64,000 nucleotides of DNA from positions 1,834,777 to 1,898,776 of the forward strand of contig CAVSZC010000005.1 of the NCBI GenBank assembly GCA_963732365.1. The letters are read 5' to 3'. The DNA comes from an uncultured Bacteroidales bacterium. Lineage in GTDB: Bacteria > Bacteroidota > Bacteroidia > Bacteroidales > VadinHA17. The translations under genes and the position numbers were made by a program. Shown here piece after piece: positions 1 through 64,000 of the stretch (positions are counted from its first letter, which is position 1; every line of letters begins with the position of its first letter). The notes below the pieces were generated by a model, which saw only the letters and a program-made list of their open reading frames with translations, was not told the DNA's origin and searched no databases.

Positions 1-237
1 ATTTATCTTCTCCCTGACAGCTTCAGTCTCCCACTCCATAAAATCTTTTCCGCTGGTAGCCCTTATGAGGATGCTCTCACGGAGACCCGGAATGCACGAG
101 TGATACTCAAAATCAAGTCCTGATATTTTCCTGGCATAACCGTTGACCATATGGTCTTCAGGTGTGAAAAATGACTGGCCTGCAGCTGTCACGGATGCCA
201 GAACCAGTAGGCTGAGAATAATTGATAAGTTCTTCAT
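1..237 (-). CDS. 5' part of a secreted protein of unknown function; the gene runs off the left edge
   Basis: ATG at 237-235 (complement) opens a frame that stays open to base 1. The N-terminus MKNLSIILSLLVLASVTAAGQ looks like a signal peptide. It is absent from the ORF track because it is truncated. Confidence 0.4.
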   Translation of the reverse strand, partial: MKNLSIILSLLVLASVTAAGQSFFTPEDHMVNGYARKISGLDFEYHSCIPGLRESILIRATSGKDFMEWETEAVREKIN

Positions 238-245
238 CGCATTTT

Positions 246-2015
246 TTATTGTTTAACGAAGGCTTTGACAAGAATTGCCTCACCTCCTGAAAGATTTGTT
301 ATCGTTACAGATCCGGCTGCGGCCGGAATAATAAATGTTTCTGCGTAGTTATACCGGTGAGAGACTCCGTTAAGTGCCTCCACCAAAATGGCATCACCTT
401 CCACAAGACTCATAACCAGGCATTTGTTTTGGGTCCGGATATCAATTGAAGTTCTGAAACTGTATCTGTGTACGTCATAAAGATGGGTCTCATGGGTGGG
501 AAGATGCCACAGCTGCCAGTCGCGGCCCTCCTTAAGAAGATATGGTTTTGAGATTAAATGATCCCCGACATAACTGCCCTTACGGTCGAAGTAAAGGTTT
601 TCCATAGCCCTGTCGACATTCAGGTCGCGGGGTTTGCCGTTCAGATCCATCCTCAGCCAGTCGTACATCTTGAATGTAAAGATGTAGGGGGTGGAGCTTA
701 TCTCGAGAACGAGGTTATTCTTTCCTGAGCCGTGTACGGTGCCGTACGGTATCAGGAAGAGATCATGCCTCAACGCCTGGAACTTCTGGATAAACCTGTC
801 AACATCAAGAGATTGCCGGGTCAGGGCGCTATCCTTCAAGGCACTGCGGTACTCATCAGGGTTTATGTCGTCCTGGAATCCAAGATAGACTACTGCATCA
901 TCTTTGGTATCGATTATATAATAAGTCTCCTCCTGGGTAAAATTCTCGCCGAAATGTTTTTTCGTGTATTCCGGTCGCGGATGACACTGTATCGAAAGAT
1001 TACCACCTTCGAAGGTGTCGAGGAAGTCGAACCGTATGGGAAATTCAGTTCCGAAACGGGGGAAGGCGGCCCCCAGAACGGCTTCCCCCTCGAGGAACAT
1101 CAGGCAGTCAAACGAAGCTTCGAGCATAATAGATGAGCTTTCGAGCAGCAGCCCGTTCTCCGGTGTTATCAACTCGAAAGACCATGCGTAGTTGGGTACT
1201 TCGCTGTTCAGTCCTTCAATACGGTCTTTGATCCATGTACCGCCCCATGGCCCGGGCTCAAACCATGGTCTGACCCGAAACATGTTACGGCTCATCTCTT
1301 TAATGGCGGTGCGGAAATTGTCTCCGTGTATCCATACCGGATCATCCATCCGCTGCCCGTCAACGAAAATACCGGTCTCAGGGAGAAGAGAATGCTTATG
1401 CCTGTTCAATATAGGCCAGTCAACGAAATAGAAACGCTTGTACATCGCCTTCGGATCATCGGCAGTTGATAATCCCAGGTTACAAATCTTTTTCTCTCTT
1501 GCCCTGTACTGCAGTTCGTTCTTCGGCAGGTCAATGTAAATCAGCAGTCCCTGCCATCCGGCCAGGCTTGCTCCCGGCCCGATGATAATATTCAGGTCAT
1601 AAGTCCCGTCAGGTGTGACAGCCATCAGCTCCGGTATTCTTAAGAAATCCGGAAGGTTAAGGTCACACCTTCTGCCGAAGAGAGGATCATTACCGCCCGT
1701 ATATGGGGCAGTCAAAACTTTTATTTCATCTTCAGGCCTGAAGAATTCCGAAGTGCTGATCCATCTTACACTTGTGCCCGATCTGCTGAGTTCGTTGCCG
1801 ATCATGCGGCGTACATGATCATAATAAACGCCCGTATAACCATCTATGATCACCAGCCTGTGCTGTGCAATTTCGGCAGCGAGAGATTCAAATCCGGTGA
1901 AAATCTGATTTTCATTAATCCTGAAAGAGGGATAGATATCATATCCTTTACGGGCTTTACCGGTTTTCTTTAGCGGTATCGCGAACTGTCCTCCCTTTTC
2001 CTTTTTTCCGGTCAT
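246..2015 (-). CDS. class I mannose-6-phosphate isomerase-like protein (long form)
   Basis: 589-aa ORF carrying the type I PMI zinc-site signature LSIQCHP and a cupin-like C-terminal half. Confidence 0.6.
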   Translation of the reverse strand: MTGKKEKGGQFAIPLKKTGKARKGYDIYPSFRINENQIFTGFESLAAEIAQHRLVIIDGYTGVYYDHVRRMIGNELSRSGTSVRWISTSEFFRPEDEIKVLTAPYTGGNDPLFGRRCDLNLPDFLRIPELMAVTPDGTYDLNIIIGPGASLAGWQGLLIYIDLPKNELQYRAREKKICNLGLSTADDPKAMYKRFYFVDWPILNRHKHSLLPETGIFVDGQRMDDPVWIHGDNFRTAIKEMSRNMFRVRPWFEPGPWGGTWIKDRIEGLNSEVPNYAWSFELITPENGLLLESSSIMLEASFDCLMFLEGEAVLGAAFPRFGTEFPIRFDFLDTFEGGNLSIQCHPRPEYTKKHFGENFTQEETYYIIDTKDDAVVYLGFQDDINPDEYRSALKDSALTRQSLDVDRFIQKFQALRHDLFLIPYGTVHGSGKNNLVLEISSTPYIFTFKMYDWLRMDLNGKPRDLNVDRAMENLYFDRKGSYVGDHLISKPYLLKEGRDWQLWHLPTHETHLYDVHRYSFRTSIDIRTQNKCLVMSLVEGDAILVEALNGVSHRYNYAETFIIPAAAGSVTITNLSGGEAILVKAFVKQ

Positions 2016-2036
2016 GCCTGTCTCTGAATGTTGACT

Positions 2037-3602
2037 TTAGTTTTCTGTCTCCTGTCTTATTAAATCAAGATCATGAAAATCAAAGCTGAAATCTGTGAGA
2101 GGGGAGATCTCCTCCATTTTAAAGCCTGCCGGCCTGCCGTTCCTGTCAAGGGAGAATACCGCAAATGCGTCAGCATCCAGGCTCCTGTCGTCCCATCTGA
2201 CAATGAATGTATTGCCGGTATAGTAAATCATCTCTCCCCTCATTTTGGGTGACTTCACCGATCTGAAGCGCAACTTTCCCTCAACAGAGGATATCAGAAT
2301 GTCGCCGAACCAGATGTCAGTGTAGGTGCCGGTAAAGAGGTCATGATTTATTGCCGGACCGCTTTTTTTCTGCTGTTCTGCAATCTTATTCCATATTTCA
2401 CCGGTGATCTTTGCGGCCTCTGCCTGATTCTTCTGAACCTGGTCATGCTGTTCCTTCACCCTGTCTCTGCCTGTGATCCCCAGGTAACTGTCTTTTATGG
2501 TGTTAGTAATAGCTGTAAATGCTGCACCTTCCTGCTGGTTCGTGAAAACGATAATGCCGAGCTGCAGTTCAGGTATTATTGTTACCTGGGTCACTATGCC
2601 CATCAGTCCTCCCGTGTGAGAGGCCTGGAAGTATCCTTTTACGTCGCTCAGGAACCAGCCCAGTCCGTAACCGGAGAAGTGGGTGTTGTATGAAGATGTG
2701 CCTCTGACAGGAATTATTGTGTGCATGGTCCACATCTCTCTGTGCCTGTCATCAGAGAACAGTTGTTGAGCAGGATCTTTGCCATACCGGCCGCCGTTGA
2801 TCTGCGTAATGACCCATTTGCTCATGTCAGTAACATTACTGTAGATGCCGCCGGCAGAATTATGCATTTTACCTTCCTGCTTGGGCACAACCTGAAGTTT
2901 GCCGTCAACAGTGACATGAGCGTCAATTATGTTTGACCGGTTTTTCAGCCTTACATACGATGCCGCAGACATATTCATCTCAAGTGGTTTCATGATCCTG
3001 GTCTCAACGAACTCCTCCCAGCTCATACCGGTAATTCTGAAAACTACTTCACCGGCAACGACATATAACAGGTTGTCATAGTCATATTTGGTTCTGAATG
3101 ATGATACCCTGGGCAGGTAACGCAGATTGTGAATAATCTCTTCCTTCGAAAATTTCGCTGAATCGGGCCATAGCATCAGGTCACCGGCTCCCAGGCCCAT
3201 ACCGCTGCGATGTGTCAGGAGGTCAGCAATGGTGAATTCTTCAGTGACATAGGGGTCGTATAGCCTGAATTCGGGTATGATGTCAGTCACTCTGCTGTCC
3301 CATTTCAGTTTCCCGTCATCAATAAGTATCGCCAGTGCTGCCGCTGTAAAGGCCTTCGAGTTTGATGCTATCGCAAAGAGAGTGTTCTCATCCATTCTCT
3401 CCATGGTGTTTATTGACCTGACACCATATCCTTTTGCATGAATCAGTTTGCCGTCCTTTACAATTCCCACAGCAATCCCCGGCACATTGAAAGTTTCCAT
3501 AGTCCTGGCAACGAGCCTGTCAATTTCTGATGAGGTGACAGGTTGAGATAACAAGGCAACTGTCAGCAGCAACAGCAACGAAAATGAAATTACCCTTTTC
3601 AT
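2037..3602 (-). CDS. secreted serine hydrolase, beta-lactamase/PBP (class C-like) family
   Basis: Signal peptide MKRVISFSLLLLLTVALLSQ. SxxK active-site motif in ASNSKAFTAAAL. 521 aa with an extra C-terminal domain. Confidence 0.8.
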   Translation of the reverse strand: MKRVISFSLLLLLTVALLSQPVTSSEIDRLVARTMETFNVPGIAVGIVKDGKLIHAKGYGVRSINTMERMDENTLFAIASNSKAFTAAALAILIDDGKLKWDSRVTDIIPEFRLYDPYVTEEFTIADLLTHRSGMGLGAGDLMLWPDSAKFSKEEIIHNLRYLPRVSSFRTKYDYDNLLYVVAGEVVFRITGMSWEEFVETRIMKPLEMNMSAASYVRLKNRSNIIDAHVTVDGKLQVVPKQEGKMHNSAGGIYSNVTDMSKWVITQINGGRYGKDPAQQLFSDDRHREMWTMHTIIPVRGTSSYNTHFSGYGLGWFLSDVKGYFQASHTGGLMGIVTQVTIIPELQLGIIVFTNQQEGAAFTAITNTIKDSYLGITGRDRVKEQHDQVQKNQAEAAKITGEIWNKIAEQQKKSGPAINHDLFTGTYTDIWFGDILISSVEGKLRFRSVKSPKMRGEMIYYTGNTFIVRWDDRSLDADAFAVFSLDRNGRPAGFKMEEISPLTDFSFDFHDLDLIRQETEN

Positions 3603-3641
3603 TATTATCCGATATTAATTACAGTTTGATTAAGATCCTGT

Positions 3642-4517
3642 TTACTGTCTCCGGGGCTGACTCAGAACGGCTCTCTTTCTCAGATCATACCGGTCACCCT
3701 GTTTCAGCATGTAAAACAGGAATTCCTTTTCAGGCAGCTTCTTCAGGTCGCTTCCCTCGTGCGACCAGAATGATCCGTCATATATAAGCACATAGCTGGC
3801 CCCGATGACTTCAAGGGTATCTGCCCTGACTATGGCTGCAGTATTTTCGTCTATCCCTATCCCCAGCAATCCGGGCTTCTCCCTGAGTATCTCGTACATG
3901 TCAAACTGCCGGTTTCTTGCAAGTACATGCTGATCAATTGCTATGTTGCTTACATAGCCAAAACCCTCCTGGTGGTCGCCCATCATGATCTGGTTATTTC
4001 TGGTATCTCCTCTTGCCAGGAATGATCCCTGAATGGTGGCTCCGGCAGAAGTGCCTCCGATCACTCCGCCGCGGTCGAGCACCTTCCTGAACAGTGTCTC
4101 TGTGAGAGTACCCTTATATGCGTCGACCAGGTGCCACTGGCGTCCTCCGCCGAACCATACACCGTCAGCATTTTCAAGAGGTCTGGTGAATGAGACGCTG
4201 TTAGCAGAATCCCGGTTGTAAGTGTGAAACACAGTGACATTTTTTGCTCCCCGTGACCTCAGCATGTCACCTTCACTGTCTGCATAACTCTCAGCACCTG
4301 CGGCTGTCGGAACCAGCACGATGAGTGCTTCCGGACCTCCTGCAAGCTCAATGAATCTGTTTATAATTGTGTCAGACAACCTACCGCCGCCTACAATTAC
4401 AAGGGTACCCGTGACCGGGCCGGTTGTAACACTACTGGAGGCCGGGTCCTGCGAATAGGTATATTTTACCGGCAGGAGGGAGAGGAGACAAACAGCAATG
4501 ATTATTCTGATATTCAT
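3642..4517 (-). CDS. cyanophycinase-like peptidase (S51 family)
   Basis: Signal peptide. Nucleophile-elbow motif GGTSAGATIQG and the preceding GGGRQWHLVD block typical of cyanophycinase-type S51 enzymes. Confidence 0.7.
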   Translation of the reverse strand: MNIRIIIAVCLLSLLPVKYTYSQDPASSSVTTGPVTGTLVIVGGGRLSDTIINRFIELAGGPEALIVLVPTAAGAESYADSEGDMLRSRGAKNVTVFHTYNRDSANSVSFTRPLENADGVWFGGGRQWHLVDAYKGTLTETLFRKVLDRGGVIGGTSAGATIQGSFLARGDTRNNQIMMGDHQEGFGYVSNIAIDQHVLARNRQFDMYEILREKPGLLGIGIDENTAAIVRADTLEVIGASYVLIYDGSFWSHEGSDLKKLPEKEFLFYMLKQGDRYDLRKRAVLSQPRRQ

Positions 4518-5380
4518 GATGTGGCAATTAAAATGAGCATTATAAGCAGGGTGAAGCTGTTCATCAGTATGAATGCACTCTTCAGCCCCTCATCCTGTCT
4601 GCCTTTGAAAATAATCCTGTAAAAGAAAATTATGAAGGTTACATTAAGCCCCAGCAGAACCAGTCCTGCCGGTGGTTTCAACGGCATAAACATACCTGTC
4701 AGGACCCACAGGAGAATGGATGATGCGGTGACCCACAGAAACACAAGCCGCCCGATCTGTCTGTTGTCGATTGCACCGTAAATGGTTTTTATCCCGGCCT
4801 TCTGATATTCATGTCCGTACCTTATCAGCAGTATCCAGAAGTGGGGTATCTGCCAGAGAAACATGAAGAGTGCAAAAAGCAGTATCACGGTGTCTGTCAT
4901 CGCTCCACCGGCGGCGGTATATCCGATGAAAGGGGGTATTGCCCCCACTACAGCTCCGGGGACAATGGCAAGGGTTGTTATTTTCTTTAATCCGGTATAG
5001 ACTGCATTATAGAGTATCACATTGAAAAGGCCAAGCATCAGTGGTAACAGTCCGGTGAATGAGAGCATCAGTGAGCCAGCTGCCAGAAGAGCCCCTGAGA
5101 TCATCAGGGCTGTCAGTGAATTCATCTTTCCGGCCGGTAACGGACGGCCCATTGTCCTCTCCATCAGGGCGTCGCTCTTACGCTCTGTATATTGATTCAG
5201 TGCTGCAGCGCCTGCTGCCAGAAGAAACACGCCTCCGGCCACAAGGGAAAGGTCACCGCCGGCCTTTCCGCTGAAGAGGAAATAGCCTGTGACGGAAGAG
5301 AAGGCAACAGCCAGCGAGAGCTTCCATTTTATAAGCTCTGCAATGGTGCCTGGGCCATCTCTTCTATAGGTTTTCCCCAT
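4514..5380 (-). CDS. ctaB: heme o synthase (protoheme IX farnesyltransferase)
   Basis: Polytopic UbiA-family protein with NQYTERKSDALMERTMGRPLP. Overlaps the end of the COX II gene and closes the oxidase operon. Confidence 0.85.
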   Translation of the reverse strand: MGKTYRRDGPGTIAELIKWKLSLAVAFSSVTGYFLFSGKAGGDLSLVAGGVFLLAAGAAALNQYTERKSDALMERTMGRPLPAGKMNSLTALMISGALLAAGSLMLSFTGLLPLMLGLFNVILYNAVYTGLKKITTLAIVPGAVVGAIPPFIGYTAAGGAMTDTVILLFALFMFLWQIPHFWILLIRYGHEYQKAGIKTIYGAIDNRQIGRLVFLWVTASSILLWVLTGMFMPLKPPAGLVLLGLNVTFIIFFYRIIFKGRQDEGLKSAFILMNSFTLLIMLILIATS

Positions 5381-6293
5381 TAAGTGTCCTCAGATATTCA
5401 GTAATAATGTTTATATCACTCTCCGTGAGCAGGCCCCTGTATGACTGCATGAGCCCTTTGGAGTAACCCTCGGCGATCTCTTCATCAGGGCTGTATATAG
5501 AGTTGATGATGTAGGCTTCGTCTGCTGTGACAGTTTTTTGGGTATTGCCTGAAGTTACGTTTATCTGGCTTCCGTAGAAACCCTTAAACGAGGGGCCGAC
5601 AAGTTTGGTGCCGTCGAGGGAGTGACAGGCTAGGCACCCTGTTCCTCTCAGGAGAACGAGACCCTGAGGATCGGGAATGAAAGATGCGGTTTTAAGCTCC
5701 TCAAGCCATTTGTCAAATTCCTCCTGTTCAACTATTCTTGTTTTTGCAATCATTGCTGAATGGAGGAGGCCGCAATACTCCGTGCAGAGTATTTCATAAT
5801 CACCGATATAGTTAGGGGTGAACCATAGCCAGTTATCATAGCCCGGTATGACATCCTCCTTTACCCTGAATGCCGGTATGAAGAGGCTGTGATTTATATC
5901 TTCAGAGACAAGGTCAAGCTTCACAGGTTTGTTGATGGGCAACACAAGCTCCTTTGATCTCATGCTGTCCTGGTAAACAAACTCCCATTCCCACATCCGT
6001 CCTATTGCCGTCACCTTCATTGCATCAGGGGGCACCCTGCGCATGGGTGCAAAGCCCTTCCATCCGATCCAGAACATGAATATTACCAGAATAGTCGGTA
6101 CCACAGTCCAGATCACTTCCAGCTTATTGCTTCCGGAAAATTGCATCGGTGCCTTCCCCTTTTTTCTGGAAAAATGGATGACTGTCCAGATCATGAAGGC
6201 TGAGATGCCGATGATAAAGATGAAGGCTATGATAAAAATAAACAGGAATGCCTTGTCTACTCCTTCTGCAAGATTTGATGCCCCTGTAAACAT
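5364..6293 (-). CDS. ctaC: cytochrome c oxidase subunit II fused to a C-terminal cytochrome c domain (caa3-type)
   Basis: Two N-terminal TM helices. CuA site CTEYCGLLHSAM. C-terminal heme c motif CLACHS. Confidence 0.9.
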   Translation of the reverse strand: MFTGASNLAEGVDKAFLFIFIIAFIFIIGISAFMIWTVIHFSRKKGKAPMQFSGSNKLEVIWTVVPTILVIFMFWIGWKGFAPMRRVPPDAMKVTAIGRMWEWEFVYQDSMRSKELVLPINKPVKLDLVSEDINHSLFIPAFRVKEDVIPGYDNWLWFTPNYIGDYEILCTEYCGLLHSAMIAKTRIVEQEEFDKWLEELKTASFIPDPQGLVLLRGTGCLACHSLDGTKLVGPSFKGFYGSQINVTSGNTQKTVTADEAYIINSIYSPDEEIAEGYSKGLMQSYRGLLTESDINIITEYLRTLNGENL

Positions 6294-6305
6294 AATTGTC
6301 TGTTT

Positions 6306-6590
6306 TTATCTGAAATAATAATCTACGAAAGTCAGTATAATCACAAGTGCGAACATAACAAAGACGCCTGTCACCAGAAGTCTGAGAAAGAGGTTTTCAA
6401 ACTTCAGGTGCATGAAATTGATAAGCACAGTTGCCACCTTGACACATGCGATGATCAGAGCTACTGCCACCGTAAATGCCCCAAAGTGAAACCCCGTGAT
6501 CCACACTGAGAATGCGGTAAGGAACAGGAGCACGGCAAGGACAATTGCCAGTGATGAATAGCTTGAAATATGTTTATCCTCGTGTTTCAT
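6306..6590 (-). CDS. cytochrome c oxidase subunit IV family small membrane protein
   Basis: 94-aa three-helix membrane protein between COX III and COX II. The size and position match the prokaryotic subunit IV family. Confidence 0.6.
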   Translation of the reverse strand: MKHEDKHISSYSSLAIVLAVLLFLTAFSVWITGFHFGAFTVAVALIIACVKVATVLINFMHLKFENLFLRLLVTGVFVMFALVIILTFVDYYFR

Positions 6591-6596
6591 GGCGTT

Positions 6597-7211
6597 TCAG
6601 GTTATTAGGTATAAGAGCGGGAAGAGGAAGATCCAGATCAGGTCAACAAGATGCCAGTAGAGAGCGCTGTTCTCAAGCATCAGATAACGATTGCTGTTGA
6701 CTGACCCTGATTTTATCCTGACGACGTTAATTGAGAGCAGAACCATGCCGACAAGTACATGAAGGGCATGCAGGCCGGTCATCATATAGTACAGTCCGAA
6801 AAACAATAGCTCGCCGTGGCTCATGTTTTTAAGAACCTCTGACCCGGGATAGATTCCGTACTCGAACTTATGTGTCCATTCGAAATACTTGTTTACCATA
6901 AAGAGTGCCGCCAGAAGTATTGTAACAAGGACAAGGAACATTGCCAGTTTACGGTCACCCTTCTGAATCGCTGTCAGCGACATGGCTACCGTCATACTGC
7001 TCACAAGCAGGAAGACGGTGTTCATGGTTCCTATAAATGCATTCAGCTCCCCGGCTGCGATATGGAACTCTGCGGAATACTTCGCCCTGAAAACCGCATA
7101 TACAAGAAACAAACCACCGAAAAGAAATAATTCGGTGAAAAGGAAGATCCACATCCCCAGCTTTCCGGTTTCGCTGTCAATATGCTCTGCGTGTGTGTTG
7201 TGAACCGACAT
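6597..7211 (-). CDS. ctaE: cytochrome c oxidase subunit III
   Basis: 204-aa polytopic protein with MWIFLFTELFLFGGLF and C-terminal HLVDLIWIFLFPLLYL, typical of COX3. Confidence 0.85.
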   Translation of the reverse strand: MSVHNTHAEHIDSETGKLGMWIFLFTELFLFGGLFLVYAVFRAKYSAEFHIAAGELNAFIGTMNTVFLLVSSMTVAMSLTAIQKGDRKLAMFLVLVTILLAALFMVNKYFEWTHKFEYGIYPGSEVLKNMSHGELLFFGLYYMMTGLHALHVLVGMVLLSINVVRIKSGSVNSNRYLMLENSALYWHLVDLIWIFLFPLLYLIT

Positions 7212-7222
7212 ATACCAGGATT

Positions 7223-8848
7223 CTATTTATTGTCTGAATTATTCCCAAACAGGTACGGTTTCGACGTTATCACGGGTATATCGTCGAAATTCTCATGAGG
7301 CGGGGGTGAGGGTACTTTCCACTCAAGGGTAACACCTTTCCATGGATTGGCAGGAGCGACCTCTCCTTTTCTGGCACCTCTGATGAGGTTGTAAACCATC
7401 AGCAGAAGCCCGGCGATAAGGATAAACGCTCCTACTGTTGACAGCACGTGTCCGCTCTGGAACTGAGGCAGATAGTCGTATGACCGCCTTGGCATCCCCT
7501 GGAGTCCGACAATGAACAGCGGGAAGTAGAGGAGGTTGAAGCCGGCAAAGTTTAATCCCCATGCAATGTTTGCCACCCTGAAGTTGTACATCCTGCCGAA
7601 CATTTTCGGTGCCCAGTAGTGTATGGCCGCAAAGAAAGCAAAGCCCATTCCGCCGAAGATTATATAGTGGAAGTGAGCCACGACGAAGGCGGTATCATGA
7701 GTATGGACGTTGGTTGCCAGAGAACCCAGTACAAGCCCTGTAAAACCTCCTATCATGAACAGGAAAATGAATGATATCGCGTAGAGCAGGGGAGGCTTAA
7801 GATCTATTGACCCTCCATACATAGTTGATATCCAGTTGAATACCTTAATAGCGCTTGGCACTGCCACGATGAACGTAAGGAATGAGAAGAACCATCTGGC
7901 GTTATAGCTCATTCCAGAGGTGAACATGTGATGTCCCCAGACAAAATATCCGACGAAGGCAATTGCCAGGCTTGAGAGAACTATTGCTCCGTATCCGAAG
8001 ACAGGTTTCTGGCTGAAGGTTGGAAATATCTCGGTCACTATGCCCATGGCCGGCAAGATCATGATATAAACGGCGGGGTGGGAGTAGATCCAGAACAGAT
8101 GCTGGAACAGTACAGGGTCACCGCCCAGTGCCGGATCGAAGAAGCCGATGTTCAGAACCCTTTCAGCTATTACCATCAGGAGTGTTATCCCGACGATAGG
8201 GGTAGCAAGCACCTGTATCCACGCTGTGGCATATAATGCCCAGGGGAAGAGAGGCATCCTCATCCATCCCATTCCGGGAGCCCTCATCCTGTGTATGGTT
8301 ACTATAAAATTCAATCCTGTCAGGATCGAAGAGAATCCGAGTATGAATGCTGCCGTAAGTGCATAAATGACATTTGTTGAAGACTCAACGCTGTAGGGGA
8401 CATAGAAGGTCCATCCCGTATCAGGAGCACCTCCGCCAATGAATTGGGAAAGGACACCAAGTATAGCCCCGATCATGTAAAGATACCAGGAGAAGAGGTT
8501 TAGTTTCGGGAAGGCTACATCCCTGGCCCCGATGAGTATCGGCAGGAAAAAGTTGCCGAAGACGGCAGCCAGGCCAGGGATAACAATCACAAAAATCATT
8601 ATTATCCCATGTATGGTGAACAGCCCGTTATATGTCTGAGGCTCCATGATTGTTCTGCCCGGAGCAATAAGCTCAATGCGCATAAGGAGGCCAAGAAAGG
8701 CGGCCACAAAGAAGAAGACTATTATGGCATAGAGGTACAGCAGTCCGATCCTCTTGTGGTCAGTGGAGAGGAGCCACGACCATATTCCCTTGTGCTTACC
8801 CTGATAATCAAGATAACTCACCTGTGTTTCACTACCCGATATACTCAT
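7223..8848 (-). CDS. ctaD: cytochrome c oxidase subunit I (heme-copper oxidase catalytic subunit)
   Basis: 541 aa with WFFGHP-class blocks: LFWIYSHPAVYIMILPAMG, VWGHHMFTSGM, HFHYIIFGG. Confidence 0.95.
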   Translation of the reverse strand: MSISGSETQVSYLDYQGKHKGIWSWLLSTDHKRIGLLYLYAIIVFFFVAAFLGLLMRIELIAPGRTIMEPQTYNGLFTIHGIIMIFVIVIPGLAAVFGNFFLPILIGARDVAFPKLNLFSWYLYMIGAILGVLSQFIGGGAPDTGWTFYVPYSVESSTNVIYALTAAFILGFSSILTGLNFIVTIHRMRAPGMGWMRMPLFPWALYATAWIQVLATPIVGITLLMVIAERVLNIGFFDPALGGDPVLFQHLFWIYSHPAVYIMILPAMGIVTEIFPTFSQKPVFGYGAIVLSSLAIAFVGYFVWGHHMFTSGMSYNARWFFSFLTFIVAVPSAIKVFNWISTMYGGSIDLKPPLLYAISFIFLFMIGGFTGLVLGSLATNVHTHDTAFVVAHFHYIIFGGMGFAFFAAIHYWAPKMFGRMYNFRVANIAWGLNFAGFNLLYFPLFIVGLQGMPRRSYDYLPQFQSGHVLSTVGAFILIAGLLLMVYNLIRGARKGEVAPANPWKGVTLEWKVPSPPPHENFDDIPVITSKPYLFGNNSDNK

Positions 8849-8863
8849 ATGTATGACTGTTTT

Positions 8864-9640
8864 TTATTTTTTTCTCCGCCTGACAAGCAATATGATCATT
8901 ATTACAATAATGAAGAAGATTGTTATGACACCAACAATCCTGGTCACCTGCAGAGTGTAGGTCTTGCTGGCAGGGTTGTATGCGAAGCAATATTCCAGAA
9001 TCCGGTTTGATGTCGGTCTGGCAATGCCTTTCTGCGCTTCAACAATCGCCATTTTAACGTCAAACGGGAGGTATGTAAGACCATACAGGTACCTGGTGAT
9101 TTTGCCGGCCGGGCTGACAACCATAATAACAGAAGGGTGTGCAAAATCAAGTCCCTGTGGCTGATACTTGTACCCCGCGGCCGTTGTGATGGCACTGATA
9201 TTTTCCTGTATACCGGTAAGATAGATCCAGTCCTTCTGATGCTCCTTGCTTATGCGCTGAACGAAGTTGACTTTCTTCTCCTTTGCCTTTTCAGGTGTGT
9301 CGCTGGTATTGAAGCTTATTGTGATGACCTGGTAGTCGGTCCCGAGACTCATGTCCATCTTGCTTACGACATCGGCAATGCCATCCATGAGAGGGCTGCA
9401 GAGGTTCGGACAGTCAAAATAAACAAATGACATTATTGTTGGCTTGTCAATAAGCTGCCTGAGTGTTACCTGTTCACTGTTCTCATTGAAGAACCAGAGG
9501 TCAAGGGGGATTGTGTCACTCAGATGTTCAACAACGCCTATCTCTACTTCCTTTTGCTGGTACCCGGCTGTTTTGAGCTCCTGACCGGAAAGGAGGGGCA
9601 GGGTACCAATAAGCATTAATAAAGTAATCAAGTGTCTCAT
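8864..9640 (-). CDS. SCO1/SenC-family copper chaperone / thiol-disulfide protein
   Basis: CxxxC motif in FVYFDCPNLCSPL, plus N- and C-terminal TM segments. I use the ATG at 9640 (MRHLITLL...), which avoids overlap with DoxX. The ORF track extends to 9691. Confidence 0.8.
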   Translation of the reverse strand: MRHLITLLMLIGTLPLLSGQELKTAGYQQKEVEIGVVEHLSDTIPLDLWFFNENSEQVTLRQLIDKPTIMSFVYFDCPNLCSPLMDGIADVVSKMDMSLGTDYQVITISFNTSDTPEKAKEKKVNFVQRISKEHQKDWIYLTGIQENISAITTAAGYKYQPQGLDFAHPSVIMVVSPAGKITRYLYGLTYLPFDVKMAIVEAQKGIARPTSNRILEYCFAYNPASKTYTLQVTRIVGVITIFFIIVIMIILLVRRRKK

Positions 9641-9650
9641 ATTGATGTTA

Positions 9651-10031
9651 TTAGTTTTTCTTCTTTTCATCTTCGGTATAGATGCCGGCAATCATCAATG
9701 ATCCGCCCATTAACGATATATCCTTCAGAAGGGCGATAAGGGTTGTCGGGATCTCTTTACCGCTGAACAGATGAGGGATATGTATTGTAAGTATGAAGAT
9801 CAGCAGCAGGGCAGCCAGAATAAGTGTTGATTGCCTGACGAATTTCTTCGTAATGATGCTGATGCTTACCACAATAAGTACCAATCCTGTCAGGATGATA
9901 GTGTATGCCCCGAGCGGAATAAAGGAGGTAAGCATACCAACATAGTAATCCATCATCATGAAATGGTTTATCCCGAACACCGCAAATGGCAGGGCGAACA
10001 GGATTCTTCCAAGAGTAGTCAGGTTTTTCAT
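9651..10031 (-). CDS. DoxX-family membrane protein
   Basis: 126-aa four-helix protein with the DoxX-like start LGRILFALPFAVFGINHF. Confidence 0.65.
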   Translation of the reverse strand: MKNLTTLGRILFALPFAVFGINHFMMMDYYVGMLTSFIPLGAYTIILTGLVLIVVSISIITKKFVRQSTLILAALLLIFILTIHIPHLFSGKEIPTTLIALLKDISLMGGSLMIAGIYTEDEKKKN

Positions 10032-10042
10032 ATTTATGGAGG

Positions 10043-10984
10043 TTAGTTTTCGGTCTCTGTTGTTGTATCTCCTGATTTCTTGCCCTGAATGACGCTGCCG
10101 ATGGTGTATATGTCACGCAGTTTCATAAGGATCAGGAGGATAAATCCCCATACTGCAAGCACTCCGATGGTGTATGTCAGTATGACCCACACGGGAGCTT
10201 TTCTTATGTTATTCCACATAGCCCTCTCAGCCAGCAGGCTTACCGGAATGGTCTTGATGCCTGCCATCAGTGTAGTATCCTTTGACACAATACCGAAAAC
10301 ATCCTCATCGGTGAATTTGGCGCTGAAATGTATATTTCCCTCCTTATCACCGGGAAGCCCTGCCGGGATTCTGAAGGCAGCGACTCCGGCATCGTCGGTT
10401 GTCTTTTCCTCATCTACCGGCATCATCCCGAAATAACGGTGCGCAAAGAGCCTGACACCTGCGCCGGTAACAGCTACGGTTTTCTTTTCATCGACAGCAC
10501 TGGCAATGATGAGAACCGTGCTGTCAGCTTCATTGTAGCCAAGGGTCATCTTTATCACAGCTCCGGGGTATGCAGATGATGTGATTATCTGCATCACTTT
10601 CTGAACGTAATTTTTGTTGAAGCTTCTTATGTAGGAGACAACATGCCATATGTCATCTCCGGTCAGAACATTGCGGAATGATGGCATCTGACCTCTTCCG
10701 ACTGATACTTTGTGAAATATCTCGCCGTCGCTGTTTTTCTGTATCTTTTCGGTAGCCGGATCGCCCGGTGAAGGGACAAGGTTGATGTAGTTGCCTTTGC
10801 CCGGCGTACCGTGACATGAAATACAGTTTGTCAGGTAAAGCTTCTCTCCGCTTTGTCTCGTCTCATCGGTGAAGGGAAAAGTACTGAGCCTCCCTTTTCT
10901 GTCTTCAGGAACTACCCAGTCCTGCCCCCTGGCAAATCCTGTGGCCAATAAGGTGAAAAGTGCTATTTGAATAAAGTATTTCAT
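10043..10984 (-). CDS. membrane-anchored monoheme cytochrome c with an extra beta-rich middle domain
   Basis: Signal peptide MKYFIQIALFTLLATGFARG. CISCHG heme site and GQMPSF (Met ligand). C-terminal TM helix VWVILTYTIGVLAVWGFILLILM. Start set at 10984 because the longer track ORF (to 11251) overlaps the NrfD-like gene. Confidence 0.8.
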   Translation of the reverse strand: MKYFIQIALFTLLATGFARGQDWVVPEDRKGRLSTFPFTDETRQSGEKLYLTNCISCHGTPGKGNYINLVPSPGDPATEKIQKNSDGEIFHKVSVGRGQMPSFRNVLTGDDIWHVVSYIRSFNKNYVQKVMQIITSSAYPGAVIKMTLGYNEADSTVLIIASAVDEKKTVAVTGAGVRLFAHRYFGMMPVDEEKTTDDAGVAAFRIPAGLPGDKEGNIHFSAKFTDEDVFGIVSKDTTLMAGIKTIPVSLLAERAMWNNIRKAPVWVILTYTIGVLAVWGFILLILMKLRDIYTIGSVIQGKKSGDTTTETEN

Positions 10985-10994
10985 AAACAGTCTG

Positions 10995-12344
10995 TTATTC
11001 GTTACCAGGAAGTTTTTCTTTATCATGCCCATCCTCTGCCATTTCCCATATCGGGATGACGGGGAAGAGCTTGGAAAGGACTGTAATAATGATAAGAACA
11101 AGCAGTATTGATGCCATTGTGATTGCTGTTTCAATAAGGGTAGGCTTGTATACAACCCACTCAACAGGTACGTTCTGTATCGGGAGGTTAGGGTGCCCCT
11201 GGCCGGGAACGACAATGATATAACGCTTAAACCATGAAGCGGCAAGGACAAATATTGAGATAATCAGCATCGGCAACGGTTTCCGCATTTGCTTTATGAG
11301 GAGGAGAATAACCGGTATGACAAGGCCAGCCAGCTGAACACTCCAGAAAAGCATAGAGTAATGCCCTGTGAAGAGTTCACGCAGATGTATTGCATCACCG
11401 GTCTTTAGCTTGTATCCGGGGACAAGAAACTCGTTCAGGTTGAAATAGATATATACTATCGATGCCAGGATCAGCACCCTTCCCATCTTTTCAAAGTGAA
11501 ATGGTGTGAGATACTTTTCAAGTTTATAATTAACCCTGAAGAAATACATTGCAATAATTACGGCGGCGGTTCCTGACACGAAGGCGCCTGAAAGGAAGTA
11601 GGGTCCGAAAATTGTGCTGTCCCACCCTGTCCTTGGAGTGACCGCGAAGAGCCATGAGGTGACTGTATGAATGGCAAAGGCAGTAGGTATGATCAATATC
11701 AGAAGGATCCTCATGGCCTGTGTCAGAATGCGGTACTGTGACTCATGATGTTCCCATCTTAATGAAAGCACTTCATAAATCTTTGCAAGGAATGAGGGTC
11801 TTCCCTGGAGTCTGTTTTTTGATATTGCCAGGTCGGGGATGAGAGGGAAGAACCAAAGTAAAAGGCTTAGCACCAGATAAGTAGTAACCACGGTGACGTC
11901 CCACAGGATAGGTGACTGTATGCGTCCGAACCTGAAGAGGAATGGAAATCTGTCAGGGCGCCCCATATCGGATATGATTACCAGTCCGGCAACAGCAGCA
12001 AAGGCTATCGCGATTATCTCTGCTATCCTCGAGATCGGTTTGACCCAGCTGTAACCTATAAGACCAAGAACCGCACTGATAAGCATCCCAACGAGGCTTG
12101 TCGCGACAAAGAAGACGAAGTTGGCGATATACATTCCCCAGCTGGTATAGTCACGAAGACCTGTCACACCCAGTCCTTCCCTGAGCTGTATGATATAAGC
12201 GAAGAGACATGCTGCGAGTGCGAGCAGCAGAAAGCCCATCCAAATGATGAAACCCTTGCCTATCCTTACATTCCTGAGAACATCTGCTGCAACGGAATCT
12301 AACTTTCGCTGTTCCTCCGGTGAGCTGAAACGTATTTCATTCAT
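10995..12344 (-). CDS. NrfD/PsrC-family polytopic quinol-interacting membrane subunit
   Basis: 449-aa protein with about 10 predicted helices, directly downstream of the TAT-exported 4Fe-4S subunit. This is the NrfD/ActC/DsrP-like architecture. Confidence 0.75.
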   Translation of the reverse strand: MNEIRFSSPEEQRKLDSVAADVLRNVRIGKGFIIWMGFLLLALAACLFAYIIQLREGLGVTGLRDYTSWGMYIANFVFFVATSLVGMLISAVLGLIGYSWVKPISRIAEIIAIAFAAVAGLVIISDMGRPDRFPFLFRFGRIQSPILWDVTVVTTYLVLSLLLWFFPLIPDLAISKNRLQGRPSFLAKIYEVLSLRWEHHESQYRILTQAMRILLILIIPTAFAIHTVTSWLFAVTPRTGWDSTIFGPYFLSGAFVSGTAAVIIAMYFFRVNYKLEKYLTPFHFEKMGRVLILASIVYIYFNLNEFLVPGYKLKTGDAIHLRELFTGHYSMLFWSVQLAGLVIPVILLLIKQMRKPLPMLIISIFVLAASWFKRYIIVVPGQGHPNLPIQNVPVEWVVYKPTLIETAITMASILLVLIIITVLSKLFPVIPIWEMAEDGHDKEKLPGNE

Positions 12345-12356
12345 ATTGTCAAGGCT

Positions 12357-13334
12357 TTAGATCGTTTCTTCCCTGTATTCTTTCTCAGGACCGCGCTCAA
12401 ACTCAAAGAGCCTGTTTTTCGGCGGCAGGTAATAAACCCTCGGGTTGGTGCCCAGCTCTACATGGAGCCTGTATCCTGCATTCTTTTCAAGCAGCTCGCT
12501 CAGCATGACAGTCTCTTTTGTAGTGCCGTTGGTAACTGCATCCTCGTTCTCATCACCGAAGTAGAAGACGCCATTGGGGCAGGCAGAGACACAGTAGGGC
12601 AGAAGCCCTTCCCTGATCCTGTCAGCGCTGAAGAGGCATTTCGAGATGGTACCCTTTTTCTGAGGTACATTCAGCTCGACGTCATATGTCTTCTCCTTGT
12701 CATTCTCTGCCTGTGACGGCTCCTGCCAGTGAAACATCCTTGCAGAATAGGGACAGGCAGCCATGCAGAAACGACAGCCGATACACCTCTCATTATCGAT
12801 CAGAACTATGCCGTCCTGCCTTTTGTATGTGGCATCAACCGGACAGACTGAAACGCAGGGCGGGTTATCGCAGTGCTGGCACGGCTTGGGCATGAAATAT
12901 TCGGGAGTGTTGGCCGATTCCTTCATAACCAGGGTGTTGATGTGGTACTCATAGGGTCTGAGATGATGAGCGCTCTGGCATGCCTCAACGCATTTCCTGG
13001 CATTCCTGCAGCGTGACAGGTCAATGACCATCACCCACTTCTTTCCCTGAAGTCCCTCTTTACCCCTGGCTTTCAACGCCTTTACGTCAGGCTTGAGATC
13101 CTTGATCTGGTCAGCGGGAATCTCCACCAGTCTGTTATCTTCGGTGAGTACCTTGACCATGCCCTTGTTGTGCTTGGCTTTTTCAAAACTGTGCCCCGAA
13201 TACAACGCCGCTGCCCCGGTAACGGAAACAGCCCCTGCAATTGACAGCCTGCGGATGAAATCGCGCCTCGATGCTTCTACAACCTTGTCGAGATCCGGCT
13301 TCTCATTGCTCTTCTCTTGCTTCTCTTTCTCCAT
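12357..13334 (-). CDS. TAT-exported 4Fe-4S ferredoxin-type subunit (NrfC/PsrB/DsrO-like)
   Basis: Twin-arginine signal SRRDFIRRLSIAGA. Cys clusters CRNARKCVEAC, CQHCDNPPCVSVCP, CIGCRFCMAACP and C...CVSACP. Confidence 0.8.
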   Translation of the reverse strand: MEKEKQEKSNEKPDLDKVVEASRRDFIRRLSIAGAVSVTGAAALYSGHSFEKAKHNKGMVKVLTEDNRLVEIPADQIKDLKPDVKALKARGKEGLQGKKWVMVIDLSRCRNARKCVEACQSAHHLRPYEYHINTLVMKESANTPEYFMPKPCQHCDNPPCVSVCPVDATYKRQDGIVLIDNERCIGCRFCMAACPYSARMFHWQEPSQAENDKEKTYDVELNVPQKKGTISKCLFSADRIREGLLPYCVSACPNGVFYFGDENEDAVTNGTTKETVMLSELLEKNAGYRLHVELGTNPRVYYLPPKNRLFEFERGPEKEYREETI

Positions 13335-13386
13335 ATATGGATTGATTGGATAAAAAACAGAAAGTAAACAGCCAGTCTGCCGATGC

Positions 13387-13734
13387 CTATTCAGCCTGCC
13401 GGGTCATTACCTTAACGGCATTATATCCGAGACCGTCAACGACCTCTTTGATTTTGGCAGTATCTACTTTTGCAGGCTCATACTCAACCATGGCATTGCC
13501 AAGAGTGTGAGATGCCTTTACTGAAATAATGCCGGGTACCTTTGCCAGGTTGGTCTGTATCGTATTTTCACATCCGGTGCAGGTCATACCGGTGATGGAG
13601 ACCTCGATGAGAGCTGATTCAGCAGTTGGTTCCTTTACTTCCTTCTTCCCTCCGCCACCGCATGAAATAAGGAACACGGCCATAACGAGGAGGAGAGTGT
13701 ACCCCAAAGTTCTTATTCTTATCATAGTAAACAC
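13387..13734 (-). CDS. heavy-metal-associated (HMA) domain lipoprotein, probable periplasmic copper chaperone
   Basis: Lipobox LISCGG followed by an HMA fold with MTCTGC (MxCxxC). First gene of the respiratory operon. Confidence 0.75.
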   Translation of the reverse strand: MFTMIRIRTLGYTLLLVMAVFLISCGGGGKKEVKEPTAESALIEVSITGMTCTGCENTIQTNLAKVPGIISVKASHTLGNAMVEYEPAKVDTAKIKEVVDGLGYNAVKVMTRQAE

Positions 13735-13905
13735 GTTTTAGGTTAGGTATTTCAATTAAAAATCAGGCTGTATAAATGTATAAATTTTTCAGTTCAATAC
13801 CTTCAACTGTCTTAAATATCAATTCGCCTCTTTCAACCTGACGCGGGAGAACGGCACAACTATTTATTTCAGCATCATTTTCATCAAAACTTCATAAATG
13901 ATATT

Positions 13906-13913
13906 TAAATTTG
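13906..13913 (+). promoter_or_regulatory. candidate Bacteroidota-type -7 promoter box (TAnnTTTG)
   Basis: TAAATTTG lies about 36 nt upstream of the ATG at 13949. No clear -33 element was seen. Confidence 0.25.
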
Positions 13914-13948
13914 CAAAAAGTGACAAGTTGAAATCTAATATCTTTATT

Positions 13949-14977
13949 ATGAGAAAGATCGTTATCCTTTTTATTGTCATTGCAGCAATGCTGACATCAC
14001 AGTGTTCAAGAAATGTAGGAGATACGTCTCTCAAGAATGCTCTGGATGAGAGCTCATTAAAGATAAACAAAGCCACGACTGTCATTTCTGATACCAGGGG
14101 CTTCCAATTGATGACTGCGTCAGATCAGACTAAATCGGGTGAGATTTACAGTGACAGCATAGAACTCGACATGATAGCCGGCATTTATGATTTCAAGCCG
14201 GAAACCTATATGTGCCATCGCGACATGAGACCCAGATGGACGTTTGAAAAAACCGGCGAGAGTGAAATGCTTGTGGTGAACATTCCTCAGAAAATGATAT
14301 TTCATCCAAGGTACTTTTACCTGAACAATCCGGAAGAGGTTGCTGAAGAGAATGATTTCACAATTACGGCGAGTGAATACCATAACTATTTTTCATACTT
14401 CAGACGGTATGACTACAGGCTGATGGCAGGCTTCACGATTGATACGGAAGATATCGGTACTCTCGAGGTTACGGCTGCAGGCAACAATTTTGCCGACCGC
14501 AGTTATGCCTCAGAATATCATTTTACAGATGATTACAGTGTAATGGTATCATATGATAAGGGTGACACTTCCACCTCTTCATTTGCCCTGAAAGAGGGCG
14601 ACGAAATACTTCTGGGAGAAGAGACGCTGTTCATCTGGAAGGATTACCACATGTCAGAAAGAAAGTACACCCTGACAATAGGTGATGTAGATATTGTAAG
14701 AACAACCGGGATAGACTCGACGCAGGTATTCCTGAACGGGGTTCTTCAGTCAACTGCAGCTGTCAAAATCACTGATGAGGACGAGACAGATGGTTCTGTA
14801 TGCCGCCACAGGGACATACTGCTAACCTTTGATGACGGTACGACTGTAAAGTTAAGCGAGCTGATCAGCCCTGCCCTCGAGACACTCGGTACCCTGATTG
14901 TTCCTATGCGTGAGATGAATTTTGCTAAACGTGTAGCAGATTATATAGCAATGTCAGTTTATTACCGTCAACTCTGA
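13949..14977 (+). CDS. lipoprotein of unknown function
   Basis: MRKIVILFIVIAAMLTSQCS lipoprotein signal. No recognisable domain. The start at 13949 is preferred over the track start at 13898. Confidence 0.6.
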   Translation: MRKIVILFIVIAAMLTSQCSRNVGDTSLKNALDESSLKINKATTVISDTRGFQLMTASDQTKSGEIYSDSIELDMIAGIYDFKPETYMCHRDMRPRWTFEKTGESEMLVVNIPQKMIFHPRYFYLNNPEEVAEENDFTITASEYHNYFSYFRRYDYRLMAGFTIDTEDIGTLEVTAAGNNFADRSYASEYHFTDDYSVMVSYDKGDTSTSSFALKEGDEILLGEETLFIWKDYHMSERKYTLTIGDVDIVRTTGIDSTQVFLNGVLQSTAAVKITDEDETDGSVCRHRDILLTFDDGTTVKLSELISPALETLGTLIVPMREMNFAKRVADYIAMSVYYRQL

Positions 14978-15020
14978 ATTCCTTCTTTCTTTCCATAAGT
15001 CCGTTTTTTTTAACACTAAA

Positions 15021-15050
15021 CTGCCGGTTCCCCGACCGGCAGTTTTATTT
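15021..15050 (+). terminator. rho-independent terminator
   Basis: Perfect 8-bp stem CTGCCGGT / ACCGGCAG with loop TCCCCG, followed by TTTTATTT, 44 nt after the stop at 14977. Confidence 0.75.
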
Positions 15051-15118
15051 GATGCTCAGCTGACAGGGACTCTATTATTATGAAATTTTCTTAAATTGCA
15101 TAAGAAGTGATTATCCAT

Positions 15119-16234
15119 ATGAAAACGCAACCGAGTGAGAAATGCAAAGTAGCGGTTTTGGGAGCTGGTCATGGCGGCATGGCAATGGCGGCTCATCTGG
15201 CGCTTATGGGGCACAGTGTTAACCTGTTCAACAGGGGTGAAGAGAGGCTTTGGGGAGTAAAATCGAGCGGGGCGATTGAGATCACAGGAGAGGTGGAGGG
15301 ATTTGGCGAACTGAACCTGGCAACGACATCAATCGGAGATGCTGTTAAGGATGTCGAACTCATAATGGTGGCGGTACCTGCCTTCGGGCACAGGTGGATA
15401 GCAGAGCAGGTTAGCCCGTACCTAACAGATGGTCAGATTGTTGTGCTGCACCCGGGGAGAACCTGTGGTGCCCTTGAGTTCAAACAGGTGCTGACGAAGA
15501 ACAATGTTAAGGCTGATGTGCCTGTCGCCGAAGCACAGACATTCATCTATGCCTCGCGCGCGACAGGCCCCTCACAGGTTCATATTTTCAGAATAAAGCA
15601 CTCAATCCCGGTAGCCTCAGTGAGGGCTCACCTTATCCCAAAGGTGATTAGCAGCCTGCGGAAGTTTTACCCGCAATTCGTGCCCGGAGATAATGTATTC
15701 AAAACCAGCTTTGAAAATATAGGAAGTGTTTTTCATCCGGTATTGTGCGTTATGAATGCCGGGTGGATTGAGCATGACATCGATTTTCAGTTCTACCATG
15801 AAGGTGTCACACCGGCAGTATCGAGGATTCTTGAGAAGATAGATGAGGAGCGCGTAAAGGTGGCTGAAGCGCTCGGGATCAGGGCAATTACTGCAAGACA
15901 ATGGCTGTATATGGCATACAGCACAACAGGTGAAACGCTTTATGAGTCAATGCGAAAGAATGTCGGTTATCGCGGAATTCTTGCACCGAGGACTCTTAAG
16001 ATGCGTTATCTTGACGAGGACATCCCTTTCAGCCTTGTGCCAATGGCCTCGATAGGGAAGATGCTTAATGTGGCGACGCCTGGAATGGATTCAATAATAC
16101 AGCTCGGGTCTGCACTTAACTCTGTCGATTACTGGTCTGTCGGAAGAACTGTCGAGAGCCTTGGCATAGCAGGGATGAGCCTCAGGGACCTGAGACTCAT
16201 CGCTATCGGTGAGCCGCCAGGATTAAAAGACTAA
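15119..16234 (+). CDS. NAD(P)-dependent octopine/nopaline (opine) dehydrogenase family protein
   Basis: Rossmann start KVAVLGAGHGGMAMAAHLALMGHSVNLF, with length and C-terminal helical domain typical of the family. The ATG at 15119 is preferred to the GTG at 15107. Confidence 0.7.
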   Translation: MKTQPSEKCKVAVLGAGHGGMAMAAHLALMGHSVNLFNRGEERLWGVKSSGAIEITGEVEGFGELNLATTSIGDAVKDVELIMVAVPAFGHRWIAEQVSPYLTDGQIVVLHPGRTCGALEFKQVLTKNNVKADVPVAEAQTFIYASRATGPSQVHIFRIKHSIPVASVRAHLIPKVISSLRKFYPQFVPGDNVFKTSFENIGSVFHPVLCVMNAGWIEHDIDFQFYHEGVTPAVSRILEKIDEERVKVAEALGIRAITARQWLYMAYSTTGETLYESMRKNVGYRGILAPRTLKMRYLDEDIPFSLVPMASIGKMLNVATPGMDSIIQLGSALNSVDYWSVGRTVESLGIAGMSLRDLRLIAIGEPPGLKD

Positions 16235-16246
16235 TAAAAGACTGAC

Positions 16247-17890
16247 ATGACAAAGATAATAGGTGCTGCCATTGGAAGCTGTGTTCACGTAGGCGGACTT
16301 CATCACTTCCTGAAGCTTGCCGAAGCAGAGGGCTGCTCGGCTCAGTCATTCGGGCCCGCTGTGACTGTAAAGAGACTTGTCAATATAATCATTGAAGAGA
16401 ATCCTGATATAGTTGCACTAAGTTACAGGCTCACACCCGGTGCTGCCGGAGAACTGTTTGATGAGCTCAGGGATGAGCTTTCCCGGGTGCGTAGGTCAGG
16501 CATCAGAATGATATTCGGAGGAACGCCTCCAGTGGCAGCGGTAGCAAAAGCATCTGGTCTCTTTGACCGGGTATTTGACGGCACCGAATCCATGAATGCA
16601 ATCAAGGAATATCTCAGGGGAAGCACGGCCAAGGCAGGTGAGGCATCATTTCCCGGTACTCTCACGGGCAGGATAGAACAGAAATATCCCTATCCTCTCA
16701 TCAGGCATCACTTCGGCAGACCTACACTCTCAGAGACACTTGAAGGTGTTGAGAAGATTGCGATGTCAGGTGTACTTGACGTGTTGTCAATCGGACCGGA
16801 CCAGAACGCTCAGGAACACTTTTTTCACCCTGAGGAGATGGATCACAGCCAGGACGGCGCAGGAGGGGTTCCCGTCAGGAAACCTGAAGACCTCGAGGCT
16901 ATCTATCACAGGTCACGCTGCGGTAACTATCCGCTGGTACGGTGCTACGCCGGAACGCGTGACCTTATTAAATGGGCAGAGATGAGCCTCAGAACCATCA
17001 ACAATGCCTGGGCAGCCATTCCACTCTGCTGGTACAGTGTCATTGACGGAAGGTCAAAACGATCTGTCAGCGAAGCCATCAGGGAGCACCAGGAGGTAAT
17101 GGGCTGGTATGCCCGGCAGGGAGTTCCTGTTGAGGTCAATGAGTCACACCAGTGGAGTCTGCGTGATGCGCACGACACACTTGCTGTCACAATGGCCTTT
17201 CTGGCTGCCTATAATGCGAAGAAGGCCGGTGTGAGAGATTATGTATCACAGTATATGTTCAATAATCCTCCGGGAACATCACCCGAGATGGATATCGCCA
17301 AAATGCTTGCAAAGGATGAGCTGATAAGCGAATTGAAGAACGATTCCTTCAATGTCTTGCGGGAAGTAAGAGCCGGGTTGGCACATTTCTCGTCAAATCC
17401 TTCGTTTGCCCAGGGGCAACTCGCTTCCTCAGCAGTGATCAGCCTTGCACTTAAACCCCATATTCTGCATGTGGTGGGTTTCAGCGAAGGTGATCATGCT
17501 ATCTTTCCTGATGAACTGATACAAAGTTGTGAGATAGCCCACGGAGTGCTGCACAACACACTCAGCGGCATGCCTGACCTGACTGACAGCAAGAGAGTCA
17601 TGGAGAGGAAGAACGAGCTCAAGGATGAAGCAAGATACCTTCTCGAAGCCCTGCGGAAGAGGGGAGAGGATTCAGTCAGGGATCCCTGGTCAGACCCTGA
17701 TCTGATCGCCGGCGCCATAAAGGATGGTGTGCTCGATGCTCCTCACTTTAAGGGCAACAAATACCTGTGCGGAAATATTGTTACAGGCCTTGCAGACGGG
17801 GCATGGCATGCTATTGACCCTGCTACAGGCAGCAGGATTGATGAAAGAACACGACTGAGAATGCTCATCTTTAACCAACTTTCTCAATAG
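16247..17890 (+). CDS. B12-binding-domain-like N-terminus fused to a large uncharacterised, possibly mutase-like, domain
   Basis: The N-terminal roughly 125 aa resemble a cobalamin-binding Rossmann-like domain, with GSCVHVGG where DxHxxG normally sits. The remaining roughly 400 aa loosely resemble the large subunit of glutamate-mutase-type enzymes; that resemblance is recalled from memory, not searched. Confidence 0.4.
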   Translation: MTKIIGAAIGSCVHVGGLHHFLKLAEAEGCSAQSFGPAVTVKRLVNIIIEENPDIVALSYRLTPGAAGELFDELRDELSRVRRSGIRMIFGGTPPVAAVAKASGLFDRVFDGTESMNAIKEYLRGSTAKAGEASFPGTLTGRIEQKYPYPLIRHHFGRPTLSETLEGVEKIAMSGVLDVLSIGPDQNAQEHFFHPEEMDHSQDGAGGVPVRKPEDLEAIYHRSRCGNYPLVRCYAGTRDLIKWAEMSLRTINNAWAAIPLCWYSVIDGRSKRSVSEAIREHQEVMGWYARQGVPVEVNESHQWSLRDAHDTLAVTMAFLAAYNAKKAGVRDYVSQYMFNNPPGTSPEMDIAKMLAKDELISELKNDSFNVLREVRAGLAHFSSNPSFAQGQLASSAVISLALKPHILHVVGFSEGDHAIFPDELIQSCEIAHGVLHNTLSGMPDLTDSKRVMERKNELKDEARYLLEALRKRGEDSVRDPWSDPDLIAGAIKDGVLDAPHFKGNKYLCGNIVTGLADGAWHAIDPATGSRIDERTRLRMLIFNQLSQ

Positions 17891-18614
17891 TATCTTTTTT
17901 GCGGGTTTTAAGGAGTATTCTGACAGTGCCTGAAATTATGAGCAGCTCACCGGCAATAAAGATCAGCCACTTATACCTGCCAGGGATGTATTGTTTAATC
18001 ATTGACAGAAGTTGTTCTGCGTCGTCCGGGGTGCTGGCTGATGAGAGAACGCCGCTGTCAATTATTAGAATGGAGTAATCAATAAGGAATGTACAGAGAA
18101 TTATCGCAGCACCTCCATAGATCAATATCCAGTCGGCAGGGGATGGTTTTACAACATAACCCCTTTCCTGTCTGCCGATAATGAAGATTGCCATTATTAT
18201 CATAGTGACCGAACAGATCACGGGAGCCAGAACAGGTCCGAGCCATGGTATCGGTATCAGGAACAACAGGTCCCAGGTAAGGAGAGACGCAGGCCATGCG
18301 AGGAAGATCTTGAGTGCCACGTAATAGATGATGTCCCATACCCCAAAGGCAAAGAGAGCGTAAAAGAGCCTCTGGAGATTATTTCTGCCTGCAATAATGC
18401 CAACACCGGCAAGCATGACCAGGGTTGCAATCTCCCTCACCCACTCAACTGACAGCACCTCCGGGGGCATAAGGGCAAGCGGAAAATCGAATCCTTCGGG
18501 GTAGTAAATCATTCTGAGATATACTACCACAATAGCCTCAAGGAAACCCATGGCAACAGCAAAAACTGTAAGCCAGACGAATCTGAGCCGATAACTTAGA
18601 TAAGTAGTATCCAC
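17871..18614 (-). CDS. polytopic membrane protein of unknown function
   Basis: 247 aa, about 7 hydrophobic helices, no recognised motif. Converges on and overlaps the end of the 16247-17890 gene. Confidence 0.5.
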   Translation of the reverse strand: MDTTYLSYRLRFVWLTVFAVAMGFLEAIVVVYLRMIYYPEGFDFPLALMPPEVLSVEWVREIATLVMLAGVGIIAGRNNLQRLFYALFAFGVWDIIYYVALKIFLAWPASLLTWDLLFLIPIPWLGPVLAPVICSVTMIIMAIFIIGRQERGYVVKPSPADWILIYGGAAIILCTFLIDYSILIIDSGVLSSASTPDDAEQLLSMIKQYIPGRYKWLIFIAGELLIISGTVRILLKTRKKDTIEKVG

Positions 18615-18637
18615 TTCACAGAATATGAGATGTTAAG

Positions 18638-19396
18638 TTACAAAATAAAGGGAAAGACAGCCTTTCTGCCGGACGGATAATCACTGAAATTGCTTCTGTA
18701 CCATTTGTGGTGGGCAAGGGCCCGGGGTACCAGGTTACAGAAGGTCCACACAAAGAACGAGAGGGCCGGCAGTGACCAGCAGATAATTGCAAACCCTGCC
18801 CATTCCACTATCTCTCCGAAGAAGTTCGGACAGGATATCTTCTCAAACAGACCCCCGTGGGGAATCTGGTAGCCGTTGGTGCTTTTCTTCCTGAGATGAA
18901 TCAGCTTCTCATCTGAGGAGACATTGATTATCATACCGGTAATAAAAAGTGTCAGTCCGGCTGCGAAACGGGGATCGGTGAGCCACTCAATGCCGTAATG
19001 TGTCTGAAGGGTTCCGGTATAATACCCCAGGAATCCTGCATTGACAAAGTTGAAGCATATTGCCATCAGCGCAATTACCAGTGGCATCTCTTTCCCTCTG
19101 GTCCTGATGCGCATCGGATATATCACGGAACGGTTGAAATAGTGAAACGCATAGAGAAAAGCTATGATCCATACTACAGCTGTCTTCGGAGCGTCACCGG
19201 TGATTATAAGCCATATAAAGATAAGCAGCGCAGGCACTTCCATCATGAACCATCCCAGCCGGTCGGGTATGGTTACACCCCACTTCTTTGAGGAGTGTCT
19301 GCCGTAAGGTGCCGTTACAAACAGCAGCAGGAGGAAGACTATTACGCCTATGGCGATCCAGAGCCACACCAGGAGAGTGAAAGTCGTTTTGTCCAT
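18638..19396 (-). CDS. 3-oxo-5-alpha-steroid 4-dehydrogenase (steroid 5-alpha-reductase) family membrane protein
   Basis: 252-aa polytopic protein. The C-terminal block HHKWYRSNFSDYPSGRKAVFPFIL is typical of the SRD5A/DUF1295 fold. Confidence 0.7.
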   Translation of the reverse strand: MDKTTFTLLVWLWIAIGVIVFLLLLFVTAPYGRHSSKKWGVTIPDRLGWFMMEVPALLIFIWLIITGDAPKTAVVWIIAFLYAFHYFNRSVIYPMRIRTRGKEMPLVIALMAICFNFVNAGFLGYYTGTLQTHYGIEWLTDPRFAAGLTLFITGMIINVSSDEKLIHLRKKSTNGYQIPHGGLFEKISCPNFFGEIVEWAGFAIICWSLPALSFFVWTFCNLVPRALAHHKWYRSNFSDYPSGRKAVFPFIL

Positions 19397-20370
19397 CAGA
19401 TGTAGCTTTTTTGTTTGAACCAGTTTATAGTGTCAGTCATTGTCTCCCCAAAGGGACGGGATACAAAACCCAGTTCTCTTGCTGCTTTCAGGCTGGATAT
19501 ATTCTTGTGGCCGAATTTGAGAGCTTCAAGTGACATCGCCGTATAAAGGGGAATGGTGCCTGTAACCGTGGCATGCAGGTTGAGAAACACGGCCCCGATT
19601 CCGGCGAGCCACATCGGTAGTGTTATGGCAGGGGTCTTGTGGCCACCCAGTTGTGAAATGGTATCAGCCAGTGTTTCCAGGCTCTGCCAGCTGCCACCCA
19701 GCAGATAGCACTGACCGGGAGTTCCCTGGGTGATAGCATTGACCGCGGCCCTGCATATATCTCTCACATCCACCCAGTTGTATCCACCTGGGATAAGGGT
19801 GGGGTTCTGCCCCTTGTAGAACCTGATGACGGCATTGCCGATCAGTGAAGGCTTGTAATCGCAGGGACCTATTATAGCTGTCGGGTTCAAAACAACCACT
19901 TCCAGTTCGGGTGATGAGGCATCGAGCATTATCTTCTGGCCGAGAGCCTTTGACCTGTCATATGATGCTGTGCTCCCGAGGGCGAGCTCGCGCGTTTCAT
20001 CGAGCACCCGGTCCATCGGATCATGACTGAAGGCATGTATAGAGCTGAAGTGGATGATCCTTTTGACTCCCTCAGCCCTGGCCGCACTGATAAGTGTGGC
20101 GCAGCTTTCAGCATTGGTCCTGATGCATGCCTGGTCATTCCGGCGGATGCTGATGCATGCTGCAAGATGAAAGACAACTTCACAACCTCTGCAAAGATTT
20201 CTCAGATCGGATTCACTGTTGATGTCACCTCTGACTATTTCAATTTCGAGATCCTCCAGACCCAGCGTGCTGTTATGTATCAGGGCTTTAACACTAAACC
20301 CCTCGCCAATCAGCATCCTGCACAGGTTCGTGCCCACATGGCCTGAGGCACCGGTAACGGCAATTTTCAT
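19396..20370 (-). CDS. NAD-dependent epimerase/dehydratase (extended SDR; dihydroflavonol-reductase/HpnA-like)
   Basis: MKIAVTGASGHVGTNL Rossmann motif and catalytic YDRSK. Start set at 20370. Confidence 0.75.
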   Translation of the reverse strand: MKIAVTGASGHVGTNLCRMLIGEGFSVKALIHNSTLGLEDLEIEIVRGDINSESDLRNLCRGCEVVFHLAACISIRRNDQACIRTNAESCATLISAARAEGVKRIIHFSSIHAFSHDPMDRVLDETRELALGSTASYDRSKALGQKIMLDASSPELEVVVLNPTAIIGPCDYKPSLIGNAVIRFYKGQNPTLIPGGYNWVDVRDICRAAVNAITQGTPGQCYLLGGSWQSLETLADTISQLGGHKTPAITLPMWLAGIGAVFLNLHATVTGTIPLYTAMSLEALKFGHKNISSLKAARELGFVSRPFGETMTDTINWFKQKSYI

Positions 20371-20435
20371 AGAAATCAGCAAATTCAGTCAAATGTAACC
20401 ATCATTTTGAAATATGATATACTTAAATTAGCAGA

Positions 20436-21371
20436 ATGAGAACCATTTCAGTCATTGCTGCTGTCCTAATGTGCTCAGCGATATTTGCCCAGGATTACAC
20501 CATCGGGCATATAAATACTATATTCAGTGATGGTCTGAGTGGTAAAAGAAATATTCCCGCAGATATATTTTACCCTCAGCCTCTGCCGGAAGATGGTGGC
20601 GCAGAGGGTGTATCATCCAAAGTAAAATTCCCGGTAATCTGTTTTGCACATGGTTACATGTTACCTTCATCGGCATACCTCAATATTCAGGAGGCTCTTG
20701 TGCCAGCCGGCTATATTCTTGTCTTTCCCGGAAGTGCATCCGGACTTTTTCCGTCACATGAACAGTATTCAGAAGACCTGGCATTTGTTCTTGGTGCGAT
20801 TGACAGCCTGGCTGCCGATGCTTCCTCTCCGCTTCATGGTATAACTGATGCTTCAAGGTGCCTTATGGGTCACAGCATGGGAGGGGGGGCCGTGTTTGCA
20901 GCGGCCAACATGCACGTTGATATAACTGCCATTGTTGCACTGGCACCATTGAATACCTCTCCGTCTGCCATCCAGGCTGCCTCTTCTGTTACAGCACCTA
21001 CCCTTATCGTTGCCGGAGGCAATGACTGCATAACGCCGCCTGAAAAACATCAGCTTCCGATCTATAATTTTTCAGCATCAGCCAAAAAGACCTATCTCCT
21101 TATCAAAGGTGCGACTCATTGCCAGATGGGATCGCACAATTCCCTGTGCAAATTCGGTGAGACAATGGCATTCTGCAATGACGGGATAAGTGAGGAAGAG
21201 CAGCATCTGACTCTCAACAGGTACCTGCTGCCCTGGCTCAATTTTTTCCTGAAGGGTAATTATGAGGCAGGGCTGGAGTTTGATACCTCGATAAGATCTG
21301 ACATTTCAGTTGAGTACCTCAGATCGCGTCCTCTTGTCAGTGCAGGTGATCAGTGTGCTCCTATTTTTTAA
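20436..21371 (+). CDS. secreted alpha/beta hydrolase of the cutinase / polyesterase (PETase-like, dienelactone-hydrolase fold) type
   Basis: Signal peptide. GHSMGGG nucleophile elbow. PTLIVAGGNDCITPP (Asp block) and YLLIKGATHCQ (His block), arranged as in LCC/Thermobifida/Ideonella polyesterases. Confidence 0.65.
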   Translation: MRTISVIAAVLMCSAIFAQDYTIGHINTIFSDGLSGKRNIPADIFYPQPLPEDGGAEGVSSKVKFPVICFAHGYMLPSSAYLNIQEALVPAGYILVFPGSASGLFPSHEQYSEDLAFVLGAIDSLAADASSPLHGITDASRCLMGHSMGGGAVFAAANMHVDITAIVALAPLNTSPSAIQAASSVTAPTLIVAGGNDCITPPEKHQLPIYNFSASAKKTYLLIKGATHCQMGSHNSLCKFGETMAFCNDGISEEEQHLTLNRYLLPWLNFFLKGNYEAGLEFDTSIRSDISVEYLRSRPLVSAGDQCAPIF

Positions 21372-22101
21372 GACTCGCCTTTGAAAAGATATAATCTTCG
21401 ATCGGAACATTGAATTCGATATCCTCAATAATGAATTCAGTTCCCTCACCATCCTTTAGCATATCCCTGAAGACAATCTTTTTCGGATACCATCGCTCAT
21501 TAATACGCTGAATGTCTGATAACTCAGTTCGTTTGAGCAAGGTTCCGCTTTTGGCGTACATCTCTTCCCTGAGGGGGATATTTCGTTTCTGGTCAACCCA
21601 TAACTTCTTTCCGTGATATGCTATTTCCGTCACGAAGGCAGTCAGTTCAATTACCCAGCACTGGTGCCCGTCGACAGTCTCTGTTCCTGTGATCCTGGCA
21701 TTGTACTGGTCTGTCAGTTTGCTGTCTTCCATGAGGTCTTCATAGGAGAGGTCGGAACCCATAACCGACTGGCGGAGCATATGCCCGGCAATCTGAATAA
21801 TGCGGTCTGTAGACGGGGAGTATATCCAGAGCTGGTCTTCAAGCTTGAGCATCTTTGTTCCCTGCTCACGCACCGGAAAGAGGTATTCGGTGAAAGATTT
21901 GTCCTCACCTGCAGTCCAGGTCTTGAGCTTTACAGTATGTGTAGTCCGTCTTCCATGTATTATCATTGAAGATGAGAAGACCCTGTTCTCAGAAGACATA
22001 TTCTGATCTATGCTTTCAATGATTTTTCTGGCGTCGGGGTACTGGGCATTAAGGCCGCAGTAACATGTGATGAAAATCATTACTGTAAAAAGTCTTTTCA
22101 T
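21361..22101 (-). CDS. LolA-like outer-membrane lipoprotein-sorting protein
   Basis: 246 aa with a signal peptide. Family-typical position directly after two FtsX-type permeases. Confidence 0.65.
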   Translation of the reverse strand: MKRLFTVMIFITCYCGLNAQYPDARKIIESIDQNMSSENRVFSSSMIIHGRRTTHTVKLKTWTAGEDKSFTEYLFPVREQGTKMLKLEDQLWIYSPSTDRIIQIAGHMLRQSVMGSDLSYEDLMEDSKLTDQYNARITGTETVDGHQCWVIELTAFVTEIAYHGKKLWVDQKRNIPLREEMYAKSGTLLKRTELSDIQRINERWYPKKIVFRDMLKDGEGTEFIIEDIEFNVPIEDYIFSKASLKK

Positions 22102-23372
22102 GCTTCAAGTTCTTTAAAGAGTTGTGCAGTCTGGCGTCTGTATATCCCGATTCCGGCAAGAAGCGCCCCAAGCTGGGTGGATAGGAAGCCCGGGACAAAG
22201 CCTATATACCATGTCTCGGGTGTGATCTGGGCTCTGAACAGATGTGGCATCATGATGGAAGCATTCTTCATCATTATACCAAGATCGATACCATGTTCCT
22301 GAAGATAGAGGGCTATGGCCATTCCTGCGGCTACACCTGCCAGAGATCCGAAGAAACCTATGATCAGCGATTCCATCAGCATTGTTCTATAAACATGTCC
22401 TTTCTCTTCACCTATTGCAAGTCTCATACCAAACTCGCCGTATCTTCTTAATCCTCCGAGCAGGCCTGCATTCCATAAAATCAGTGACATTGCCATAACG
22501 AATACTGCAACGAGTATCGCCTTAAGCTTGCCTGAGTATTCAACCAGGAAACCCATGTTATTCTGCTGGGCGAGGCTCTTCATCAGCAGTGAGAATTCAT
22601 CATCCGCCGAAAAGTACTTTTCATTGAATCTGTTGACAATCATAGTTGCCTGTTCGTCATCATAGGTACCTGTTCTGAAGAAACCCAGTATCTCACCTGT
22701 GGCGTCATACATATTCAGTGCCTCTCTCACATCCTGAATATCAGCTATGATAGTCCCTTTGTCAAGAGCTGTTATTCCAAATTCCACTGTCCCGCAGAGG
22801 ATAAAATTGTGCATGGTAAGCTCTCCGTACATGCTTGATCCTACCAGAGTGAAGCGATCACCGGGATTGATTTTAAGTTTATCTGCAAAATCGCTGCTTA
22901 GGATTGCTTCATTTCTGGTCATGGGCAGGCGGCCACTCCTGAGTGATGAGGTGATATTCATCCGTTCTGTCTCATCGTTTCGTCCTGACAGCATATCTAT
23001 CCCTATACCAAATGCCGGCCCCTGTGCCCTTGTCTCGCCTGCAGTGTCGGGCACGTCAATCAGTCCTCCGAAATAGATGCGCTCTGCAAAATCCATCTCC
23101 GGTATCTCTGATGAGATGATACCGGTAAGGGTATCAGTGCCGAGAATGGCCAGATCATTCGGTGACTGACCAGCGTTCTCCGAGTAAGCGCTGGTCATTA
23201 TTTTTACATGACCTGCAGCAAACCTTGCATTAAACTCAATGCTGTTTCCTATCACACCTGTCATCCATGCATGGAAGACCACGGTAAGCATTACGCCGGT
23301 AGCTGTAACAATTAACGGTATCAGGCTGCGGTTCCTGTCCCTGATGAGCCCCTTGAAAAGAAATCTGATCAT
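22098..23372 (-). CDS. ABC transporter permease, FtsX/MacB-like
   Basis: N-terminal TM, large periplasmic domain, then three C-terminal TMs (FtsX topology). 4-nt overlaps with both neighbours. Confidence 0.8.
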   Translation of the reverse strand: MIRFLFKGLIRDRNRSLIPLIVTATGVMLTVVFHAWMTGVIGNSIEFNARFAAGHVKIMTSAYSENAGQSPNDLAILGTDTLTGIISSEIPEMDFAERIYFGGLIDVPDTAGETRAQGPAFGIGIDMLSGRNDETERMNITSSLRSGRLPMTRNEAILSSDFADKLKINPGDRFTLVGSSMYGELTMHNFILCGTVEFGITALDKGTIIADIQDVREALNMYDATGEILGFFRTGTYDDEQATMIVNRFNEKYFSADDEFSLLMKSLAQQNNMGFLVEYSGKLKAILVAVFVMAMSLILWNAGLLGGLRRYGEFGMRLAIGEEKGHVYRTMLMESLIIGFFGSLAGVAAGMAIALYLQEHGIDLGIMMKNASIMMPHLFRAQITPETWYIGFVPGFLSTQLGALLAGIGIYRRQTAQLFKELEA

Positions 23373-24541
23373 TGCATCCTCCCCCTTAAAGCCTCTGTGG
23401 GATTAAGTCGTGCAATTTTGCGCGAAGGCCAGTAGCTGACGATGGTTGTTACCAGCATCACTATAAATACTGTTCCTGCAATAAGTCCGAGGCTGTACAC
23501 CGGGTATAGCTTCTCAGCCATGGCAATGCCGTAGTCGCTGCTTTTGACAGGTATGGCAATGCCGTTTACGGCCTGCAATGTCAGCAGAGGGATTCCGTAC
23601 AAGGCGCCCACCATTGCTGCAAGAACGGAATTCATCGCTCCCTCGATGGTAAACAGCTTCACAACCTCTCCCCGGGTCATGCCTAAAGCCACATAGGTTC
23701 CGATCTCCTTCTGCCTCCTGAATATCGAGAACACCTGGGTGTCGAACACTGCAAGCATCGCAAGCATGAGCAGGATAGCCCATATTATCATTCCCATAGA
23801 GCTTTTTGCCTTAATGATCTGCTCTATGTCTGCCAGCAGCGTCCTGTGGTCCTTGAATACCCACTCTTCATTTACAGGGATGCCGCCTGACATTTCTCCG
23901 GCTATGATTAATGTTGCCTCACCCGGCAGGAGCATCATCTCACTTAGTTTTTCTATCGGTATCCACACCTGCCCCACGTCGACTGTCGGCACAGTGGTTT
24001 CAAAGATTCCCGAAATCCTGATCTCTGTGGCATCGAAAGTGCCGTTCCTGTCACGCCACCGCAGTGTCACATAATCACCCTCGCCGAGCTTTGTGTTCTC
24101 AGCCATGGTACTGCCAATTATGGCGGGTATATCATTATCAACTGATACCAGCTTATCTGTCGGCAGGGCCAGGAGCTTCTGTTCAGGGGGTATACCCTTG
24201 ATAAGGACTGACTGCATCCTTCCGGCAGGAAAGATGGTTCCCTGTGCTATGAGAACCGGAACTACAGAGGTGTCATTGGCAATTGCCGCCAGCTCACCGG
24301 GAATGGCGCCGTGGCTGTCAGATAAAGTAAAAGGGTCATAGGGGTCATAGCTGGCATGCCAGTACTGACCGCCCCCTATTTCCCATTTGATCATATCATT
24401 CCTTGCCTGACGGTCCCATCCTTCCAGCAGCCCTTTGGTCCAAATGATTATGACAAATGAGAATGAGAGAACAATGACGTTGAGCCATGTTCGTAATCCT
24501 GCTCCCAGGAGGTTTCTGAATGCCAGATTGAATGCCATCAT
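23369..24541 (-). CDS. ABC transporter permease, FtsX/MacB-like
   Basis: Same FtsX topology as 22098-23372. C-terminal ...PSRKIARLNPTEALR motif. Confidence 0.8.
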   Translation of the reverse strand: MMAFNLAFRNLLGAGLRTWLNVIVLSFSFVIIIWTKGLLEGWDRQARNDMIKWEIGGGQYWHASYDPYDPFTLSDSHGAIPGELAAIANDTSVVPVLIAQGTIFPAGRMQSVLIKGIPPEQKLLALPTDKLVSVDNDIPAIIGSTMAENTKLGEGDYVTLRWRDRNGTFDATEIRISGIFETTVPTVDVGQVWIPIEKLSEMMLLPGEATLIIAGEMSGGIPVNEEWVFKDHRTLLADIEQIIKAKSSMGMIIWAILLMLAMLAVFDTQVFSIFRRQKEIGTYVALGMTRGEVVKLFTIEGAMNSVLAAMVGALYGIPLLTLQAVNGIAIPVKSSDYGIAMAEKLYPVYSLGLIAGTVFIVMLVTTIVSYWPSRKIARLNPTEALRGRMQ

Positions 24542-24556
24542 ATGCGCTTCCTCCGG

Positions 24557-25258
24557 TTAGTTTTTTTCGATGATCTCATCCCTGGCTACTTTCCCGTCAA
24601 GAAGAATAATTTTTCTCCTGACATAGCTTATTACTTTCTCATCATGTGTGGCAAAGAGGAATGTTGTCTGCAGTTCACGGTTCAGCTTTTCCATTGTCTG
24701 CAGTATGTTGTGAGAGTTTGCAGCATCAAGGTTTGCCGTAGGCTCATCAGCAAGAACAATGGCTGGTCTCTTCACCATGGCACGCGCTATCGCGACACGC
24801 TGGCTCTCGCCGCCTGAGAGCTGTGCCGGTCGTGATTTAATCTTGTCAGTAAGGCCTACCCATTCCAGGGCATCAAGCACCATCTGTCTGCGTTTGGCGG
24901 TTTCTATCCCCTGAAGCAGCAGAGGAAACTCAACATTCTCAAAAACGGTGTGCACCTGGAAGAGATTATAGCTCTGGAAAATAAAGCCCAGCTTTGACTT
25001 GCGCAGAGCCGCCGAAGCTGCCGGTGTGAGACTGGCGACAGACTGCCCGAGTATGACAGCCCTCCCCTCGGAAGGGACATCGAGAGTACCGATAATATTG
25101 AGAAGCGTTGTCTTGCCTGACCCGCTCGGCCCGATAATACCTGCAAACTCACCCTTTCCGACAGTGAGATCAATGCCGTTCAGAGCGGTGAACCTGCCGC
25201 TTCCCATGGGAAAGTGTTTTTTGAGACCTTCAATTGTTATTATCGTTTCGTTGTCCAT
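24557..25258 (-). CDS. ABC transporter ATP-binding protein (LolD/MacB-type)
   Basis: Walker [10 protein letters not shown], signature [14 protein letters not shown], Walker B IVLADEPT. Confidence 0.9.
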
Positions 25259-25278
25259 TTGACAGAGAAATTAATTGC

Positions 25279-26433
25279 TTAGATATCGAGTACCACCATG
25301 ATCTGAAATCCTTTCCCTGCAAAACTATTGCTGTCATCGCTGCCAACAAACATGGTAAGCTTATCAGGATTCCAAAATGCCATTAAATATAGACTTATAT
25401 AATCATATTTCAGCTGGAGGTTCAGAAAACGGTACCACTCTTCCGTATCCCAGTTATAGTATACAAGGCCTGAAATACTATGGGAAAGGAACAGAGGGTA
25501 ACTGAGAGAGAGTGTTGAAAAATTCCGGGTTGTCTTCATCTGCTCATCTTCAGCATTGTTGGAATAGTGGAAGAATTCCGAACCGGCATTCAGCCCCTTT
25601 CCCAGCGGGAAAGTATAATCTATGCCAAGGCTGTAATAGGTCTCCCACCGGGTAACAAGCAGATTATCCTTGTCGTTTAGTTTTCCGGAGAATTCAAACC
25701 ATATTCCCGGTCCAACGTCCCATTTGCCGTCAAGGGCAAACAGCTGTTCCGTAAAACGGGTGTCAGTGACCAGAGGATTGCCGGCATAAAGCTCTGAATA
25801 ATCGGCATCGCGGTGGTGATAGCTGAAAGCAACCTCTCCCAGGGGCACAGGCAGCTGAAGCCGGCCGCCATACTCCGGAATGTCCCATACGGAGGGTACC
25901 ACTTCCCATCCTTTGGTCTCCTTGTTCCCGTAGAGAGTCCATAGCCAGATGTTCGCGTTGTTATTGAAATAGTATCGCCCGAGGAGGGCGTAGACACCGT
26001 TGGTCAGCTGAAGGGGATCTCTGAAGTCGATATTGTCAAACCACATCAGCGGCCTGAGAATATTAGAGGAACCGAAGTTAATTTTTTGCAGCCCTGCTCT
26101 TATCTCAAGATTAGATGTCGAATATCTCAACCATAGACGATATGCCTTGAAGTCATATGTTGCTGTATCTAATTCAGCATCTGTGAATAACAGATTTCCA
26201 TATGTATTAAGAGATAATTCCGCATCGAATTTGCTGTTCCTGCCTGTTTTCCATGACGGACTGAGGGTGGGAATGTATCTTATGCCCGCCTGGGTGTATA
26301 ACTGTTCGGTATAATTTGACCCGACCCAGGTGCTTACCTGGTTGTCAAAACCAAGAGTCAAATTCTGGCCACTGACTGCCTGCGAAAGGCACATGATCAA
26401 TGCCATGCACTGGTATAAAAATCCGGATCTCAC
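25279..26433 (-). CDS. predicted outer-membrane beta-barrel protein of unknown function
   Basis: Signal peptide, alternating aromatic/hydrophilic pattern throughout, aromatic-rich C-terminus. Confidence 0.45.
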   Translation of the reverse strand: MRSGFLYQCMALIMCLSQAVSGQNLTLGFDNQVSTWVGSNYTEQLYTQAGIRYIPTLSPSWKTGRNSKFDAELSLNTYGNLLFTDAELDTATYDFKAYRLWLRYSTSNLEIRAGLQKINFGSSNILRPLMWFDNIDFRDPLQLTNGVYALLGRYYFNNNANIWLWTLYGNKETKGWEVVPSVWDIPEYGGRLQLPVPLGEVAFSYHHRDADYSELYAGNPLVTDTRFTEQLFALDGKWDVGPGIWFEFSGKLNDKDNLLVTRWETYYSLGIDYTFPLGKGLNAGSEFFHYSNNAEDEQMKTTRNFSTLSLSYPLFLSHSISGLVYYNWDTEEWYRFLNLQLKYDYISLYLMAFWNPDKLTMFVGSDDSNSFAGKGFQIMVVLDI

Positions 26434-27221
26434 CCTTTTGGTCCTTCTCCTTTTTTGTCTGCGATTCTTTTAATAATTGCATACAGGCTGTACCTGTCAA
26501 GTGCTCTGCCCATGCTTTTCCCCATCAGGATAAATTCCGATACCTCCTCCTCGGTAAAGGCCAGGCCCCTCTTCTTTTTCAGCTCGATGAAGCGGGCCAG
26601 ATCCTTTCGCATTGAGATCCAGAAGAGGCAATTGATCAGAACCATAAAGAGGGCATATCGCCAATCGTCAAACCAGTACCACAGCCAGAATATGAGTATC
26701 ACATACCCCCCCCAACGTATTACCAGTACGCTTCCTGCAATGAATCCGAGAAGGGTCGCAGCGAGGTTGGCAACCAGAAGGCCGAACCAGTTGATTACGA
26801 GAATAATTCCGAGTATGGATGATTCTCCGCGGCCGCCGATAAACCTGTAATAAACCGGGAAATTATGGCCTGCCACACCGAAGAGTGCTACCAGGAGGAA
26901 CCAGAGTTCACCAGGGAATGCAAGTTTGACCAACAGTGTTGGTACGGCAACTTTAAGCATATCGGCAACAGAGGTGATGACTCCATACCTGGCCCCGATC
27001 TTTTTAGTCACCAGGGTGGCACTTACCAGGTCTGATTCGAAGGTCTCATCAGAATGAGGCACCGGCTCCGAGAAAGGTTCAATCTGACTCTTCTTAGTTG
27101 CCAGAAAATAGACAATACGGGCAAAAGAGACTGATCCGATAAGATAAGCCGTGACACTGCAGAGTATTGCAGTAAGCCATGGATGATCAGCCAGGTATTT
27201 AATACCTTCACTCATAATCAT
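26430..27221 (-). CDS. PlsY-like glycerol-3-phosphate acyltransferase family membrane protein with a C-terminal extension
   Basis: GSVSFARIV near the N-terminus and GHNFPVYYRFIGGRG match the PlsY signature blocks. About 60 extra C-terminal residues. Confidence 0.65.
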   Translation of the reverse strand: MIMSEGIKYLADHPWLTAILCSVTAYLIGSVSFARIVYFLATKKSQIEPFSEPVPHSDETFESDLVSATLVTKKIGARYGVITSVADMLKVAVPTLLVKLAFPGELWFLLVALFGVAGHNFPVYYRFIGGRGESSILGIILVINWFGLLVANLAATLLGFIAGSVLVIRWGGYVILIFWLWYWFDDWRYALFMVLINCLFWISMRKDLARFIELKKKRGLAFTEEEVSEFILMGKSMGRALDRYSLYAIIKRIADKKGEGPKG

Positions 27222-29607
27222 GAACTGTTAAAAGTCCGTTTGAACCGTTTACGGTGACCTTGAGGCCACTGCCCAGCGCACAGGCATTTGCAACTGAGAC
27301 AAGGGCAGGGATACCCATTTCACGGGCAATGATAGAGCTGTGTGAGAGCATACCCCCGGTTTCAGATACTATGGCTCCGGCCTTGACGAGTATGGGTGTC
27401 CAGCTTACGTCAGAAAAAGGTATCAATACGATGTCTCCTTTTTCAACTGCTGTGAAATCATCTGTATTCCTTACGACCCTGGTCGTGCCTGTATAAGATC
27501 CGGATGACGTACCAATACCCGGATGATTTACGACCCTGCGGGTCTCAGGCTGAGGAGCCTCATCACCATAAATAACCGGCGGAAGAACGATATCCTTTGT
27601 CTCATCCATCTCTTTCTTCCGTTGCAGGATAAGCTCCCTGAAACGGCTGTTGCCCGGATTATCCGGGTCATTCAGAATAAGATCTGTCTCTTCCTTATGG
27701 AGATAGAAGATGTCATTTTCAGACTCTATGAAGCCTGCGGCCGCGAACTCTCGTCCGAGGCTCAGGAACAGCCTCCGGAAAAGGCCGTAACCAAATATGT
27801 ATAAAGAGCTGATCTGTTCGCGGTAGAGCTTGAATCTGCCAGCCTTAAGATAAGTTTTGAGCAGTGACCGGCTGAGCTTAATGCCCTTTAGTCTTAAGTC
27901 GCCAGGGCTGTAGAGTTCTGCCCTTGTCTCATGATTGGCTGAATTCAGTATCATTTTGAAAACCTGTTCAGGGTTTTCCTCCCATTTCGGGAAAGAAAAG
28001 TCGTTGCCACTCTCACTAAGATGACCGAAGTCTTTTATGAACCTGTCAATTTCTCCGGCTATTGAGGCTGCTTCCGGAACAGACCTGAGTCGGTGCAGTG
28101 AACTGCATTGTGCTCTCACTCCTTCGGGAAGGCTTTCAATGGTGTTTTTGATCCTCATGATTGCCGGCATCGGGGTGTAGTCATCCAGCTGCGGAAAATC
28201 GCGACGGAAATCAAGATTATCATATTCGAGACCCTTTTTTGCCAGCCTTTTCCTCAGTCTCTTGTGGTGGAGGGTCATCAGGATGGGGGCCATGATATTG
28301 ATGTATGCCATCCGCTGGCCTTCAGAAAAGAGGATTGAGTAGTATTTGCCGAATGACCGTGTGGAAAAACCGTTCTCCAGTTCAGACTCAATCCCGGTGA
28401 ATCTATTCTTCAGGTCATTGTATTCCGAGATGAGCTTCTTCTCGAACCTCATTTTGTCAACGATGAACCTGATAATTCTGAATGAATGCCTGAGTGTTTT
28501 AAGGCCGGGTTTTACTGAAGGTTTTTTATTATCAGTGCTGAGCATCATCTGCTCGAGAGCGTCTGTTGACATTCCGAATTCACTGAATATCCTCCCCAGC
28601 GCCGCAATGTTGAAATAAGTCTGGTAATAGAACGGTTTTGCCAGCTCCTCAGGCCTGACACTCAGCGGGCCTGTTATTTCAGAAAGAATCTTTATCCATG
28701 TTCCGTTGACCATGGGGATGTTCACTGACCATATAAGAGGCTTGACCTGGCCAGGCAGCATCTCCTTGGCCATCTTGTTGGAATAGATATTAAGCTCCTT
28801 TCTTCCGGTTATCTGCCTGAGCTGAAGATAGTAAAGATGTTTCCCGTCCCATGCCCATTCAATATCGGCGTGCTCCCCGTAATACCGCCTCAGCTTTGCC
28901 GTATCGGCTGCCACCTTCTTTATCACTGCGTAGAAGCGATGGCCACTGTCACCTTCAATAACCTCATCCTTCCTTATCCTCCATCGCAGGGGGGTAACCC
29001 CTTTCTGAACCAGATCTTCCCCAAGACCCTCGAGGGCTTCGATCACTGTCTCATTCTGGTTTGTGACCGGATTGCGGCTGAAGCTGACCCCTGCGAGTTG
29101 TGATTCGATCATCTCCTGGATTATAACGCCGCATTTAATGGCTGTGATGCCTGTCCTCCTGAGATACTCGTTGTCATTAAGGTGTGAAGCTGACTCCCAT
29201 ACTGTGCGAACTGCGTCAATGATATTATCGGTTCCCCGCACATTCATGAGAGTCTGAAACTGACCTGCAAAACTGAACTCCTTTGAATCCTCAGCAGTGG
29301 TAGAGGACCTGACCGCATAGAGTTTATCAGGCAGTTCAAGCACTTCCCTGCGGAGTTCATCAAGCACTGCAGATCCTTCCTTAAGATACCTTTCATGCGC
29401 CCTGATGGTCACAAGGAAGGTGAGGGGGATGTTAAAACCGTACCTGTGCAGAAAAATCAGGGAATTAGCCTTATTCCCTGTCTCGTCTGATTTGAGCCCT
29501 GCTCTTAACCGCTTTATCAGTTGCTGATTTTTCATTGTACTGACAGAGGCTAAACCATTTCTCTTTGCCTTAGATGTCTTTATCTTCAGATCAGGCGGTA
29601 AAATCAA
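27208..29607 (-). CDS. PEP-utilising-enzyme family phosphotransferase: PPDK_N-type ATP-grasp plus C-terminal phosphohistidine swivel domain, no PEP/pyruvate TIM barrel
   Basis: N-terminal YAVRSSTTAEDSKEFSFAGQFQT block and C-terminal GGMLSHSSIIAREMGIPALV. Overlaps the PlsY-like gene by 14 nt. An alternative start lies at 29535 (MKNQQL...). Confidence 0.7.
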   Translation of the reverse strand: MILPPDLKIKTSKAKRNGLASVSTMKNQQLIKRLRAGLKSDETGNKANSLIFLHRYGFNIPLTFLVTIRAHERYLKEGSAVLDELRREVLELPDKLYAVRSSTTAEDSKEFSFAGQFQTLMNVRGTDNIIDAVRTVWESASHLNDNEYLRRTGITAIKCGVIIQEMIESQLAGVSFSRNPVTNQNETVIEALEGLGEDLVQKGVTPLRWRIRKDEVIEGDSGHRFYAVIKKVAADTAKLRRYYGEHADIEWAWDGKHLYYLQLRQITGRKELNIYSNKMAKEMLPGQVKPLIWSVNIPMVNGTWIKILSEITGPLSVRPEELAKPFYYQTYFNIAALGRIFSEFGMSTDALEQMMLSTDNKKPSVKPGLKTLRHSFRIIRFIVDKMRFEKKLISEYNDLKNRFTGIESELENGFSTRSFGKYYSILFSEGQRMAYINIMAPILMTLHHKRLRKRLAKKGLEYDNLDFRRDFPQLDDYTPMPAIMRIKNTIESLPEGVRAQCSSLHRLRSVPEAASIAGEIDRFIKDFGHLSESGNDFSFPKWEENPEQVFKMILNSANHETRAELYSPGDLRLKGIKLSRSLLKTYLKAGRFKLYREQISSLYIFGYGLFRRLFLSLGREFAAAGFIESENDIFYLHKEETDLILNDPDNPGNSRFRELILQRKKEMDETKDIVLPPVIYGDEAPQPETRRVVNHPGIGTSSGSYTGTTRVVRNTDDFTAVEKGDIVLIPFSDVSWTPILVKAGAIVSETGGMLSHSSIIAREMGIPALVSVANACALGSGLKVTVNGSNGLLTVHDYE

Positions 29608-29650
29608 TTATTCATCCCTAAGTCAAAAATAATGATTCTTTTGAGACCTG

Positions 29651-31072
29651 TCATCCGTCCGACAGTTTCTTTATCATTCCCCCGAAGACAATGGCATGAA
29701 AAGGAAGGATAGAATACCAGTACATTCTCCCCCACAATCCGAGTGGCCTGAATGTTGCGGTCTGGTAAAGCATGTTGTTTTCGATCCGGAATTCGAGCCA
29801 TGCTTCTCCGGGGAGTTTCATCTCAGCATAAAGCAGAAGCCTCTTCTCTTTCCTGTCGGCATAGATCACCCTCCAGAAGTCAAGCGCATCGCCCGGCGAG
29901 ATGTCGCTGCTGTTTCTTCTTCCCCTGCGAAGGCCGACACCTCCTGAGAGTTTATCGAGGAAACCGCGCAAACCCCATAGCCAGTTGGCATGATACCATC
30001 CATTCTTTCCGCCAATTGACCAGATCTTATTGAGCACTGCTTCCTCATCGCTTATCGGCCTTACTCTTTTATCGAACAGGCAACCGTAAACAGGAACCCT
30101 GATGAGGTCAGAGATACCTTTTTCAAGAAGGGGACCGGAGAGTGCGTCGGTCCAGCTTGAGAACACTTCCTGCTGCTCTATCCTGTCAAATGCCATGCGT
30201 ATTGAATCCTCAAAACCGATGAGATTGATGCCCAGCCTTTTATGCAGGTCATTCTCGCGGCAGATCACCTCTACCTTCATGCTGTCAACGAGGTTAACCG
30301 CCAGCTTGTAGGAGGTTGAGGTTACAAAATAGAGCCAGTACGATGACAGCCTGGGAGTCATGACAGGCACTACGAAGATACTGCGCTTCAGCTTCCTGAC
30401 TTTAGCAAACCTGAGAAGCATCTCTTTGTAAGTCAAAATATCCGGACCGCCAATATCGAAGCTTTTACCGTATGTATCTTCCTTCAACAGTACTCCGTTC
30501 AGAAATTCAATTACATTCTGTACTGCTAGGGGCTGTGACCTGGTGTTTAGCCACTTTGGGGTTATCATCACCGGCAGTTTCTCCACAAGATCACGGATTA
30601 TCTCAAAGGAAGCACTGCCTGAGCCGAGAATAATACCCGCCCTGAGCACTGTCAGATTGTATGATCCTGATGACAAAACATCCTCGACCGTCTTGCGGGA
30701 AGAGAGGTGTTTTGACAGGGAATCATTGTTTACAATTCCGCTGAGGTATATCACCTGCCTGATCTGCGTTTCATTCATCCTGTCCCTGAAGTTGAGAGCG
30801 GAGGTCCGCTCCATTGCAGCGAAGTCACCCGTTGAGGCTGACATTGAATGAATGAGATAATAGGCTGCATCTATATCGTCAGGTATATTGGCCAATGTCT
30901 CTTTATTGAGGAAATTCGCCTCTATGACTTTAAGATTGCCGGAGGCGAACCTGGTTGTGTCAAACCTCTTTCTGTCCCTGACACAGCATACTACCTCATG
31001 TCCCTCAGCCAGCAGTACTGGCAGAAGTCTCTTTGCGATATAGCCGGTAGCACCGGTAAGCAGTATTTTCAT
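29651..31072 (-). CDS. NAD(P)H-binding SDR-type protein with a C-terminal DUF2867-like domain
   Basis: MKILLTGATGYIAKRLL Rossmann start. 473 aa with a long non-SDR C-terminal half. Confidence 0.65.
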   Translation of the reverse strand: MKILLTGATGYIAKRLLPVLLAEGHEVVCCVRDRKRFDTTRFASGNLKVIEANFLNKETLANIPDDIDAAYYLIHSMSASTGDFAAMERTSALNFRDRMNETQIRQVIYLSGIVNNDSLSKHLSSRKTVEDVLSSGSYNLTVLRAGIILGSGSASFEIIRDLVEKLPVMITPKWLNTRSQPLAVQNVIEFLNGVLLKEDTYGKSFDIGGPDILTYKEMLLRFAKVRKLKRSIFVVPVMTPRLSSYWLYFVTSTSYKLAVNLVDSMKVEVICRENDLHKRLGINLIGFEDSIRMAFDRIEQQEVFSSWTDALSGPLLEKGISDLIRVPVYGCLFDKRVRPISDEEAVLNKIWSIGGKNGWYHANWLWGLRGFLDKLSGGVGLRRGRRNSSDISPGDALDFWRVIYADRKEKRLLLYAEMKLPGEAWLEFRIENNMLYQTATFRPLGLWGRMYWYSILPFHAIVFGGMIKKLSDG

Positions 31073-31120
31073 GAGTGATTTTTATATTCTGGACAGGCAG
31101 GTTTCTTTCTTTAACACCTG

Positions 31121-32041
31121 TCAGTTGCTGATGTTCACTGAAGCAAATGTTCTCGCAATGCCTTTGCTGTATTTAACTGATGAGTATCCGAATATTACGA
31201 AGATCCCTTCGCGGCTCTTGTATCTGATGCCGTATTTCTCCCTGAATTCTCCGGCACGTTTCCCGCTCTGTATCAAAGGATGGATTGCACCCAGCATGCA
31301 CGTTCCAAGGCCGAGCGATTCCCCGGCGATCATGGCGTATGTTGCGGCAACAATCGGGTCAGCCGGGTCACAATAGGGTGAACCGTAAAAGTATATTGCC
31401 AGCGGGGCGTCATAGGTGACAACATTCTCGCCCTCCTTCATCTTTGCAATAAAGATGTCAAAGCATGGTTTTACAAAACCCCTGAAGAGCTCATCATTGG
31501 CCTTTCCCCAGAAGGGCCTCATAAGGGTCAGGAACCAGTCTGAAACAAACCACCTCATCCCTTCAAGATATCTGCAGAAATCTTCAGCGAAGGCCCTGTT
31601 GGCTGCCTTGCTGCCGAAGACCAGCACATTCACGTCCGAAGGAGGAAGACCCATCGGAGCTGTCCTTGCTGCATCAAGTATCAGGCTTATCTTTTCAGCC
31701 TCCACCTCCTTGCCGGTGAACTCCCTGATGCTTCTTCTTCTCTGCAGCAGTGACAGAAGCTGACCATAGTCTGCGGCTGCTTCTATCGGAGGGAGGTCAA
31801 AGAGGTCGTCAGGTGACACGGTCCTGCCGTTCGCGCTGATGGCTCCCTCAGGACAGACAGCCATGCAGTGTCCGCATCCGATACATCCGAATGCAGGATT
31901 TTTGCCTGCCTTTGCCTTACCGTTGACGAGGATGATGCTGTAATCCTTGCAGACTGAGACACAGAGACCGCACCCGGTGCATTTCTCTTCATCTATCGTG
32001 ATTATGCCAGGCTCTGCTGTGCGTGATGTTGGGATTGCCAT
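31121..32041 (-). CDS. nitroreductase-family protein with an N-terminal 2x[4Fe-4S] ferredoxin domain
   Basis: CTGCGLCVSVC and CIGCGHCMAVCP motifs, followed by the nitroreductase-like RRRSIREF block. Confidence 0.75.
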   Translation of the reverse strand: MAIPTSRTAEPGIITIDEEKCTGCGLCVSVCKDYSIILVNGKAKAGKNPAFGCIGCGHCMAVCPEGAISANGRTVSPDDLFDLPPIEAAADYGQLLSLLQRRRSIREFTGKEVEAEKISLILDAARTAPMGLPPSDVNVLVFGSKAANRAFAEDFCRYLEGMRWFVSDWFLTLMRPFWGKANDELFRGFVKPCFDIFIAKMKEGENVVTYDAPLAIYFYGSPYCDPADPIVAATYAMIAGESLGLGTCMLGAIHPLIQSGKRAGEFREKYGIRYKSREGIFVIFGYSSVKYSKGIARTFASVNISN

Positions 32042-32125
32042 AATTGTTTACGTATAGTTACTAAAGGTATTAATTTTCTATTTTTGTTTATATCTAATTA
32101 CAATCTGTAATAAAAATCCGTGGCC

Positions 32126-33676
32126 ATGAAATTTCCCATCTTTACATTGCTTGTCTGCCTTACAGTGCTTACGCCATCATGTACTTCAGAGTATAAAAGT
32201 GGCGGATTAAAGTCTTCAGCCACAATACTCTACTGTGAGTTCATGCATGAGGTAAACAGTTTTTCGCCGGTGCCGACCACGGAGCGCGATTTTGCCGCCG
32301 ACCATCTTTTCTTCGGAGAAGAGGTAAAGAGATCAGCAATGGAAGAGAACAAGCAGCTTGCTGGATTTCTTAAGGCGGTGGAAAAGGAGGGGAGGGGCAG
32401 GGTGAATTCTATACCCGTAGTGCACGCAAAATCTATGTCAGGCGGACCGGTTGACAGCCTGTTCTATGGAAGAATTAAGGCGGCAATAGTTGAGGCTGTC
32501 AGGCAGCATGACAAGGTAGACGGCATCTACCTCTCAATGCACGGCGCCATGGGTGTGCAGGGTGTATTTGACCCCGAAGGGGATATCCTCGAGGCAATAA
32601 GGAGCATCACGGGCGATGAGGTGCACATTGCTGTAACCTTTGACCTTCATGCCAATGTTACAAAGAGAAGGGCCCACCTTGCTGATATCATTGTAGGGTA
32701 TCATACAAACCCGCACCGTGATCACTTCAGGACAGGCTACAAGGCGGGGGAACTGCTCATTAAGTCTGTCTTCGGGGATATCGAACCGGTGATGGTTGTC
32801 AATAAGATGCGCCTGTTGAAAGGGGGAGGCATGAATATTGACTTTCTCCCTCCGTTCAGACAGATATTTGCCAAGATGAAGAAGATGGAGCGTACCGATG
32901 ATGTTCTCTCAGTCTCATTTTTCCCTGTACATATCTGGATTGACGAGCCGGAACTGGGTTACAGTACGATAGCTATCACGGACGGGAAGCCTGATCTGGC
33001 CCTGGAGCTTGCTGATGAGATAGCAGAGATGGCCTGGGCAGTGCGCGATGTGCCGCAGCCGGCTGGCAACACACCGGAAGAGGCTCTTACAATTGCCCGT
33101 GACCGAAAAGTGGCCCGGAAACTGGGGACACTGGTTTTTTGTGATGTCTCCGATGCAGTTGGCACCGGAACGCCGGGTGAGAGCACCTGGATACTGAAGA
33201 CGTTGCTTGAGCAGGGAAGTGATCTTACTTCATACCTCACCATCAGAGATGAGGCGGCCGCCAATGAAGCATGGAATTTCAAGGTGGGTGATGAGGTAAG
33301 GCTGACTGTTGGAGGGAAACTTGACACGGCATACAACTCACCACTTACTTATGACGGAATAATCGAATGGAAGAATGAGACAACGTATGGAAAGACGCTT
33401 ATAATTAAACATGAAGGTATCCATCTTGTGCTGTCAGAACTGCCGATGGCATCACGCCATCCTGACGACTATAAAAGCCTCGGACTTTCACTCTGGAAGG
33501 CCGACATCGTTGTTGTAAAAAATCTTTTTCCCTTCCGTTACAATTACCTGCTTTACAACAGAAAGACTGTCAATGTGATATCGCCGGGACTGAGCAATAC
33601 AGACCCGTCAGCCCTGAATTATGTAAACATACCCCGACCCATCTATCCTCTTGATAAGATAGATACGTGGCGTTAA
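32126..33676 (+). CDS. M81-family (MlrC-like) metallopeptidase
   Basis: Lipoprotein-like signal. The GIYLSMHGAM and FDLHAN blocks are typical of MlrC/DUF1485 proteins. Confidence 0.7.
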   Translation: MKFPIFTLLVCLTVLTPSCTSEYKSGGLKSSATILYCEFMHEVNSFSPVPTTERDFAADHLFFGEEVKRSAMEENKQLAGFLKAVEKEGRGRVNSIPVVHAKSMSGGPVDSLFYGRIKAAIVEAVRQHDKVDGIYLSMHGAMGVQGVFDPEGDILEAIRSITGDEVHIAVTFDLHANVTKRRAHLADIIVGYHTNPHRDHFRTGYKAGELLIKSVFGDIEPVMVVNKMRLLKGGGMNIDFLPPFRQIFAKMKKMERTDDVLSVSFFPVHIWIDEPELGYSTIAITDGKPDLALELADEIAEMAWAVRDVPQPAGNTPEEALTIARDRKVARKLGTLVFCDVSDAVGTGTPGESTWILKTLLEQGSDLTSYLTIRDEAAANEAWNFKVGDEVRLTVGGKLDTAYNSPLTYDGIIEWKNETTYGKTLIIKHEGIHLVLSELPMASRHPDDYKSLGLSLWKADIVVVKNLFPFRYNYLLYNRKTVNVISPGLSNTDPSALNYVNIPRPIYPLDKIDTWR

Positions 33677-33694
33677 TTGAAGAGAGCGCGACGC

Positions 33695-34285
33695 TCAGAA
33701 TAAGAACGGGATGAACCTCTTGGTCCGGCTCATATAATCACTGTACTTTTCCCCGAAAAAGGCAACACATTCAGCCTCATCTGCTTTTGATGTGGGTAAC
33801 AGCAGAGCTGACGAGGCGAGGGCAATAAAGAACCCTGGTATACCGGGGTTCTTTAGCCAGATCCCCCATGTCAGGAAGAGAAGCGAAGAGTATAGCGGAT
33901 GACGTATGTACTTGAAGATACCCGTCGTAACAAGCTCAGATGTCTTTTCAAACTGAAAAAGAGCAGGATCCTCTCGTTGGTCTGCAGGTATCCCTCTTTT
34001 TCTGAGCGTTATCACACCTGTTATCACCAGGCATGCTGATACTACCAGAAACAGCCAGGAGGCAATCTGTTGCCATGAGAACGGGTCTTTAAACCAGTAG
34101 CTGTAATTCAGGGTAAAGAGCAGGATAATGCCCTCCCAGCTGAAGAACCTGTAGAATCCATGACTCCGGAAGTCAAAGAGAGCCCTGCGGGAGATAATTA
34201 TAATGGGAATGCTAAGCAGAATGAAAAGGATGATTTTGTCCATATTTCTATCCGGGTATAACGGTTTACTAAAAGGATAAATCAA
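33695..34285 (-). CDS. isoprenylcysteine carboxyl methyltransferase (ICMT/PEMT) family membrane protein
   Basis: Polytopic, with the YIRHPLYSSLLFLTWG motif. The real start may be the ATG at 34243. Confidence 0.65.
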   Translation of the reverse strand: MIYPFSKPLYPDRNMDKIILFILLSIPIIIISRRALFDFRSHGFYRFFSWEGIILLFTLNYSYWFKDPFSWQQIASWLFLVVSACLVITGVITLRKRGIPADQREDPALFQFEKTSELVTTGIFKYIRHPLYSSLLFLTWGIWLKNPGIPGFFIALASSALLLPTSKADEAECVAFFGEKYSDYMSRTKRFIPFLF

Positions 34286-34867
34286 TCAGACCAGGTCACA
34301 AGCCTCAGGCGGCATCCAGTGTGCATCCTTTCCTTCCCATTTGACGTTGCAGCCAATAGGATTTGTCTCAGCTACGGTGACAGGCTTGCCGGAGGTCAGC
34401 TCCCCGAGGACAATGTCCAGATTGTTGATTGTCATCCTTGATGTGTCACGGGGTGAGTCAACACCTCTTCCGGTGTACACGAGCTCCCTCTTCTCGTTGA
34501 ATACATAGAAATGAGGAGTCCTGAGGGCCCCGTATTTCATGGCAACCGACTGATCTTTGTCATAAAGATATTTCCACGGGAACTTGTGCTTTTTCATCCT
34601 TTCGACCATGTTCGGGAAGCTGTCTTCAGGATAGGTGTTTTCACTGTTGGAGTTAATTCCGACAAAAGTAACGCCGGCACTGCTGTATTTCTCAACAGTT
34701 GCCCGTGTGACCTCATCTGATCCGATTACATACGGACAGTGATTGCATGTAAAGAAGATCACCAGGAAAGGGTAATCTTTGAAGTCTGAGAGGCTGTATT
34801 CCCTCCCTTCTGTCGAGGGCAGCCTGAAGTCGATGGCTTTATGCCCTGGTTCAAGTGTAAAGCTCAT
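34286..34867 (-). CDS. thioredoxin-fold (redoxin/AhpC-TSA-like) protein
   Basis: [10 protein letters not shown] CxxC-type motif in a peroxiredoxin-like fold. Confidence 0.7.
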
Positions 34868-34917
34868 ATTCTCTGGTTTTCTGGTTATGTCTTTTTAACA
34901 ACCGCCGGGCTGCTTTG

Positions 34918-35748
34918 TTAATTTTTCATCACGTATAACATGCTTGCCACAGCTCTCTCCACCCCGCCTGAGGGTTTATTCACGACGCCCTTCTGTCCCG
35001 GGCCGCTTACATACAGTGTGGTTGACCCGCCACCGTCAAGATTGAGGGCATCAACACAATCGAGCAAGTGCGCCAACTCCCTCAGTTCAGTAAGGTTCAT
35101 GCCCTCTGCATATCCCGGCTGTCGTCCGTCGACGGCGACGAGCAGGATATCTCCTTTTGCCGTTATGGCAACGAATGATCGCGGGTGCCTCGCTGTGTTG
35201 AAAGGGATGTCTGCCAGGGTAACGTCTATATTATCGGCTATCAGCAGCGGCCCGCTGACCATTGCATAATCATCCTCAGCTGCACCGGCCTTCTCCTTAT
35301 CCCTGGTCCAGTATGTAATTTCAGCCTCCTCTCCCGTGGAAGAGAAGACCCCTGTTGCCCGGACATTAAACTCACCTTCTGCCGTTGTTGCTATTACACT
35401 GTCTTTGATGCTTATATAATGCGTATTGTACCCCTCGGCCATGTTGAAAAACGTTCCGTTTATTGCCGCCACTGCTCCGCAGCTGTCAGCAAAGGTGCTG
35501 GTCAATACGCGTCCGCCCGGCACTCCAACACAAAACTCGAAATTTGCTTTCCCAGGGTCTATCTTTAATACATAAATTGCCTGAAATGATTCAAGGTAAT
35601 TTGTCACTGCCGATTTCAGTACTACACCGGTAGCGATACGCTTATTGTCCCAGTCAATTTCTGATCGGGGATCAGAATCCTCGCACGACTGCACCATGAG
35701 CAGACAATATGCCAGAAGAAATGGTAATTTTAAATGGAAGTACCTCAT
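34918..35748 (-). CDS. phosphodiester glycosidase (NAGPA/DUF2233) family lipoprotein
   Basis: MRYFHLKLPFLLAYCLLMVQSCED lipobox. NLDGGGSTTLYV block typical of DUF2233. Start set at 35748. Confidence 0.65.
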   Translation of the reverse strand: MRYFHLKLPFLLAYCLLMVQSCEDSDPRSEIDWDNKRIATGVVLKSAVTNYLESFQAIYVLKIDPGKANFEFCVGVPGGRVLTSTFADSCGAVAAINGTFFNMAEGYNTHYISIKDSVIATTAEGEFNVRATGVFSSTGEEAEITYWTRDKEKAGAAEDDYAMVSGPLLIADNIDVTLADIPFNTARHPRSFVAITAKGDILLVAVDGRQPGYAEGMNLTELRELAHLLDCVDALNLDGGGSTTLYVSGPGQKGVVNKPSGGVERAVASMLYVMKN

Positions 35749-35756
35749 TGTCTTAT

Positions 35757-37103
35757 TTATTTGTTTCCAAGTATCTCTGCTATTGAAGCCGCCGCAGCTT
35801 CTGCGACATATTTTCTGTAAGGTCCGACCGGACATCCGACGTAAATGGCTGTCGTCTTCCCTTCCCTGAAGGTTCGCATGAGAGGCTTCTCCCAGTCAGG
35901 GTAGGGGATGGGAGCATGCATGTCATAGTCGCTGAAGATGGTATATTTCTTCATGGCATGGAATATCATCAGGTCAGTGTTCTCGGCAATAAAGTCTGTC
36001 GGTACTTCCAGTGCATAGTCATATCTTTCGGTTATCGCCTTTCTGAATGCATCCAGGGTAGAAAACTTTTTTCTGCGGGGGTCCCAGTAATGGTCAGCAT
36101 ATTCGTCATCGCTCCAGGTGAGTTGCCACTTTCCGCCCCACTCATCCATTGCCTCCCTCATCTTATCTTCAAGGGGCTGCCTGTACTCATGTGCACGTTT
36201 GTTCAGTGTGTCATGTTTGAATGGATTGCCGTGTCTCGACAATACAAGAAGCACTGAGCTGTCAGCAGGTATTTGTCTGAGCTGATCACGAACCATCTGA
36301 ACGTAGGCTTCACGCAATGCAGGCTGGTTGCCTGGCTGATCTCCAAAGATCAGTTTGGCGCGGCCGTTGACAATGCGGTGTACCCTGGGCATCGCCAGGG
36401 CATAATCTTCAAAGTCACAGAAGACCGGATTGCTGTAGCACTGGTAGATAATAGTTTCACAGCCTGCATGAAGCAACTCTTCCACAGCCTGCTTCAACGA
36501 GTTTTCGTCAATGTACCTGGCATGCCGAAATTCAACATCAGCAAAATCTTTTCTCAGCAGGGTGACAGCCTCTTCAAATACCTTTCTGCACTGAAAGGCC
36601 CAGGCGATTTTCTTTTCAGGGATCAGGCTGCCGAAATACCAGCCTGCAATCTTGGCAGCGCTCTTCTGGCAGACATCCGGAGCACCTCCCTTGCCGTCAC
36701 CCTTATAAAGGAAGTAGCCATGGTCCCAGGGATTCCTTTTCATTCCCGGCGGCCGCCATTCAACCTTGCACTCAACATATGGCTCCCCTCTCCGATTGGT
36801 AGCTGAACCGTACATATCTACCAGCTTCTGCGGCACGAATGATTCCCGCGCAAGGGGGTTTCCCGGGTCTATCAGGGCTATGCCCCTGTCAGCCAGCACA
36901 ATTCTGTGAAGAAAAAATGGGAGGGAGTAATCAAAGACATGATCCATGAAATCGATGTAGAAGCCGGGCTGATAATCTTCAGGCATTCCCAGGTCTGCCA
37001 TGATGATTCCAGGCTTACCCTTCGGACGGCGGTCGTGACCCCTGAAGAGTACCTCGTAACCGTAACGGTTACCCAATTGCCAGTGACGAAGCCATTCAAG
37101 CAT
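35757..37103 (-). CDS. divergent ferrochelatase-fold (class II chelatase-like) protein
   Basis: Blocks align in order with the HemH blocks as I recall them: GIIMADLGMP (vs GLLVMAYGTP), LLVLSRHGNPF (vs LIVSAHSLP), VPTDFIAENTDLMIF (vs VPVGFVADHLEVLYD). A roughly 130-aa insertion is present. No search was run. Confidence 0.4.
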   Translation of the reverse strand: MLEWLRHWQLGNRYGYEVLFRGHDRRPKGKPGIIMADLGMPEDYQPGFYIDFMDHVFDYSLPFFLHRIVLADRGIALIDPGNPLARESFVPQKLVDMYGSATNRRGEPYVECKVEWRPPGMKRNPWDHGYFLYKGDGKGGAPDVCQKSAAKIAGWYFGSLIPEKKIAWAFQCRKVFEEAVTLLRKDFADVEFRHARYIDENSLKQAVEELLHAGCETIIYQCYSNPVFCDFEDYALAMPRVHRIVNGRAKLIFGDQPGNQPALREAYVQMVRDQLRQIPADSSVLLVLSRHGNPFKHDTLNKRAHEYRQPLEDKMREAMDEWGGKWQLTWSDDEYADHYWDPRRKKFSTLDAFRKAITERYDYALEVPTDFIAENTDLMIFHAMKKYTIFSDYDMHAPIPYPDWEKPLMRTFREGKTTAIYVGCPVGPYRKYVAEAAAASIAEILGNK

Positions 37104-39214
37104 AGGTCTTTATCGTTACGGCGACAGTTATCCTTTCCGGCTTGTTGAATACCCTGCTCTTTCCCTGTTCCGCCGAAGGAGCGTTTGTCGCCGCCTCATA
37201 CAGGTTCCATTCATTTTCATTTATCTTTTCAAGATGAAACAATCTCTTCGGATCCTTGAGCCTCTCCCTCTGATCAGCCGTAAAGGCACCGGTCAGCCTG
37301 GCCTTCTCCCACTCCCTTATAACATCAAGGAGCTGGCCGGTTATCGGATTGCTTCTTGCGGCATTCATCCTCACAACCATGGCAAAGCCCGCATCATAGC
37401 CGGCTGACCTCGCAAGCATCCATTCCATCTCTTCCATGGTAGTGGTTGCAGTGAGCATATACCATCCCAGCATATTGGGGTAATAATTCCTTGAGAGAAA
37501 GGCCTGGTTGCTTATCCTGTATTCCTGCATGCTCTCGGTGAATCCTCCGTACCACGGCTCGCCCCAGTTGCAAACCGTGTTGATGTACCAGTAGTAGGGG
37601 AGTGAACGGCTTGTGCCGTTGACAAATTCATGGTCAAGAGTCCTGTAAAAATCTTCTGCAAAGAGGCTCTGCGCGAAATCACCTTCACCCGAAGCCTGAC
37701 ACCCCTCATAACCGTCAAAATCGAGATGGTTTATTCCTGTCTTGTTAAAGAACTCTCCAAGGCTGACTGCAATCTCTCTCTGTAATTCAATGTCAGGAAA
37801 GAAAACCTTGTAGCCGTGATCAATAAGCTTACTCACTGTGTCATTCCCCGCATGGTTTGATGCTGCAGTTCCGAAGGCACCACGCCGGCAACCGGAAAGT
37901 ATATAAGGTTCCGCACCGGAAACATCATTGTACACAATAATTTCACTCCCTATCATGACAGCATGAAGGTTGTTCTCCTTCTTCTGGCTGAAGTATTTTT
38001 CTGTTGAGACCTCAATCTCAGTATCAGTGGCAGAGATATCACGCGCCAGCAATCCGTAGCCCGTATGGGCAAGTCTCCGGTCGGGAACAGGGGATACATA
38101 CGGATCATTGGTATTGATGAAGTTGGTGAGTGTATGAACGCCAAAATTCAGCCCGGCCTGCACCGGCTTTCGCCACACACCTCCTTATCCCTTCAATTCC
38201 GCCGGGGAAGATGGCTGTGTCTAATTCATAGTGTCCCCATGTTTTGAAAGGCCCCTCATGGTAGACGGAAAAGAAGCCGCCTCTGACAGTGTAACCGATA
38301 ACTTCATCAATCTCTGACTCACGGAAATCAGAGATCAGGTAAGAGGGGCTGCGGAGGAATGCCTTTTTGGTCCAGACGCCCTTGCAGGTCGGGTAGGGCA
38401 GATCCTCTGCTATGACTATCTGTTCAATTATGTCAAGCACATCAGGTTCGTTGCAGGAGAAGAGTGCGATACCACTGCCTGTTACTGTTTCACCCTTTAT
38501 TGGTTTTACGGGTATGTCATCATGCCACATCGCATAGACCTGCCTCTCTCTGTCACGGTTGAGGGAGTATGCCTGCATGCTGCTGCCCGACCTGAAAGGC
38601 CAGGCGAGAGATCCTCTGTCTTCACTCAAACCGTTCTCATTGAAAAATCCACCGAGAGTCTTTGGGTTCAATACCAGCATGCCGATGGCAACATTGTCAT
38701 CCCTCACCACTCCAACCGCCTCGCCTATTGTTTTTGAGATTGCAGTATAAACGGGACCCCATGCCACTCCGTCTATCTTGTCGGCGGGTTCCGCCCTTAT
38801 CACATGAAAAGTTATATGAGTCTCTTTATTGGTAACCTGAACGTCAACCTGGGCGTCCGGGTTTTCAAAATCAAGACTCAGAACGCCCTTTTTCCTGCTA
38901 TATATTGCAGACGCGGGATTATGCCTGGCCCCTTCCGAGATCACAGAGAAGAAATATGAAATAGTATCAGCATTCAGATAGTTTATCCCTGTTCGTGTGT
39001 TGATAAGTTCACTTAATCTTCCGTTATCGTCAAGTGAAATCTTTACCCCCTGCGCCTCAAATGAGATCTTATCACGGCTTATGCAACCTGATATGAGCAC
39101 CAGGGTAATCAGGGCCAGAACTTTGACAAGGTGGCTCCGGCGAGTATATTTCCAATTTTCCTTCATTTTCTTACTTACTGCGATCAAACTATTCAATCCA
39201 GTTGTTCTTTTCAA
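37096..39214 (-). pseudogene. roughly 700-aa lipoprotein gene of unknown function (possibly glycosidase-like) split by a +1 frame change
   Basis: ORF 38105-39214 has a lipobox (LISGCIS). ORF 37096-38178 has no signal peptide or convincing start. The two overlap by 74 nt, with the downstream part in the +1 frame. The junction must lie near 38178-38190. Confidence 0.5.
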
Positions 39215-40350
39215 ACAGGGTGATGCCTCCGATGATTAAATTATTAAGGTCCTCAGGCGGCCTGTTAAAGAGGCCGATATAAAGGATATCCTTTTCAGGG
39301 ATTGAAACATAGAATGCCCTGAATCCACCCTGGTCACCCGTATGGTAGATGAACCTGACGCTGAAATTATTCTTTTCATCCAGGAACTGATCTTCACCTA
39401 TAAACCAGCTGTAACCGATAAACGGTTCTGCATCGGCAGCCCAGGTTTCAGGACGATAGACGGATCTTGATTCATCGGTTAATTCTCTGCCCAGGAATGC
39501 GTTATGCCGGATAGCCTTTTCATACATTGCAAGTTCAGTGACTAGAGCTCCAGACACCTCCGTTGCCAGCGGCTGCGAAAGTAGGAAACTCACCGTAGTC
39601 AGACTCTGTCCACTTTCCGTCTGCCATCTCATATGCGTGTGACACGCCTGTCTCGGGGTGAGGACCGTCGGTAATTGTGCTTGTAACCATGCCTGCAGGC
39701 CTGAAAATCCTTTCAGCAATGAAATCCTGCCACTTTTGTCCGCTGACCTGCTCTAAGATCAGCGCAAGTCCGTTGAACGCAGGATTGGAATACTCATAAT
39801 CCGAGCCCGGTTCAAAAACCAGGTTCTCTGCCTGCATCACGGGGGCCCAGTTCTCATAGTCCTTTGCAGTGATGAAATACTCCCTGTTCTCGCTCACCGG
39901 CCTGTTGTCAGGCAATCCCGATGTGTGGGTCAGCAGGTGCATCACCGTCACCCTGTCGGCTATTTCCCTGCTTTTAAAGCCGGGAAAATATTTGCTCACC
40001 GGGTCTGCGACCGACAGTTTGCCTTTCTCCTGCAGTATCAGTATCCCGTTGGCCACGAAAGTCTTTGAGACCGAGCCGAGGTTGAAGAGAGTATTCGCGG
40101 TTATCTTCACCCCGGTCACCATGTCGGCAAGGCCGAAGCACTTCAGATATGCGACGCTGTCACCCTTCATGACAAGAACCGCTCCTCCGGGCAGATGATC
40201 CTCTGCTGCAAAGGCACTATAGAGACTGTCAATTTCATGTGTAAGCCCCGGAGAGAGCACCTGTGCTGACAGCGGCCGGCCGGAGACAGCCAGTATGAAG
40301 ACCGAAACAGCAGCTATCACCCTGGCTGCAAATGTTGGAATCATAATCAT
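39189..40350 (-). pseudogene. beta-lactamase-family serine hydrolase split by a +1 frame change
   Basis: The N-terminal ORF has SxxK (GSVSKTF) and ends ...AGNGGVWSSSH*. The +1 frame continues VTELAMYEKAI..., the normal continuation of this family. The frame switch is at about 39540-39546. Confidence 0.7.
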
Positions 40351-41513
40351 TTTTCGTTCAGCCTATTGTATTTACGGAGTATCTCGAGCGTCTTTTCAAC
40401 AGGCAGGGCCTCAACTGTCATCCCGTTCCTGGCTTTAGTTGTTTTAGCTGCAAAGAGTGAGTTTATTATAGCCTCCTCCGTTGCCTCCGCAGCAGCCTGG
40501 AATAACAGGTCCATCTCGTCATTCCTGATCTCGCGCCACTGCTCGTACATGGAGTCGGAAGAGTAGGGGATACGCAGCTCCTCTGCCGTCGATACTGCAA
40601 TGACATAATCTCCGCTGCCGTTTGATCCGGATGCTCCTGTTCGCATCATGCCGGCAAAAGCCCTGGAACCCAGCCTCTTCAGGTTCCTGGAGGTGAGAGG
40701 CGCATCGGTCATTACCACAATCATGCATGACCCGTCTTCCTTGTACTCACTGGCGGTGGTCCTGAAGCTGTAACGTCCGAGCTCCTGCCCGACGGGTACA
40801 CCGTTGACATGCAGTATCCCTCCGTAGTTCGTCTGTACCAGCACACCCACGGTATAACCACCCCTGGTGGCAGGCAGCACTCGCGATGATGTGCCTATCC
40901 CTCCCTTGAACCCGAAACAGACGGTTCCGGTGCCGGCACCAACGCTGCCCTCGGCAACAGGACCACCGGCTGCATTCCTGATCGCCTCCAGGACATGCTC
41001 CGTTGTGATATGCCTTCCCCTGACGTCATTAATCCTGGCATCGTTGGTCTCTCCAACCACGGCGTTGACGCTTGTCACTCCCTCATTGCCGGGCTGCTTG
41101 AGCGTATACTCTATGACAGCTGCGGCGGCCGCCGGTACACTTAGCGTGTTGGTCAGCACCACCGGGGTCTCGAGGTTTCCCAGCTCTTCAACCTGCGTGT
41201 ACCCGGCCAGCTTGCCGAATCCGTTCCCAATGAATATACCGGCCGGTACCTTCTGCTGGAAGATATTTCCGTCATGAGGCAGGATAGCCGTGACGCCTGT
41301 CCTTACCGATTCACCCTCAGTTAAAGTGACATGGCCCACCTTTACTCCGGGCACATCTGTTATGGCATTGTTACTGCCGGTACGCAGTATGCCGATCTCT
41401 ATTCCGTAATCCCTGGCTCTTTTCATCTGAGCATACGTATTCTGACAGTTCAGGGCCGGCAGCATTAGCATGACTGCAGCCGCTGCCCTGATAAATTGTC
41501 TGTTAATCATCAC
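40347..41513 (-). CDS. P1/S58 (DmpA-type) aminopeptidase family protein
   Basis: Signal peptide. AITDVPGVKVGHVT and the self-processing-site-like GAGTGT block. Confidence 0.75.
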   Translation of the reverse strand: MMINRQFIRAAAAVMLMLPALNCQNTYAQMKRARDYGIEIGILRTGSNNAITDVPGVKVGHVTLTEGESVRTGVTAILPHDGNIFQQKVPAGIFIGNGFGKLAGYTQVEELGNLETPVVLTNTLSVPAAAAAVIEYTLKQPGNEGVTSVNAVVGETNDARINDVRGRHITTEHVLEAIRNAAGGPVAEGSVGAGTGTVCFGFKGGIGTSSRVLPATRGGYTVGVLVQTNYGGILHVNGVPVGQELGRYSFRTTASEYKEDGSCMIVVMTDAPLTSRNLKRLGSRAFAGMMRTGASGSNGSGDYVIAVSTAEELRIPYSSDSMYEQWREIRNDEMDLLFQAAAEATEEAIINSLFAAKTTKARNGMTVEALPVEKTLEILRKYNRLNEK

Positions 41514-41524
41514 TCCTGTTTCGG

Positions 41525-43190
41525 TTACTGCTCTTCAGTGCGGTCAAATACCTTTTTCCCGCCGACCCAGGTCTGCTGCACCTTCATATCCCATATCTCC
41601 ACCGGATCTATGGCGGTGATGTCACGGTCAAGCACCACGAAGTCTGCCATTTTACCGGCTTCGAGCGTTCCCTTTATCTTTTCCTCGAACGAGGCATAAG
41701 CTGCATTCTTTGTGTATGCAAGGAGGGCCTGCTCCACCGTGATCTTTTCTTCCGGAACCCATCCGTCCGGATTCTTATTATCAAGTGTCCTGCGAGTAAC
41801 TGCTGCATAGATACCCTCGATCGGAGTGGCAGGTGCTACCGGCCAGTCGCTGCCGAAGGCTACCGTGGCACCTGCGTCAATCAATGACCTGAAGGCATAT
41901 GTTGTTTTGATTCTCTCAGGGCCGATGTACTCTTCAGCCCATCTGCCGTCGTCAATCGCATGATAGGGCTGCATGCATGCAATTACGTTCAGCTTCGCAA
42001 ACCTCTCAATGTCAGCCGGAGCGATATGCTGTGCATGTTCAATTCTGAACCTGCGGTCTCTTGACACCATTCTCATTGCCGATGCGTTCATAGGTATCAA
42101 GGAGGAAATTGATGGCACGGTCGCCTATAGCATGTATCGCAGCCTGCAAGCCTTCCCTGTCAGCCTCATAGAGCCATCTGTAAAGGTCTTCCTCGCTATT
42201 GACAAAGAATCCGGAGTCTGTCTTCAGATCAGAATAGGGCTCAATGAAAGCCGCAGTATGAGACCCCAGTGACCCGTCAACAAACCCTTTGACGCCTCCT
42301 GTTCTCACCCATGTGTCTCCGTTACCCTCAATGCTGATCTTTTCATGTTGTGTTGACCAGGCATGGATGGGGGTCATGACATATATGCGGGTGATCTGTT
42401 TCCCCCTGTTGCGCACCCTGTCTATGGCATCTGCATACGCTGAAGCATCTACTGCCTGAACTGAGGTGACGCCGTTGGAGGCGAAATATTCCATGGCAGC
42501 GATAAGTGCACTCTCTGTCTCTTCCGGTGAGGAGGGAGGTATCTTCCCGAAGATGAGATTCATGGCGTTGTCCTTGAACACTCCCGTCAGGTTGCCTGAG
42601 GCGTCGCGCACGATGGTGCCGCCGGCGATGTCTTTGACCTTACGGTCGACGCTAGCCATCTTCATTGCGAGCGAATTAGCCAGGCCCATGTGTCCGTCAA
42701 GACGGCTCACAAATACCGGGTTGTAAGGTGTCACGGAGTCAATCCACCCTCTCTCGGGAAGTTTCTCCCATCCCTTGCCGTCCCAGTCGCCACCAAGGAT
42801 CCAGGCACCTGGTTTAAGAGTTCTGGCATACTCACCAATCCTTCTGACAAAATCCTCCGGAGTGGAGGCATCTCTGAGCTGCACCGAGGTGAGATTCAAT
42901 CCTCCCTGCAAAAAGTGAACATGGGAATCGATGAATCCGGGGGTAACAAATTTCCCGTTCATATCAGTTACAACAGTGTTGCTGCCTCTGAATTTCAGAA
43001 TATCACGGTTAGTGCCGACAGCAACTAAAGTATCTCCGGAGACAGCCATTGCTTCAGCCAGAGGCCGGAGGTCATTGCCAGTCCATATTTTGGCATTTGT
43101 TATTATCATATCGGCTTGCTGGTTTTTATTGCATGAGACCGCTGTCAGGGCGAGTGCGATGATGATCAGGCAGTGAAGAATTCTTTTCAT
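41525..43190 (-). pseudogene. amidohydrolase (YtcJ-like, amidohydrolase_3) split by a +1 frame change
   Basis: The N-terminal ORF has GFIDSHVHFLQGG and ends ...[16 protein letters not shown]. The +1 frame reads ...[12 protein letters not shown]..., the family's next conserved block. The frame switch is at about 42057-42062. Confidence 0.7.
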
Positions 43191-43290
43191 CTTAGAAATT
43201 TAATGAGTGCCATTAAATATATACATTTTTACCGTTACTGCACTTCATTGGCGCTGAAACAACAAAAACAGAGAAGGTGATGAACAGATA

Positions 43291-43330
43291 TAAAATAAAA
43301 AAGCACTGCCCCGTTTTGTCAGGGAGTGCT
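43291..43330 (-). terminator. rho-independent terminator of the DUF1338 gene
   Basis: On the minus strand, AGCACTCCC...GGGGCAGTGCT forms a stem with one mismatch, followed by TTTTTTTATTTT, 25 nt after the stop at 43355. Confidence 0.65.
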
Positions 43331-43354
43331 GTAGAAAATCGAAATTAAACCGGA

Positions 43355-44164
43355 CTATTTCTTCTGATAGAAGTTTGTGCTTTCGAATATCTTATCAGCA
43401 GATTTTGCAATGAATCCGCTGTAGAGATTGCCATTTGAGTCGGGAAATCTCTGAGCAAACTCATAATAGCATGAAGGAACCTCAAAAACGCCCTCGATGA
43501 ATTTTATTTTAACTATATCAGCCATTGTGCTCGACTGCTGAAGGAGTTCTTCGGGAGTACCTTTCACCTCACCTCCGGAGCTGTTCAGGAGGTACCCGTT
43601 TTTCTTCAGCAACTCATTGACTTTATAGATGTCATTGTATTTGTTCAGGTAATTGATTCCGACCGTGAAATGATTTGCCCTGAATCCGAAGATGTAGAAC
43701 CATGCTGCATATTCAGACTCTTCCCTGAGGCGCGTATATACCTCGTACGAGAGGGGATTGAACAGAGTGCCCGCAAATATTAAATCATCCGCTCTGAATC
43801 TTGCATTGTCAGCCTTTTCAAGAAGATTGCTGAAGGTCTTCTGAATATATGAAGAGCAATCTGAGAGTATCAGCTGACTTATAAAGATACGGGGAGAAGT
43901 CTTTTCTCCCGGCAATTCAAAATGCCTGGCAAAAAGGTGCTTGTCTTTGAATTCGTATTCCCCGCTGGGGACATAGCCGTTTTTAATAAACTGTTTTGCC
44001 AGAACATCGATGTTTATCGCAGGAAAATCAAGTGTTCTGAAGGCAATGTGATCATTTACAACAGTCTCTCCCTCGCTTGAAAACAGGTCGTGGATTCTTC
44101 CGGCTGATGGATTCTGGGTGATGTAATCAACCCAGAGACGGTTCAGGATATATTCAAGGTTCAT
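43355..44164 (-). CDS. DUF1338 / 2-oxoadipate dioxygenase-decarboxylase (HglS-like) family protein
   Basis: The N-terminal LWVDYITQNPSAGRIHDLF...VNDHIAFRT block is typical of DUF1338. Confidence 0.65.
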   Translation of the reverse strand: MNLEYILNRLWVDYITQNPSAGRIHDLFSSEGETVVNDHIAFRTLDFPAINIDVLAKQFIKNGYVPSGEYEFKDKHLFARHFELPGEKTSPRIFISQLILSDCSSYIQKTFSNLLEKADNARFRADDLIFAGTLFNPLSYEVYTRLREESEYAAWFYIFGFRANHFTVGINYLNKYNDIYKVNELLKKNGYLLNSSGGEVKGTPEELLQQSSTMADIVKIKFIEGVFEVPSCYYEFAQRFPDSNGNLYSGFIAKSADKIFESTNFYQKK

Positions 44165-44232
44165 CTTAATAAGGAATTAGATATCTTAAACAAGAGTGAA
44201 TAACACATAAGCCATTTAATTTGTTCAGAATC

Positions 44233-46929
44233 TCAGGTCCGGCCCTTCCTGCGAACTATCTTCCTGATTTTGCGAACGACAGATCCGTCGGAGGCAATTC
44301 CCTCAACCACTGCCGTATATGTTGTTGTGGCATCAGCAGTGTAAAAATCAAATGAGGCTTCGCCGGCATCCGATACGGTGACGTTCGGATTCCAGTAAAT
44401 GGTTGTTCGCAGGTCAGGCTGACCGTTGTTCCTCAGTTCCGGCGTATCATATCTCGGTGAGTAAAACTCTGCCGGCTGCTGATATCCCAGGGGTGAGACC
44501 TTCTTTATATTGTACTTCGGTGTTTCTTTGAATTCGAAGTGCCCTTTTTTTGTTGTGATGACCACGGCTCCCCCTGAGCCGTAACCACCCAGAATGCTGG
44601 CAGCAGTACCCTTAAGGATGCCTATTCTTTCAATATTGGTCGGGTCAAGGGCATCAATGTCATATTCATGGATAATAATGTCATCGATGATGAGAACTGC
44701 GTAGTTTGTGCCGTTCAGTCCGTAACTCATTCTTTCTATGACAACCTTGCCGTTCTCGATCCGGGTGAACGGTATATGGATGAAGATATCTGATACAACT
44801 GCCGGATGCAGCTCCTCTATCTGTTCAGATGTTAAAAGAGTAGCCGACGAACTGCCCTTGGGCATGTAGTATGAAAAGTTGTAACTTTTCTTTTCCGGCG
44901 CCTGCCCCTTGATGACAACCTCTTCAATGTCGATTGTGCGCATGCCATTTTCAAATGTATACTTTGCATCAGCCCTGGCAACATAGCCGGCCATTTGTAT
45001 AGATTCCTTTGCCTGCGCCTTTTCGTGTGAGACCCGCTGGGGCAGTCCTGAAGACTGTGCGAATCTGTCTTCGTCAACAAGCAATTCGATGTAATCTTTG
45101 CCCTTTTCGTTAAGTGCCTGTACTATAAATTCAGTGCTGTCAGGAAACTCAATTTTGTTGAAAACAAAAGTTCCTGTACTATCCGTTACAGTCTCATCAA
45201 AATAACCTGCATCCCAGGAGAAGATTGTCACTTTTCCATTCACTACAGGCTTGTCACTTAAAAGGCGCTTCGCCCTTCCGCTGATCTCCATTCCGCCGGT
45301 AACCGGGGATTCCGGGCTGGTGTAATTCCCCCTGATCACTTCGGGTATGTCATAACGCCTCCACCCGTTTGTAAGCATCAGCAGATCAAGCGACTGGTGC
45401 ACTTCAGGGTTACTCTCCCTGAAATAATACCCCGGGTCATTGATATTGCCTTTCAGGTCTGAAGTCAGTAAAAGAGCCGACATAATAGTCGAGACGGTAT
45501 CAGGTCTGACATCATTGTCGTCGGTCACTGAAACGGATAATTTACCGCTGAGCGGGATCCCTTTGCTGTCGGTTATCTTCAAACCGGCATGCACATGGTC
45601 ACGGGAGTCATAATCCTGCCGGTCGGTGATCATTTCAGTATGCGCCTGGTCATCATTAAGGCAGAATACCATCCGCTCGCTCAGGGGATTGAGTTTTTCG
45701 TCAAACAGTATGATTTGCATTACCCCTGAAGGGAACAGATCAGAATTGAAGGCAATGCTCTCATAATTGTGGTCCCAGCCTTTTGCGTAAAGAATCATTC
45801 CCCTTGTGTGCATCACAAGAAACAGCTCGCTCTGATCTCTTATATCCGGAGACTTGATCACTGAGACAAACAACTCGTTCCCCTCATTTTCAACCTGAAG
45901 GGAATAAATTCCGTTTCGGGCTGCCGGAAGTTCAAACCGTTTTTCAATCCCGGCCTCATTCATGCATATGGCGTGGTATGTCAACCCTTCCTCAGACAGG
46001 AGGTAGAAGAAGCCCATGCCGTCATGCAGTGCAGTTATCTGTGCACATTCGCGTCCGGCATTGTCAAATATCTTTCCGGTGATATTCTCCGGCAAGCCAT
46101 TGGAATTAAGTATCTTAAAGGCCACTTTGCTCCTTACTCCGGTCATCAGATAACCTCCTTCCGGATAGAAGGAGACATCATAATCATTTGCGGGAAAAGG
46201 CACAGTGACAAATTCACTGTGATTTCTGGTTTCAAGGTAGAGCACTCTTTTTCTGTTCTGTTCCGGAAGCCTGAAGTTAAAATATGATACTGTATCAGAT
46301 GCTGCCTGCACTTCTGCCAGGGGCTGGTCGTTGATCCTCATCTTCAGTTCTTCAGGTTTTATCTTTCTTTGCGCCCTCATATCCCTGAAGGTCACCTCCG
46401 CTGTAATTCTGTCTCCTGCGCCAAACCTGAAGTTCACCCCGGAAATCATGGTGGCCGACAGAGGGCTCTCTATCAATATCCTTCTTTTAAAAATGGACTC
46501 CCCGCCTGTATTGAGCATATTCTCGGTGTAGGCACACAGGGTGTAGGTACCCCTGGGAACTCTTTCACTCAACGGAAAATGCCCGCTGTAAACGCCGTCG
46601 GTTTGCCTTATCTTAATCCTGCTTATTACCGAATCTGCCGGGTTTATAAGCTCCGCAATCACATACTGGTCTTTGAGGGGTTTATGGAGAACAGCATCGA
46701 CCACATATGCACTGAACCAGATCTCCTCTCCGCAAAGGTAAACAGGCTTGTCAGTCTGGATATAAATCTTTTCCTGAGGGAAGAGCAGAACCTGTTCCAC
46801 AATATTCCTGACAACAGAATCCTTCGTTGGCAGTGGATCTATTTGCGTCCACCCGGGTAAACAGAACACGAAGAATATAACTGGCAGAAAAGTTGATTTC
46901 CTTATTAAAGAATTACAATGCACGTTCAA
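44233..46929 (-). CDS. large outer-membrane-associated protein with a TonB-dependent-receptor Plug domain near the C-terminus
   Basis: 898 aa. Plug-domain block IERIGILKGTAASILGGYGSGGAVVITTKKG. The N-terminal region resembles MG2/carboxypeptidase-regulatory folds. Confidence 0.6.
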   Translation of the reverse strand: MNVHCNSLIRKSTFLPVIFFVFCLPGWTQIDPLPTKDSVVRNIVEQVLLFPQEKIYIQTDKPVYLCGEEIWFSAYVVDAVLHKPLKDQYVIAELINPADSVISRIKIRQTDGVYSGHFPLSERVPRGTYTLCAYTENMLNTGGESIFKRRILIESPLSATMISGVNFRFGAGDRITAEVTFRDMRAQRKIKPEELKMRINDQPLAEVQAASDTVSYFNFRLPEQNRKRVLYLETRNHSEFVTVPFPANDYDVSFYPEGGYLMTGVRSKVAFKILNSNGLPENITGKIFDNAGRECAQITALHDGMGFFYLLSEEGLTYHAICMNEAGIEKRFELPAARNGIYSLQVENEGNELFVSVIKSPDIRDQSELFLVMHTRGMILYAKGWDHNYESIAFNSDLFPSGVMQIILFDEKLNPLSERMVFCLNDDQAHTEMITDRQDYDSRDHVHAGLKITDSKGIPLSGKLSVSVTDDNDVRPDTVSTIMSALLLTSDLKGNINDPGYYFRESNPEVHQSLDLLMLTNGWRRYDIPEVIRGNYTSPESPVTGGMEISGRAKRLLSDKPVVNGKVTIFSWDAGYFDETVTDSTGTFVFNKIEFPDSTEFIVQALNEKGKDYIELLVDEDRFAQSSGLPQRVSHEKAQAKESIQMAGYVARADAKYTFENGMRTIDIEEVVIKGQAPEKKSYNFSYYMPKGSSSATLLTSEQIEELHPAVVSDIFIHIPFTRIENGKVVIERMSYGLNGTNYAVLIIDDIIIHEYDIDALDPTNIERIGILKGTAASILGGYGSGGAVVITTKKGHFEFKETPKYNIKKVSPLGYQQPAEFYSPRYDTPELRNNGQPDLRTTIYWNPNVTVSDAGEASFDFYTADATTTYTAVVEGIASDGSVVRKIRKIVRRKGRT

Positions 46930-47083
46930 TGATTATTCTCCGGGAACCGGCTTTGTACCGCTAAGGAACTAAATTAATCTTAAATAATGGAAGGAAATGT
47001 TATCCTCAGACTCATCAAAAGTTTTTCTTCTTCTTTAAGTCTTTATAGTAAGTGAAGATCAGAGATTTACAAATGTCTGATCA

Positions 47084-47539
47084 TTACTTGCTGTCTTCTT
47101 TATTTTGCAGATAATCAATAAGTACATTAAGATTTGTTCTTAATTCAACCAACTGTTCCATTGTCAGGGCTCCGTCTTTAAGTTTGTCGATAAGCAGCCC
47201 GGGTATTGATGAAGCCACCAGCTTCATCTTTTTTCCTTTTTCTGTAAGAGTAATCAACACTTTCCTTTCATCTTCACCTGAACGATTCCTTGAGATGATT
47301 CCTAGAGACTCCATCCGTTTCAGAAGAGGGGTTACGGTATTGGTTTTGAGTACCAGCTTATCCGTTATGTCATTAACCGTAATGCCATCGTTTTCCCATA
47401 GCACCATAAGCACCAGATACTGCGGATAAGTTATCCGCAGTTTATCAAGATATGGCTGATATTCACGAATTATCAATCTCGATGCCGCATACACCGGAAA
47501 GCAAAGCTGATTGCTTAGCCGTAGCTGTTCATATTTCAT
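47084..47539 (-). CDS. MarR-family transcriptional regulator (OhrR-like)
   Basis: 151-aa winged-helix protein (ITYPQYLVLMVLWE..., LLKRMESLGIISR) with an early Cys (LCFPVY). Directly downstream of a peroxidase gene. Confidence 0.8.
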   Translation of the reverse strand: MKYEQLRLSNQLCFPVYAASRLIIREYQPYLDKLRITYPQYLVLMVLWENDGITVNDITDKLVLKTNTVTPLLKRMESLGIISRNRSGEDERKVLITLTEKGKKMKLVASSIPGLLIDKLKDGALTMEQLVELRTNLNVLIDYLQNKEDSK

Positions 47540-47583
47540 CTTGAGTATGCTTTAACCAATAATAAAAAGGTATTACGATTCAT

Positions 47584-48066
47584 TTAGTTTAATATCTTAC
47601 TCAGATAGCTGTCTATCTCTTCGGGTTTTGTTGCCGGAGAAAATCGCTTAATAGGCTTGCCATTCTTATCAACCAGGAACTTTGTGAAATTCCACTTTAT
47701 CTTACTGCCGAAAAAGCCTCTCAATTCTTTCTTCAGGTACTTATACACAGGATGGGCAGTGTCTCCATTCACATCTATCTTCGAAAACATCGGGAACGTT
47801 ACGCCATAGTTTAAAAGACAGCCTTCCGCAATAGATTTTTCATCACCCGGTTCCTGATTTGCGAATTGATTGCACGGGAAACCAAGTATTACAAATCCCT
47901 TATCCCTGTACTTCTGATACAACGCCTCCAATCCCTCAAACTGGGGGGTTAGCCCGCATTTGCTGGCTGTATTTACTATTAAGACGGTCTTCCCCTGATA
48001 GGTATCCATACCTACTTCTTTTCCCTGAAGACTCTTTGCTTTAAAGCTATAGAAAACTGAATTCAT
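47584..48066 (-). CDS. gpx: glutathione peroxidase (Cys-type)
   Basis: NTASKCGLTPQ active-site block, LGFPCNQF, and the WNFTKFLV motif. Start set at 48066. Confidence 0.9.
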   Translation of the reverse strand: MNSVFYSFKAKSLQGKEVGMDTYQGKTVLIVNTASKCGLTPQFEGLEALYQKYRDKGFVILGFPCNQFANQEPGDEKSIAEGCLLNYGVTFPMFSKIDVNGDTAHPVYKYLKKELRGFFGSKIKWNFTKFLVDKNGKPIKRFSPATKPEEIDSYLSKILN

Positions 48067-48255
48067 GCATTTTTTATTGATCGTTACAGACAATATCGCC
48101 TGCGACACAAAAGTACAAAACTTTTATTATATCGTAAGCGATATATATTTATTATATATAAACAATTTTCTTGGCTGTACAGTGAGTCATCCGGGCTGCG
48201 AACCGCGACAGCAATCCTTTTGTTTTTGGTTACGGAGGCAGAATGGAGTGATGAA

Positions 48256-48546
48256 CTACAGCAAGTCGATCAACATCATATCTATCTTATCGAACAACTC
48301 ACCAACTCCCAGAGCCGCCCAGAGAATAAAGATTCCCAGGAGGATTTTTACAATTACGGGAATGGAGAAGCCTATCCGTTTCCTTAAGATTGGATTGGCC
48401 GGCAAAAAGTAAATTAAAGAAAGAAGCATTATAAATATGCCGAATCCGGTATCGTTCCCCCAGAATGTATTTACAATCCCGATGGCAAAGAAAATTACAC
48501 CGAAAATCCAGCTGATGATGTTCCAAAAGATTAACCTGTTAACCAT
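48256..48546 (-). CDS. small membrane protein of unknown function
   Basis: 96-aa three-helix protein starting MVNRLIFWNIISWIFGV. The longer track ORF is probably over-extended. Confidence 0.45.
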   Translation of the reverse strand: MVNRLIFWNIISWIFGVIFFAIGIVNTFWGNDTGFGIFIMLLSLIYFLPANPILRKRIGFSIPVIVKILLGIFILWAALGVGELFDKIDMMLIDLL

Positions 48547-48658
48547 GATTGTTTCTCTTCTATTTAAGTTTACTTGTTCATAAAAAATAATTACTGCCCT
48601 GATTTTTTGTTTCCGAATGGTTTGTAGACATGGATTCAATTATTCATGAGCATTAAAG

Positions 48659-48704
48659 TACTTTGAATTACAAAGTAAATAAGAATACTTTGAATTACAA
48701 AGTA
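48659..48704. promoter_or_regulatory. two tandem copies of a 19-bp perfect palindrome, candidate MarR/OhrR operator
   Basis: TACTTTGAATTACAAAGTA occurs at 48659-48677 and 48686-48704, 27 bp apart start to start. It lies upstream of the minus-strand small-protein/gpx/MarR gene string. Confidence 0.5.
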
Positions 48705-48859
48705 AATTTTAAAATAGTTTTATCCGGACAGTTTTAAATCATCAGCGAGCCACGGAAAGCCCTGCTGCTGTAGTAGGAGGGTGCGCTGTTGTGATACACG
48801 AAGACATTGCCGTAACGGCGGTCAGCAAAGAGGGCAAATGGTCTGATCAGTAGCATTTA

Positions 48860-49498
48860 TCAGGAAGTGCACTGGTCACATGAGCATGATTTCCCTTTTG
48901 CCTTTTCAAAAGCTTCTATACCTTCTGAAACTGAGAAATAAATAAGTCCGGCTGCTCCAATAGCATCGGCATAAGCAAAGCCAGTGATTTCGTAGATAAA
49001 GCTGGAAACGAGTAATACTATGGACATATAGACACAAACCTTTGTGCAGTTGCTGTCAGAAATTATTGGCTCTGAGTTCAATTCTTTGCCAACGGTTTTC
49101 TTTGCTCTCATCAGCCACAACATAACCACTATAGAGATTACTGAAATAATGATACCCCATATTGTTGTTTCAGGTTTGTTGTTTTTTATAATGTTTAATA
49201 TTATTCCTGCCAGGAGACCGGCTGAAAGAAGAAAAAATGCTATTCCTGTTATCTTCAGAGCTGTAATCTCAAATTTGTTTTTTGAGCTATTCGGATTTTG
49301 TCTTATTCTTAAAACCATTACCATTATTCCAAGACCTGAAAGTACCTCAATAAAACTATCAACCCCAAATCCGAATAAGGCTAATGATTCATCCTGAAAT
49401 CCCATCATCATTGAGACTACGCCTTCAATAACATTGTAAAATACAGTAAACAGGCTTAGATTCAACGCTCTTCTGTAAAGCTTATTTTCGGGTTCCAT
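48860..49498 (-). CDS. cation-diffusion-facilitator-like membrane protein (transmembrane domain only)
   Basis: 212 aa. FGFGVDSFIEVLSG block resembling the CDF TM2/TM5 metal site. Cys-rich tail CSCDQC. Confidence 0.5.
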   Translation of the reverse strand: MEPENKLYRRALNLSLFTVFYNVIEGVVSMMMGFQDESLALFGFGVDSFIEVLSGLGIMVMVLRIRQNPNSSKNKFEITALKITGIAFFLLSAGLLAGIILNIIKNNKPETTIWGIIISVISIVVMLWLMRAKKTVGKELNSEPIISDSNCTKVCVYMSIVLLVSSFIYEITGFAYADAIGAAGLIYFSVSEGIEAFEKAKGKSCSCDQCTS

Positions 49499-49576
49499 TC
49501 AGAGTGTTGTTACTATTAGTTCTCGCCGGGTGCAAAAGGGCAAGTAAAAGAGTCGACCTGCAAACTTTAAGTTGAA

Positions 49577-50518
49577 TCAGGAGATGACGTTAATCACCAC
49601 TTTCCCTCCGGAATGTCCAAGTTGTAAATAGTTCATTGCTTCTGCTGTCTTTTCGAGCGGGTAGCGCCTGTCTATAACAGGCTTGAGGATACCTCGCTCT
49701 AAAAGTTTTGCCAGCAAATCCAGGTCAGTTATGTCTGCTTTTGCAGCCAATGACTTCATTTTCCTTGATCCTGAAGACAATGCCCAGCCAAAGAGCAATG
49801 ATTTGAAAATCTGTGACAAAGACCCACCAACCATGACGTAGGTTCCGTTTGGCGCCAGAATCCTTTTGCAGGCTATTAAAGGATAATTACCATTTACAGC
49901 CACGATAACGTCGTACCTTTTGTCTTTTTTTAAGAATTCCTCTTTAGTGTAATCAATAACATAATCTGCACCAAGAGATAATGTTTGCTGGACATTTCTC
50001 GAACTGCATACACCGGTTACCTCAGCCTCAAAGTATCTGGCCAGCTGGATGGCAAATGATCCAACACCGCCTGAACTGCCAATAATCAGCACTTTATGTC
50101 CTTTTTGAATGTTTGCCTTATTTCGCAGAGCCTGGAGAGCAGTCACTGCTGCCATAGGCATTGTGGCCGCCTCCTCAAATGAGACATTTGCAGGCTTGAC
50201 TATCAATGCTTTTTCAGGAGCTGTAACATATTCAGCAAGGCCTCCAAAGCCATAACTGGCAAGATCGCCCATCACTTCAGCTCCAGGTTTAAACAGAGCA
50301 ATGTCTTTCCCAACTGATTCGATCCGGCCGGCAATATCAGCCCCGAATATTTTTCGTTTAGGGATTAATCCCATTTTCATTGAACGGTAATCAGCAGCAT
50401 TCAGGGATACTGAATGGATTTTTATTAAAACCTCGCTATCCGTTGGAACGGGTTTTTCAACGTCGCAGTAAACAAGCCTGTCCGGATGACTTTTTTTATT
50501 ATAAACAATGGCTTTCAT
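49577..50518 (-). CDS. zinc-type/MDR NAD(P)-dependent oxidoreductase (quinone oxidoreductase-like)
   Basis: MKAIVYNKK start and the GSSGGVGSFAIQLA cofactor loop. Start set at 50518. Confidence 0.8.
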   Translation of the reverse strand: MKAIVYNKKSHPDRLVYCDVEKPVPTDSEVLIKIHSVSLNAADYRSMKMGLIPKRKIFGADIAGRIESVGKDIALFKPGAEVMGDLASYGFGGLAEYVTAPEKALIVKPANVSFEEAATMPMAAVTALQALRNKANIQKGHKVLIIGSSGGVGSFAIQLARYFEAEVTGVCSSRNVQQTLSLGADYVIDYTKEEFLKKDKRYDVIVAVNGNYPLIACKRILAPNGTYVMVGGSLSQIFKSLLFGWALSSGSRKMKSLAAKADITDLDLLAKLLERGILKPVIDRRYPLEKTAEAMNYLQLGHSGGKVVINVIS

Positions 50519-50543
50519 TTTTTCCATCTTGCAGCACACAGTA

Positions 50544-51458
50544 TTATTTAATATTCTCCGCTGAAAAGCTACTCAAAATATTGTTATAAAATTGTTTAAG
50601 ATCATCTGGTGACAATATCTGACCATGCCCTCCAATTACCTTTTCAATTTTATCCATCCTTGCTTGTATCCATAAGATAGCTTGCCTGGATCTTGCTTCA
50701 TCTATTGTTGTTGTATTAATACCCGGCCTGCCAAACTTTGAAAACAAATCTCCGGTAAAGATCAGTTTAAGTTCAGGTATAAAGATTATTATATCACTAT
50801 TTGAGTGGGATTTGCCAAAGTAGAACATTTCAAATGTAGTATCTCCGGTGGTAAGGGTCAGACTATCAGAGAATATAATATCCGGAAGTCTTGCAGGTAC
50901 ATTGTTATTCAGATCTGAATAAGCACTCATATATCTTGTTTTCTGAGTATAAAAGTCATACCATTCTTCACTGTTAGGAGTTGATTCAGAGAGTTGTCGC
51001 TCATAATCCCGGATAATATTGCTTAAGCTCGCCATCGATTCAGAACGGTTAGTCCATCTTTCAGATAAATCTACGGAACAGTTTTCGTGTCCGACTAACC
51101 TGGCATGTGTGAAGACAGCGTTCCCTCCGGCATGGTCATGGTGTCCGTGAGTGTTGATCACATAAATAAAATGATCCTTTTGAAGCACATTTTCAATTCG
51201 TTTCCTGTATCTGGACGTTAGTACAGTGGAAATTCCTGCGTCAATGACAACAATACCCTGGTCGGTATCAATTGCTGTAATAGCATCATATCCAAAATTC
51301 ACTAAAAGGGAGCGGCTGTTAATTCTTTGTACTCCAATTAACTGGTCAACTTTCTTTGGGTCAATGTTATCAAAGCTGTTTTGTTTTGCAGAACAACCTG
51401 ATAAAAGGTACAACCAGACACAGATTAATACGCTGACCAGTGATCCTTTTATACTCAT
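50544..51458 (-). CDS. MBL-fold metallo-hydrolase lipoprotein
   Basis: Lipobox LLSGCS and the THGHHDHAGG metal-binding motif. Confidence 0.8.
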   Translation of the reverse strand: MSIKGSLVSVLICVWLYLLSGCSAKQNSFDNIDPKKVDQLIGVQRINSRSLLVNFGYDAITAIDTDQGIVVIDAGISTVLTSRYRKRIENVLQKDHFIYVINTHGHHDHAGGNAVFTHARLVGHENCSVDLSERWTNRSESMASLSNIIRDYERQLSESTPNSEEWYDFYTQKTRYMSAYSDLNNNVPARLPDIIFSDSLTLTTGDTTFEMFYFGKSHSNSDIIIFIPELKLIFTGDLFSKFGRPGINTTTIDEARSRQAILWIQARMDKIEKVIGGHGQILSPDDLKQFYNNILSSFSAENIK

Positions 51459-51541
51459 TATCCAGGGAGGGTGTTTTAGGATGATTTGTACTGGGTTTCT
51501 ATCCCTGCTGGCTGTCGGGCCAGCCGAATCCCCTTAACTGC

Positions 51542-52084
51542 CTATGCTTCTCTGATGAAATAGAGTTTGTTGTCATCAACATTGTACAACAACGGTGCAA
51601 TCGTGATTTTCGGGTAGCGAAGACGGAGACGTTTGGTCTCGGTTAGAACAAAATCAGTCTCGCTGCCAATCTCAAACATAGGAGCATAATGAAAAAAATG
51701 CTCTTCAGCCCGATCTCTTTCCCAGCCGGCTGAATTGACAAGCCCGTCAATGAATTCATTCTTGCGTGCAATCAAATTCACCATACCGCAGTTGTTGTGA
51801 CCGATAAGAGCTATATGGCTCACCTTACCCACACCGATTGCATAGGAAACCTTAAATTCACTGTATCTTAAATTGGCACCGCCTGAACGTATTATGAAGG
51901 CGAAATTGTCAGGAATATGCAGATGTTTTCTGTTGTCCATACACATTCCGACAAGAATTTGTGCCTTATCATAAGCATCAAGCGGTCTGCCGAGGTTATG
52001 GTATTCCAGAAGCAATCCGATCGGAGTCTGCCTGTATTCCGGCAGGATATTGTCTACTGTGTTAACTGCCAACAGCCTGTCCAT
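51542..52084 (-). CDS. beta-class carbonic anhydrase-like protein
   Basis: CMDNR and HNNCG motifs (CxDxR ... HxxCG zinc site). Confidence 0.65.
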   Translation of the reverse strand: MDRLLAVNTVDNILPEYRQTPIGLLLEYHNLGRPLDAYDKAQILVGMCMDNRKHLHIPDNFAFIIRSGGANLRYSEFKVSYAIGVGKVSHIALIGHNNCGMVNLIARKNEFIDGLVNSAGWERDRAEEHFFHYAPMFEIGSETDFVLTETKRLRLRYPKITIAPLLYNVDDNKLYFIREA

Positions 52085-52209
52085 AATGTATCAGATTTGT
52101 GATTTAACTATCTGCAAATATAACTTTTACAGGAAGAAAAATATGATCAGGTCTGTTTTTATGAAACCAGGTTCACACAAAACTGCACGGTGAATTCCGG
52201 TAACTGAGG

Positions 52210-52896
52210 TCACGCATCTTTTCTCAGAACCTTATAAGTTTTTATCGAAAGAGTGATTATGCTAATGAGTATCCAGCATGAAATTATCAAAATTGCAACC
52301 AGGCTGAATGAAAAGTCTATATCAAACTGAAATTGCTGCTGCTGGAATTTCCATACCTGATCTTCTTTTACCATCACCCCCGTCAGTCTTAGAGGTATGA
52401 CCAGCAGACGGGAAAGGTCAAACTCAACTAATCCCCTTGTCGCAAACCAGGCAGTATTTCCTGATACAGAGATATTGGCACTGTCAATGTCAAACCTGCA
52501 GTCGCCCCATGATTCCCAGTCTGATTTAACCAACTGGGATGCAGCCTCATAGCCAATGTAAACTTCATTTGGCATTGTGCCGAGAATCAGTATATTTTCT
52601 CTTGAATAGAGCGACTGCATAAAAGTGTCAATCTCCTTCAGATCGCGTCTGGAATATCCGTCCTGGAACTTTTTTAGCTGAAGAATAATGGCTTTCCTTG
52701 CTGTATCTGGAGCACTCCCATCAGAATAAAAAGATTTGACCGGAGATAGAATTACCTTCTCATCAGCCCTTTTAAACTGCCTGGTTACCAGAAGAAGGAC
52801 AACAGCCAGAAGGGCTATTCTGATTATAATTCTCATGATGTCTTTCATAACCTTTGCGGTAACTTCAGCCTGTCTATTCACGTAATTCATTTGCAA
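52210..52896 (-). CDS. membrane-anchored NTF2/SnoaL-like-fold protein of unknown function
   Basis: N-terminal and C-terminal TM helices flank a roughly 130-aa domain whose pattern resembles DUF4440/SnoaL folds. Confidence 0.4.
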   Translation of the reverse strand: MQMNYVNRQAEVTAKVMKDIMRIIIRIALLAVVLLLVTRQFKRADEKVILSPVKSFYSDGSAPDTARKAIILQLKKFQDGYSRRDLKEIDTFMQSLYSRENILILGTMPNEVYIGYEAASQLVKSDWESWGDCRFDIDSANISVSGNTAWFATRGLVEFDLSRLLVIPLRLTGVMVKEDQVWKFQQQQFQFDIDFSFSLVAILIISCWILISIITLSIKTYKVLRKDA

Positions 52897-52949
52897 TATA
52901 TTTATTGTCAGTAATTTGTATTGATATTTTTATGGATCTGGCAGATATT

Positions 52950-53441
52950 TTAAACATAACGTCTGACTCTCTTCTTATATTCAAGATAATCGGATCCAAA
53001 AGCTTTTTCAAGAAATTGCTCTTCCGCTTTTATTATCATATGATAAACTGCCATGCTAAACAACCCAAGAACCAGGATTACCGGATTCAACAGAATAAGT
53101 ACAGAAGAGATGGTAATAAGGTCAAATCCCAGGTAAATCGGGTTTCTGCTGATCCTATAAAGTCCTCCGGTTTTTAGGGTGGTTTTATTGGTTGGTATAC
53201 CAAACCGGGTTGACCTGCCCAGGGTAAAGAGGCTCAGGACAGAGAACAGAAGACCAGGAACTAGTAATATGTATCCAATGACGTCCAAATTCAAATGAAT
53301 TGTTTCAGGCAGAATGTTCTTGTTCGTGAAGGATAATATTAAAATCATCCAGACGATGTATCCTGCTATTTTACCGGAGTAGAACAGGAGAGGGTTTATT
53401 GCCGGTTTGCCAAATACTTCCATTGCCTTTTTGTTTATCAC
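52950..53441 (-). CDS. ICMT/PEMT-type methyltransferase family membrane protein
   Basis: YRISRNPIYLG motif in a 163-aa polytopic protein. 4-nt overlap with the upstream methyltransferase gene. Confidence 0.65.
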   Translation of the reverse strand: MINKKAMEVFGKPAINPLLFYSGKIAGYIVWMILILSFTNKNILPETIHLNLDVIGYILLVPGLLFSVLSLFTLGRSTRFGIPTNKTTLKTGGLYRISRNPIYLGFDLITISSVLILLNPVILVLGLFSMAVYHMIIKAEEQFLEKAFGSDYLEYKKRVRRYV

Positions 53442-54478
53442 TCCTTCGGGCGCAACTGTTCATATATCAGATCAAAATTCTGCATTATAGCCCTGGCATT
53501 CAGGCTGTCAGGACCATTCTCAAGATACAGGTTATAATAAGTCCATGCATTTTCCTTATCCCCGGTCACCAGGTAGACTTCCCCGATCGTTCCGTATAGC
53601 TTTGAAGATTTCGGGAATAATTCTGCACCCATATTGAGAACAGCAAGTGCTTCAGGGTAAGCTCTTGCGCCGAGAAACTCATTTCCGAGAATTGTGAATA
53701 CTTTCTCAGAAAGATCGTATTGGGCTGTGTCTCCCTTAATCTCGTCAAATAGCTTCTTTGAGGCTGCTATGCCGTCGCTGAGGAGTGTCTTTTGAATAAG
53801 CTCCCCGGCCGATTTCTTTTTAACATCAGGATGAGGCTCAAGAATAAAAATGTAGTCATGAGGAAGTATTGTGTCAACCTTAACAAGTTCATAACCTGCA
53901 GTATAAGCACTTTTTTTAATACGCTCTGTTATGGTCGGAGGTTTTATGCCAGGTTTCGATCTGTCAATCCCAAATTCCCTGTCTATCTCTTCGTCACGAG
54001 GGTCAAGGATCACGAGTTTTGATCCCGGTCTCAGGCTCTTTTTAAGGTTTGTCAGCAGGTTGTCCGGGTTCTCAATCATATGGTAAACCAAAACCATCAA
54101 TGCCATATCAAGGGAATGGTACGGGAACAAAGGGTCTTCAGATTCCCCAACAACAGTTTCCACATTGGAAATATTCAACCTTCTGCAACGCCCCCTGAGG
54201 TAGGCCAGGGAAGATTCATCTATGTCATTTGCATAGACTTTTCCTTCTGGACCTACTTCATTTGCAAGAAGCACAGTGTACCTGCCGCGACCGGCACCTA
54301 TCTCACCGATTGTCATTCCTGGCTGAACGCCAATTGCCTTAAACACAATGTTCGGAGGTTGCCTCTCATTAATCTCTTTTTCCCAGGGCTCTGACATATC
54401 GTTCTGACCAAGCAGTCGAGCGCTCATGATGAAGAGCACTCCGGCAACTGCCATTAAATGCTGAAATGTCAACTTCAT
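53438..54478 (-). CDS. class I SAM-dependent methyltransferase with a C-terminal TPR-like region
   Basis: Signal/anchor sequence. Motif I IGEIGAGRGRYT. Confidence 0.7.
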   Translation of the reverse strand: MKLTFQHLMAVAGVLFIMSARLLGQNDMSEPWEKEINERQPPNIVFKAIGVQPGMTIGEIGAGRGRYTVLLANEVGPEGKVYANDIDESSLAYLRGRCRRLNISNVETVVGESEDPLFPYHSLDMALMVLVYHMIENPDNLLTNLKKSLRPGSKLVILDPRDEEIDREFGIDRSKPGIKPPTITERIKKSAYTAGYELVKVDTILPHDYIFILEPHPDVKKKSAGELIQKTLLSDGIAASKKLFDEIKGDTAQYDLSEKVFTILGNEFLGARAYPEALAVLNMGAELFPKSSKLYGTIGEVYLVTGDKENAWTYYNLYLENGPDSLNARAIMQNFDLIYEQLRPKE

Positions 54479-54609
54479 TTTTTTGTTTGTTAATACTGTT
54501 TGTTTAACGTAATTCTATATTTTTTTCGGAAATGATAACCTGAATCTTATGGTGCTGCTGGGTTAAATGCAGAGGTCAATGAGTTATCGCGTGACTTCAT
54601 AATCAGAAT

Positions 54610-55824
54610 CTAAATTGACCTGATAAGGTCATTCAAAGCATGGGAAATCTCAATAATCCGGTTGCAATCAACAATCCCGGTATTATCTTTTGGTGTGTGT
54701 GTGATATCCTGATCACCTATGTTATCAATGAACCATTTTGACGACACCGCAATAGCCGGAACACCAAATTGCAAAAAGATACTGTGATCGCCCTGGGGCC
54801 ATTGGACTCCTTCTGTTATTCCACTGTAATTACTGATTACTTTTTTGGTTTGCTCAAGTATTTCATCCGGCAGGTTAAAAAGGGAAAATGACGACAGTCC
54901 TTCACGGTACCCTGCACCGTCTATGTTTATATTCAGCAGCATCCTGCTGAAATCATTCATACTTGATGATATGTAATTCATCTGACCAGGGACAGCGTAG
55001 TGATCCTCCCCGTTAAGTGCAACAATTTCAATGAGTCTGTTGCCGTTAAAATCTTTGAGCAGGTCTGACAATAACATAAGTACAATCACTCCTGTCGCGT
55101 TATCGATTGCACCAGGAGTGCCTTTTTTGGCATCAATATGGGCTGTAACCACAATCTTTGGTGAGTTGCTGTTACCCTTTCTTCCGATGACATTGTAACC
55201 TTTCCCTGGTATCCTCTTTGACTCAGACTCAAGGAAAACGGTCTTCCCGCTTTTGAGTATGAGTTTTGAACCTTCTTCTTCAGTCATGTAGACAGAGGGG
55301 ATATCGAAATCACCATCTTCTATCAATGGGAAGGGGTATACTCCTCCTGCCAGTGCTGCATTTCTGCCGGTGGCACATATTATTGCTTTTGCTCCGCTGT
55401 TCTCAAGGATCGAGATGATTTTTTGATGCTCCTCCGGATTATAAAATACAAAGTTTTTTGGCATCAATTGCTCTCTGGCAATCTCGCCGAAAAGGAATAA
55501 TATCTTATTCTTTGCGTTAACCTTTGATAATTCTTCGATGGTAGACGCGGAGACTAATTCACCCTCACCGCTGAATCCATGTGAATAAGGGCTTACCAGA
55601 ACCTCAAAGCTTTCACCATCAGAAATGAGATTTGCTCCATTTTCCTCCCAGTCAAATGCTTCGAATTCAGCCATTTCTGTTTTCCATCCGAGCAGTGCCA
55701 GCTCCTTCTCCAGGAAGAAAGTGGCCTGCCTGTTCCCCTCGCTGCCTACACATCGCTCAGTAATATCCGTACAAAGAGTTTTAAGGTAGTCTCTGCATTT
55801 TAACAGTGAATGATTTTCCGCCAT
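54610..55824 (-). CDS. M28-family metallopeptidase
   Basis: VVTAHIDAKKGTPGAIDNATG and ALNGEDH metal-ligand blocks. Confidence 0.7.
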   Translation of the reverse strand: MAENHSLLKCRDYLKTLCTDITERCVGSEGNRQATFFLEKELALLGWKTEMAEFEAFDWEENGANLISDGESFEVLVSPYSHGFSGEGELVSASTIEELSKVNAKNKILFLFGEIAREQLMPKNFVFYNPEEHQKIISILENSGAKAIICATGRNAALAGGVYPFPLIEDGDFDIPSVYMTEEEGSKLILKSGKTVFLESESKRIPGKGYNVIGRKGNSNSPKIVVTAHIDAKKGTPGAIDNATGVIVLMLLSDLLKDFNGNRLIEIVALNGEDHYAVPGQMNYISSSMNDFSRMLLNINIDGAGYREGLSSFSLFNLPDEILEQTKKVISNYSGITEGVQWPQGDHSIFLQFGVPAIAVSSKWFIDNIGDQDITHTPKDNTGIVDCNRIIEISHALNDLIRSI

Positions 55825-55878
55825 AGAACATTATCCTTATTATTCTTATTCCAATATATGAATTTTGCAATGAGTGCA

Positions 55879-56358
55879 TCATGTTTCAGATCCTTTTCTG
55901 AGGTCCACTTTCATGAATAGTACCAGCAATACGGGGATGGCAAGAACAATAGCACCAAATGCAAGCAACAGAATATTACCGGTATTGACCCCAGGCTCAA
56001 GAAGGGACATGGAAGGGTCTGAACTGTTGTAGTAAACCTTTGGCTTTGAGCCTAAGGGATATTTTTCAAGAAATTCTTCTGCAACACTCCTGTTTTTTGT
56101 GTTGAAGCTGATATTGCTGATGGTGTTAGAACTATAATCGGCACTGTCAACAGTATATGAATAGGTTATTGAAGGGTAATACTTTACGGCACCAGCTACT
56201 TCTGAACCCGTTATCAGGCCAACTGTCGAAGACCAGCTATCAGTCTCTGCAGCTTTCTTGAACTTTATAAAACCCAAAAATGTCAGGCCTAGACCGAACA
56301 CGACCATTATTACCAGACCTGGTATATCTTGTCTTCCAATTACGGCTTTCATATTCAA
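55879..56358 (-). CDS. DUF3592-like membrane protein
   Basis: A TM helix, a beta-rich domain (GLITGSEV...YYPSITYSYTV), then a second TM helix. This is the typical DUF3592 layout. Confidence 0.55.
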   Translation of the reverse strand: MNMKAVIGRQDIPGLVIMVVFGLGLTFLGFIKFKKAAETDSWSSTVGLITGSEVAGAVKYYPSITYSYTVDSADYSSNTISNISFNTKNRSVAEEFLEKYPLGSKPKVYYNSSDPSMSLLEPGVNTGNILLLAFGAIVLAIPVLLVLFMKVDLRKGSET

Positions 56359-56540
56359 TTATTTTATAATCTATTTATTCCCAGACACCCTATGTGTAAA
56401 CTTACAGTCCTTTGATGTAATCAAAAATTGGAAGATAGTCCATTTTTGATGTTGCTGACTCCGGTTACAAAACTGTCTTGCGTGCCGGAGCCCGGGCACA
56501 CCTTGCGACAAACCTGTTAATATTATTGACCGTGTTATGT

Positions 56541-57605
56541 TTAGAACTTGCTTTTATTGTCTTTAAAATAGGTTTTAATCATCTTTCCGAAGGCTTTGTC
56601 TTTTCTTCGTTTTTCTGAGACAGACGCCTGAAACCATTCTTGTTCTTTCTGAATTTTTTGATAATTATCATAGGAATCTTTGTCGATAGTTCCATTGTTC
56701 AGTGCGTCAATAACGGCACATCCGGCTTCATTAATGTGTTTACAGTCAGAAAATTTGCAATTTATTGCGATGCTAACGATCTCCTGAAATGTCGTTATGA
56801 TCCCCTCCGTATTATCTGTCATGCCCAGTTCCTTCATTCCCGGGGTGTCAATAATGATACCTCCATTTTCCAGAACAAATAATTCACGATGATCAGTGGT
56901 ATGCCTTCCCTTGTTGGTGCTCAGACTTATTTGTCCTGTTTTTAATACGTTCTTTTTCAGGAGGTTATTGATCAAGGTTGATTTGCCAACGCCCGAGGAG
57001 CCAACGACGCAATATGTTTTTCCTTTTTGTATGAAATCCAATAACTGGTCAAGCCCTTTCAGAGTCATGTTACTAAGCTGGATATACTTAACTTTTTTGT
57101 CTCTTTTTTCAAGGGTGCTGATTGCTTCCTGAATATCATTTTCGGTGGATAAATCAATCTTGCTAATTACCAGAACCGGCTCAATATTAGCTGAATAACA
57201 TATAGCCAGGTATCTTTCAAGCCGGTTTATGCTGAAATTATTGTTTATAGCCTGAACAATAAACGCAACGTCAATATTTGCAGAAATGATCTGAGTCTCA
57301 CCAAATTTGCCCACAGCCTGTCTTTCAAGTACTGATTTTCTGGGAAGTATTTTATGAATAATTGCCTGATGCGAGTCATAGGTTGTCATTGCCACCCAGT
57401 CACCGACAGCAGGAAAATCAGTTCTTGATTTTGCTGCAAATCTTAAATTGCCGGTAATTTCAGCAGCATATTCATTTTCGCCATCTGAGACGACATATCT
57501 TTCCCGGTGTTCCTGAGTCACTCTGCCGATTGAAAAGTCAGTAAGTTGATTTTCTCTCAGACAGGTAGCGAGCCCGTCATTAAATCCGAGGTCAAGGAGA
57601 TTCAT
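56541..57605 (-). CDS. rsgA: ribosome small-subunit-dependent GTPase A
   Basis: Circularly permuted GTPase: ISKID (G4) precedes GSSGVGKSTLINNL (G1). C-terminal zinc knuckle CKFSDCKHINEAGCAV. Confidence 0.9.
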   Translation of the reverse strand: MNLLDLGFNDGLATCLRENQLTDFSIGRVTQEHRERYVVSDGENEYAAEITGNLRFAAKSRTDFPAVGDWVAMTTYDSHQAIIHKILPRKSVLERQAVGKFGETQIISANIDVAFIVQAINNNFSINRLERYLAICYSANIEPVLVISKIDLSTENDIQEAISTLEKRDKKVKYIQLSNMTLKGLDQLLDFIQKGKTYCVVGSSGVGKSTLINNLLKKNVLKTGQISLSTNKGRHTTDHRELFVLENGGIIIDTPGMKELGMTDNTEGIITTFQEIVSIAINCKFSDCKHINEAGCAVIDALNNGTIDKDSYDNYQKIQKEQEWFQASVSEKRRKDKAFGKMIKTYFKDNKSKF

Positions 57606-57631
57606 TTTTGTTCAGTAATGTAAGGATATAT

Positions 57632-58056
57632 GGATAACGATCTGGCAATAAAATTAGTAGTTGTTGCCTGACGCCGCACCTGACAGAGTCCGGAGATCCC
57701 TCCTCAGACGGGGCCAGAAAGTTGTCATGTGGCGACCCGCTCGAGCGCAGTGAGCATCGGCAGTGCAAGGACTCCTTCGCCAAGGCTTCGGAGTCCGAAG
57801 AAGGGAATTCTGTGCCCCGACGAAGTGAAGCGGAATCGGGGGTACAAGGCTGATCGGGGCAGGTAACAAGTCAAGGTACACAGAGTTTGTTAGTGGGCAC
57901 TGGCGCGATCGCGGTATAAGGTATTACAAATTTGTCTTGGGTGCAGGAACAAAAGCAAAAACCGTGACACCAGGAGGCCGCCAGCCACAGAACTGTCATC
58001 TTTATTCAGAAAATTCTCGCGGCACACATTCCAATGACATATACCGACCTGTTAGC
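57632..58056. other. GC-rich non-coding element E1 (425 nt), paralogue of 63333-63787, occupying the spacer after the last cassette ORF
   Basis: It shares with E2 the left end GGATAA-N6-GGCAATAAAATTAG, the CCTGACSCCGCACC block, GGCCAGRAA...GACCC, GTGCAAGGA, an 88-nt core (57895-57982) and the right arm CCAATGACATATACCGACCTGTTAGC. No ORF is conserved between the copies. Confidence 0.6.
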
Positions 58057-58072
58057 ACACGTTTTGTTTCTT

Positions 58073-58450
58073 TTATTCATTACAATTATAGACAAGGGAA
58101 TCCAGTAATGTTTTATTCGATGAGAATACATCTAAACTACCTGATGCTTTTACCACTGTATCTCCTTGTTGAATATTGTTGTAAAAGCCACCACATTCAT
58201 TAATGAAATGCACTTTTATTAATCTCTTGTCAATCAGGCTTCTGAATTCCACAGCTGGGTAGTTATGATTTGAATAGTCAAGATACTTTCTTTCAACAAC
58301 AGCATTTAAAGCTACCCCCTTCGTTCTATTCATTTCAAAACAAACTACTGATTCATTATGAATGAACAGTTCTGGTTTAACAAACCTTAAAATTATAAAA
58401 CCAAGTATCAGTGTAACAATGATTAATGAGTTTCTTGATTTGGGTTTCAT
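58073..58450 (-). CDS. cassette ORF: membrane-anchored protein of unknown function
   Basis: 125 aa with one N-terminal TM helix (LIIVTLILGFIILRF). Flanked by attC-like sequence on both sides. Confidence 0.5.
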   Translation of the reverse strand: MKPKSRNSLIIVTLILGFIILRFVKPELFIHNESVVCFEMNRTKGVALNAVVERKYLDYSNHNYPAVEFRSLIDKRLIKVHFINECGGFYNNIQQGDTVVKASGSLDVFSSNKTLLDSLVYNCNE

Positions 58451-58470
58451 CCACTTATTTTTAAATGTGT

Positions 58471-58599
58471 GCTAACGGTTGCGTGTATGACACGTTGGGG
58501 ATTGCGGGCTTCGTACGTATCCGCCGACACAAACGCTGATGCGGGACAGAACGCTTGATTTAACCACTTAAACCCCAATGTTTAATACACGATGTTAGC
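58471..58599 (-). other. attC-like recombination site (129 bp imperfect palindrome)
   Basis: Plus strand reads GCTAAC-GGTTG-CGTGTAT-GACACG-TTGGGG ... CCCCAA-TGTTTA-ATACACG-AT-GTTAGC. Paired R- and L-box-like stems are interrupted by unpaired bases, with a roughly 70-nt central region. Confidence 0.55.
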
Positions 58600-58610
58600 A
58601 GAAGCCATTT

Positions 58611-60515
58611 TTAGAATGCTACTTGTCTTAATACTGTCTTTCCAATTGGTATAAGTTCCACTTTTTCTAATTTGCCTGTATTTTGATTGATTAATTTTGT
58701 CTGTATTTTTCCTTTTTCGTATTTTGTTTTTACGCCTTCTTTGAATGAATATCTTTCAGGCGAAGTTGGTTCATAAGTGAAGTCAATGAAATTCTCCATA
58801 TATGTTTTCCCAGTAATTTCTTTCGCATTGATTGGCGAAGCATAAAGCAACGCACCATAAGTAAAATAATGAGAACCCGTATTATCTGTGTTTATTTGAA
58901 TATCTGTTTCAAATGAAATTTTCACATAGTCATTTGGAGAAAAATCTCTTTCAATAACTATGAAGTCATTCTCAATTCTAAATTTTTCATTCGTTTTTAT
59001 ATTTTTTGTCCAGTTGGGGTTCCTTATTTTTAGTGTGAAATATGACGGATTTGCCTGGACTATTTTAAATTTAAAATCGTTTTCGGCAGGATATTGCGTT
59101 ATATTTTCAATTTGTATTTTGTTTCCATTGAGTGTGGTTTCCAAAATATTCGGCATTAATAGTGTAGCAACCAAAGTTGTTTCGTTTTCTTTCATCCAGG
59201 AATTTTGAACAAAATAAGGAGAAATTCTACCAGCGTTAGGATTACAACACACAGCTACATCTTGATGAGCAGGCGAATATTTATAGCGAGTTTGCTTTCT
59301 GTCGGGTTCAATTTCACCATTTTTAGTGCCTAACATTTCAAAGGAATTGTCGGTTTTTAAGTAAGCAATACAAGAGTGTTGAGGATTTCTTGAACCTTGT
59401 GCTGCATTATAAAAAATATTCTCCACAACATCGCCCTCATCAGCGTTTCCGGTTTTTTGAAATAACAGGCAATAACTATCCAACAATTCTTGTAGTGAAC
59501 AATACTCGTAACCGGTATGTGTAGCATCTGCGTTGCGTTCGGCAATCCATTCGTCACCAATTGCACCACCACTAATGGTGGTTACGTTTTTAATTCGTTC
59601 TAAATATATTTTTAATGCTTTGTTTATTTCCTCAATATTGCCGGCATATTTGGCTATAATTAATGCTCTTATGTGTTCAAACGTATGTACACCGTGTGAT
59701 TTTAATTTATAGGTCGGATTCAGAATGTTTTTCAGTTGTGCATCGGCTTCTGATTGATAGGTGTTTGAAAAATCCTGATAGAGAAACAAAGAATATTGTC
59801 TGTACTTTTCATCTTTTGTTTGAAAATACATTCTTTCCAAAACATCAGTAAACGTTAAGCCGTGTGAAACACCACCATTAAAAGATGTTCCGGAACTAAA
59901 CGGGCTTGAAGCATTGATGGGATAATTCTCCATTACGTTTTCTACGGCGCTTTCAACTGCTTTTAAAACTTTTTCGTCTTTTGTATATTCGTAATAGGCC
60001 AGCAAACCGCGGTATAAAGTTGCTTTTGACCACAGTTCGCCATTTTCTGAATTGAACTTGTATCGTAGCTCTTTATCATAAATACCTATATACCCATCTT
60101 CATCCTGTGTGGTTAAAATGCGTTCAATATAGTTCTTTACCTTGTCAGTATCCTTTTTATCGTCTAATAATAAAACATTTCGTAGATAACCATCCCACCA
60201 GTTTGATTGCGTTTCGCTGTTCCACCATTTGTACTGGTCGTCACCGGCCGCATCACCTTCTTTTAGATTTCCCAAGTCTTTAGCTTTGCTATTTTCCCCC
60301 AATCTTCCTGAGGCATAAATAGGATCGTTAATAAGTTCAGGCACAATCCTGTCGAGGTTTCCAACAAAACCAGCCACATCTTTTTGCATTTGTTCTTTGA
60401 GCCACCCTGTTGGTTTAACACTCCCGAAAGGCAAAGTATTGAATATTTCGGATGATTCCTGAGCATTCAGATGTATGGAACATAATAATAAAATTGTTAC
60501 TATTAGGACTCTCAT
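58611..60515 (-). CDS. GH127-like (beta-L-arabinofuranosidase / DUF1680 family) glycoside hydrolase
   Basis: Signal peptide. GYEYCS (Glu-x-Cys) and VAVCCNPN (Cys-Cys) match the Zn/cysteine catalytic-site pattern of GH127. Confidence 0.65.
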   Translation of the reverse strand: MRVLIVTILLLCSIHLNAQESSEIFNTLPFGSVKPTGWLKEQMQKDVAGFVGNLDRIVPELINDPIYASGRLGENSKAKDLGNLKEGDAAGDDQYKWWNSETQSNWWDGYLRNVLLLDDKKDTDKVKNYIERILTTQDEDGYIGIYDKELRYKFNSENGELWSKATLYRGLLAYYEYTKDEKVLKAVESAVENVMENYPINASSPFSSGTSFNGGVSHGLTFTDVLERMYFQTKDEKYRQYSLFLYQDFSNTYQSEADAQLKNILNPTYKLKSHGVHTFEHIRALIIAKYAGNIEEINKALKIYLERIKNVTTISGGAIGDEWIAERNADATHTGYEYCSLQELLDSYCLLFQKTGNADEGDVVENIFYNAAQGSRNPQHSCIAYLKTDNSFEMLGTKNGEIEPDRKQTRYKYSPAHQDVAVCCNPNAGRISPYFVQNSWMKENETTLVATLLMPNILETTLNGNKIQIENITQYPAENDFKFKIVQANPSYFTLKIRNPNWTKNIKTNEKFRIENDFIVIERDFSPNDYVKISFETDIQINTDNTGSHYFTYGALLYASPINAKEITGKTYMENFIDFTYEPTSPERYSFKEGVKTKYEKGKIQTKLINQNTGKLEKVELIPIGKTVLRQVAF

Positions 60516-62668
60516 TTTGTTGTCATTTTAAATATTAAATTGCCTCCATTCATTATATCCTCATAAGTAATAAATTGTTTATCGTATTTATTCCCATTTA
60601 AAAACCGGGTTTCATTATAAATAGCATCCTCAGAAAAGTTTGTAGCTTTAATGTTAAACTTTTTCTTGCCAGAAATACAAATACTTGCTTTTTCCACTTG
60701 TGGGCTCCCCAAAACAAACTCGCCATTTGCAGGATTAATGGGATAAAAACCTATCGTTGAAAGTATATACCAGGCACTCATTTGTCCGCAATCATCGTTA
60801 CCAATCATTCCGTCAGGTGTGTTGTTATGAAATTCATTGATCACCTGATGAATATATTTTTGTCCTGTTTTAGGTTCGGTACTGTAAGCATACAAATAAA
60901 TGATGTGATGGCTGGGCTCGTTGCCGTGTGCATATTGCCCGATCATTGCTTCTTGTCCTAAAAATTTATTTGGATTTTCGGCTTCAGTGCTAAAAAACTC
61001 ATTCAATTTTTTGCTGAAATTTTCTTTTCCGCCCAATAATTTCATAACGCCATTCAGGTCATATTGCGTTGATGTCCAAAAATATTGCCAGGCGTTTGCC
61101 TCTGTATAATCGCCGGGGTTATTCATTGGCGAAGTGGCCATTAGAGGATTAAAGGGTTTTCGCCAATTTCCTTTGGTGTCTTTTCCTCTGAAAAAGGTAG
61201 TTTCTTTGTCGTAAATGTTTTGGTAATAATTGGCTCTTTTCGAGAAAGTGTCAGCTATTTCATTTTTGCCTAATTTCTTTGCCATTTCGGCTACACACCA
61301 ATCATCGTAACCACTTTCCAACGTTCTGGAAACTGCTTCATTGTCTAATTTGTCAAAAGGGTAATAGCCATATTGATTGTACAATTCCCAATCGGAATTG
61401 ATGTGTGATTTGGTAGATGTTTCTACCATTGCTTTTAAAGCTTCGTTGGCATCAAATCCTTTAAAACCATTTTGGTAAGCAGAAAGAATCATCGGAATGG
61501 CGTGATTGCCAATCATACAATAATTGTCTTGTCCCCAAGCTGTCCAAATAGGCAGAAATCCTTTGGCTTTGTGATGAATGAGCATCGTTTGAACAATACC
61601 ATCAATTTTCTCGGGTGCTATAATTTGCAACAAAGGGAACACCCCACGGTATACATCCCAAATAGAAAGGGTAGAGTAATATTCTTTATTTGGTGCAGTC
61701 ACAATTTTATCGTCAACGCCTCTGTATTTTCCGTCAATATCGGCAATGTTGGAAGGTTGTAAAAACAAGTGATAGAGCGAAGTATAAAATATTTCTTTCT
61801 GATTTTGTGGAGCTTCAATAGTTATTCTACTTAAATAGTCTTCCCAGGTGTTAAGATTTTTTTGATATACTTTTTGAAAATCCCAATGCGGAATTTCGGT
61901 TTTCATATTGAGTTTTGCGCCTTCTACAGAAACAGAAGACAATGCAATTTTTACTTTTAATTGTCTATTCTTTGAGAGCAAAAAATCAAGTAAATATTTT
62001 GGGGCCTTTTCGTTTTCATTTTTGTCGAGAAGGGTTGATTTTACAAAAGGTTGGTCAAAAGTTAGTGTATAGAAGTATTTTCTATTCACCCAATTTTGGG
62101 TAGAGCAATAGCCAGAGATAGTAGTGTTGTTTTCAATTTTTACATCACTTTCAATTACTAATCCTTTTTGATTATTTTCGCTAAATGCAAACCGCAAGCC
62201 GTGTTGCAAATCCACTAAAACCTGCGCCTCTTTTTCCGGGAAAGTATATAGATGAAAAGCCACTCTTTCGGAGCAGGTTAGTTCTACTCTTACATCGTCT
62301 CTTTTGGTCAAAGCATAATAACCTACCTTACCAATTTCGGTTTCTTTGTAGTAAGATTTTTTTAGTTTTTCTTTTTTGGGATTGATTGGAAGTAACAATA
62401 CATCTCCCATTTCGTTAATGCCTGTTCCACTAAAGCGAGTTTGCGAAAAGCCTAACAACAGAGTGTCTTTGTACTGATAGCCACTAGTATGATTCCACCC
62501 AAAGTCGCGATTGTCGGGTCCGGGCTGTACCATTCCAAATGGCATGGAAGGTCCTGGAAAAGTATGTCCTGTTCCGTCAGTTCCGATAAAAACATTTACG
62601 AGTTTTGTGTTTTGTGCGAAACTTGTCGAACAACAAAATAGAAATATGATGAGTAATTTATTTGTCAT
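60512..62668 (-). CDS. GH92-family alpha-mannosidase
   Basis: Signal peptide, then VNVFIGTDGTGHTFPGPSMPFGMVQPGPDN, the GH92 N-terminal signature. 718 aa. 4-nt overlap with the next gene. Confidence 0.85.
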   Translation of the reverse strand: MTNKLLIIFLFCCSTSFAQNTKLVNVFIGTDGTGHTFPGPSMPFGMVQPGPDNRDFGWNHTSGYQYKDTLLLGFSQTRFSGTGINEMGDVLLLPINPKKEKLKKSYYKETEIGKVGYYALTKRDDVRVELTCSERVAFHLYTFPEKEAQVLVDLQHGLRFAFSENNQKGLVIESDVKIENNTTISGYCSTQNWVNRKYFYTLTFDQPFVKSTLLDKNENEKAPKYLLDFLLSKNRQLKVKIALSSVSVEGAKLNMKTEIPHWDFQKVYQKNLNTWEDYLSRITIEAPQNQKEIFYTSLYHLFLQPSNIADIDGKYRGVDDKIVTAPNKEYYSTLSIWDVYRGVFPLLQIIAPEKIDGIVQTMLIHHKAKGFLPIWTAWGQDNYCMIGNHAIPMILSAYQNGFKGFDANEALKAMVETSTKSHINSDWELYNQYGYYPFDKLDNEAVSRTLESGYDDWCVAEMAKKLGKNEIADTFSKRANYYQNIYDKETTFFRGKDTKGNWRKPFNPLMATSPMNNPGDYTEANAWQYFWTSTQYDLNGVMKLLGGKENFSKKLNEFFSTEAENPNKFLGQEAMIGQYAHGNEPSHHIIYLYAYSTEPKTGQKYIHQVINEFHNNTPDGMIGNDDCGQMSAWYILSTIGFYPINPANGEFVLGSPQVEKASICISGKKKFNIKATNFSEDAIYNETRFLNGNKYDKQFITYEDIMNGGNLIFKMTTK

Positions 62669-62700
62669 CTTTTTGAGTATGGTTATTTCTTAAGGTTTCT

Positions 62701-62906
62701 GCTAACGTTCGGCGGAACCGAGGATCCTGCCAAAAAACTACACTTTAGCCTGGAACTATGTCAGGGACGAGCTCATGAGCCACGAACCGTTGTGAGTGGC
62801 GAATAATGTGGCGTTGCCTCAGAGTCGCGGTGGCGCGCCGTGCCCCGCACCGATCCGTCAGCTGACGGATGTCAGGAGAGGCAATGACATATACCAACCT
62901 GTTAGC
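62701..62906 (-). other. long (206 bp) attC-like spacer E3
   Basis: Bounded by plus-strand GCTAAC (62701) and GTTAGC (62901). The outer arms can pair: GCTAAC + GTT + GG with bulges, then TGCC/GGCA. The right arm GCAATGACATATACCAACCTGTTAGC is shared with E1 and E2. Confidence 0.4.
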
Positions 62907-62916
62907 CGTAGGCTGT

Positions 62917-63294
62917 TTATTCTTTTGCGAATTCAATTAATTCAATTGGTGCTCCATTGTGTTCAATCATGGCAACCCTCACTCCATTACTTGGACTATT
63001 TGTTTGAGTTAAGATATTAAATTGGTGTATTTTGAGTTCCAAATCAAGATTCTCCACTTCAAAAGCAACATGAGGCACTTTTTGAATTAACGAGTTAATT
63101 GGCGAGTTTTTTTCAAATCGCATCCATTCTATACCGAATGGTGATGATGGAAAGCCAGAAGAATAAAATTTAAACTGGGGAAGATAATCCTCATTAGGCA
63201 TTTTTTCAGTAGTAGGAATTCCAATATGGTGGAATTTCCATCCCCATTTGACAATTGCTTCAGGAGGTTCAAAATCTTGCCTAATTTTTTTCAT
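62917..63294 (-). CDS. cassette ORF: VOC (glyoxalase/bleomycin-resistance/dioxygenase) family protein
   Basis: The roughly 125-aa protein (FHHIGIPT..., HVAFEV...) has a VOC-like pattern. The ATG at 63294 is preferred, because the track start at 63330 runs into the sequence conserved between E1 and E2. Confidence 0.6.
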   Translation of the reverse strand: MKKIRQDFEPPEAIVKWGWKFHHIGIPTTEKMPNEDYLPQFKFYSSGFPSSPFGIEWMRFEKNSPINSLIQKVPHVAFEVENLDLELKIHQFNILTQTNSPSNGVRVAMIEHNGAPIELIEFAKE

Positions 63295-63332
63295 GATTAT
63301 AGATATATATGGTTGTGAAATCCGAAGCATGC

Positions 63333-63787
63333 GGATAATTGCCCGGCAATAAAATTAGCAGGTGTTACCTGACCCCGCACCGGATTGAATCCCGGTACCC
63401 GCCAGCAGCAGGCGGGCCAGGAAACTGTCACGTCGAAGACCCTGACTGAGCGAAGCGAACGTCATGGGGTGCAAGGAGGGTACGGCGGGTTTTTTGCCAT
63501 TCAGTTACAAAGTTAGTTAAGCATTACGCGTGTCGCGGTACAACTTTGATCGGAGCCGCGAATTTATCCCCGGTTATATAGCTTATGGAGGGCACTGGAA
63601 CGATCGCGGTATAAGGTATTACAAATTTGTCTTGGGTGCAGGAACAAAAGCAAAAACCGTGACACCAGGAGGCCGCCCCTGACGGTATCGTCAGGGGCAG
63701 GCCGCACCGCTGACCACTTAACGGTCCTCTTTAGCTAGAAAGTTCTCGCGGTGCGGAAAAGCCAATGACATATACCGACCTGTTAGC
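63333..63787. other. GC-rich non-coding element E2 (455 nt), paralogue of 57632-58056
   Basis: Same modular layout as E1, with core 63590-63677. Contains local hairpins CCGG-ATTGAATC-CCGG, CCCGCC-AGCAGCA-GGCGGG and CCCCTGACGGTATCGTCAGGGG. No ORF of 60 aa or more on either strand. Confidence 0.6.
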
Positions 63788-64000
63788 TGCTGGTGGTGTT
63801 TTCAAATGTGACAAGAAACGTTTCCGGTGTCATGACAGGTAGAGAACTATCCTTGTAGTCTTTAATATTTCTTGTGATTATACAATCTACCTTTTTTTGT
63901 TCTTGTGCTGCAAAATATTGAATGGAATCCTCAAAGTCTTTAAAATCCGAGGTAAGCGCCGACTTGACAATATCACTATCAACTTTCAGAATACCTACCA
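63783..64000 (-). CDS. cassette ORF: C-terminal part of a PIN-domain (VapC-like) toxin; the gene runs off the right edge
   Basis: My own translation of the minus strand gives ...FEDSIQYFAAQEQKKVDCIITRNIKDYKDSSLPVMTPETFL...*. The stop TAA (63783-63785) lies inside the GCTAAC arm. Confidence 0.6.
   Translation of the reverse strand, partial: VGILKVDSDIVKSALTSDFKDFEDSIQYFAAQEQKKVDCIITRNIKDYKDSSLPVMTPETFLVTFENTTSS

What the first reader, a model, noticed from the sequence alone, without database searches (positions are those of the whole stretch)
57632..64000. Integron-like cassette array in a Bacteroidota-looking genome, with no integrase in view
Reading the minus strand, four consecutive ORF ends are each followed within 0-16 nt by GCTAAC (plus-strand GTTAGC at 63782, 62901, 58594 and 58051). 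These are the PIN fragment (stop 63783-63785), the VOC gene (stop 62917-62919), the GH127-like gene (stop 58611-58613) and the 125-aa ORF (stop 58073-58075). Three of the four sit in a longer shared arm, GCTAACAGGTYGGTATATGTCATTG. Two spacers close with the inverse site GTTAGC (plus GCTAAC at 58471 and 62701), 20-32 nt before the next start codon. The spacer 58471-58599 is an imperfect palindrome with bulges. This is the layout of integron attC sites (R'' RYYYAAC ... R' GTTRRRY, folded-strand hairpin) between promoterless, co-oriented cassettes. PIN toxins and VOC proteins are classic cassette cargo. Given the orientation, intI/attI would lie beyond 64000, or this is an integrase-less CALIN. 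The array ends 38 nt from the rsgA start codon.
Basis: partly seen in the sequence, partly recalled or inferred. Interest (0 to 1): 0.7.

Follow-up and report, generated by a model that had tools for sequence, protein, structure and literature searches.

The report
Integron-like cassette array, non-IntI recombinase
The last 6.4 kb of the window is the far end of a gene-cassette array like an integron's, but relatives in uncultured Bacteroidales pair it with oversized recombination sites and a recombinase that lacks the integron hallmark, which appears to be an undescribed variant of this gene-capture machinery.

Summary
Four co-oriented minus-strand cassettes are separated by GC-rich sites with AAC/GTT ends. 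These are a PIN fragment, a VOC-like gene, a GH92+GH127 pair and a 125-aa ORF.

The shared arm is the 5' end of a conserved site of about 241 nt ("type A"). I found 164 copies in one-strand arrays in Bacteroidales MAGs and none elsewhere in the window.

In 132 of 148 cassettes, the three bases after GTT at the 5' border complement the three bases before AAC of the cassette's own 3' site (shuffle null 38). Within one integrated site this holds in only 34 of 133. That is the integron cassette signature, with crossover at GTT.

In relatives the arrays start at a conserved attI-like site, downstream of a co-oriented tyrosine recombinase. Two samples with the same recombinase diverge exactly at that GTT.

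This recombinase is Xer/XerA-like. It lacks the IntI-specific insertion and carries a new N-terminal domain with weak HARP/XPB-DRD fold similarity.

In the window:
- sp2 (129 nt) is a classic-sized hairpin.
- sp3 is a type A variant.
- sp1 and sp4 are type A/type B hybrids that cannot close. sp4 has ATT in place of GTT.

So this end of the array looks partly fossil. The recombinase lies outside the window and could not be checked.

The parts
63783..64000 (-). C-terminal 71 codons of a PIN (VapC-like) toxin gene, cut by the window end. The stop codon TAA lies inside the R'' box GCTAAC.
   Evidence: PIN_3 E = 4e-4, below cutoff. 72-96% aa identity to cassette genes in 8 loci. In L026 the cassette is an 82-aa plus 143-aa gene pair.
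63333..63787 (-). Site sp4, a hybrid. The type A 5' part is 63650-63787 (R'' GCTAAC, L'' CGGTATATG ... GTCACGGTTTTTGC). It is fused to a type B 3' part at 63333-63649. The R' reads ATTATCC, so the invariant G of GTT is mutated.
   Evidence: Type A profile positions 2-134 only, E = 1e-35. B-type internal and tail motifs. The homologous cassette border in L069 reads GTTAGCC.
62706..63338 (-). VOC-like cassette. ORF 62917-63294 (or from 63330), plus its own site sp3.
   Evidence: 91% identical to L050 and 83% to L069, with homology ending at the GTT borders on both sides. The family is found in more than 549 metagenome loci. Glyoxalase_4 only at E = 0.18.
62701..62906 (-). Site sp3 (206 nt), a type A variant with canonical ends GCTAAC ... 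CCGCCGAAC-GTTAGC. The middle differs and the L' box is weak.
   Evidence: Type A profile matches in three pieces: positions 2-32, 194-225 and 227-240. The variant recurs at least 4 times in L069 and also in L058. Folding is not better than shuffles, z about -0.7.
58476..62705 (-). Two-gene cassette: GH92 (60512-62668) and a GH127-like gene (58611-60515), overlapping by 4 nt, plus site sp2.
   Evidence: Pfam Glyco_hydro_92 E = 9e-158. GH127 catalytic domain E = 4e-14. The border triplets AGC/GCT are complementary.
58471..58599 (-). Site sp2 (129 nt), a classic-sized attC-like hairpin: GCTAAC-ATC-GTGTAT ... ATACAC-GCAACC-GTTAGC.
   Evidence: Folds with closed R and L stems and bulges. The bottom (plus) strand gives -23.3 kcal/mol, z = -2.4; the top strand gives -20.1. 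90% identical to L033 3159-3281.
58073..58450 (-). 125-aa ORF of unknown function, carried in the last cassette (57638-58475).
   Evidence: ORF list. No Pfam or NCBIfam hit.
57632..58056 (-). Site sp1, an A/B hybrid like sp4. Type A part 57955-58056; type B part 57632-57954. R' is GTTATCC, with GTT at 57638-57636, 31 nt before the rsgA start.
   Evidence: 88 nt are 98% identical to sp4 across the junction. Alignment. B tail motif. Folding is no better than shuffles, z = 0.27.
56541..57605 (-). rsgA (ribosome small-subunit GTPase), a core gene at the visible end of the array.
   Evidence: RsgA_GTPase E = 2.5e-51. Orthologues of 85-98% identity lie in Bacteroidales-type contigs. In L149 and L150 there are no sites around it.
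56461..56539 (-). Relic of a type B site head (CAT-AAC-ACGGTCAATAATATTAACAGG ... GCACGCAAGACAGTTTTGTAA), directly after the rsgA stop codon.
   Evidence: Pattern matches with 0 mismatches and 0 expected. Conserved in the closest relative, L151.

Best explanation
Window 57632-64000 is the distal part of a chromosomal gene-cassette array. The array belongs to an integron-like system of uncultured Bacteroidales.

Each cassette is a compact unit without room for an obvious promoter, followed by a structured site. The site begins NNN-AAC and ends GTT-NNN.

A tyrosine recombinase encoded upstream of the array, on the same strand, is proposed to exchange strands at the conserved GTT. It would do this between two cassette sites (excision) or between a cassette site and an attI-like site next to its own gene (insertion).

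Shown here:
- The arrays and the site families exist.
- The crossover position is at GTT.
- The same cassettes occur in different contexts.
- An attI-like site exists, and the first cassette differs between two samples that carry the same recombinase.

Inferred:
- The adjacent Xer-like recombinase is the catalyst.
- The substrate is the folded bottom strand, as in integrons.
- The recombinase's extra N-terminal domain helps it recognise the branched, folded site. That domain has a fold weakly like HARP/XPB-DRD, which as I recall bind forked or distorted DNA. It would stand in for the I2 helix that IntI uses.

In this window the array end is partly decayed. sp2 and sp3 keep intact AAC/GTT boxes, so the GH92+GH127 cassette may still be excisable. 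sp1 and sp4 are type A/type B hybrids whose two ends cannot pair, and sp4 has ATT for GTT. The PIN-VOC junction and the last cassette are therefore probably frozen.
For: Site family:
- 164 copies of the arm-bearing repeat lie in 52 of the 64 fetched loci, always on one strand within a locus, spaced 0.5-2.9 kb.
- The full unit is 241-242 nt, and conservation ends at ...CCGAAC-GTT.

Crossover position:
- 132/148 cassettes have complementary border triplets (null 38 +/- 4.7, maximum 55).
- Excluding the commonest triplet pair, the count is 75/91. Within one integrated site it is 34/133, or 8/107 with the same exclusion.

Cassette form:
- In 141/148 cassettes the longest ORF is co-oriented with the site.
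- The median gap is 11 nt from the stop codon to R'' and 45 nt from the border to the start codon.

Structure:
- The internal hairpin shows compensatory changes: CG to UA in 24 and 50 sequences, AU to GC in 29.
- The type B L-stem covaries between L052 and L059.
- The bottom strand is more stable than the top in 109/110 units, p = 9e-20.

Recombinase:
- It lies upstream of the array and co-oriented in L007, L035, L010, L066 and L067.
- In L065-L068 it follows the rnf operon, and in L066-L068 recG and rseC lie upstream of that.

attI-like site:
- TACCTTTAGTANACATATAAACRA-GTT occurs once in each of the 8 recombinase-associated loci and nowhere else.
- L067 and L068 are 99.8-100% identical up to GTTAT and 25-36% identical after it.

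Window specifics.
Against: - The recombinase and attI were not seen for this window's own genome. The window ends 213 nt after the last site, and its proteins were not on record.
- rsgA orthologues in other MAGs have no array beside them. This cluster could therefore be a detached, integrase-less fragment.
- Two of the four window sites cannot form the closing stems.
- In the closest relative, L151, the content difference breaks inside the terminal site, not at GTT.
- In L007 and L066 the triplet after the attI-like GTT does not complement the head of the first type A site downstream.
- Catalysis by the adjacent recombinase, use of a single strand, and the role of the N-terminal domain are inferences. 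The fold match is weak: Foldseek E = 0.018, TM 0.33-0.44.
- The IntegronFinder attC model could not be run.
Confidence: 0.8

Rival explanations
1. It is an ordinary integron or CALIN. A canonical IntI with the I2 insertion, encoded elsewhere in these genomes, moves the cassettes. The Xer-like gene next to the arrays is a bystander.
For: - The border logic (AAC/GTT, triplet complementarity, an attI-like site) is the integron layout as I recall it.
- Integrons have been reported in Bacteroidota (PMC8618304).
- Only 8-21 kb around each array was visible.
Against: - tblastn with IntI1 over the 64 loci then held, plus the window, found only recombinases without the insertion.
- The Xer-like gene lies directly upstream, co-oriented, with the attI-like site 85 nt to 2.5 kb downstream of it, in every locus that reaches an array head.
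- Sites of 241-390 nt are far outside the attC size range as I recall it (57-141 nt).
Confidence: 0.1
2. The GC-rich elements are REP/MITE-like intergenic repeats or transcription terminators. They pile up between genes and have nothing to do with cassette mobility.
For: - They are intergenic, GC-rich, structured and highly conserved.
- A relic lies after the core gene rsgA.
- Hybrids and internal breakpoints show ordinary recombination among copies.
Against: - There is no copy in the other 57.6 kb of the window.
- Copies are strictly one-stranded and occur in arrays only.
- The triplet test gives 132/148 against 34/133.
- Identical cassettes occur in different contexts, with breaks at GTT.
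Confidence: 0.03
3. The sites act mainly as structured RNA in the cassette transcripts, for example as 3'-UTR stabilisers, processing sites or small RNAs.
For: - They sit 0-16 nt after stop codons on the coding strand.
- They show compensatory base changes.
Against: - The strand complementary to the mRNA folds better in 109/110 units.
- No Rfam family matches.
- An RNA role does not explain the border-triplet rule or the attI-like site.
Confidence: 0.05

Closest known systems
Sedentary chromosomal integrons (for example the Vibrio superintegron with its VCR/attC repeats)
   Same: - The platform sits at a similar chromosomal position in several of the loci.
- Long arrays of compact co-oriented cassettes are separated by highly homogeneous sites with AAC...GTT ends.
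- Border triplets travel with the downstream cassette.
- An attI-like site sits next to the recombinase gene.
- Cargo includes toxin-antitoxin genes (PIN, HigB, ParE, HepT) and glyoxalase-like genes.
- The bottom strand folds better.
   Different: - The recombinase lacks the IntI-specific insertion (I2 helix) and has an extra N-terminal domain.
- Sites are 241-390 nt and branched, against 57-141 nt hairpins (attC range from my own knowledge).
- The same site sequence is shared across many MAGs, not confined to one species.
Integrons with 'inverted' integrase orientation (Treponema, Chlorobi and similar; from my own knowledge, see also PMC2426708)
   Same: The recombinase gene is on the same strand as the cassettes, upstream of them.
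   Different: Those integrases are, as far as I recall, IntI proteins with the additional domain. This one is not.
Xer/XerA chromosome-dimer resolvases
   Same: Best sequence and fold matches of the catalytic part: XerA 5hxy at E = 2e-37, in one uninterrupted stretch. The NCBIfam XerA model scores 209-213 bits, just under its cutoff of 220. The RKHRHY catalytic residues are conserved.
   Different: - It heads a cassette array with an attI-like site instead of acting at a 28-bp dif site.
- It has a conserved 70-residue N-terminal domain and a long variable linker.
Lambda Int / attP (from my own knowledge)
   Same: An extra N-terminal DNA-binding domain on a tyrosine recombinase, together with a complex site of about 240 bp that holds several conserved internal motifs.
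   Different: No sequence or fold match to the arm-binding domain. This system uses arrays of cassettes, not a single prophage junction. This is an analogy only.

Membership tests
Integron (IntI + attI + attC cassettes) | Integrase of the IntI clade carrying the IntI-specific insertion (I2 helix region) | tested here: not met
   In relatives, the PRK15417 model matches protein 141-311 to profile 26-196 and protein 330-403 to profile 256-329, so about 40 residues are missing. TIGR02249 scores 199-206 bits against a cutoff of 265. VchIntIA 2a3v matches only in two pieces, while XerA matches in one. The window's own genome could not be tested.
Integron (IntI + attI + attC cassettes) | Cassette sites bounded by inverted core boxes with conserved AAC ... 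GTT | tested here: met
   AAC and GTT are invariant in 110 aligned sites. In the window, sp2 and sp3 have GCTAAC...GTTAGC, sp1 has GCTAAC...GTTATC and sp4 has GCTAAC...ATTATC.
Integron (IntI + attI + attC cassettes) | Crossover at G|TT, so that the bases after GTT belong to the next cassette and pair with that cassette's own R'' | tested here: met
   132/148 across cassettes against 34/133 within one site. In the window, 2 of 3 testable cassettes fit, both with the commonest triplet.
Integron (IntI + attI + attC cassettes) | attC is a single imperfect hairpin of roughly 57-141 nt with L boxes, an unpaired central spacer and extrahelical bases (size range and features from my own knowledge) | tested here: inconclusive
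   sp2 (129 nt) and a 119-nt type A variant fit. Standard type A (241 nt) and type B (330-390 nt) are too long and are branched. A bulged T and a 1 x 4 internal loop lie between the R and L stems. Equivalence to the canonical extrahelical bases was not established.
Integron (IntI + attI + attC cassettes) | Hit to the IntegronFinder attC covariance model | not testable with these tools
   The model is not available here. No Rfam family, attC or other, matched these spacers.
Integron (IntI + attI + attC cassettes) | attI insertion site adjacent to the integrase gene | tested here: met
   A conserved site of about 45 nt ending ...ATAAACRA-GTT occurs once per recombinase locus, in 8 loci. L067 and L068 diverge there. 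It is not in the window, as expected if the window holds only the distal end.
CALIN (cluster of attC sites lacking an integrase) | Two or more sites with no integrase nearby (within about 4 kb, as I recall the definition) | tested here: inconclusive
   No recombinase lies in 54000-64000, but the array runs off the window 213 nt after the last site.
REP/BIME or MITE-type dispersed repeats | Copies dispersed through the genome's intergenic regions, on both strands | tested here: not met
   The nhmmer profile and pattern searches find copies only in 56461-63787, all on one strand.

The most novel reading that the evidence does not exclude
Bacteroidales carry a second kind of integron. It has a chromosomal gene-capture platform with an attI-like site, and its recombinase is a Xer-type enzyme without the I2 helix. 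It may be either an independent invention or a lineage that branched before IntI acquired that helix. The recombinase handles folded, branched bottom-strand sites of 240-390 nt with the help of a HARP/DRD-like domain that senses DNA structure. By my reasoning, standard tools would miss it, because as I recall IntegronFinder requires the IntI-specific domain and limits attC length.
Probability: 0.5. Interest if true: 0.85.

Novelty: new variant of a known kind. Interest (0 to 1): 0.8.

Why it matters
Integron recombination of folded single-stranded sites is held to depend on one innovation of IntI, the I2 helix (PMC7790495, PMC4792948). Here a natural, widespread system follows the same cassette logic with a recombinase that lacks that helix. 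It would give a direct test of how single-strand recombination can evolve, either a second time or before I2 appeared.

It would also reveal a large cassette gene pool in anaerobic Bacteroidales from sediments, sludge and digesters. The cargo includes toxin-antitoxin genes and glycoside hydrolases. Current integron surveys probably do not count this pool.

The five literature searches found no paper describing it. The recombinases are annotated only as 'tyrosine-type recombinase/integrase' or 'XerD'.

Tried and rejected
- Exact-protein look-ups of GH92, GH127 and RsgA, tried in order to read past 64000: none on record. The closest relatives found were L151 (94.6% nt identity around rsgA, 3.9 kb) and L069 (VOC protein 92% identical). 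Neither reaches an array head.
- Known RNA families, including group II intron parts, which I considered because group IIC introns target attC: no Rfam match at gathering score or at E <= 10 in the spacers.
- The idea that each long spacer, sp1 and sp4, is one giant hairpin: rejected. Their 3' parts belong to another site family, type B, seen intact in L052, L059 and L066. Their ends do not pair.
- The idea that ATTATCC at 63333-63339 is unrelated to a cassette border: rejected. It aligns with GTTAGCC at the same cassette's border in L069.
- rsgA as a mobile cassette: not supported. L149 and L150 have rsgA without sites, and its flanking triplets do not match. The flanking relics remain unexplained.
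- The rsgA-VOC adjacency in L092 and L143: no sites there, so probably coincidence.
- Phage and plasmid carriage: no arm in IMG/VR and no match in PLSDB.
- A covariance model of the 241-nt site was not built. I judged that its length would take calibration past the time limit, and used an nhmmer profile instead.
Full report
**1. What is in the window**

From 64000 down to 56541, all real genes are on the minus strand. In order they are:
- the last 71 codons of a PIN-type gene (63783-64000)
- a 125/137-aa VOC-like ORF (62917-63294, or from 63330)
- GH92 (60512-62668) and a GH127-like gene (58611-60515), overlapping by 4 nt
- a 125-aa ORF (58073-58450)
- rsgA (56541-57605)

Four GC-rich spacers lie between them, at 52-58% GC against 29-40% in the cassette genes:
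- sp4, 63333-63787
- sp3, 62701-62906
- sp2, 58471-58599
- sp1, 57632-58056

Every coordinate in the finding checks out.
- The hexamer GTTAGC/GCTAAC is under-represented in the window: 11 copies against about 20 expected. Six of the eleven sit at these borders.
- The 24-nt arm occurs three times, against none in shuffles.
- sp2 folds as an imperfect hairpin with closed terminal and inner stems and bulges.
- No Rfam family matches any spacer.

**2. The arm belongs to a large site family**

Scanning one genome per species for the arm returned 64 loci. Nearly all are from Bacteroidales or Rikenellaceae MAGs, and many hold several copies.

BLAST found 164 full copies of the arm-bearing segment. 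Within each locus they are always on one strand, spaced 0.5-2.9 kb.

Extending the flanks showed the true unit ("type A") is 241-242 nt. It runs from NNN-AAC-AGGT-CGGTATATG to CATACCG-CCGAAC-GTT-NNN. Conservation collapses right after GTT.

A profile of 110 such units hits the window only at sp4, sp1 and sp3. Nothing matches in the other 57.6 kb. This is therefore not a genome-wide REP-type repeat.

**3. Cassette logic**

If these are integron-type cassettes, the bases after GTT at a cassette's 5' border should pair with the bases before AAC of that cassette's own 3' site. They should not pair with the site they physically abut.
- Across 148 cassettes the three-base complement rule holds in 132. 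The shuffle null is 38 +/- 4.7, with a maximum of 55.
- Leaving out the commonest pair, the rule holds in 75 of 91 cassettes.
- Within one integrated site it holds in only 34 of 133, or 8 of 107 with the same exclusion.

Cassettes are compact:
- The longest ORF is co-oriented with the site in 141 of 148.
- The median gap is 11 nt from the stop codon to the site.
- The median gap is 45 nt from the border to the start codon.

The window's VOC cassette (63338 to 62706) recurs in L050 (91%) and L069 (83%) with different neighbours. Homology stops at the GTT borders.

**4. Structure of the sites**

The consensus fold closes the R stem (NNNAAC/GTTNNN) and the L stem (CGGTAT/ATACCG). A bulged T and a small asymmetric loop lie between them. 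Three inner branches follow.

One inner hairpin shows abundant compensatory changes.

A natural 119-nt short version keeps only the R stem, the L stem and the GTTTTTGC/GCAAAAAC stem. It folds very strongly, with z = -6 for the top strand and z = -10 for the bottom.

The strand complementary to the coding strand is the more stable one in 109 of 110 units. This fits a folded bottom-strand DNA substrate and argues against a role in the mRNA.

A second family ("type B", 330-390 nt) has the same AAC...GTT ends. Its 20-bp L stem covaries between loci.

**5. The platform in relatives**

In L007, L035, L010, L066 and L067 the gene lies upstream of the array on the same strand.

In L065-L068 the recombinase follows the rnf operon within a few genes. 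In L066-L068 recG and rseC lie upstream of that operon.

Downstream of the recombinase lies a conserved attI-like site, TACCTTTAGTANACATATAAACRA-GTT-NNN.
- It is present once in each of the eight recombinase-associated loci and nowhere else.
- The triplet after GTT complements the next type A site's head in 4 of 6 cases.
- Two samples with the same recombinase protein (L067, L068) are 99.8-100% identical up to ...AAGTTAT and unrelated after it. They carry different first cassettes at this site.

**6. The recombinase is not an IntI**
- Its best matches are archaeal XerA. In the PDB this is 5hxy at E = 2e-37, in a single stretch. The NCBIfam XerA model scores 209-213 bits against a cutoff of 220.
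- Integron-integrase models match only in two pieces that skip about 40 residues. These are the IntI-specific insertion. The scores fall below cutoff.
- The catalytic residues are conserved.
- It carries a conserved N-terminal domain of about 70 residues with no Pfam match, then a variable, disordered linker.
- Modelled alone (pLDDT 87.6), that domain's top seven PDB matches are the SMARCAL1 HARP domain (E = 0.018, probability 0.90) and the XPB damage-recognition domain. As I recall, both bind forked or distorted DNA. The match is weak and I treat it as a lead.
- The family is abundant and is annotated only generically.

**7. State of the window's array**
- sp2 is an intact short site.
- sp3 is a recurrent type A variant with canonical ends but a weak L' box.
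- sp1 and sp4 are hybrids. A type A 5' part is joined, at a motif shared by both families (GTCACNGTTTTTG), to a type B 3' part. Their two ends cannot pair.
- sp4's border reads ATT where the same cassette's border in L069 has GTT.
- A type B head relic follows rsgA. It is conserved in the closest relative, L151. That relative carries a different gene upstream of the terminal site, with the breakpoint inside the site.

This end of the array therefore looks old and partly frozen. Ordinary recombination between site copies has contributed to it.

Other genomes with 85-88% identical RsgA have no sites near rsgA. I cannot say whether the window shows the tail of the main array or a detached integrase-less cluster.

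**8. Comparison and verdict**

In operation this matches a sedentary chromosomal integron. The attI-like site, the cassette borders, the bottom-strand bias and the toxin-antitoxin cargo all agree.

It fails membership on the defining integrase feature and on site size.

Five literature searches found no description of it. The sites are absent from the phage-contig and plasmid collections searched.

I rate it a new variant of a known kind, of high interest. Two caveats apply: the catalytic link and the strand mechanism are inferred, and the window itself shows only the distal cassettes.

Noticed in passing
window 56461-56539: A type B site head (CAT-AAC-ACGGTCAATAATATTAACAGG...) sits directly after the rsgA stop codon, so rsgA is bracketed by site fragments. 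The closest relative, L151, keeps it and has about 960 extra nt with two small membrane ORFs after it.
   Followed up: partly
L033 2249-3281 and L044 1-960: A second, shorter tyrosine recombinase (about 290 aa, with the YLFEGQ motif) is encoded inside a cassette. An sp2-type site precedes it and a type A site follows it.
   Followed up: no
L010 3701-5479; proteins P0026-P0117: The linker between the N-terminal domain and the catalytic core ranges from about 40 to about 230 residues. In L010 it contains ARDHQGS-like tandem repeats.
   Followed up: no
L021, L042, L055, L061, L045, L033, L008, L064: Short contigs (1-3 kb) with type A sites are binned to Methanofastidiosum, WWE3, Cloacimonadota, Verrucomicrobiota, Bacillota, Desulfovibrionales, Obscuribacterales and Anaerolineaceae. 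This may be mis-binning of repeat-rich contigs or cassette spread across phyla.
   Followed up: no
L092 250-1791; L143 9014-10369: A VOC-like gene of the same family lies immediately downstream of an rsgA homologue. In L092 I read the flanks and found no recombination sites. L143 was not inspected beyond the motif scan.
   Followed up: partly
window 58611-62668: The GH92 and GH127-like genes, whose products both begin with hydrophobic N-terminal stretches, overlap by 4 nt and travel as one 4.2-kb cassette. This is much larger than the 662-nt median cassette. No homologue of either gene was found in the 148 loci fetched at that point.
   Followed up: partly
L066 11215-21215: One array mixes seven type A sites with two type B sites. 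Its cargo includes HepT/nucleotidyltransferase, ParE, HigB, glyoxalase, PMT_2 and GH3 genes.
   Followed up: partly
L065 12112-12921, L067 11710-12504, L068 11839-12504, L010 (minus strand, between 3700 and 2492): In several genomes an Exo_endo_phos (endonuclease/exonuclease/phosphatase family) gene sits between the recombinase gene and the attI-like site, so it is part of the fixed platform and not a cassette. For L010 this rests on a similar-sized ORF that I did not check against Pfam.
   Followed up: no

Follow-up and report, generated by a model that had tools for sequence, protein, structure and literature searches.

The whole-site length of attC, the recombination site of integron cassettes, is usually quoted as 57–141 bp, and its strand choice is set by extrahelical bases together with an unpaired central spacer. 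Such sites can in turn be targeted by other elements, for which group IIC-attC introns and IS1111-attC are the precedents, and the sites of Xer systems are double-stranded, ~28 bp long and made up of two 11-bp arms. The variable terminal structures of attC sites measure 20–100 nt (PMC4889954). For Bacteroidetes, an earlier survey reported only In0 elements, in which an integron integrase is found without attC sites (PMC9024848), and a later survey added a single complete integron for this phylum, in Salinibacter ruber.

The DNA analysed here is a stretch of 64 kb, which we refer to as the window, and its cassette arrays carry glycoside hydrolases, a GTPase and many unknown ORFs. An earlier note on this DNA had drawn attention to a GC-rich element of 425 nt, E1 (57632..58056, + strand), that takes the place of an attC and has a 455-nt paralogue, E2 (63333..63787, + strand); the note had been unable to assign it to a family and had suggested either a giant attC variant or an attC-targeting element, be it mobile or a structured RNA. 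We conclude, with good confidence, that two families of giant attC-type sites for the recombination of cassettes, designated families A and B below, are combined in E1 as a degenerate chimera. Taken alone E1, a probable relic, is of little weight, and it is the family behind it that matters more. That family appears to be undescribed: the literature searched contained no account of giant attC sites, nor of their pairing with a recombinase of the type that accompanies the related arrays, in agreement with the view that the element belongs to an unassigned family.

Position of E1 and E2 in the cassette array

All of the genes neighbouring E1 and E2 lie on the minus strand, and both elements begin a few bases past the stop of an ORF and leave 2–26 nt to the next start codon. 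E1 is the downstream site of a 125-aa cassette ORF (58073..58450, - strand) that has no Pfam match; the distance from the stop of this ORF to E1 is 16 nt, and a further 26 nt separate the end of E1 from the start codon that comes next. E1 and E2 each stand at the boundary of consecutive cassettes. The ends of E1 coincide with cassette junctions, and the element does fill an attC position, as had been proposed. The G+C content is 52.9% for E1 and 53.2% for E2 vs 31.2% for a neighbouring cassette, and the counts made previously on single 60-nt lines, 38/60 inside E1 (57721–57780) and 16/60 among the cassettes (59101–59160), proved to be exact.

The gene that follows E1 encodes a GTPase of the RsgA family (56541..57605, - strand; PF03193, E = 2.5e-51). 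A remnant of a B-type right arm, TTATTGACCGTGTTA (56523..56537, + strand), abuts the stop codon of this gene, and its homologues in loci L181 (87% identity) and L164 (81%) are also found among cassettes and attC-like sites. These two observations place the rsgA-like gene, flanked by the arm remnant and E1, in the position of a cassette and rule out that E1 is the last site of the array, bordering a core gene.

Related loci allowed the junctions themselves to be compared. The 137-aa cassette ORF (62917..63330, - strand) that lies between E2 and a further site, E3, recurs with 91.5% identity in locus L050, where it is placed between two ordinary A-type sites. The homology with L050 ends exactly at the GGATAAT of E2, a point at which L050 has TGCTAAC, and the GATAAC of E1 occupies the position that corresponds to this TGCTAAC at the same type of junction. 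The cassette on the right-hand side of E2 was also found in eight loci, and in six it abuts a match to the family A arm, the abutting sites being of ~107 nt, of the standard ~240 nt or of longer forms. In locus L007 a non-coding cassette is present as two diverged copies, each starting directly after GTTAG; one copy adjoins the recombinase gene of that array and the other follows a giant site. Two further sites in the window are E3 (62701..62906, + strand), a 206-nt A-type site in which an insertion of ~85 nt splits the left arm and most of the centre is deleted, and an ordinary attC of 131 nt (58472..58602, + strand), the arms of which are well paired.

When aligned over their full length, E1 and E2 show 79% column identity, which is far beyond chance and bears out their description as paralogous copies. 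No differences were seen in the 26-nt right arm, and an 88-nt block (57895..57982, + strand) is 98% identical, the remainder standing at ~70%; the variable parts are mainly whole hairpins that have been inserted or deleted. The two elements share no ORF, those listed for E1 (63, 75 and 88 aa) having no counterpart in E2, and no open frame was found in the related elements, where standard family B members average 2.3–5.4 stops in every frame. The claim that E1 is non-coding is therefore upheld, and a decayed protein gene is ruled out by the stops in all frames.

Two site families and the chimeric make-up of E1

Family A was collected by scanning one genome per species for the right arm AATGACATATACCRACCTGTTAGC, the pattern being an exact match, with one R position, to the last 24 nt of E1 (58033–58056). 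In this species-representative scan the arm was found in 82 copies, at 64 loci in ~31 assemblies. The hosts represented by long contigs are nearly all Bacteroidales or Rikenellaceae MAGs, and the matches assigned to other phyla, which lie on contigs of 1–5 kb, are probably binning errors. The copies occur at intervals of 0.6–3 kb, with short ORFs of the opposite strand lying between them, and most belong to a common element of ~240 nt that has xxTAAC-GTTCGGCGGTATGTGGCGTTGGC at its start and GCCAATGACATATACCGACCTGTTAGC at its end. Immediately outside TAAC the bases differ among copies, and the starts and stops of the reversed ORFs abut both ends.

Family B was collected from metagenomes by exact match to 22 nt of the core of E1 and E2, which recovered at least 120 stretches. 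Among the 126 matches listed, 121 could be judged, and in 116 of these the core formed the final module of another element, which extends from TAACGGCCCGGCAATATGGGGAGG... on the left to ...CTTACCCATATTGTCCGTGTTA on the right. At least 101 such elements (92 unique) were delimited, with a modal length of 383–395 nt and a range of 206–593 nt among the matches listed. The interior of family B carries on average 5.5 copies per element of the motif TGTCnCGGTRCAAG, vs 0.02 expected by shuffling, and these copies are in one orientation only and spaced by ~35 nt. A count of internal modules with the loose pattern GTCGCGGTACAA was uninformative. Viral contigs contained no match to a 28-nt core pattern.

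As both sets were gathered by exact match to patterns of 22 or 24 nt, they are biased towards close relatives, and conservation in the columns of the search patterns is there by construction. Most of the sequences are from MAGs. The patterns account for only 22–24 nt of the sequence conservation that the interiors of both families show among ~31 assemblies and over 120 metagenome contigs. Arms of the two families co-occur in seven loci, from which we conclude that both kinds of site inhabit the same arrays. An A-type right end was found in none of the 116 typed copies of the B core among the matches listed, indicating that the B/A chimera is rare.

E1 matches family B at its positions 4–96 and 210–338 and family A at positions 324–346 and 347–425. 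At the distal end lies the core site GATAAC (R' box; 57633..57638, + strand), which reads GTTATC on the ORF-sense strand and retains the AAC/GTT triplet; the distal end had been thought to contain no inverse core site, and this is incorrect. The core site is followed by a variant of the B-type left (L') arm, GGCAATAAAATTAGTAGTTGTTGCC (57644..57668, + strand). The segment GGCAATAAAATTAG within it (57644–57657) is located where it had been reported, but it is the left (L') arm of family B, with consensus GGCAATATGGGGAGG, and not a degenerate direct copy of the right arm. The complementary B-type right arm, ...CCCATATTGTC, which is the natural partner of this left arm, is missing from E1. Three copies of the periodic family B motif, in the form TC-N2-3-GGTRCA, start at 57836, 57871 and 57935 (within 57836..57945, + strand). 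The segment 57866–57886 was considered as a hidden A-type left arm and ruled out, the same segment being a normal B-type module in locus L084.

The switch from B to A takes place at the box GCAAAAACCGTGAC (57955..57968, + strand), which is common to the two families and forms the 3' strand of the long-range helix P3. The 88-nt block is thus made up of the last family B module, this shared box and the first A-type bases. To the right of the box E1 is A-type (57969..58056, + strand) and ends in the A-type right arm with its L'' and R'' boxes, CCAATGACATATACCGACCTGTTAGC (58031..58056, + strand; likewise at the position previously given), whose terminal GTTAGC is the junction with the 125-aa cassette. 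The outer core sites of E1, GATAAC ... GTTAGC, therefore contain the AAC and GTT triplets, as do the TAAC ... GTTA of families A and B.

E2 has the same B/A join and is less decayed than E1. Its positions 4–100 and 136–332 match consensus B, its positions 318–455 are 87.7% identical to consensus A, and its right 138 nt reach up to 90% identity with individual family A copies, the corresponding value for the right 80 nt of E1 being up to 91%. In E1 consensus A positions 129–159 are deleted, so that hairpin H1 and the 5' strand of helix H2 are missing, and the 5' strand of P3 and helix P2 are absent as well. E2 retains H1, H2 and both strands of P3 but its distal core site is mutated to GATAAT.

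Folding, arm pairing and alternative explanations

Single- and two-sequence folding of E1 and E2 was uninformative (z-scores of +0.62 and -1.37), and we relied on the two families, for which collection of homologues and a covariation analysis had been proposed in the earlier note. Covariation was counted with a strict criterion, as accepting either type of wobble yielded mostly noise. The consensus fold of family A (46 unique sequences) consists of a terminal arm stem P1, the long-range helix P3 (GGCGCGTGTTTTTGC / GCAAAAACCGTGACACC), hairpin H1 and helix H2 (CCGCACCGC / GCGGTGCGG). P1, H1 and H2 covary, with compensatory double changes in 11, 19 and 15 sequences for H2. In family B (65 sequences) P1 contains six covarying pairs, P2 (TACCC/GGGTA) two, and P3 (GGCGCACTTTTTGCC / GCAAAAAGTGTGAC) one, the last with 15 compensatory sequences; most of the ~230-nt region enclosed by P3 is without a supported consensus helix. 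Both families have covarying internal helices and terminate in covarying inverted arms (TAAC...GTTA). An interior common to more than 200 elements at attC positions, together with covarying terminal arms, favours the first of the two options originally offered for E1, namely a giant attC variant.

The + strand, antisense to the cassette ORFs, is the folding strand in the intact members of both families. The consensus folding energy is -80.2 kcal/mol on this strand vs -62.7 kcal/mol on the other for family A, and -37.8 vs -19.5 kcal/mol for family B, and in the predicted helices of the + strand G.T cells outnumber A.C cells by 332 to 3 (A) and 293 to 20 (B). A bias of this kind is expected for attC sites, which recombine as a folded bottom strand (PMC7439510). 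Antisense RNA would produce it too.

The terminal arms of intact members pair with each other, and they do so with covariation. Internal loops, asymmetric in form, separate the TAAC/GTTA pairing from that of the L boxes. In terms of nearest-neighbour energies predicted for the 32-nt ends, the arm duplex has a mean of -18.2 kcal/mol in family A and -17.0 kcal/mol in family B, and the ordinary attC in the window reaches -19.3 kcal/mol. The same prediction gives only -4.5 kcal/mol for E1 and -6.5 kcal/mol for E2, random pairs of B-left and A-right arms averaging -8.7 kcal/mol, and for E3 the value is -7.2 kcal/mol. The observation that the distal end of E1 is not a proper inverse of the proximal one is thus right in substance, as the arms barely pair, but the reason is that E1 is a chimera of two attC families. 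With a B-type arm on the left and an A-type arm on the right, E1 and E2 would be unable to form the terminal stem. E1 and E2 would therefore be expected to be poor or dead substrates that freeze the cassette junctions at which they lie; they are probably recombination-dead relics, and judging from the predicted pairing E3, too, could no longer form its terminal stem and probably no longer recombines. The R box of E1 might still serve a recombinase.

We interpret families A and B as giant attC-like sites on the basis of their covarying inverted arms, internal helices, folding on the antisense strand, location at cassette junctions and linked recombinase. In an intact site the imperfect inverted ends would pair, on the strand antisense to the ORFs, into a stem containing the TAAC/GTTA core, and inside this stem the large interior, conserved in its sequence, would be closed by P3 and further helices. 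If the sites behave as those of integrons do, AAC/GTT would be the point of strand exchange for a tyrosine recombinase whose gene heads the array, and whole cassettes would be moved in this way. E1 and E2 may have originated from a B-type and an A-type site that became joined at the shared 14-nt box, either homologous or illegitimate recombination having deleted the intervening DNA; the hybrid would then have been duplicated within the array, with further helices lost from E1 afterwards. The chimera is found twice in one window with a near-identical 88-nt block, and it could be maintained for a purpose rather than decaying. It is also the case that the attC model requires no role for the large conserved interior and its periodic motif.

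A potential explanation that would make the position at cassette ends secondary is that E1, E2 and the whole of families A and B are genes for structured non-coding RNAs, transcribed from the + strand antisense to the cassettes. The covarying helices, the conserved G.T (G.U) pairs that are confined to the + strand in the numbers given above, and the gain and loss of hairpins as the source of size variation, as in large RNAs, would all fit with this. However, the folded bottom strand of attC predicts the same strand bias (PMC7439510), and the AAC/GTT core of the terminal stem is located exactly at the cassette junctions. The comparison with Rfam that had been suggested for E1 was carried out with all 4227 families, and there was no match in the 64-kb window at gathering scores, in the region 57500–58600 at E-values up to 10, or in five related loci, the scans returning only chance-level snoRNA and miRNA matches. 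Neither E1 and E2 nor either consensus has a near-consensus Bacteroidetes promoter on the + strand, the ~230 nt enclosed by P3 in family B mostly lack a supported helix and hold instead the 12-nt motif array in its single orientation, and helices that covary in the families have been lost from both E1 and E2. We therefore consider RNA genes an unlikely explanation.

We regard it as less likely still that the chimeric sites owe their persistence to a role as promoter or regulatory modules that read outward into the downstream gene, which is the rsgA-like gene in the case of E1 and the 137-aa ORF in that of E2. The contrast between the 88-nt block and the remainder of the two elements is what such a role might produce; the one near-consensus Bacteroidetes promoter of the elements, TTTG-N21-cAAATTTG, is located in the block on the ORF-sense strand, and the elements end 2–26 nt ahead of a start codon. 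Against this, the first base of the -7 box is mismatched, the putative start implies a leader of ~300 nt, and the DNA upstream of the rsgA homologues in L181 and L164 is quite different. The TTTTTG of the block belongs to P3 and its columns are those of the search pattern, so their conservation in metagenomes is by construction, and recent gene conversion could equally explain the identity of the block.

The least probable explanation is that E1 is a non-autonomous mobile element, such as a MITE or a derivative of IS1111-attC or of a group IIC-attC intron, inserted in an ordinary attC, for although attC-targeting elements have precedent, the left arm of E3 does carry an insertion of ~85 nt and the number of internal modules varies, E1 has neither a target duplication nor flanking attC halves, its outer ends being the actual cassette junctions, it has no match to the intron or other RNA models of Rfam, and a tblastn search with the array recombinase, the one query used, found no homologue in the window. 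The second of the options originally offered for E1 is hence not supported. A site of ~120 nt in L007 has the same arms and a P3 closed by a short loop, and the giant forms therefore look like enlarged versions of a single site architecture and not like insertions of foreign DNA.

The array recombinase and comparison with known systems

We return to the interpretation of families A and B as giant attC-like sites and to the enzyme that may act on them. Family A loci were searched by tblastn with IntI1, which served only as a probe, and with the protein encoded in L007. A tyrosine recombinase is in view in five of the loci, and in all five it is upstream of the cassettes and co-oriented with them. 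The L007 recombinase (404 aa) scores 209 bits against the XerA/integron model, for which the cut-off is 220, and 198 bits against TIGR02249, the integron integrase model, for which it is 265. Its best solved relative is XerA (5hxy, 132 bits), to which it aligns continuously from end to end, and it has a CB+CAT architecture without an insertion in the catalytic domain: in the region of the IntI-specific additional domain, which in IntI lies near patch III, it has 26 residues vs 68 in IntI4 (2a3v; residues 178–245). Residues 1–130 have no Pfam match; they are conserved in the enzyme of L035 and partly in that of L010 (residues 1–88, 57% identity). As the recombinase of the related arrays is without the IntI-specific insert, we describe the system as integron-like and not as an integron sensu stricto. 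The tblastn search with the array recombinase found no homologue within the 64-kb window, and it is only through homology of the sites that the array of E1 and E2 would be tied to an Xer-like enzyme.

Taken together, these observations lead us to suggest, tentatively, that uncultured Bacteroidales may run an integron-like cassette system in which an Xer-like recombinase with a novel N-terminal domain of ~130 aa acts on sequence-conserved, multi-helix bottom-strand sites of 240–600 nt. Such Bacteroidales inhabit sediment, wastewater and similar habitats. The TGTCnCGGTRCAAG array could provide accessory (arm-type-like) binding sites for the extra N-terminal domain or for a host factor. Standard integron detection would be likely to overlook such a system; a recombinase without the IntI insert might escape IntI calling, and this might explain why only In0 elements were seen in the Bacteroidetes survey. 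The cassette arrays of a large and environmentally abundant order may thus be systematically missed by integron annotation.

Among known systems, the elements that target attC are similar to E1 in that they occupy attC positions in cassette arrays. In comparison with group IIC-attC introns, E1 has no Rfam match to group II domains and no conserved ORF, and in comparison with IS1111-attC and IS110 elements it fills the whole site from junction to junction with no attC interrupted, again with no Rfam match. A non-autonomous derivative of the latter elements would be expected to interrupt an attC, to be related at its ends to a full-length IS encoding a DEDD transposase, and to fold as a guide RNA. 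Xer modules, both dif/pdif and the archaeal XerA/dif system, are related to the arrays described here through the recombinase, which aligns end to end with XerA. Xer sites are not known as folded elements of 240–600 nt, nor are dif modules known to form long co-oriented arrays of small ORFs. The apparent pairing of the giant sites with a recombinase that is without the domain thought essential for attC recognition would offer a natural test of how structure-specific recombination could evolve from Xer-type enzymes.

It is integron attC, for example the VCR-type repeats of sedentary chromosomal integrons, that the sites resemble in most respects. Every cassette has a single site, located at its 3' end, the outer inverse core sites have a conserved AAC/GTT and form the cassette junctions, the imperfect inverted arms covary, and the strand that folds better is the one antisense to the ORFs; in addition the sites within an array resemble each other and a tyrosine recombinase gene is located at one end of the array. 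The differences begin with size, as family A (~240 nt), family B (~385 nt, up to 593 nt), E1 (425 nt) and E2 (455 nt) all exceed the length of attC. Sequence conservation extends through the interiors of A and B over ~31 species-level MAGs, and these interiors have covarying long-range helices, whereas attC sites, apart from their core triplets, are conserved in structure and not in sequence, and family B contains a periodic array of 12-nt motifs in one orientation. The linked recombinase also departs from that of integrons in having no IntI-specific insert, an extra N-terminal region of ~130 aa and the same orientation as the cassettes, and in E1 and E2 themselves the arms are non-complementary. 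If our interpretation is correct, these sites of 4–10 times the canonical attC length, with their conserved sequence and long-range helices, would widen the notion of what a folded-strand recombination site can be.

Recombinase genes at the array head

An Xer-like tyrosine recombinase heads three of the related arrays (contigs L007, 851-2065; L035, 1673-2884; and L010, 3704-5479), and its gene has the same orientation as the cassettes. The protein carries an N-terminal extension of approximately 130 aa that has no Pfam match; this extension is conserved in L035 and, over residues 1-88, in L010. For the L010 recombinase, the matches to the two ends of the protein, N-terminal and C-terminal, fall in separate pieces, so the gene may be frameshifted or carry inserted sequence.

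Two diverged copies of a cassette of approximately 570 nt that lacks an ORF are present in L007 (2156-2730 and 3487-4052), each terminating in an attC of approximately 120 nt with family-A-like arms. One copy immediately follows the recombinase gene, at GAGTTAG|TTGC, which is likely to be the attI junction.

A periodic motif and broken sites

The motif TGTCnCGGTRCAAG was found at 5.5 copies per element in family B (the giant attC-like sites of approximately 385 nt), against 0.02 expected from shuffling, and all of the copies lie on a single strand. Inside these elements it recurs with a spacing of approximately 35 nt, for example in L075:704-1097:-, and in the window copies are located at 57836, 57871, 57935, 63533 and 63630. 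By eye, TTGTCAnGGTnCA-like strings were also seen in the cassette DNA immediately beyond the left end of many family B elements.

In four contigs (L084, L099, L124 and L130) a family B element is broken at the identical point within its right arm, ...AAACATAG before the break and CACTTATGATAAAAGCATAGTCTC... after it, as in L099 from position 345. An unrelated sequence, the same in all four, lies beyond the break, which may mark either the end of an array or inserted DNA. In E3, the 206-nt A-type site of the window, an insertion of approximately 85 nt (62716-62800) splits the left arm into GCTAACGTTCGGCGG and TAATGTGGCGTTGCC.

Gene content and extent of the array

RsgA is a ribosome-assembly factor and normally a housekeeping protein. 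The RsgA-family GTPase gene of the window (56541-57605) is flanked by attC-like sites, one side bearing an arm remnant (56523-56537), and thus occupies a cassette position. Homologues with 81-87% nucleotide identity on two metagenome contigs (L181, 2056-3140; L164, 3180-4256) are likewise surrounded by cassettes.

Further left, an intergenic tandem repeat (48652-48705) comprises two copies, 89% identical, of the 27-nt unit ATTAAAGTACTTTGAATTACAAAGTAA, each containing an inverted repeat. A short inverted pair, GATAAC and GTTATC, lies approximately 55 nt apart in the intergenic region after an M28 peptidase gene (54534-54588), and G+C is low from approximately 47 kb onward; together the pair and the low G+C suggest that the cassette array may continue far beyond rsgA on its left side, where its sites would be small or decayed.

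Two attC-type sites also flank a 4.3-kb unit (58611-62668) encoding two glycoside hydrolases, GH127-like (634 aa) and GH92 (718 aa), from overlapping genes, which is unusually large in comparison with integron-type cassettes.

Follow-up and report, generated by a model that had tools for sequence, protein, structure and literature searches.

A long chimeric attC-like site, probably disabled, in an integron-like cassette array of an uncultured Bacteroidales bacterium

The closest described counterparts of the locus analysed here are integron attC sites, above all the homogeneous, species-specific repeats of sedentary chromosomal integrons (e.g. the Vibrio cholerae repeats, VCR), which carry RYYYAAC and GTTRRRY end boxes and mutually pairing inner boxes. 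Integron attC sites are ~57-141 bp in length, and the standard integron finders require the IntI-specific domain in the integrase and cap the length of attC at ~200 bp. Recombination in integrons acts on the folded single-stranded DNA of the strand antisense to the genes (PMC2727003). Integrons are almost unreported in Bacteroidetes (IntegronFinder surveys: PMC4889954, PMC9024848), and what defined the integrons of archaea (Ghaly et al. 2022, PMC9668308) was the combination of an IntI bearing the IntI-specific domain with attC sites recognised by the standard covariance model. The system described below resembles these archaeal integrons and the few from Bacteroidetes (IntegronFinder 2.0, PMC9024848) in being a cassette array outside the Proteobacteria that was found by genome mining; unlike the archaeal integrons, it has neither the IntI domain nor attC sites of the standard kind.

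The element studied here, E2, occupies 455 nt (63333-63787) of the window, that is, of the whole stretch of 64,000 nt of DNA from an uncultured Bacteroidales bacterium that was analysed. A cyanobacterial reading of the DNA, based on GCGATCGC, was rejected in view of the T9SS, GH92 and GH127 genes and the Bacteroidales relatives. The original prediction had set E2 beside a second copy, E1, as two elements that are alignable at both ends and diverged in between, and the alignment agreed with this description, with a mean column identity of 79% and a block of 88 nt that is 98% identical. E2 is indeed a paralogue of E1, with conserved hairpins; the two copies are 5.7 kb apart and both lie between minus-strand ORFs. 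We give a probability of about 0.8 to the reading that E2 is a chimeric site, probably no longer functional, belonging to a family of giant attC-like recombination sites in a chromosomal integron-like array. The main elements of the locus are the following.

57632-58056, plus strand: E1, chimera paralogous to E2, with which the array ends beside rsgA (search and alignment with E2)
58462-58595: short site of another subtype (~134 nt), flanked by the 125-aa ORF and the GH127 gene, reading GTGTGCTAAC, GGTTGCGTGTAT ... ATACACGATG, TTAGCAG
62700-62906: type A-like site after the 125/137-aa ORF, reading TTCTGCTAAC, GTTCGGCGG ... CCTG, TTAGCC
63333-63787, plus strand: E2, chimeric attC-like site after the PIN/DUF6364 cassette, left part type B/C-like and right part type A
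63783-64000, minus strand: 3' portion of the gene for a PIN-domain protein, the cassette preceding E2 (PIN_3, E=1.4e-19 over all 143 aa of the product); a DUF6364 gene lies upstream

The site family and its cassettes

When the genome was searched with E2, the last 138 nt of the element were found to recur ~20 times. The family amounts to ~20 repeats in the genome and hundreds in the genus, the spacers being minus-strand gene cassettes, and the copies, which follow one another at distances of 0.5-4 kb, occupy the stretch between E1 and the end of contig C5 as well as the first 10 kb of contig C1. Far from this main array, sites of the same family were also observed isolated or in small groups (C5:1387041-1403216, C5:141611-159761 and C3:3706-3728 of this genome, G000). 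The left end common to the copies is RYYYAAC followed by GTTCGGCGGTATGTG, and the common right end is ATGACATATACCGACCTG followed by TT and then by variable bases (GTTAGC, GTTAGG, GTTATG, etc.); the right end ATATACCGACCTG followed by TTRRRY is present ~20 times in the genome, and the RYYYAAC and GTTRRRY end boxes are found in the family generally.

As in attC/VCR sites, consecutive sites show a cassette-specific complementarity. The variable tail behind the GTT of one copy equals, in reverse complement, the bases that precede the AAC of the next copy, as seen in dozens of consecutive sites from six genomes (for example, GTTAGGCTGC then CAGCCTAAC, GTTAGGCT then AGCCTAAC, and GTTATGGGC then GCCCATAAC). 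The window contains two such pairs, GTTAGCACAC/GTGTGCTAAC and GTTAGCAGAA/TTCTGCTAAC, which involve the two further sites at 58462-58595 and 62700-62906; in the first of them, the left box of site 58462-58595 is complementary to the E1 tail GTTAGCACAC, and the right-end GTTAGC of that site is at 58594. The left box of E2 matches the tail of its neighbour only partly (CGGATAAT vs the expected CGGCTAAC). Judged from the sequences, this complementarity between tail and box of consecutive sites is characteristic of the gene cassettes of integrons. The left arm of site 62700-62906 was also seen to carry an insert of ~90 nt (AAAAACTACACTTTAGCCTGGAACTATGTCAGGGACGAGCTCATGAGCC...), which is present as well in two sites located ~1.1 and ~3.3 kb beyond the right end of the window.

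Congeners hold large arrays of the same site family. The family comprises at least three subtypes that differ in their inner boxes and coexist in one array.

Type A, 215-335 nt: left end AAC GTTCGG CGGTATGTG, right end CATATACCG ACCT GTT
Type B, 216-584 nt: left end AAC GGCC CGGCAATATGGG, right end CCCATATTG TCCGT GTT
Type C, ~320 nt, one copy: left end GGCAATAAGATTAG, right end CTATTAATTTTATTGTCCGTGTT

A normal site is delimited by the end boxes RYYYAAC ... GTTRRRY and by inner boxes that pair with each other over ~20-30 bp, and a long, modular and hairpin-rich interior separates these boxes. An internal GCAAAAACCGTGAC is present in types A, B and C. Repeated GGTACAAATTGTC and TTACAAATTTGTC motifs and the near-palindrome ACAAATTTGT were observed in the interiors of all three types (e.g. 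L056:18536-18960), as was a long-range pairing of GGCGCGTGTTTTTGC with GCAAAAACCGTGAC. The conservation of the interiors exceeds what folding needs and may reflect a protein-binding site; more generally, such long, sequence-conserved interiors hint at an extra function, e.g. protein binding, a promoter or a terminator. The length of the sites and these interiors set the family apart from attC/VCR sites, since its members measure 215-584 nt, and E2 455 nt, compared with ~57-141 nt for attC, and since they combine a long, modular, sequence-conserved interior with optional hairpin inserts and with at least three subtypes per array. To our knowledge, the sites of this family are two to five times longer than any known attC.

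The ORFs between the sites are mutually unrelated, and all of them are on the minus strand. As described for attC/VCR arrays, the stop codon overlaps the first box, the site sequences are homogeneous per lineage, and toxin-antitoxin cassettes are interspersed. Several toxin-antitoxin-like pairs were noted in the array stretch L026:8559-15100 (G000 C5:1898559-1905100), i.e. PIN with DUF6364, ParE with an 81-aa ORF, and HTH_3 with Gp49 (HigBA-like), and the same stretch contains a formylglycine-generating-enzyme-like gene and a TIG-domain protein. Positions 58611-62668 of the window form one cassette of ~4.1 kb with overlapping GH127-like and GH92 genes, an unusually large metabolic cargo.

The polarity of the cassettes was revealed by a natural difference between two array segments of this genome, C5:1904230-1906835 and C1:5496-8838, which are 96% identical and differ by exactly one cassette (a bPH-domain ORF); their origin is either the duplication of a segment inside the array or the merging of two strains during assembly. 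The C5 site follows the left parent up to AAC GTTCGGCGGTATGTG and the right parent thereafter, and because the switch point falls in AAC/GTTCGGCGGTATGTG, the exchange took place in the left box of the plus strand. This single natural case of cassette gain or loss with a crossover inside the core box is a further likeness to attC. It also follows from the one-cassette difference that a cassette consists of a minus-strand ORF plus the site downstream of that ORF. The minus strand corresponds to the integron "top" strand and the plus strand to the "bottom" strand; the opposite assignment, with the plus strand as "top" and the crossover at the right box, was rejected on the basis of the same natural difference. 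This polarity makes E2 the site of the PIN cassette, and E1 is the site of the cassette of the 125-aa ORF.

Hybrid make-up and arms of E2

E2 belongs to this family and is a chimera of its subtypes. Its first 320 nt and its left arm GGCAATAAAATTAG are of type B/C, as revealed by aligning the arms to type B/C left arms, and positions 63650-63787 match the right halves of type A sites.

63333-63339, plus strand: left end box GGATAAT, a degenerate RYYYAAC on the crossover side (AAC changed to AAT; normal sites read ..TAAC followed by G)
63345-63358, plus strand: left inner box GGCAATAAAATTAG of the type C/B kind, matching GGCAATAAGATTAG of the congener type C site L056:17577
63468-63598, plus strand: type B-homologous interior, 76-84% identical to repeats in genomes G012, G015, G016, G018 and G029
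63590-63677, plus strand: core of 88 nt common to E1 and E2, spanning the junction from type B to type A, 98% identical to E1 57895-57982
63650-63663, plus strand: GCAAAAACCGTGAC, common to all subtypes, the likely joint of the chimera, where the matches of other genomes stop or start
63761-63787, plus strand: type A right arm GCCAATGACATATACCGACCTG followed by TTAGC; TTA at 63783-63785 coincides with the TAA stop codon of the PIN gene

E2 would have arisen by the fusion of a gene-proximal type A half and a distal type B/C half at the 14-nt GCAAAAACCGTGAC, the simplest route being a homologous or microhomology-mediated deletion of the intervening DNA, a route that we infer from two copies in one genome. 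A match running across the GCAAAAACCGTGAC joint was found only in E1 and E2 when 65 genomes of the genus were searched. A junction-specific pattern gave a sole hit in a metagenome collection, which was rejected as a candidate E-type hybrid because it is an ordinary type B site.

The fact that E1 has the same joint as E2 makes the two elements paralogues, and their sequences suggest descent from a single event that fused a type A half to a type B/C half, or else from separate events of this same rare kind. Outside the joint, the flanks of E1 and E2 are a mosaic. The type A half of E1 has neither the hairpin nor the 5' half of the 9-bp helix that are described below for E2, the interior of E1 holds the type C sequence GGCAGGTAACAAGTCAAGGTACAC, and its left end box is GGATAAC. 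The presence of a 98% identical core amid divergent flanks suggests a later gene conversion between E1 and E2. At 63599, inside E2, a candidate left arm of type A (GGAAC GAT CG CGGTATAAG) was rejected, as its duplex was of -8.0 kcal/mol and the region is plain type B interior.

The two ends of E2 derive from different subtypes and no longer pair. The right arm of the type C site L056:17577 is CTATTAATTTTATTGTCCGTGTTA, and no partner for the left inner box GGCAATAAAATTAG was found in the right arm of E2. The calculated arm duplexes of E2 and E1 were of -5.6 and -4.6 kcal/mol, respectively, compared with mean values of -17.7 kcal/mol for type A sites (n=64, range -24.5 to -10.2) and -17.5 kcal/mol for type B sites (n=16), and a control with mismatched arms (type B left with type A right) gave a mean of -10.8 kcal/mol. 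When the consensus arms were paired by hand, one proved 2-3 nt longer than the other, and one bulged A or T could be drawn on the right arm, in an ambiguous register, as a candidate for the extrahelical bases that the integrase recognises and that determine the choice of strand in true attC sites. The arms of E2 are, hence, poorly complementary, and the pairing of the two arms as an imperfect hairpin, a feature of attC that is found in the normal members of the family, is lacking in E2. As a cross-subtype chimera with arms that do not pair, E2 differs from attC/VCR sites. The right end box of E2, GTTAGCT, is intact, and the left box is altered (AAC to AAT). The unpaired arms, together with the mutated crossover core, make it most likely that E2 is a fossil boundary that holds the PIN toxin cassette fixed in place, and E2 would no longer be recombinable as a unit.

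The location of both elements upstream of a start codon on the minus strand, at a distance of 3-40 nt, would also suit a minus-strand promoter or a regulatory 5' leader, serving the 125/137-aa ORF in the case of E2 and rsgA in the case of E1. Cassettes distant from the start of the array need their own promoters, and the site interiors are unusually conserved in sequence, which are two further points in favor of this explanation. Nevertheless, every site of the array precedes the next ORF, and the position is for that reason uninformative by itself; moreover, the genes downstream of E1 and E2 are unrelated, the parts of E2 nearest to the gene are the end box and the inner box of a recombination site, and no riboswitch or leader family was matched in Rfam. 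We therefore consider a role as leader improbable.

Local hairpins, strand bias and the RNA alternative

Several local hairpins were identified in E2, most of which recur in other members of the family.

63379-63396, plus strand: hairpin ACCGG (63379-83)/CCGGT (63392-96), predicted minimum-energy fold
63398-63416, plus strand: GC hairpin CCCGCC-AGCAGCA-GGCGGG, with an equivalent CCCCGCGCCAGCGGGG hairpin in several type B copies
63440-63468, plus strand: optional module CCC-TGAC/GTCA-(T)-GGG, which holds the stem noted in the original prediction; apex GCGAAGC at 63450-63456
63676-63697, plus strand: type A hairpin CCCCTGACG-GTAT-CGTCAGGGG (folding and type A alignment, helices 1-2)
63702-63756, plus strand: 9-bp helix CCGCACCGC (63702-63710)/GCGGTGCGG (63748-63756) with two small hairpins inside (covariation and pair probability)

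The original prediction proposed that the 5' block CCGCACCG (63375-63382) pairs with CGGTGCGG (63749-63756), thereby closing E2 end to end into one domain. Both blocks are present at these positions, and yet the proposed closure was not supported. CGGTGCGG is part of GCGGTGCGG, whose partner CCGCACCGC is 38 nt upstream, and this local helix of 9 bp exists in the family: among 53 type A copies, changes on both sides were found at 9/9 pairs and 96.6% of the cells were paired, a covariation that was reached by 0/500 shuffles, and sliding the helix by 1-3 columns reduced the paired cells to 39-51%. Partition-function folds of E2 on both strands, with DNA and RNA parameters, gave a probability of 0.73-0.95 for the local helix and of 0.005-0.075 for the end-to-end helix. 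Most of the 5' block CCGCACCG is occupied by the ACCGG/CCGGT hairpin, which recurs in many type B copies and whose pair probability was ~0.55-0.70 with DNA and plus-strand RNA and 0.02 with minus-strand RNA (values obtained for a range that is one base off and covers 4/5 pairs). Furthermore, a perfect 8-mer inverted repeat with its halves at least 200 nt apart appears in 36% of the dinucleotide shuffles of E2.

The other structural claim was that E1 and E2 exchange all four pairs of a homologous stem with pairing kept. The bases are as quoted, GCTC (57739-57742)/GAGC (57752-57755) in E1 and TGAC (63443-63446)/GTCA (63461-63464) in E2. The larger alignment of homologues that had been called for could be collected, and the region of this stem was examined in an alignment (A3) of E1 and E2 guided by five relatives. 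In A3, the GAGC of E1 falls on a conserved loop motif (columns 49-52) and the GTCA of E2 on columns 53-56, so that the apparent exchange of four pairs arose because helices in different registers had been compared, and the two stems do not occupy homologous positions. The E1 pairing GCTC/GAGC showed zero double changes, its loop motif GAGC is conserved in all relatives, and the palindrome GCTCGAGC adjoins the E1 stem. The helix of the family is CCCCGC/GCGGGG, and the E2 stem occupies the same columns, with three double changes relative to it (C-G to T-A, C-G to A-T, and one more); 81.6% of the cells were paired in the family register vs 42-74% in slid versions. The part of the claim that stands is, accordingly, the one that concerns E2, whose hairpin appears to covary with its relatives in two or three compensatory pairs, although, with seven sequences from few lineages, this covariation remains suggestive. 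In E1, the helix is decayed in the family register.

This hairpin, which had a pair probability of 0.52-0.90 (0.75-0.90 with RNA parameters), is an optional insert between ..GTCAC and GGTGCAAGGA; besides E1 and E2, a minority of the type B copies have it (from G015, G008 and G029), and most type B copies lack it. The stem CCCTGAC...GTCAGGG was also found at a different place within a site of G015 and, in nested form, in a contig from a metagenome, and the module seems to spread within these sites. Its apex in E2, GCGAAGC (63450-63456), is known as an unusually stable DNA mini-hairpin; at the same position, the sister modules read GCATAGC, GTGAAGC and CCGTAGG. Throughout this genome, the module was found in E1 and E2 only, and the possibility that it is a genome-wide REP-like element was rejected on that account.

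As in attC/VCR sites, the strand that is antisense to the genes is predicted to fold better. The fold of the whole site was more stable on the plus strand in 63/64 type A and 16/16 type B sites, and so was the arm duplex in 60/64 and 15/16, respectively; in E2 itself, the two strands were about equal (-76.5 vs -75.7 kcal/mol). The plus strand is the more stable one because its conserved G-T pairs become A-C mismatches on the minus strand, and in the covarying helix G-T pairs outnumbered A-C pairs by 15 vs 5. The original prediction had taken a hairpin with G-U pairs on the plus strand of E1 as a weak hint of an RNA antisense to the cassettes. The preference for the plus strand proved right for the family as a whole; the antisense RNA was not supported, and such a bias is expected of attC sites, whose bottom-strand folding explains it without any RNA. 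By analogy with integrons, E2 would fold as single-stranded DNA, and the plus strand of the window would be the one recognised and exchanged by the neighbouring tyrosine recombinase.

A structured plus-strand noncoding RNA, encoded by E1 and E2, antisense to the cassettes and closed by the pairing of its ends, would draw on the same family-wide stability of the plus strand, on the excess of G-T/U over A-C in the covarying helix, and on the pair probability of the 63440-63468 hairpin with RNA parameters. We regard such an RNA as very improbable. The closing helix did not exceed a probability of 0.075, its 3' half belongs to the helix that covaries across 53 copies, and E1 keeps just GCCGC/GCGGC of the closing pairing. 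Moreover, the interior is a mosaic of optional modules, the elements are placed exactly at cassette boundaries and have end boxes, and a recombined attC strand predicts the same strand bias. In addition, Rfam gave zero matches at the gathering threshold in the whole window, and around E1, at E<=10, the only hits were to snoRNAs and miRNAs at chance level.

The least probable explanation is that E1 and E2 are two insertions in the array of a small nonautonomous mobile element (MITE-like or REP-like), as two hairpin-rich copies 5.7 kb apart with an 88-nt core 98% identical might suggest, because there are no terminal inverted repeats (arm duplex of -5.6 kcal/mol), no target-site duplication was seen, both halves are homologous to ordinary cassette-boundary sites in other genomes, the genome contains the hairpin module only in E1 and E2, and it holds no more copies of the element, the two known ones being both inside the array.

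The neighbouring recombinase and its relation to integron integrases

A tyrosine recombinase of 404 aa is encoded 1.5 kb past the first array site (L025:11623-12837, on contig C1 of G000), and its presence at the proximal end of the array is a likeness to the integron integrases (IntI; TIGR02249; VchIntIA, PDB 2A3V). The conserved motifs of its catalytic region align with those of IntI4, XerA and XerD. Unlike IntI, the recombinase is oriented like the cassettes, i.e. it is transcribed in the cassette direction, and it lacks ~40 residues at the position of the extra domain. Thus, in the comparison with IntI4 (PDB 2A3V), 27 residues (304-330) face the 69 residues (178-246) of the IntI-specific domain, and the match to TIGR02249 reached 196 bits, short of the 265 required, and is split in two, leaving out model positions 182-239. 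By sequence, its best relatives of solved structure are XerA and XerC-like proteins. A further difference from IntI is that ~130 aa are added at the N-terminus; this region, which contains the motifs LHYWHISD and WHHGPDNE and matched nothing in Pfam, is kept in relatives of the recombinase across Bacteroidota and might replace the missing IntI domain. A search of the genome for a better IntI candidate yielded none, and two ordinary paralogues of XerC/D size are present elsewhere.

Homologues of the recombinase were found on the array contig in three other genomes, a few kb from the sites in G015 and G080 and ~5 kb from them in G018. Relatives with 40-69% identity are common in Bacteroidota, and several of them are followed by repeat arrays, including that of Flavobacterium saccharophilum DSM 1811. 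By analogy with integrons, this Xer-like enzyme would catalyse the recombination of the cassettes. Because the recombinase lacks the IntI-specific domain, the name "integron" rests on analogy; the system may be integron-like in its working and fails the defining IntI test. A neighbouring recombinase that is not IntI also distinguishes the array from attC/VCR arrays.

It is the system around E2, and not E2 as such, that is novel. We see about an even chance that E2 and its relatives represent an undescribed integron analogue, widespread in Bacteroidota, that combines an Xer-like recombinase devoid of the IntI domain and provided with a new N-terminal region with giant (0.2-0.6 kb), modular, sequence-conserved sites of multiple subtypes that fold antisense to the genes. 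Since integron finders demand the IntI domain and an attC of at most ~200 bp, these arrays would be missed by them. In a full-text search of the literature, Xer-like cassette arrays in Bacteroidota were found to be undescribed in the texts covered, which is not proof of novelty.

What had appeared to be a candidate new RNA would, on the reading that we prefer, be the fossil of a recombination site. If the integron analogue is real, chimeras of the E type show that homologous recombination between the interiors of sites remodels the arrays and freezes cassettes. Should the Xer-like enzyme move the cassettes, the long conserved interiors of the sites would need a functional explanation, and the system would constitute a second, independent enzymatic solution to integron-type gene capture in a major phylum.
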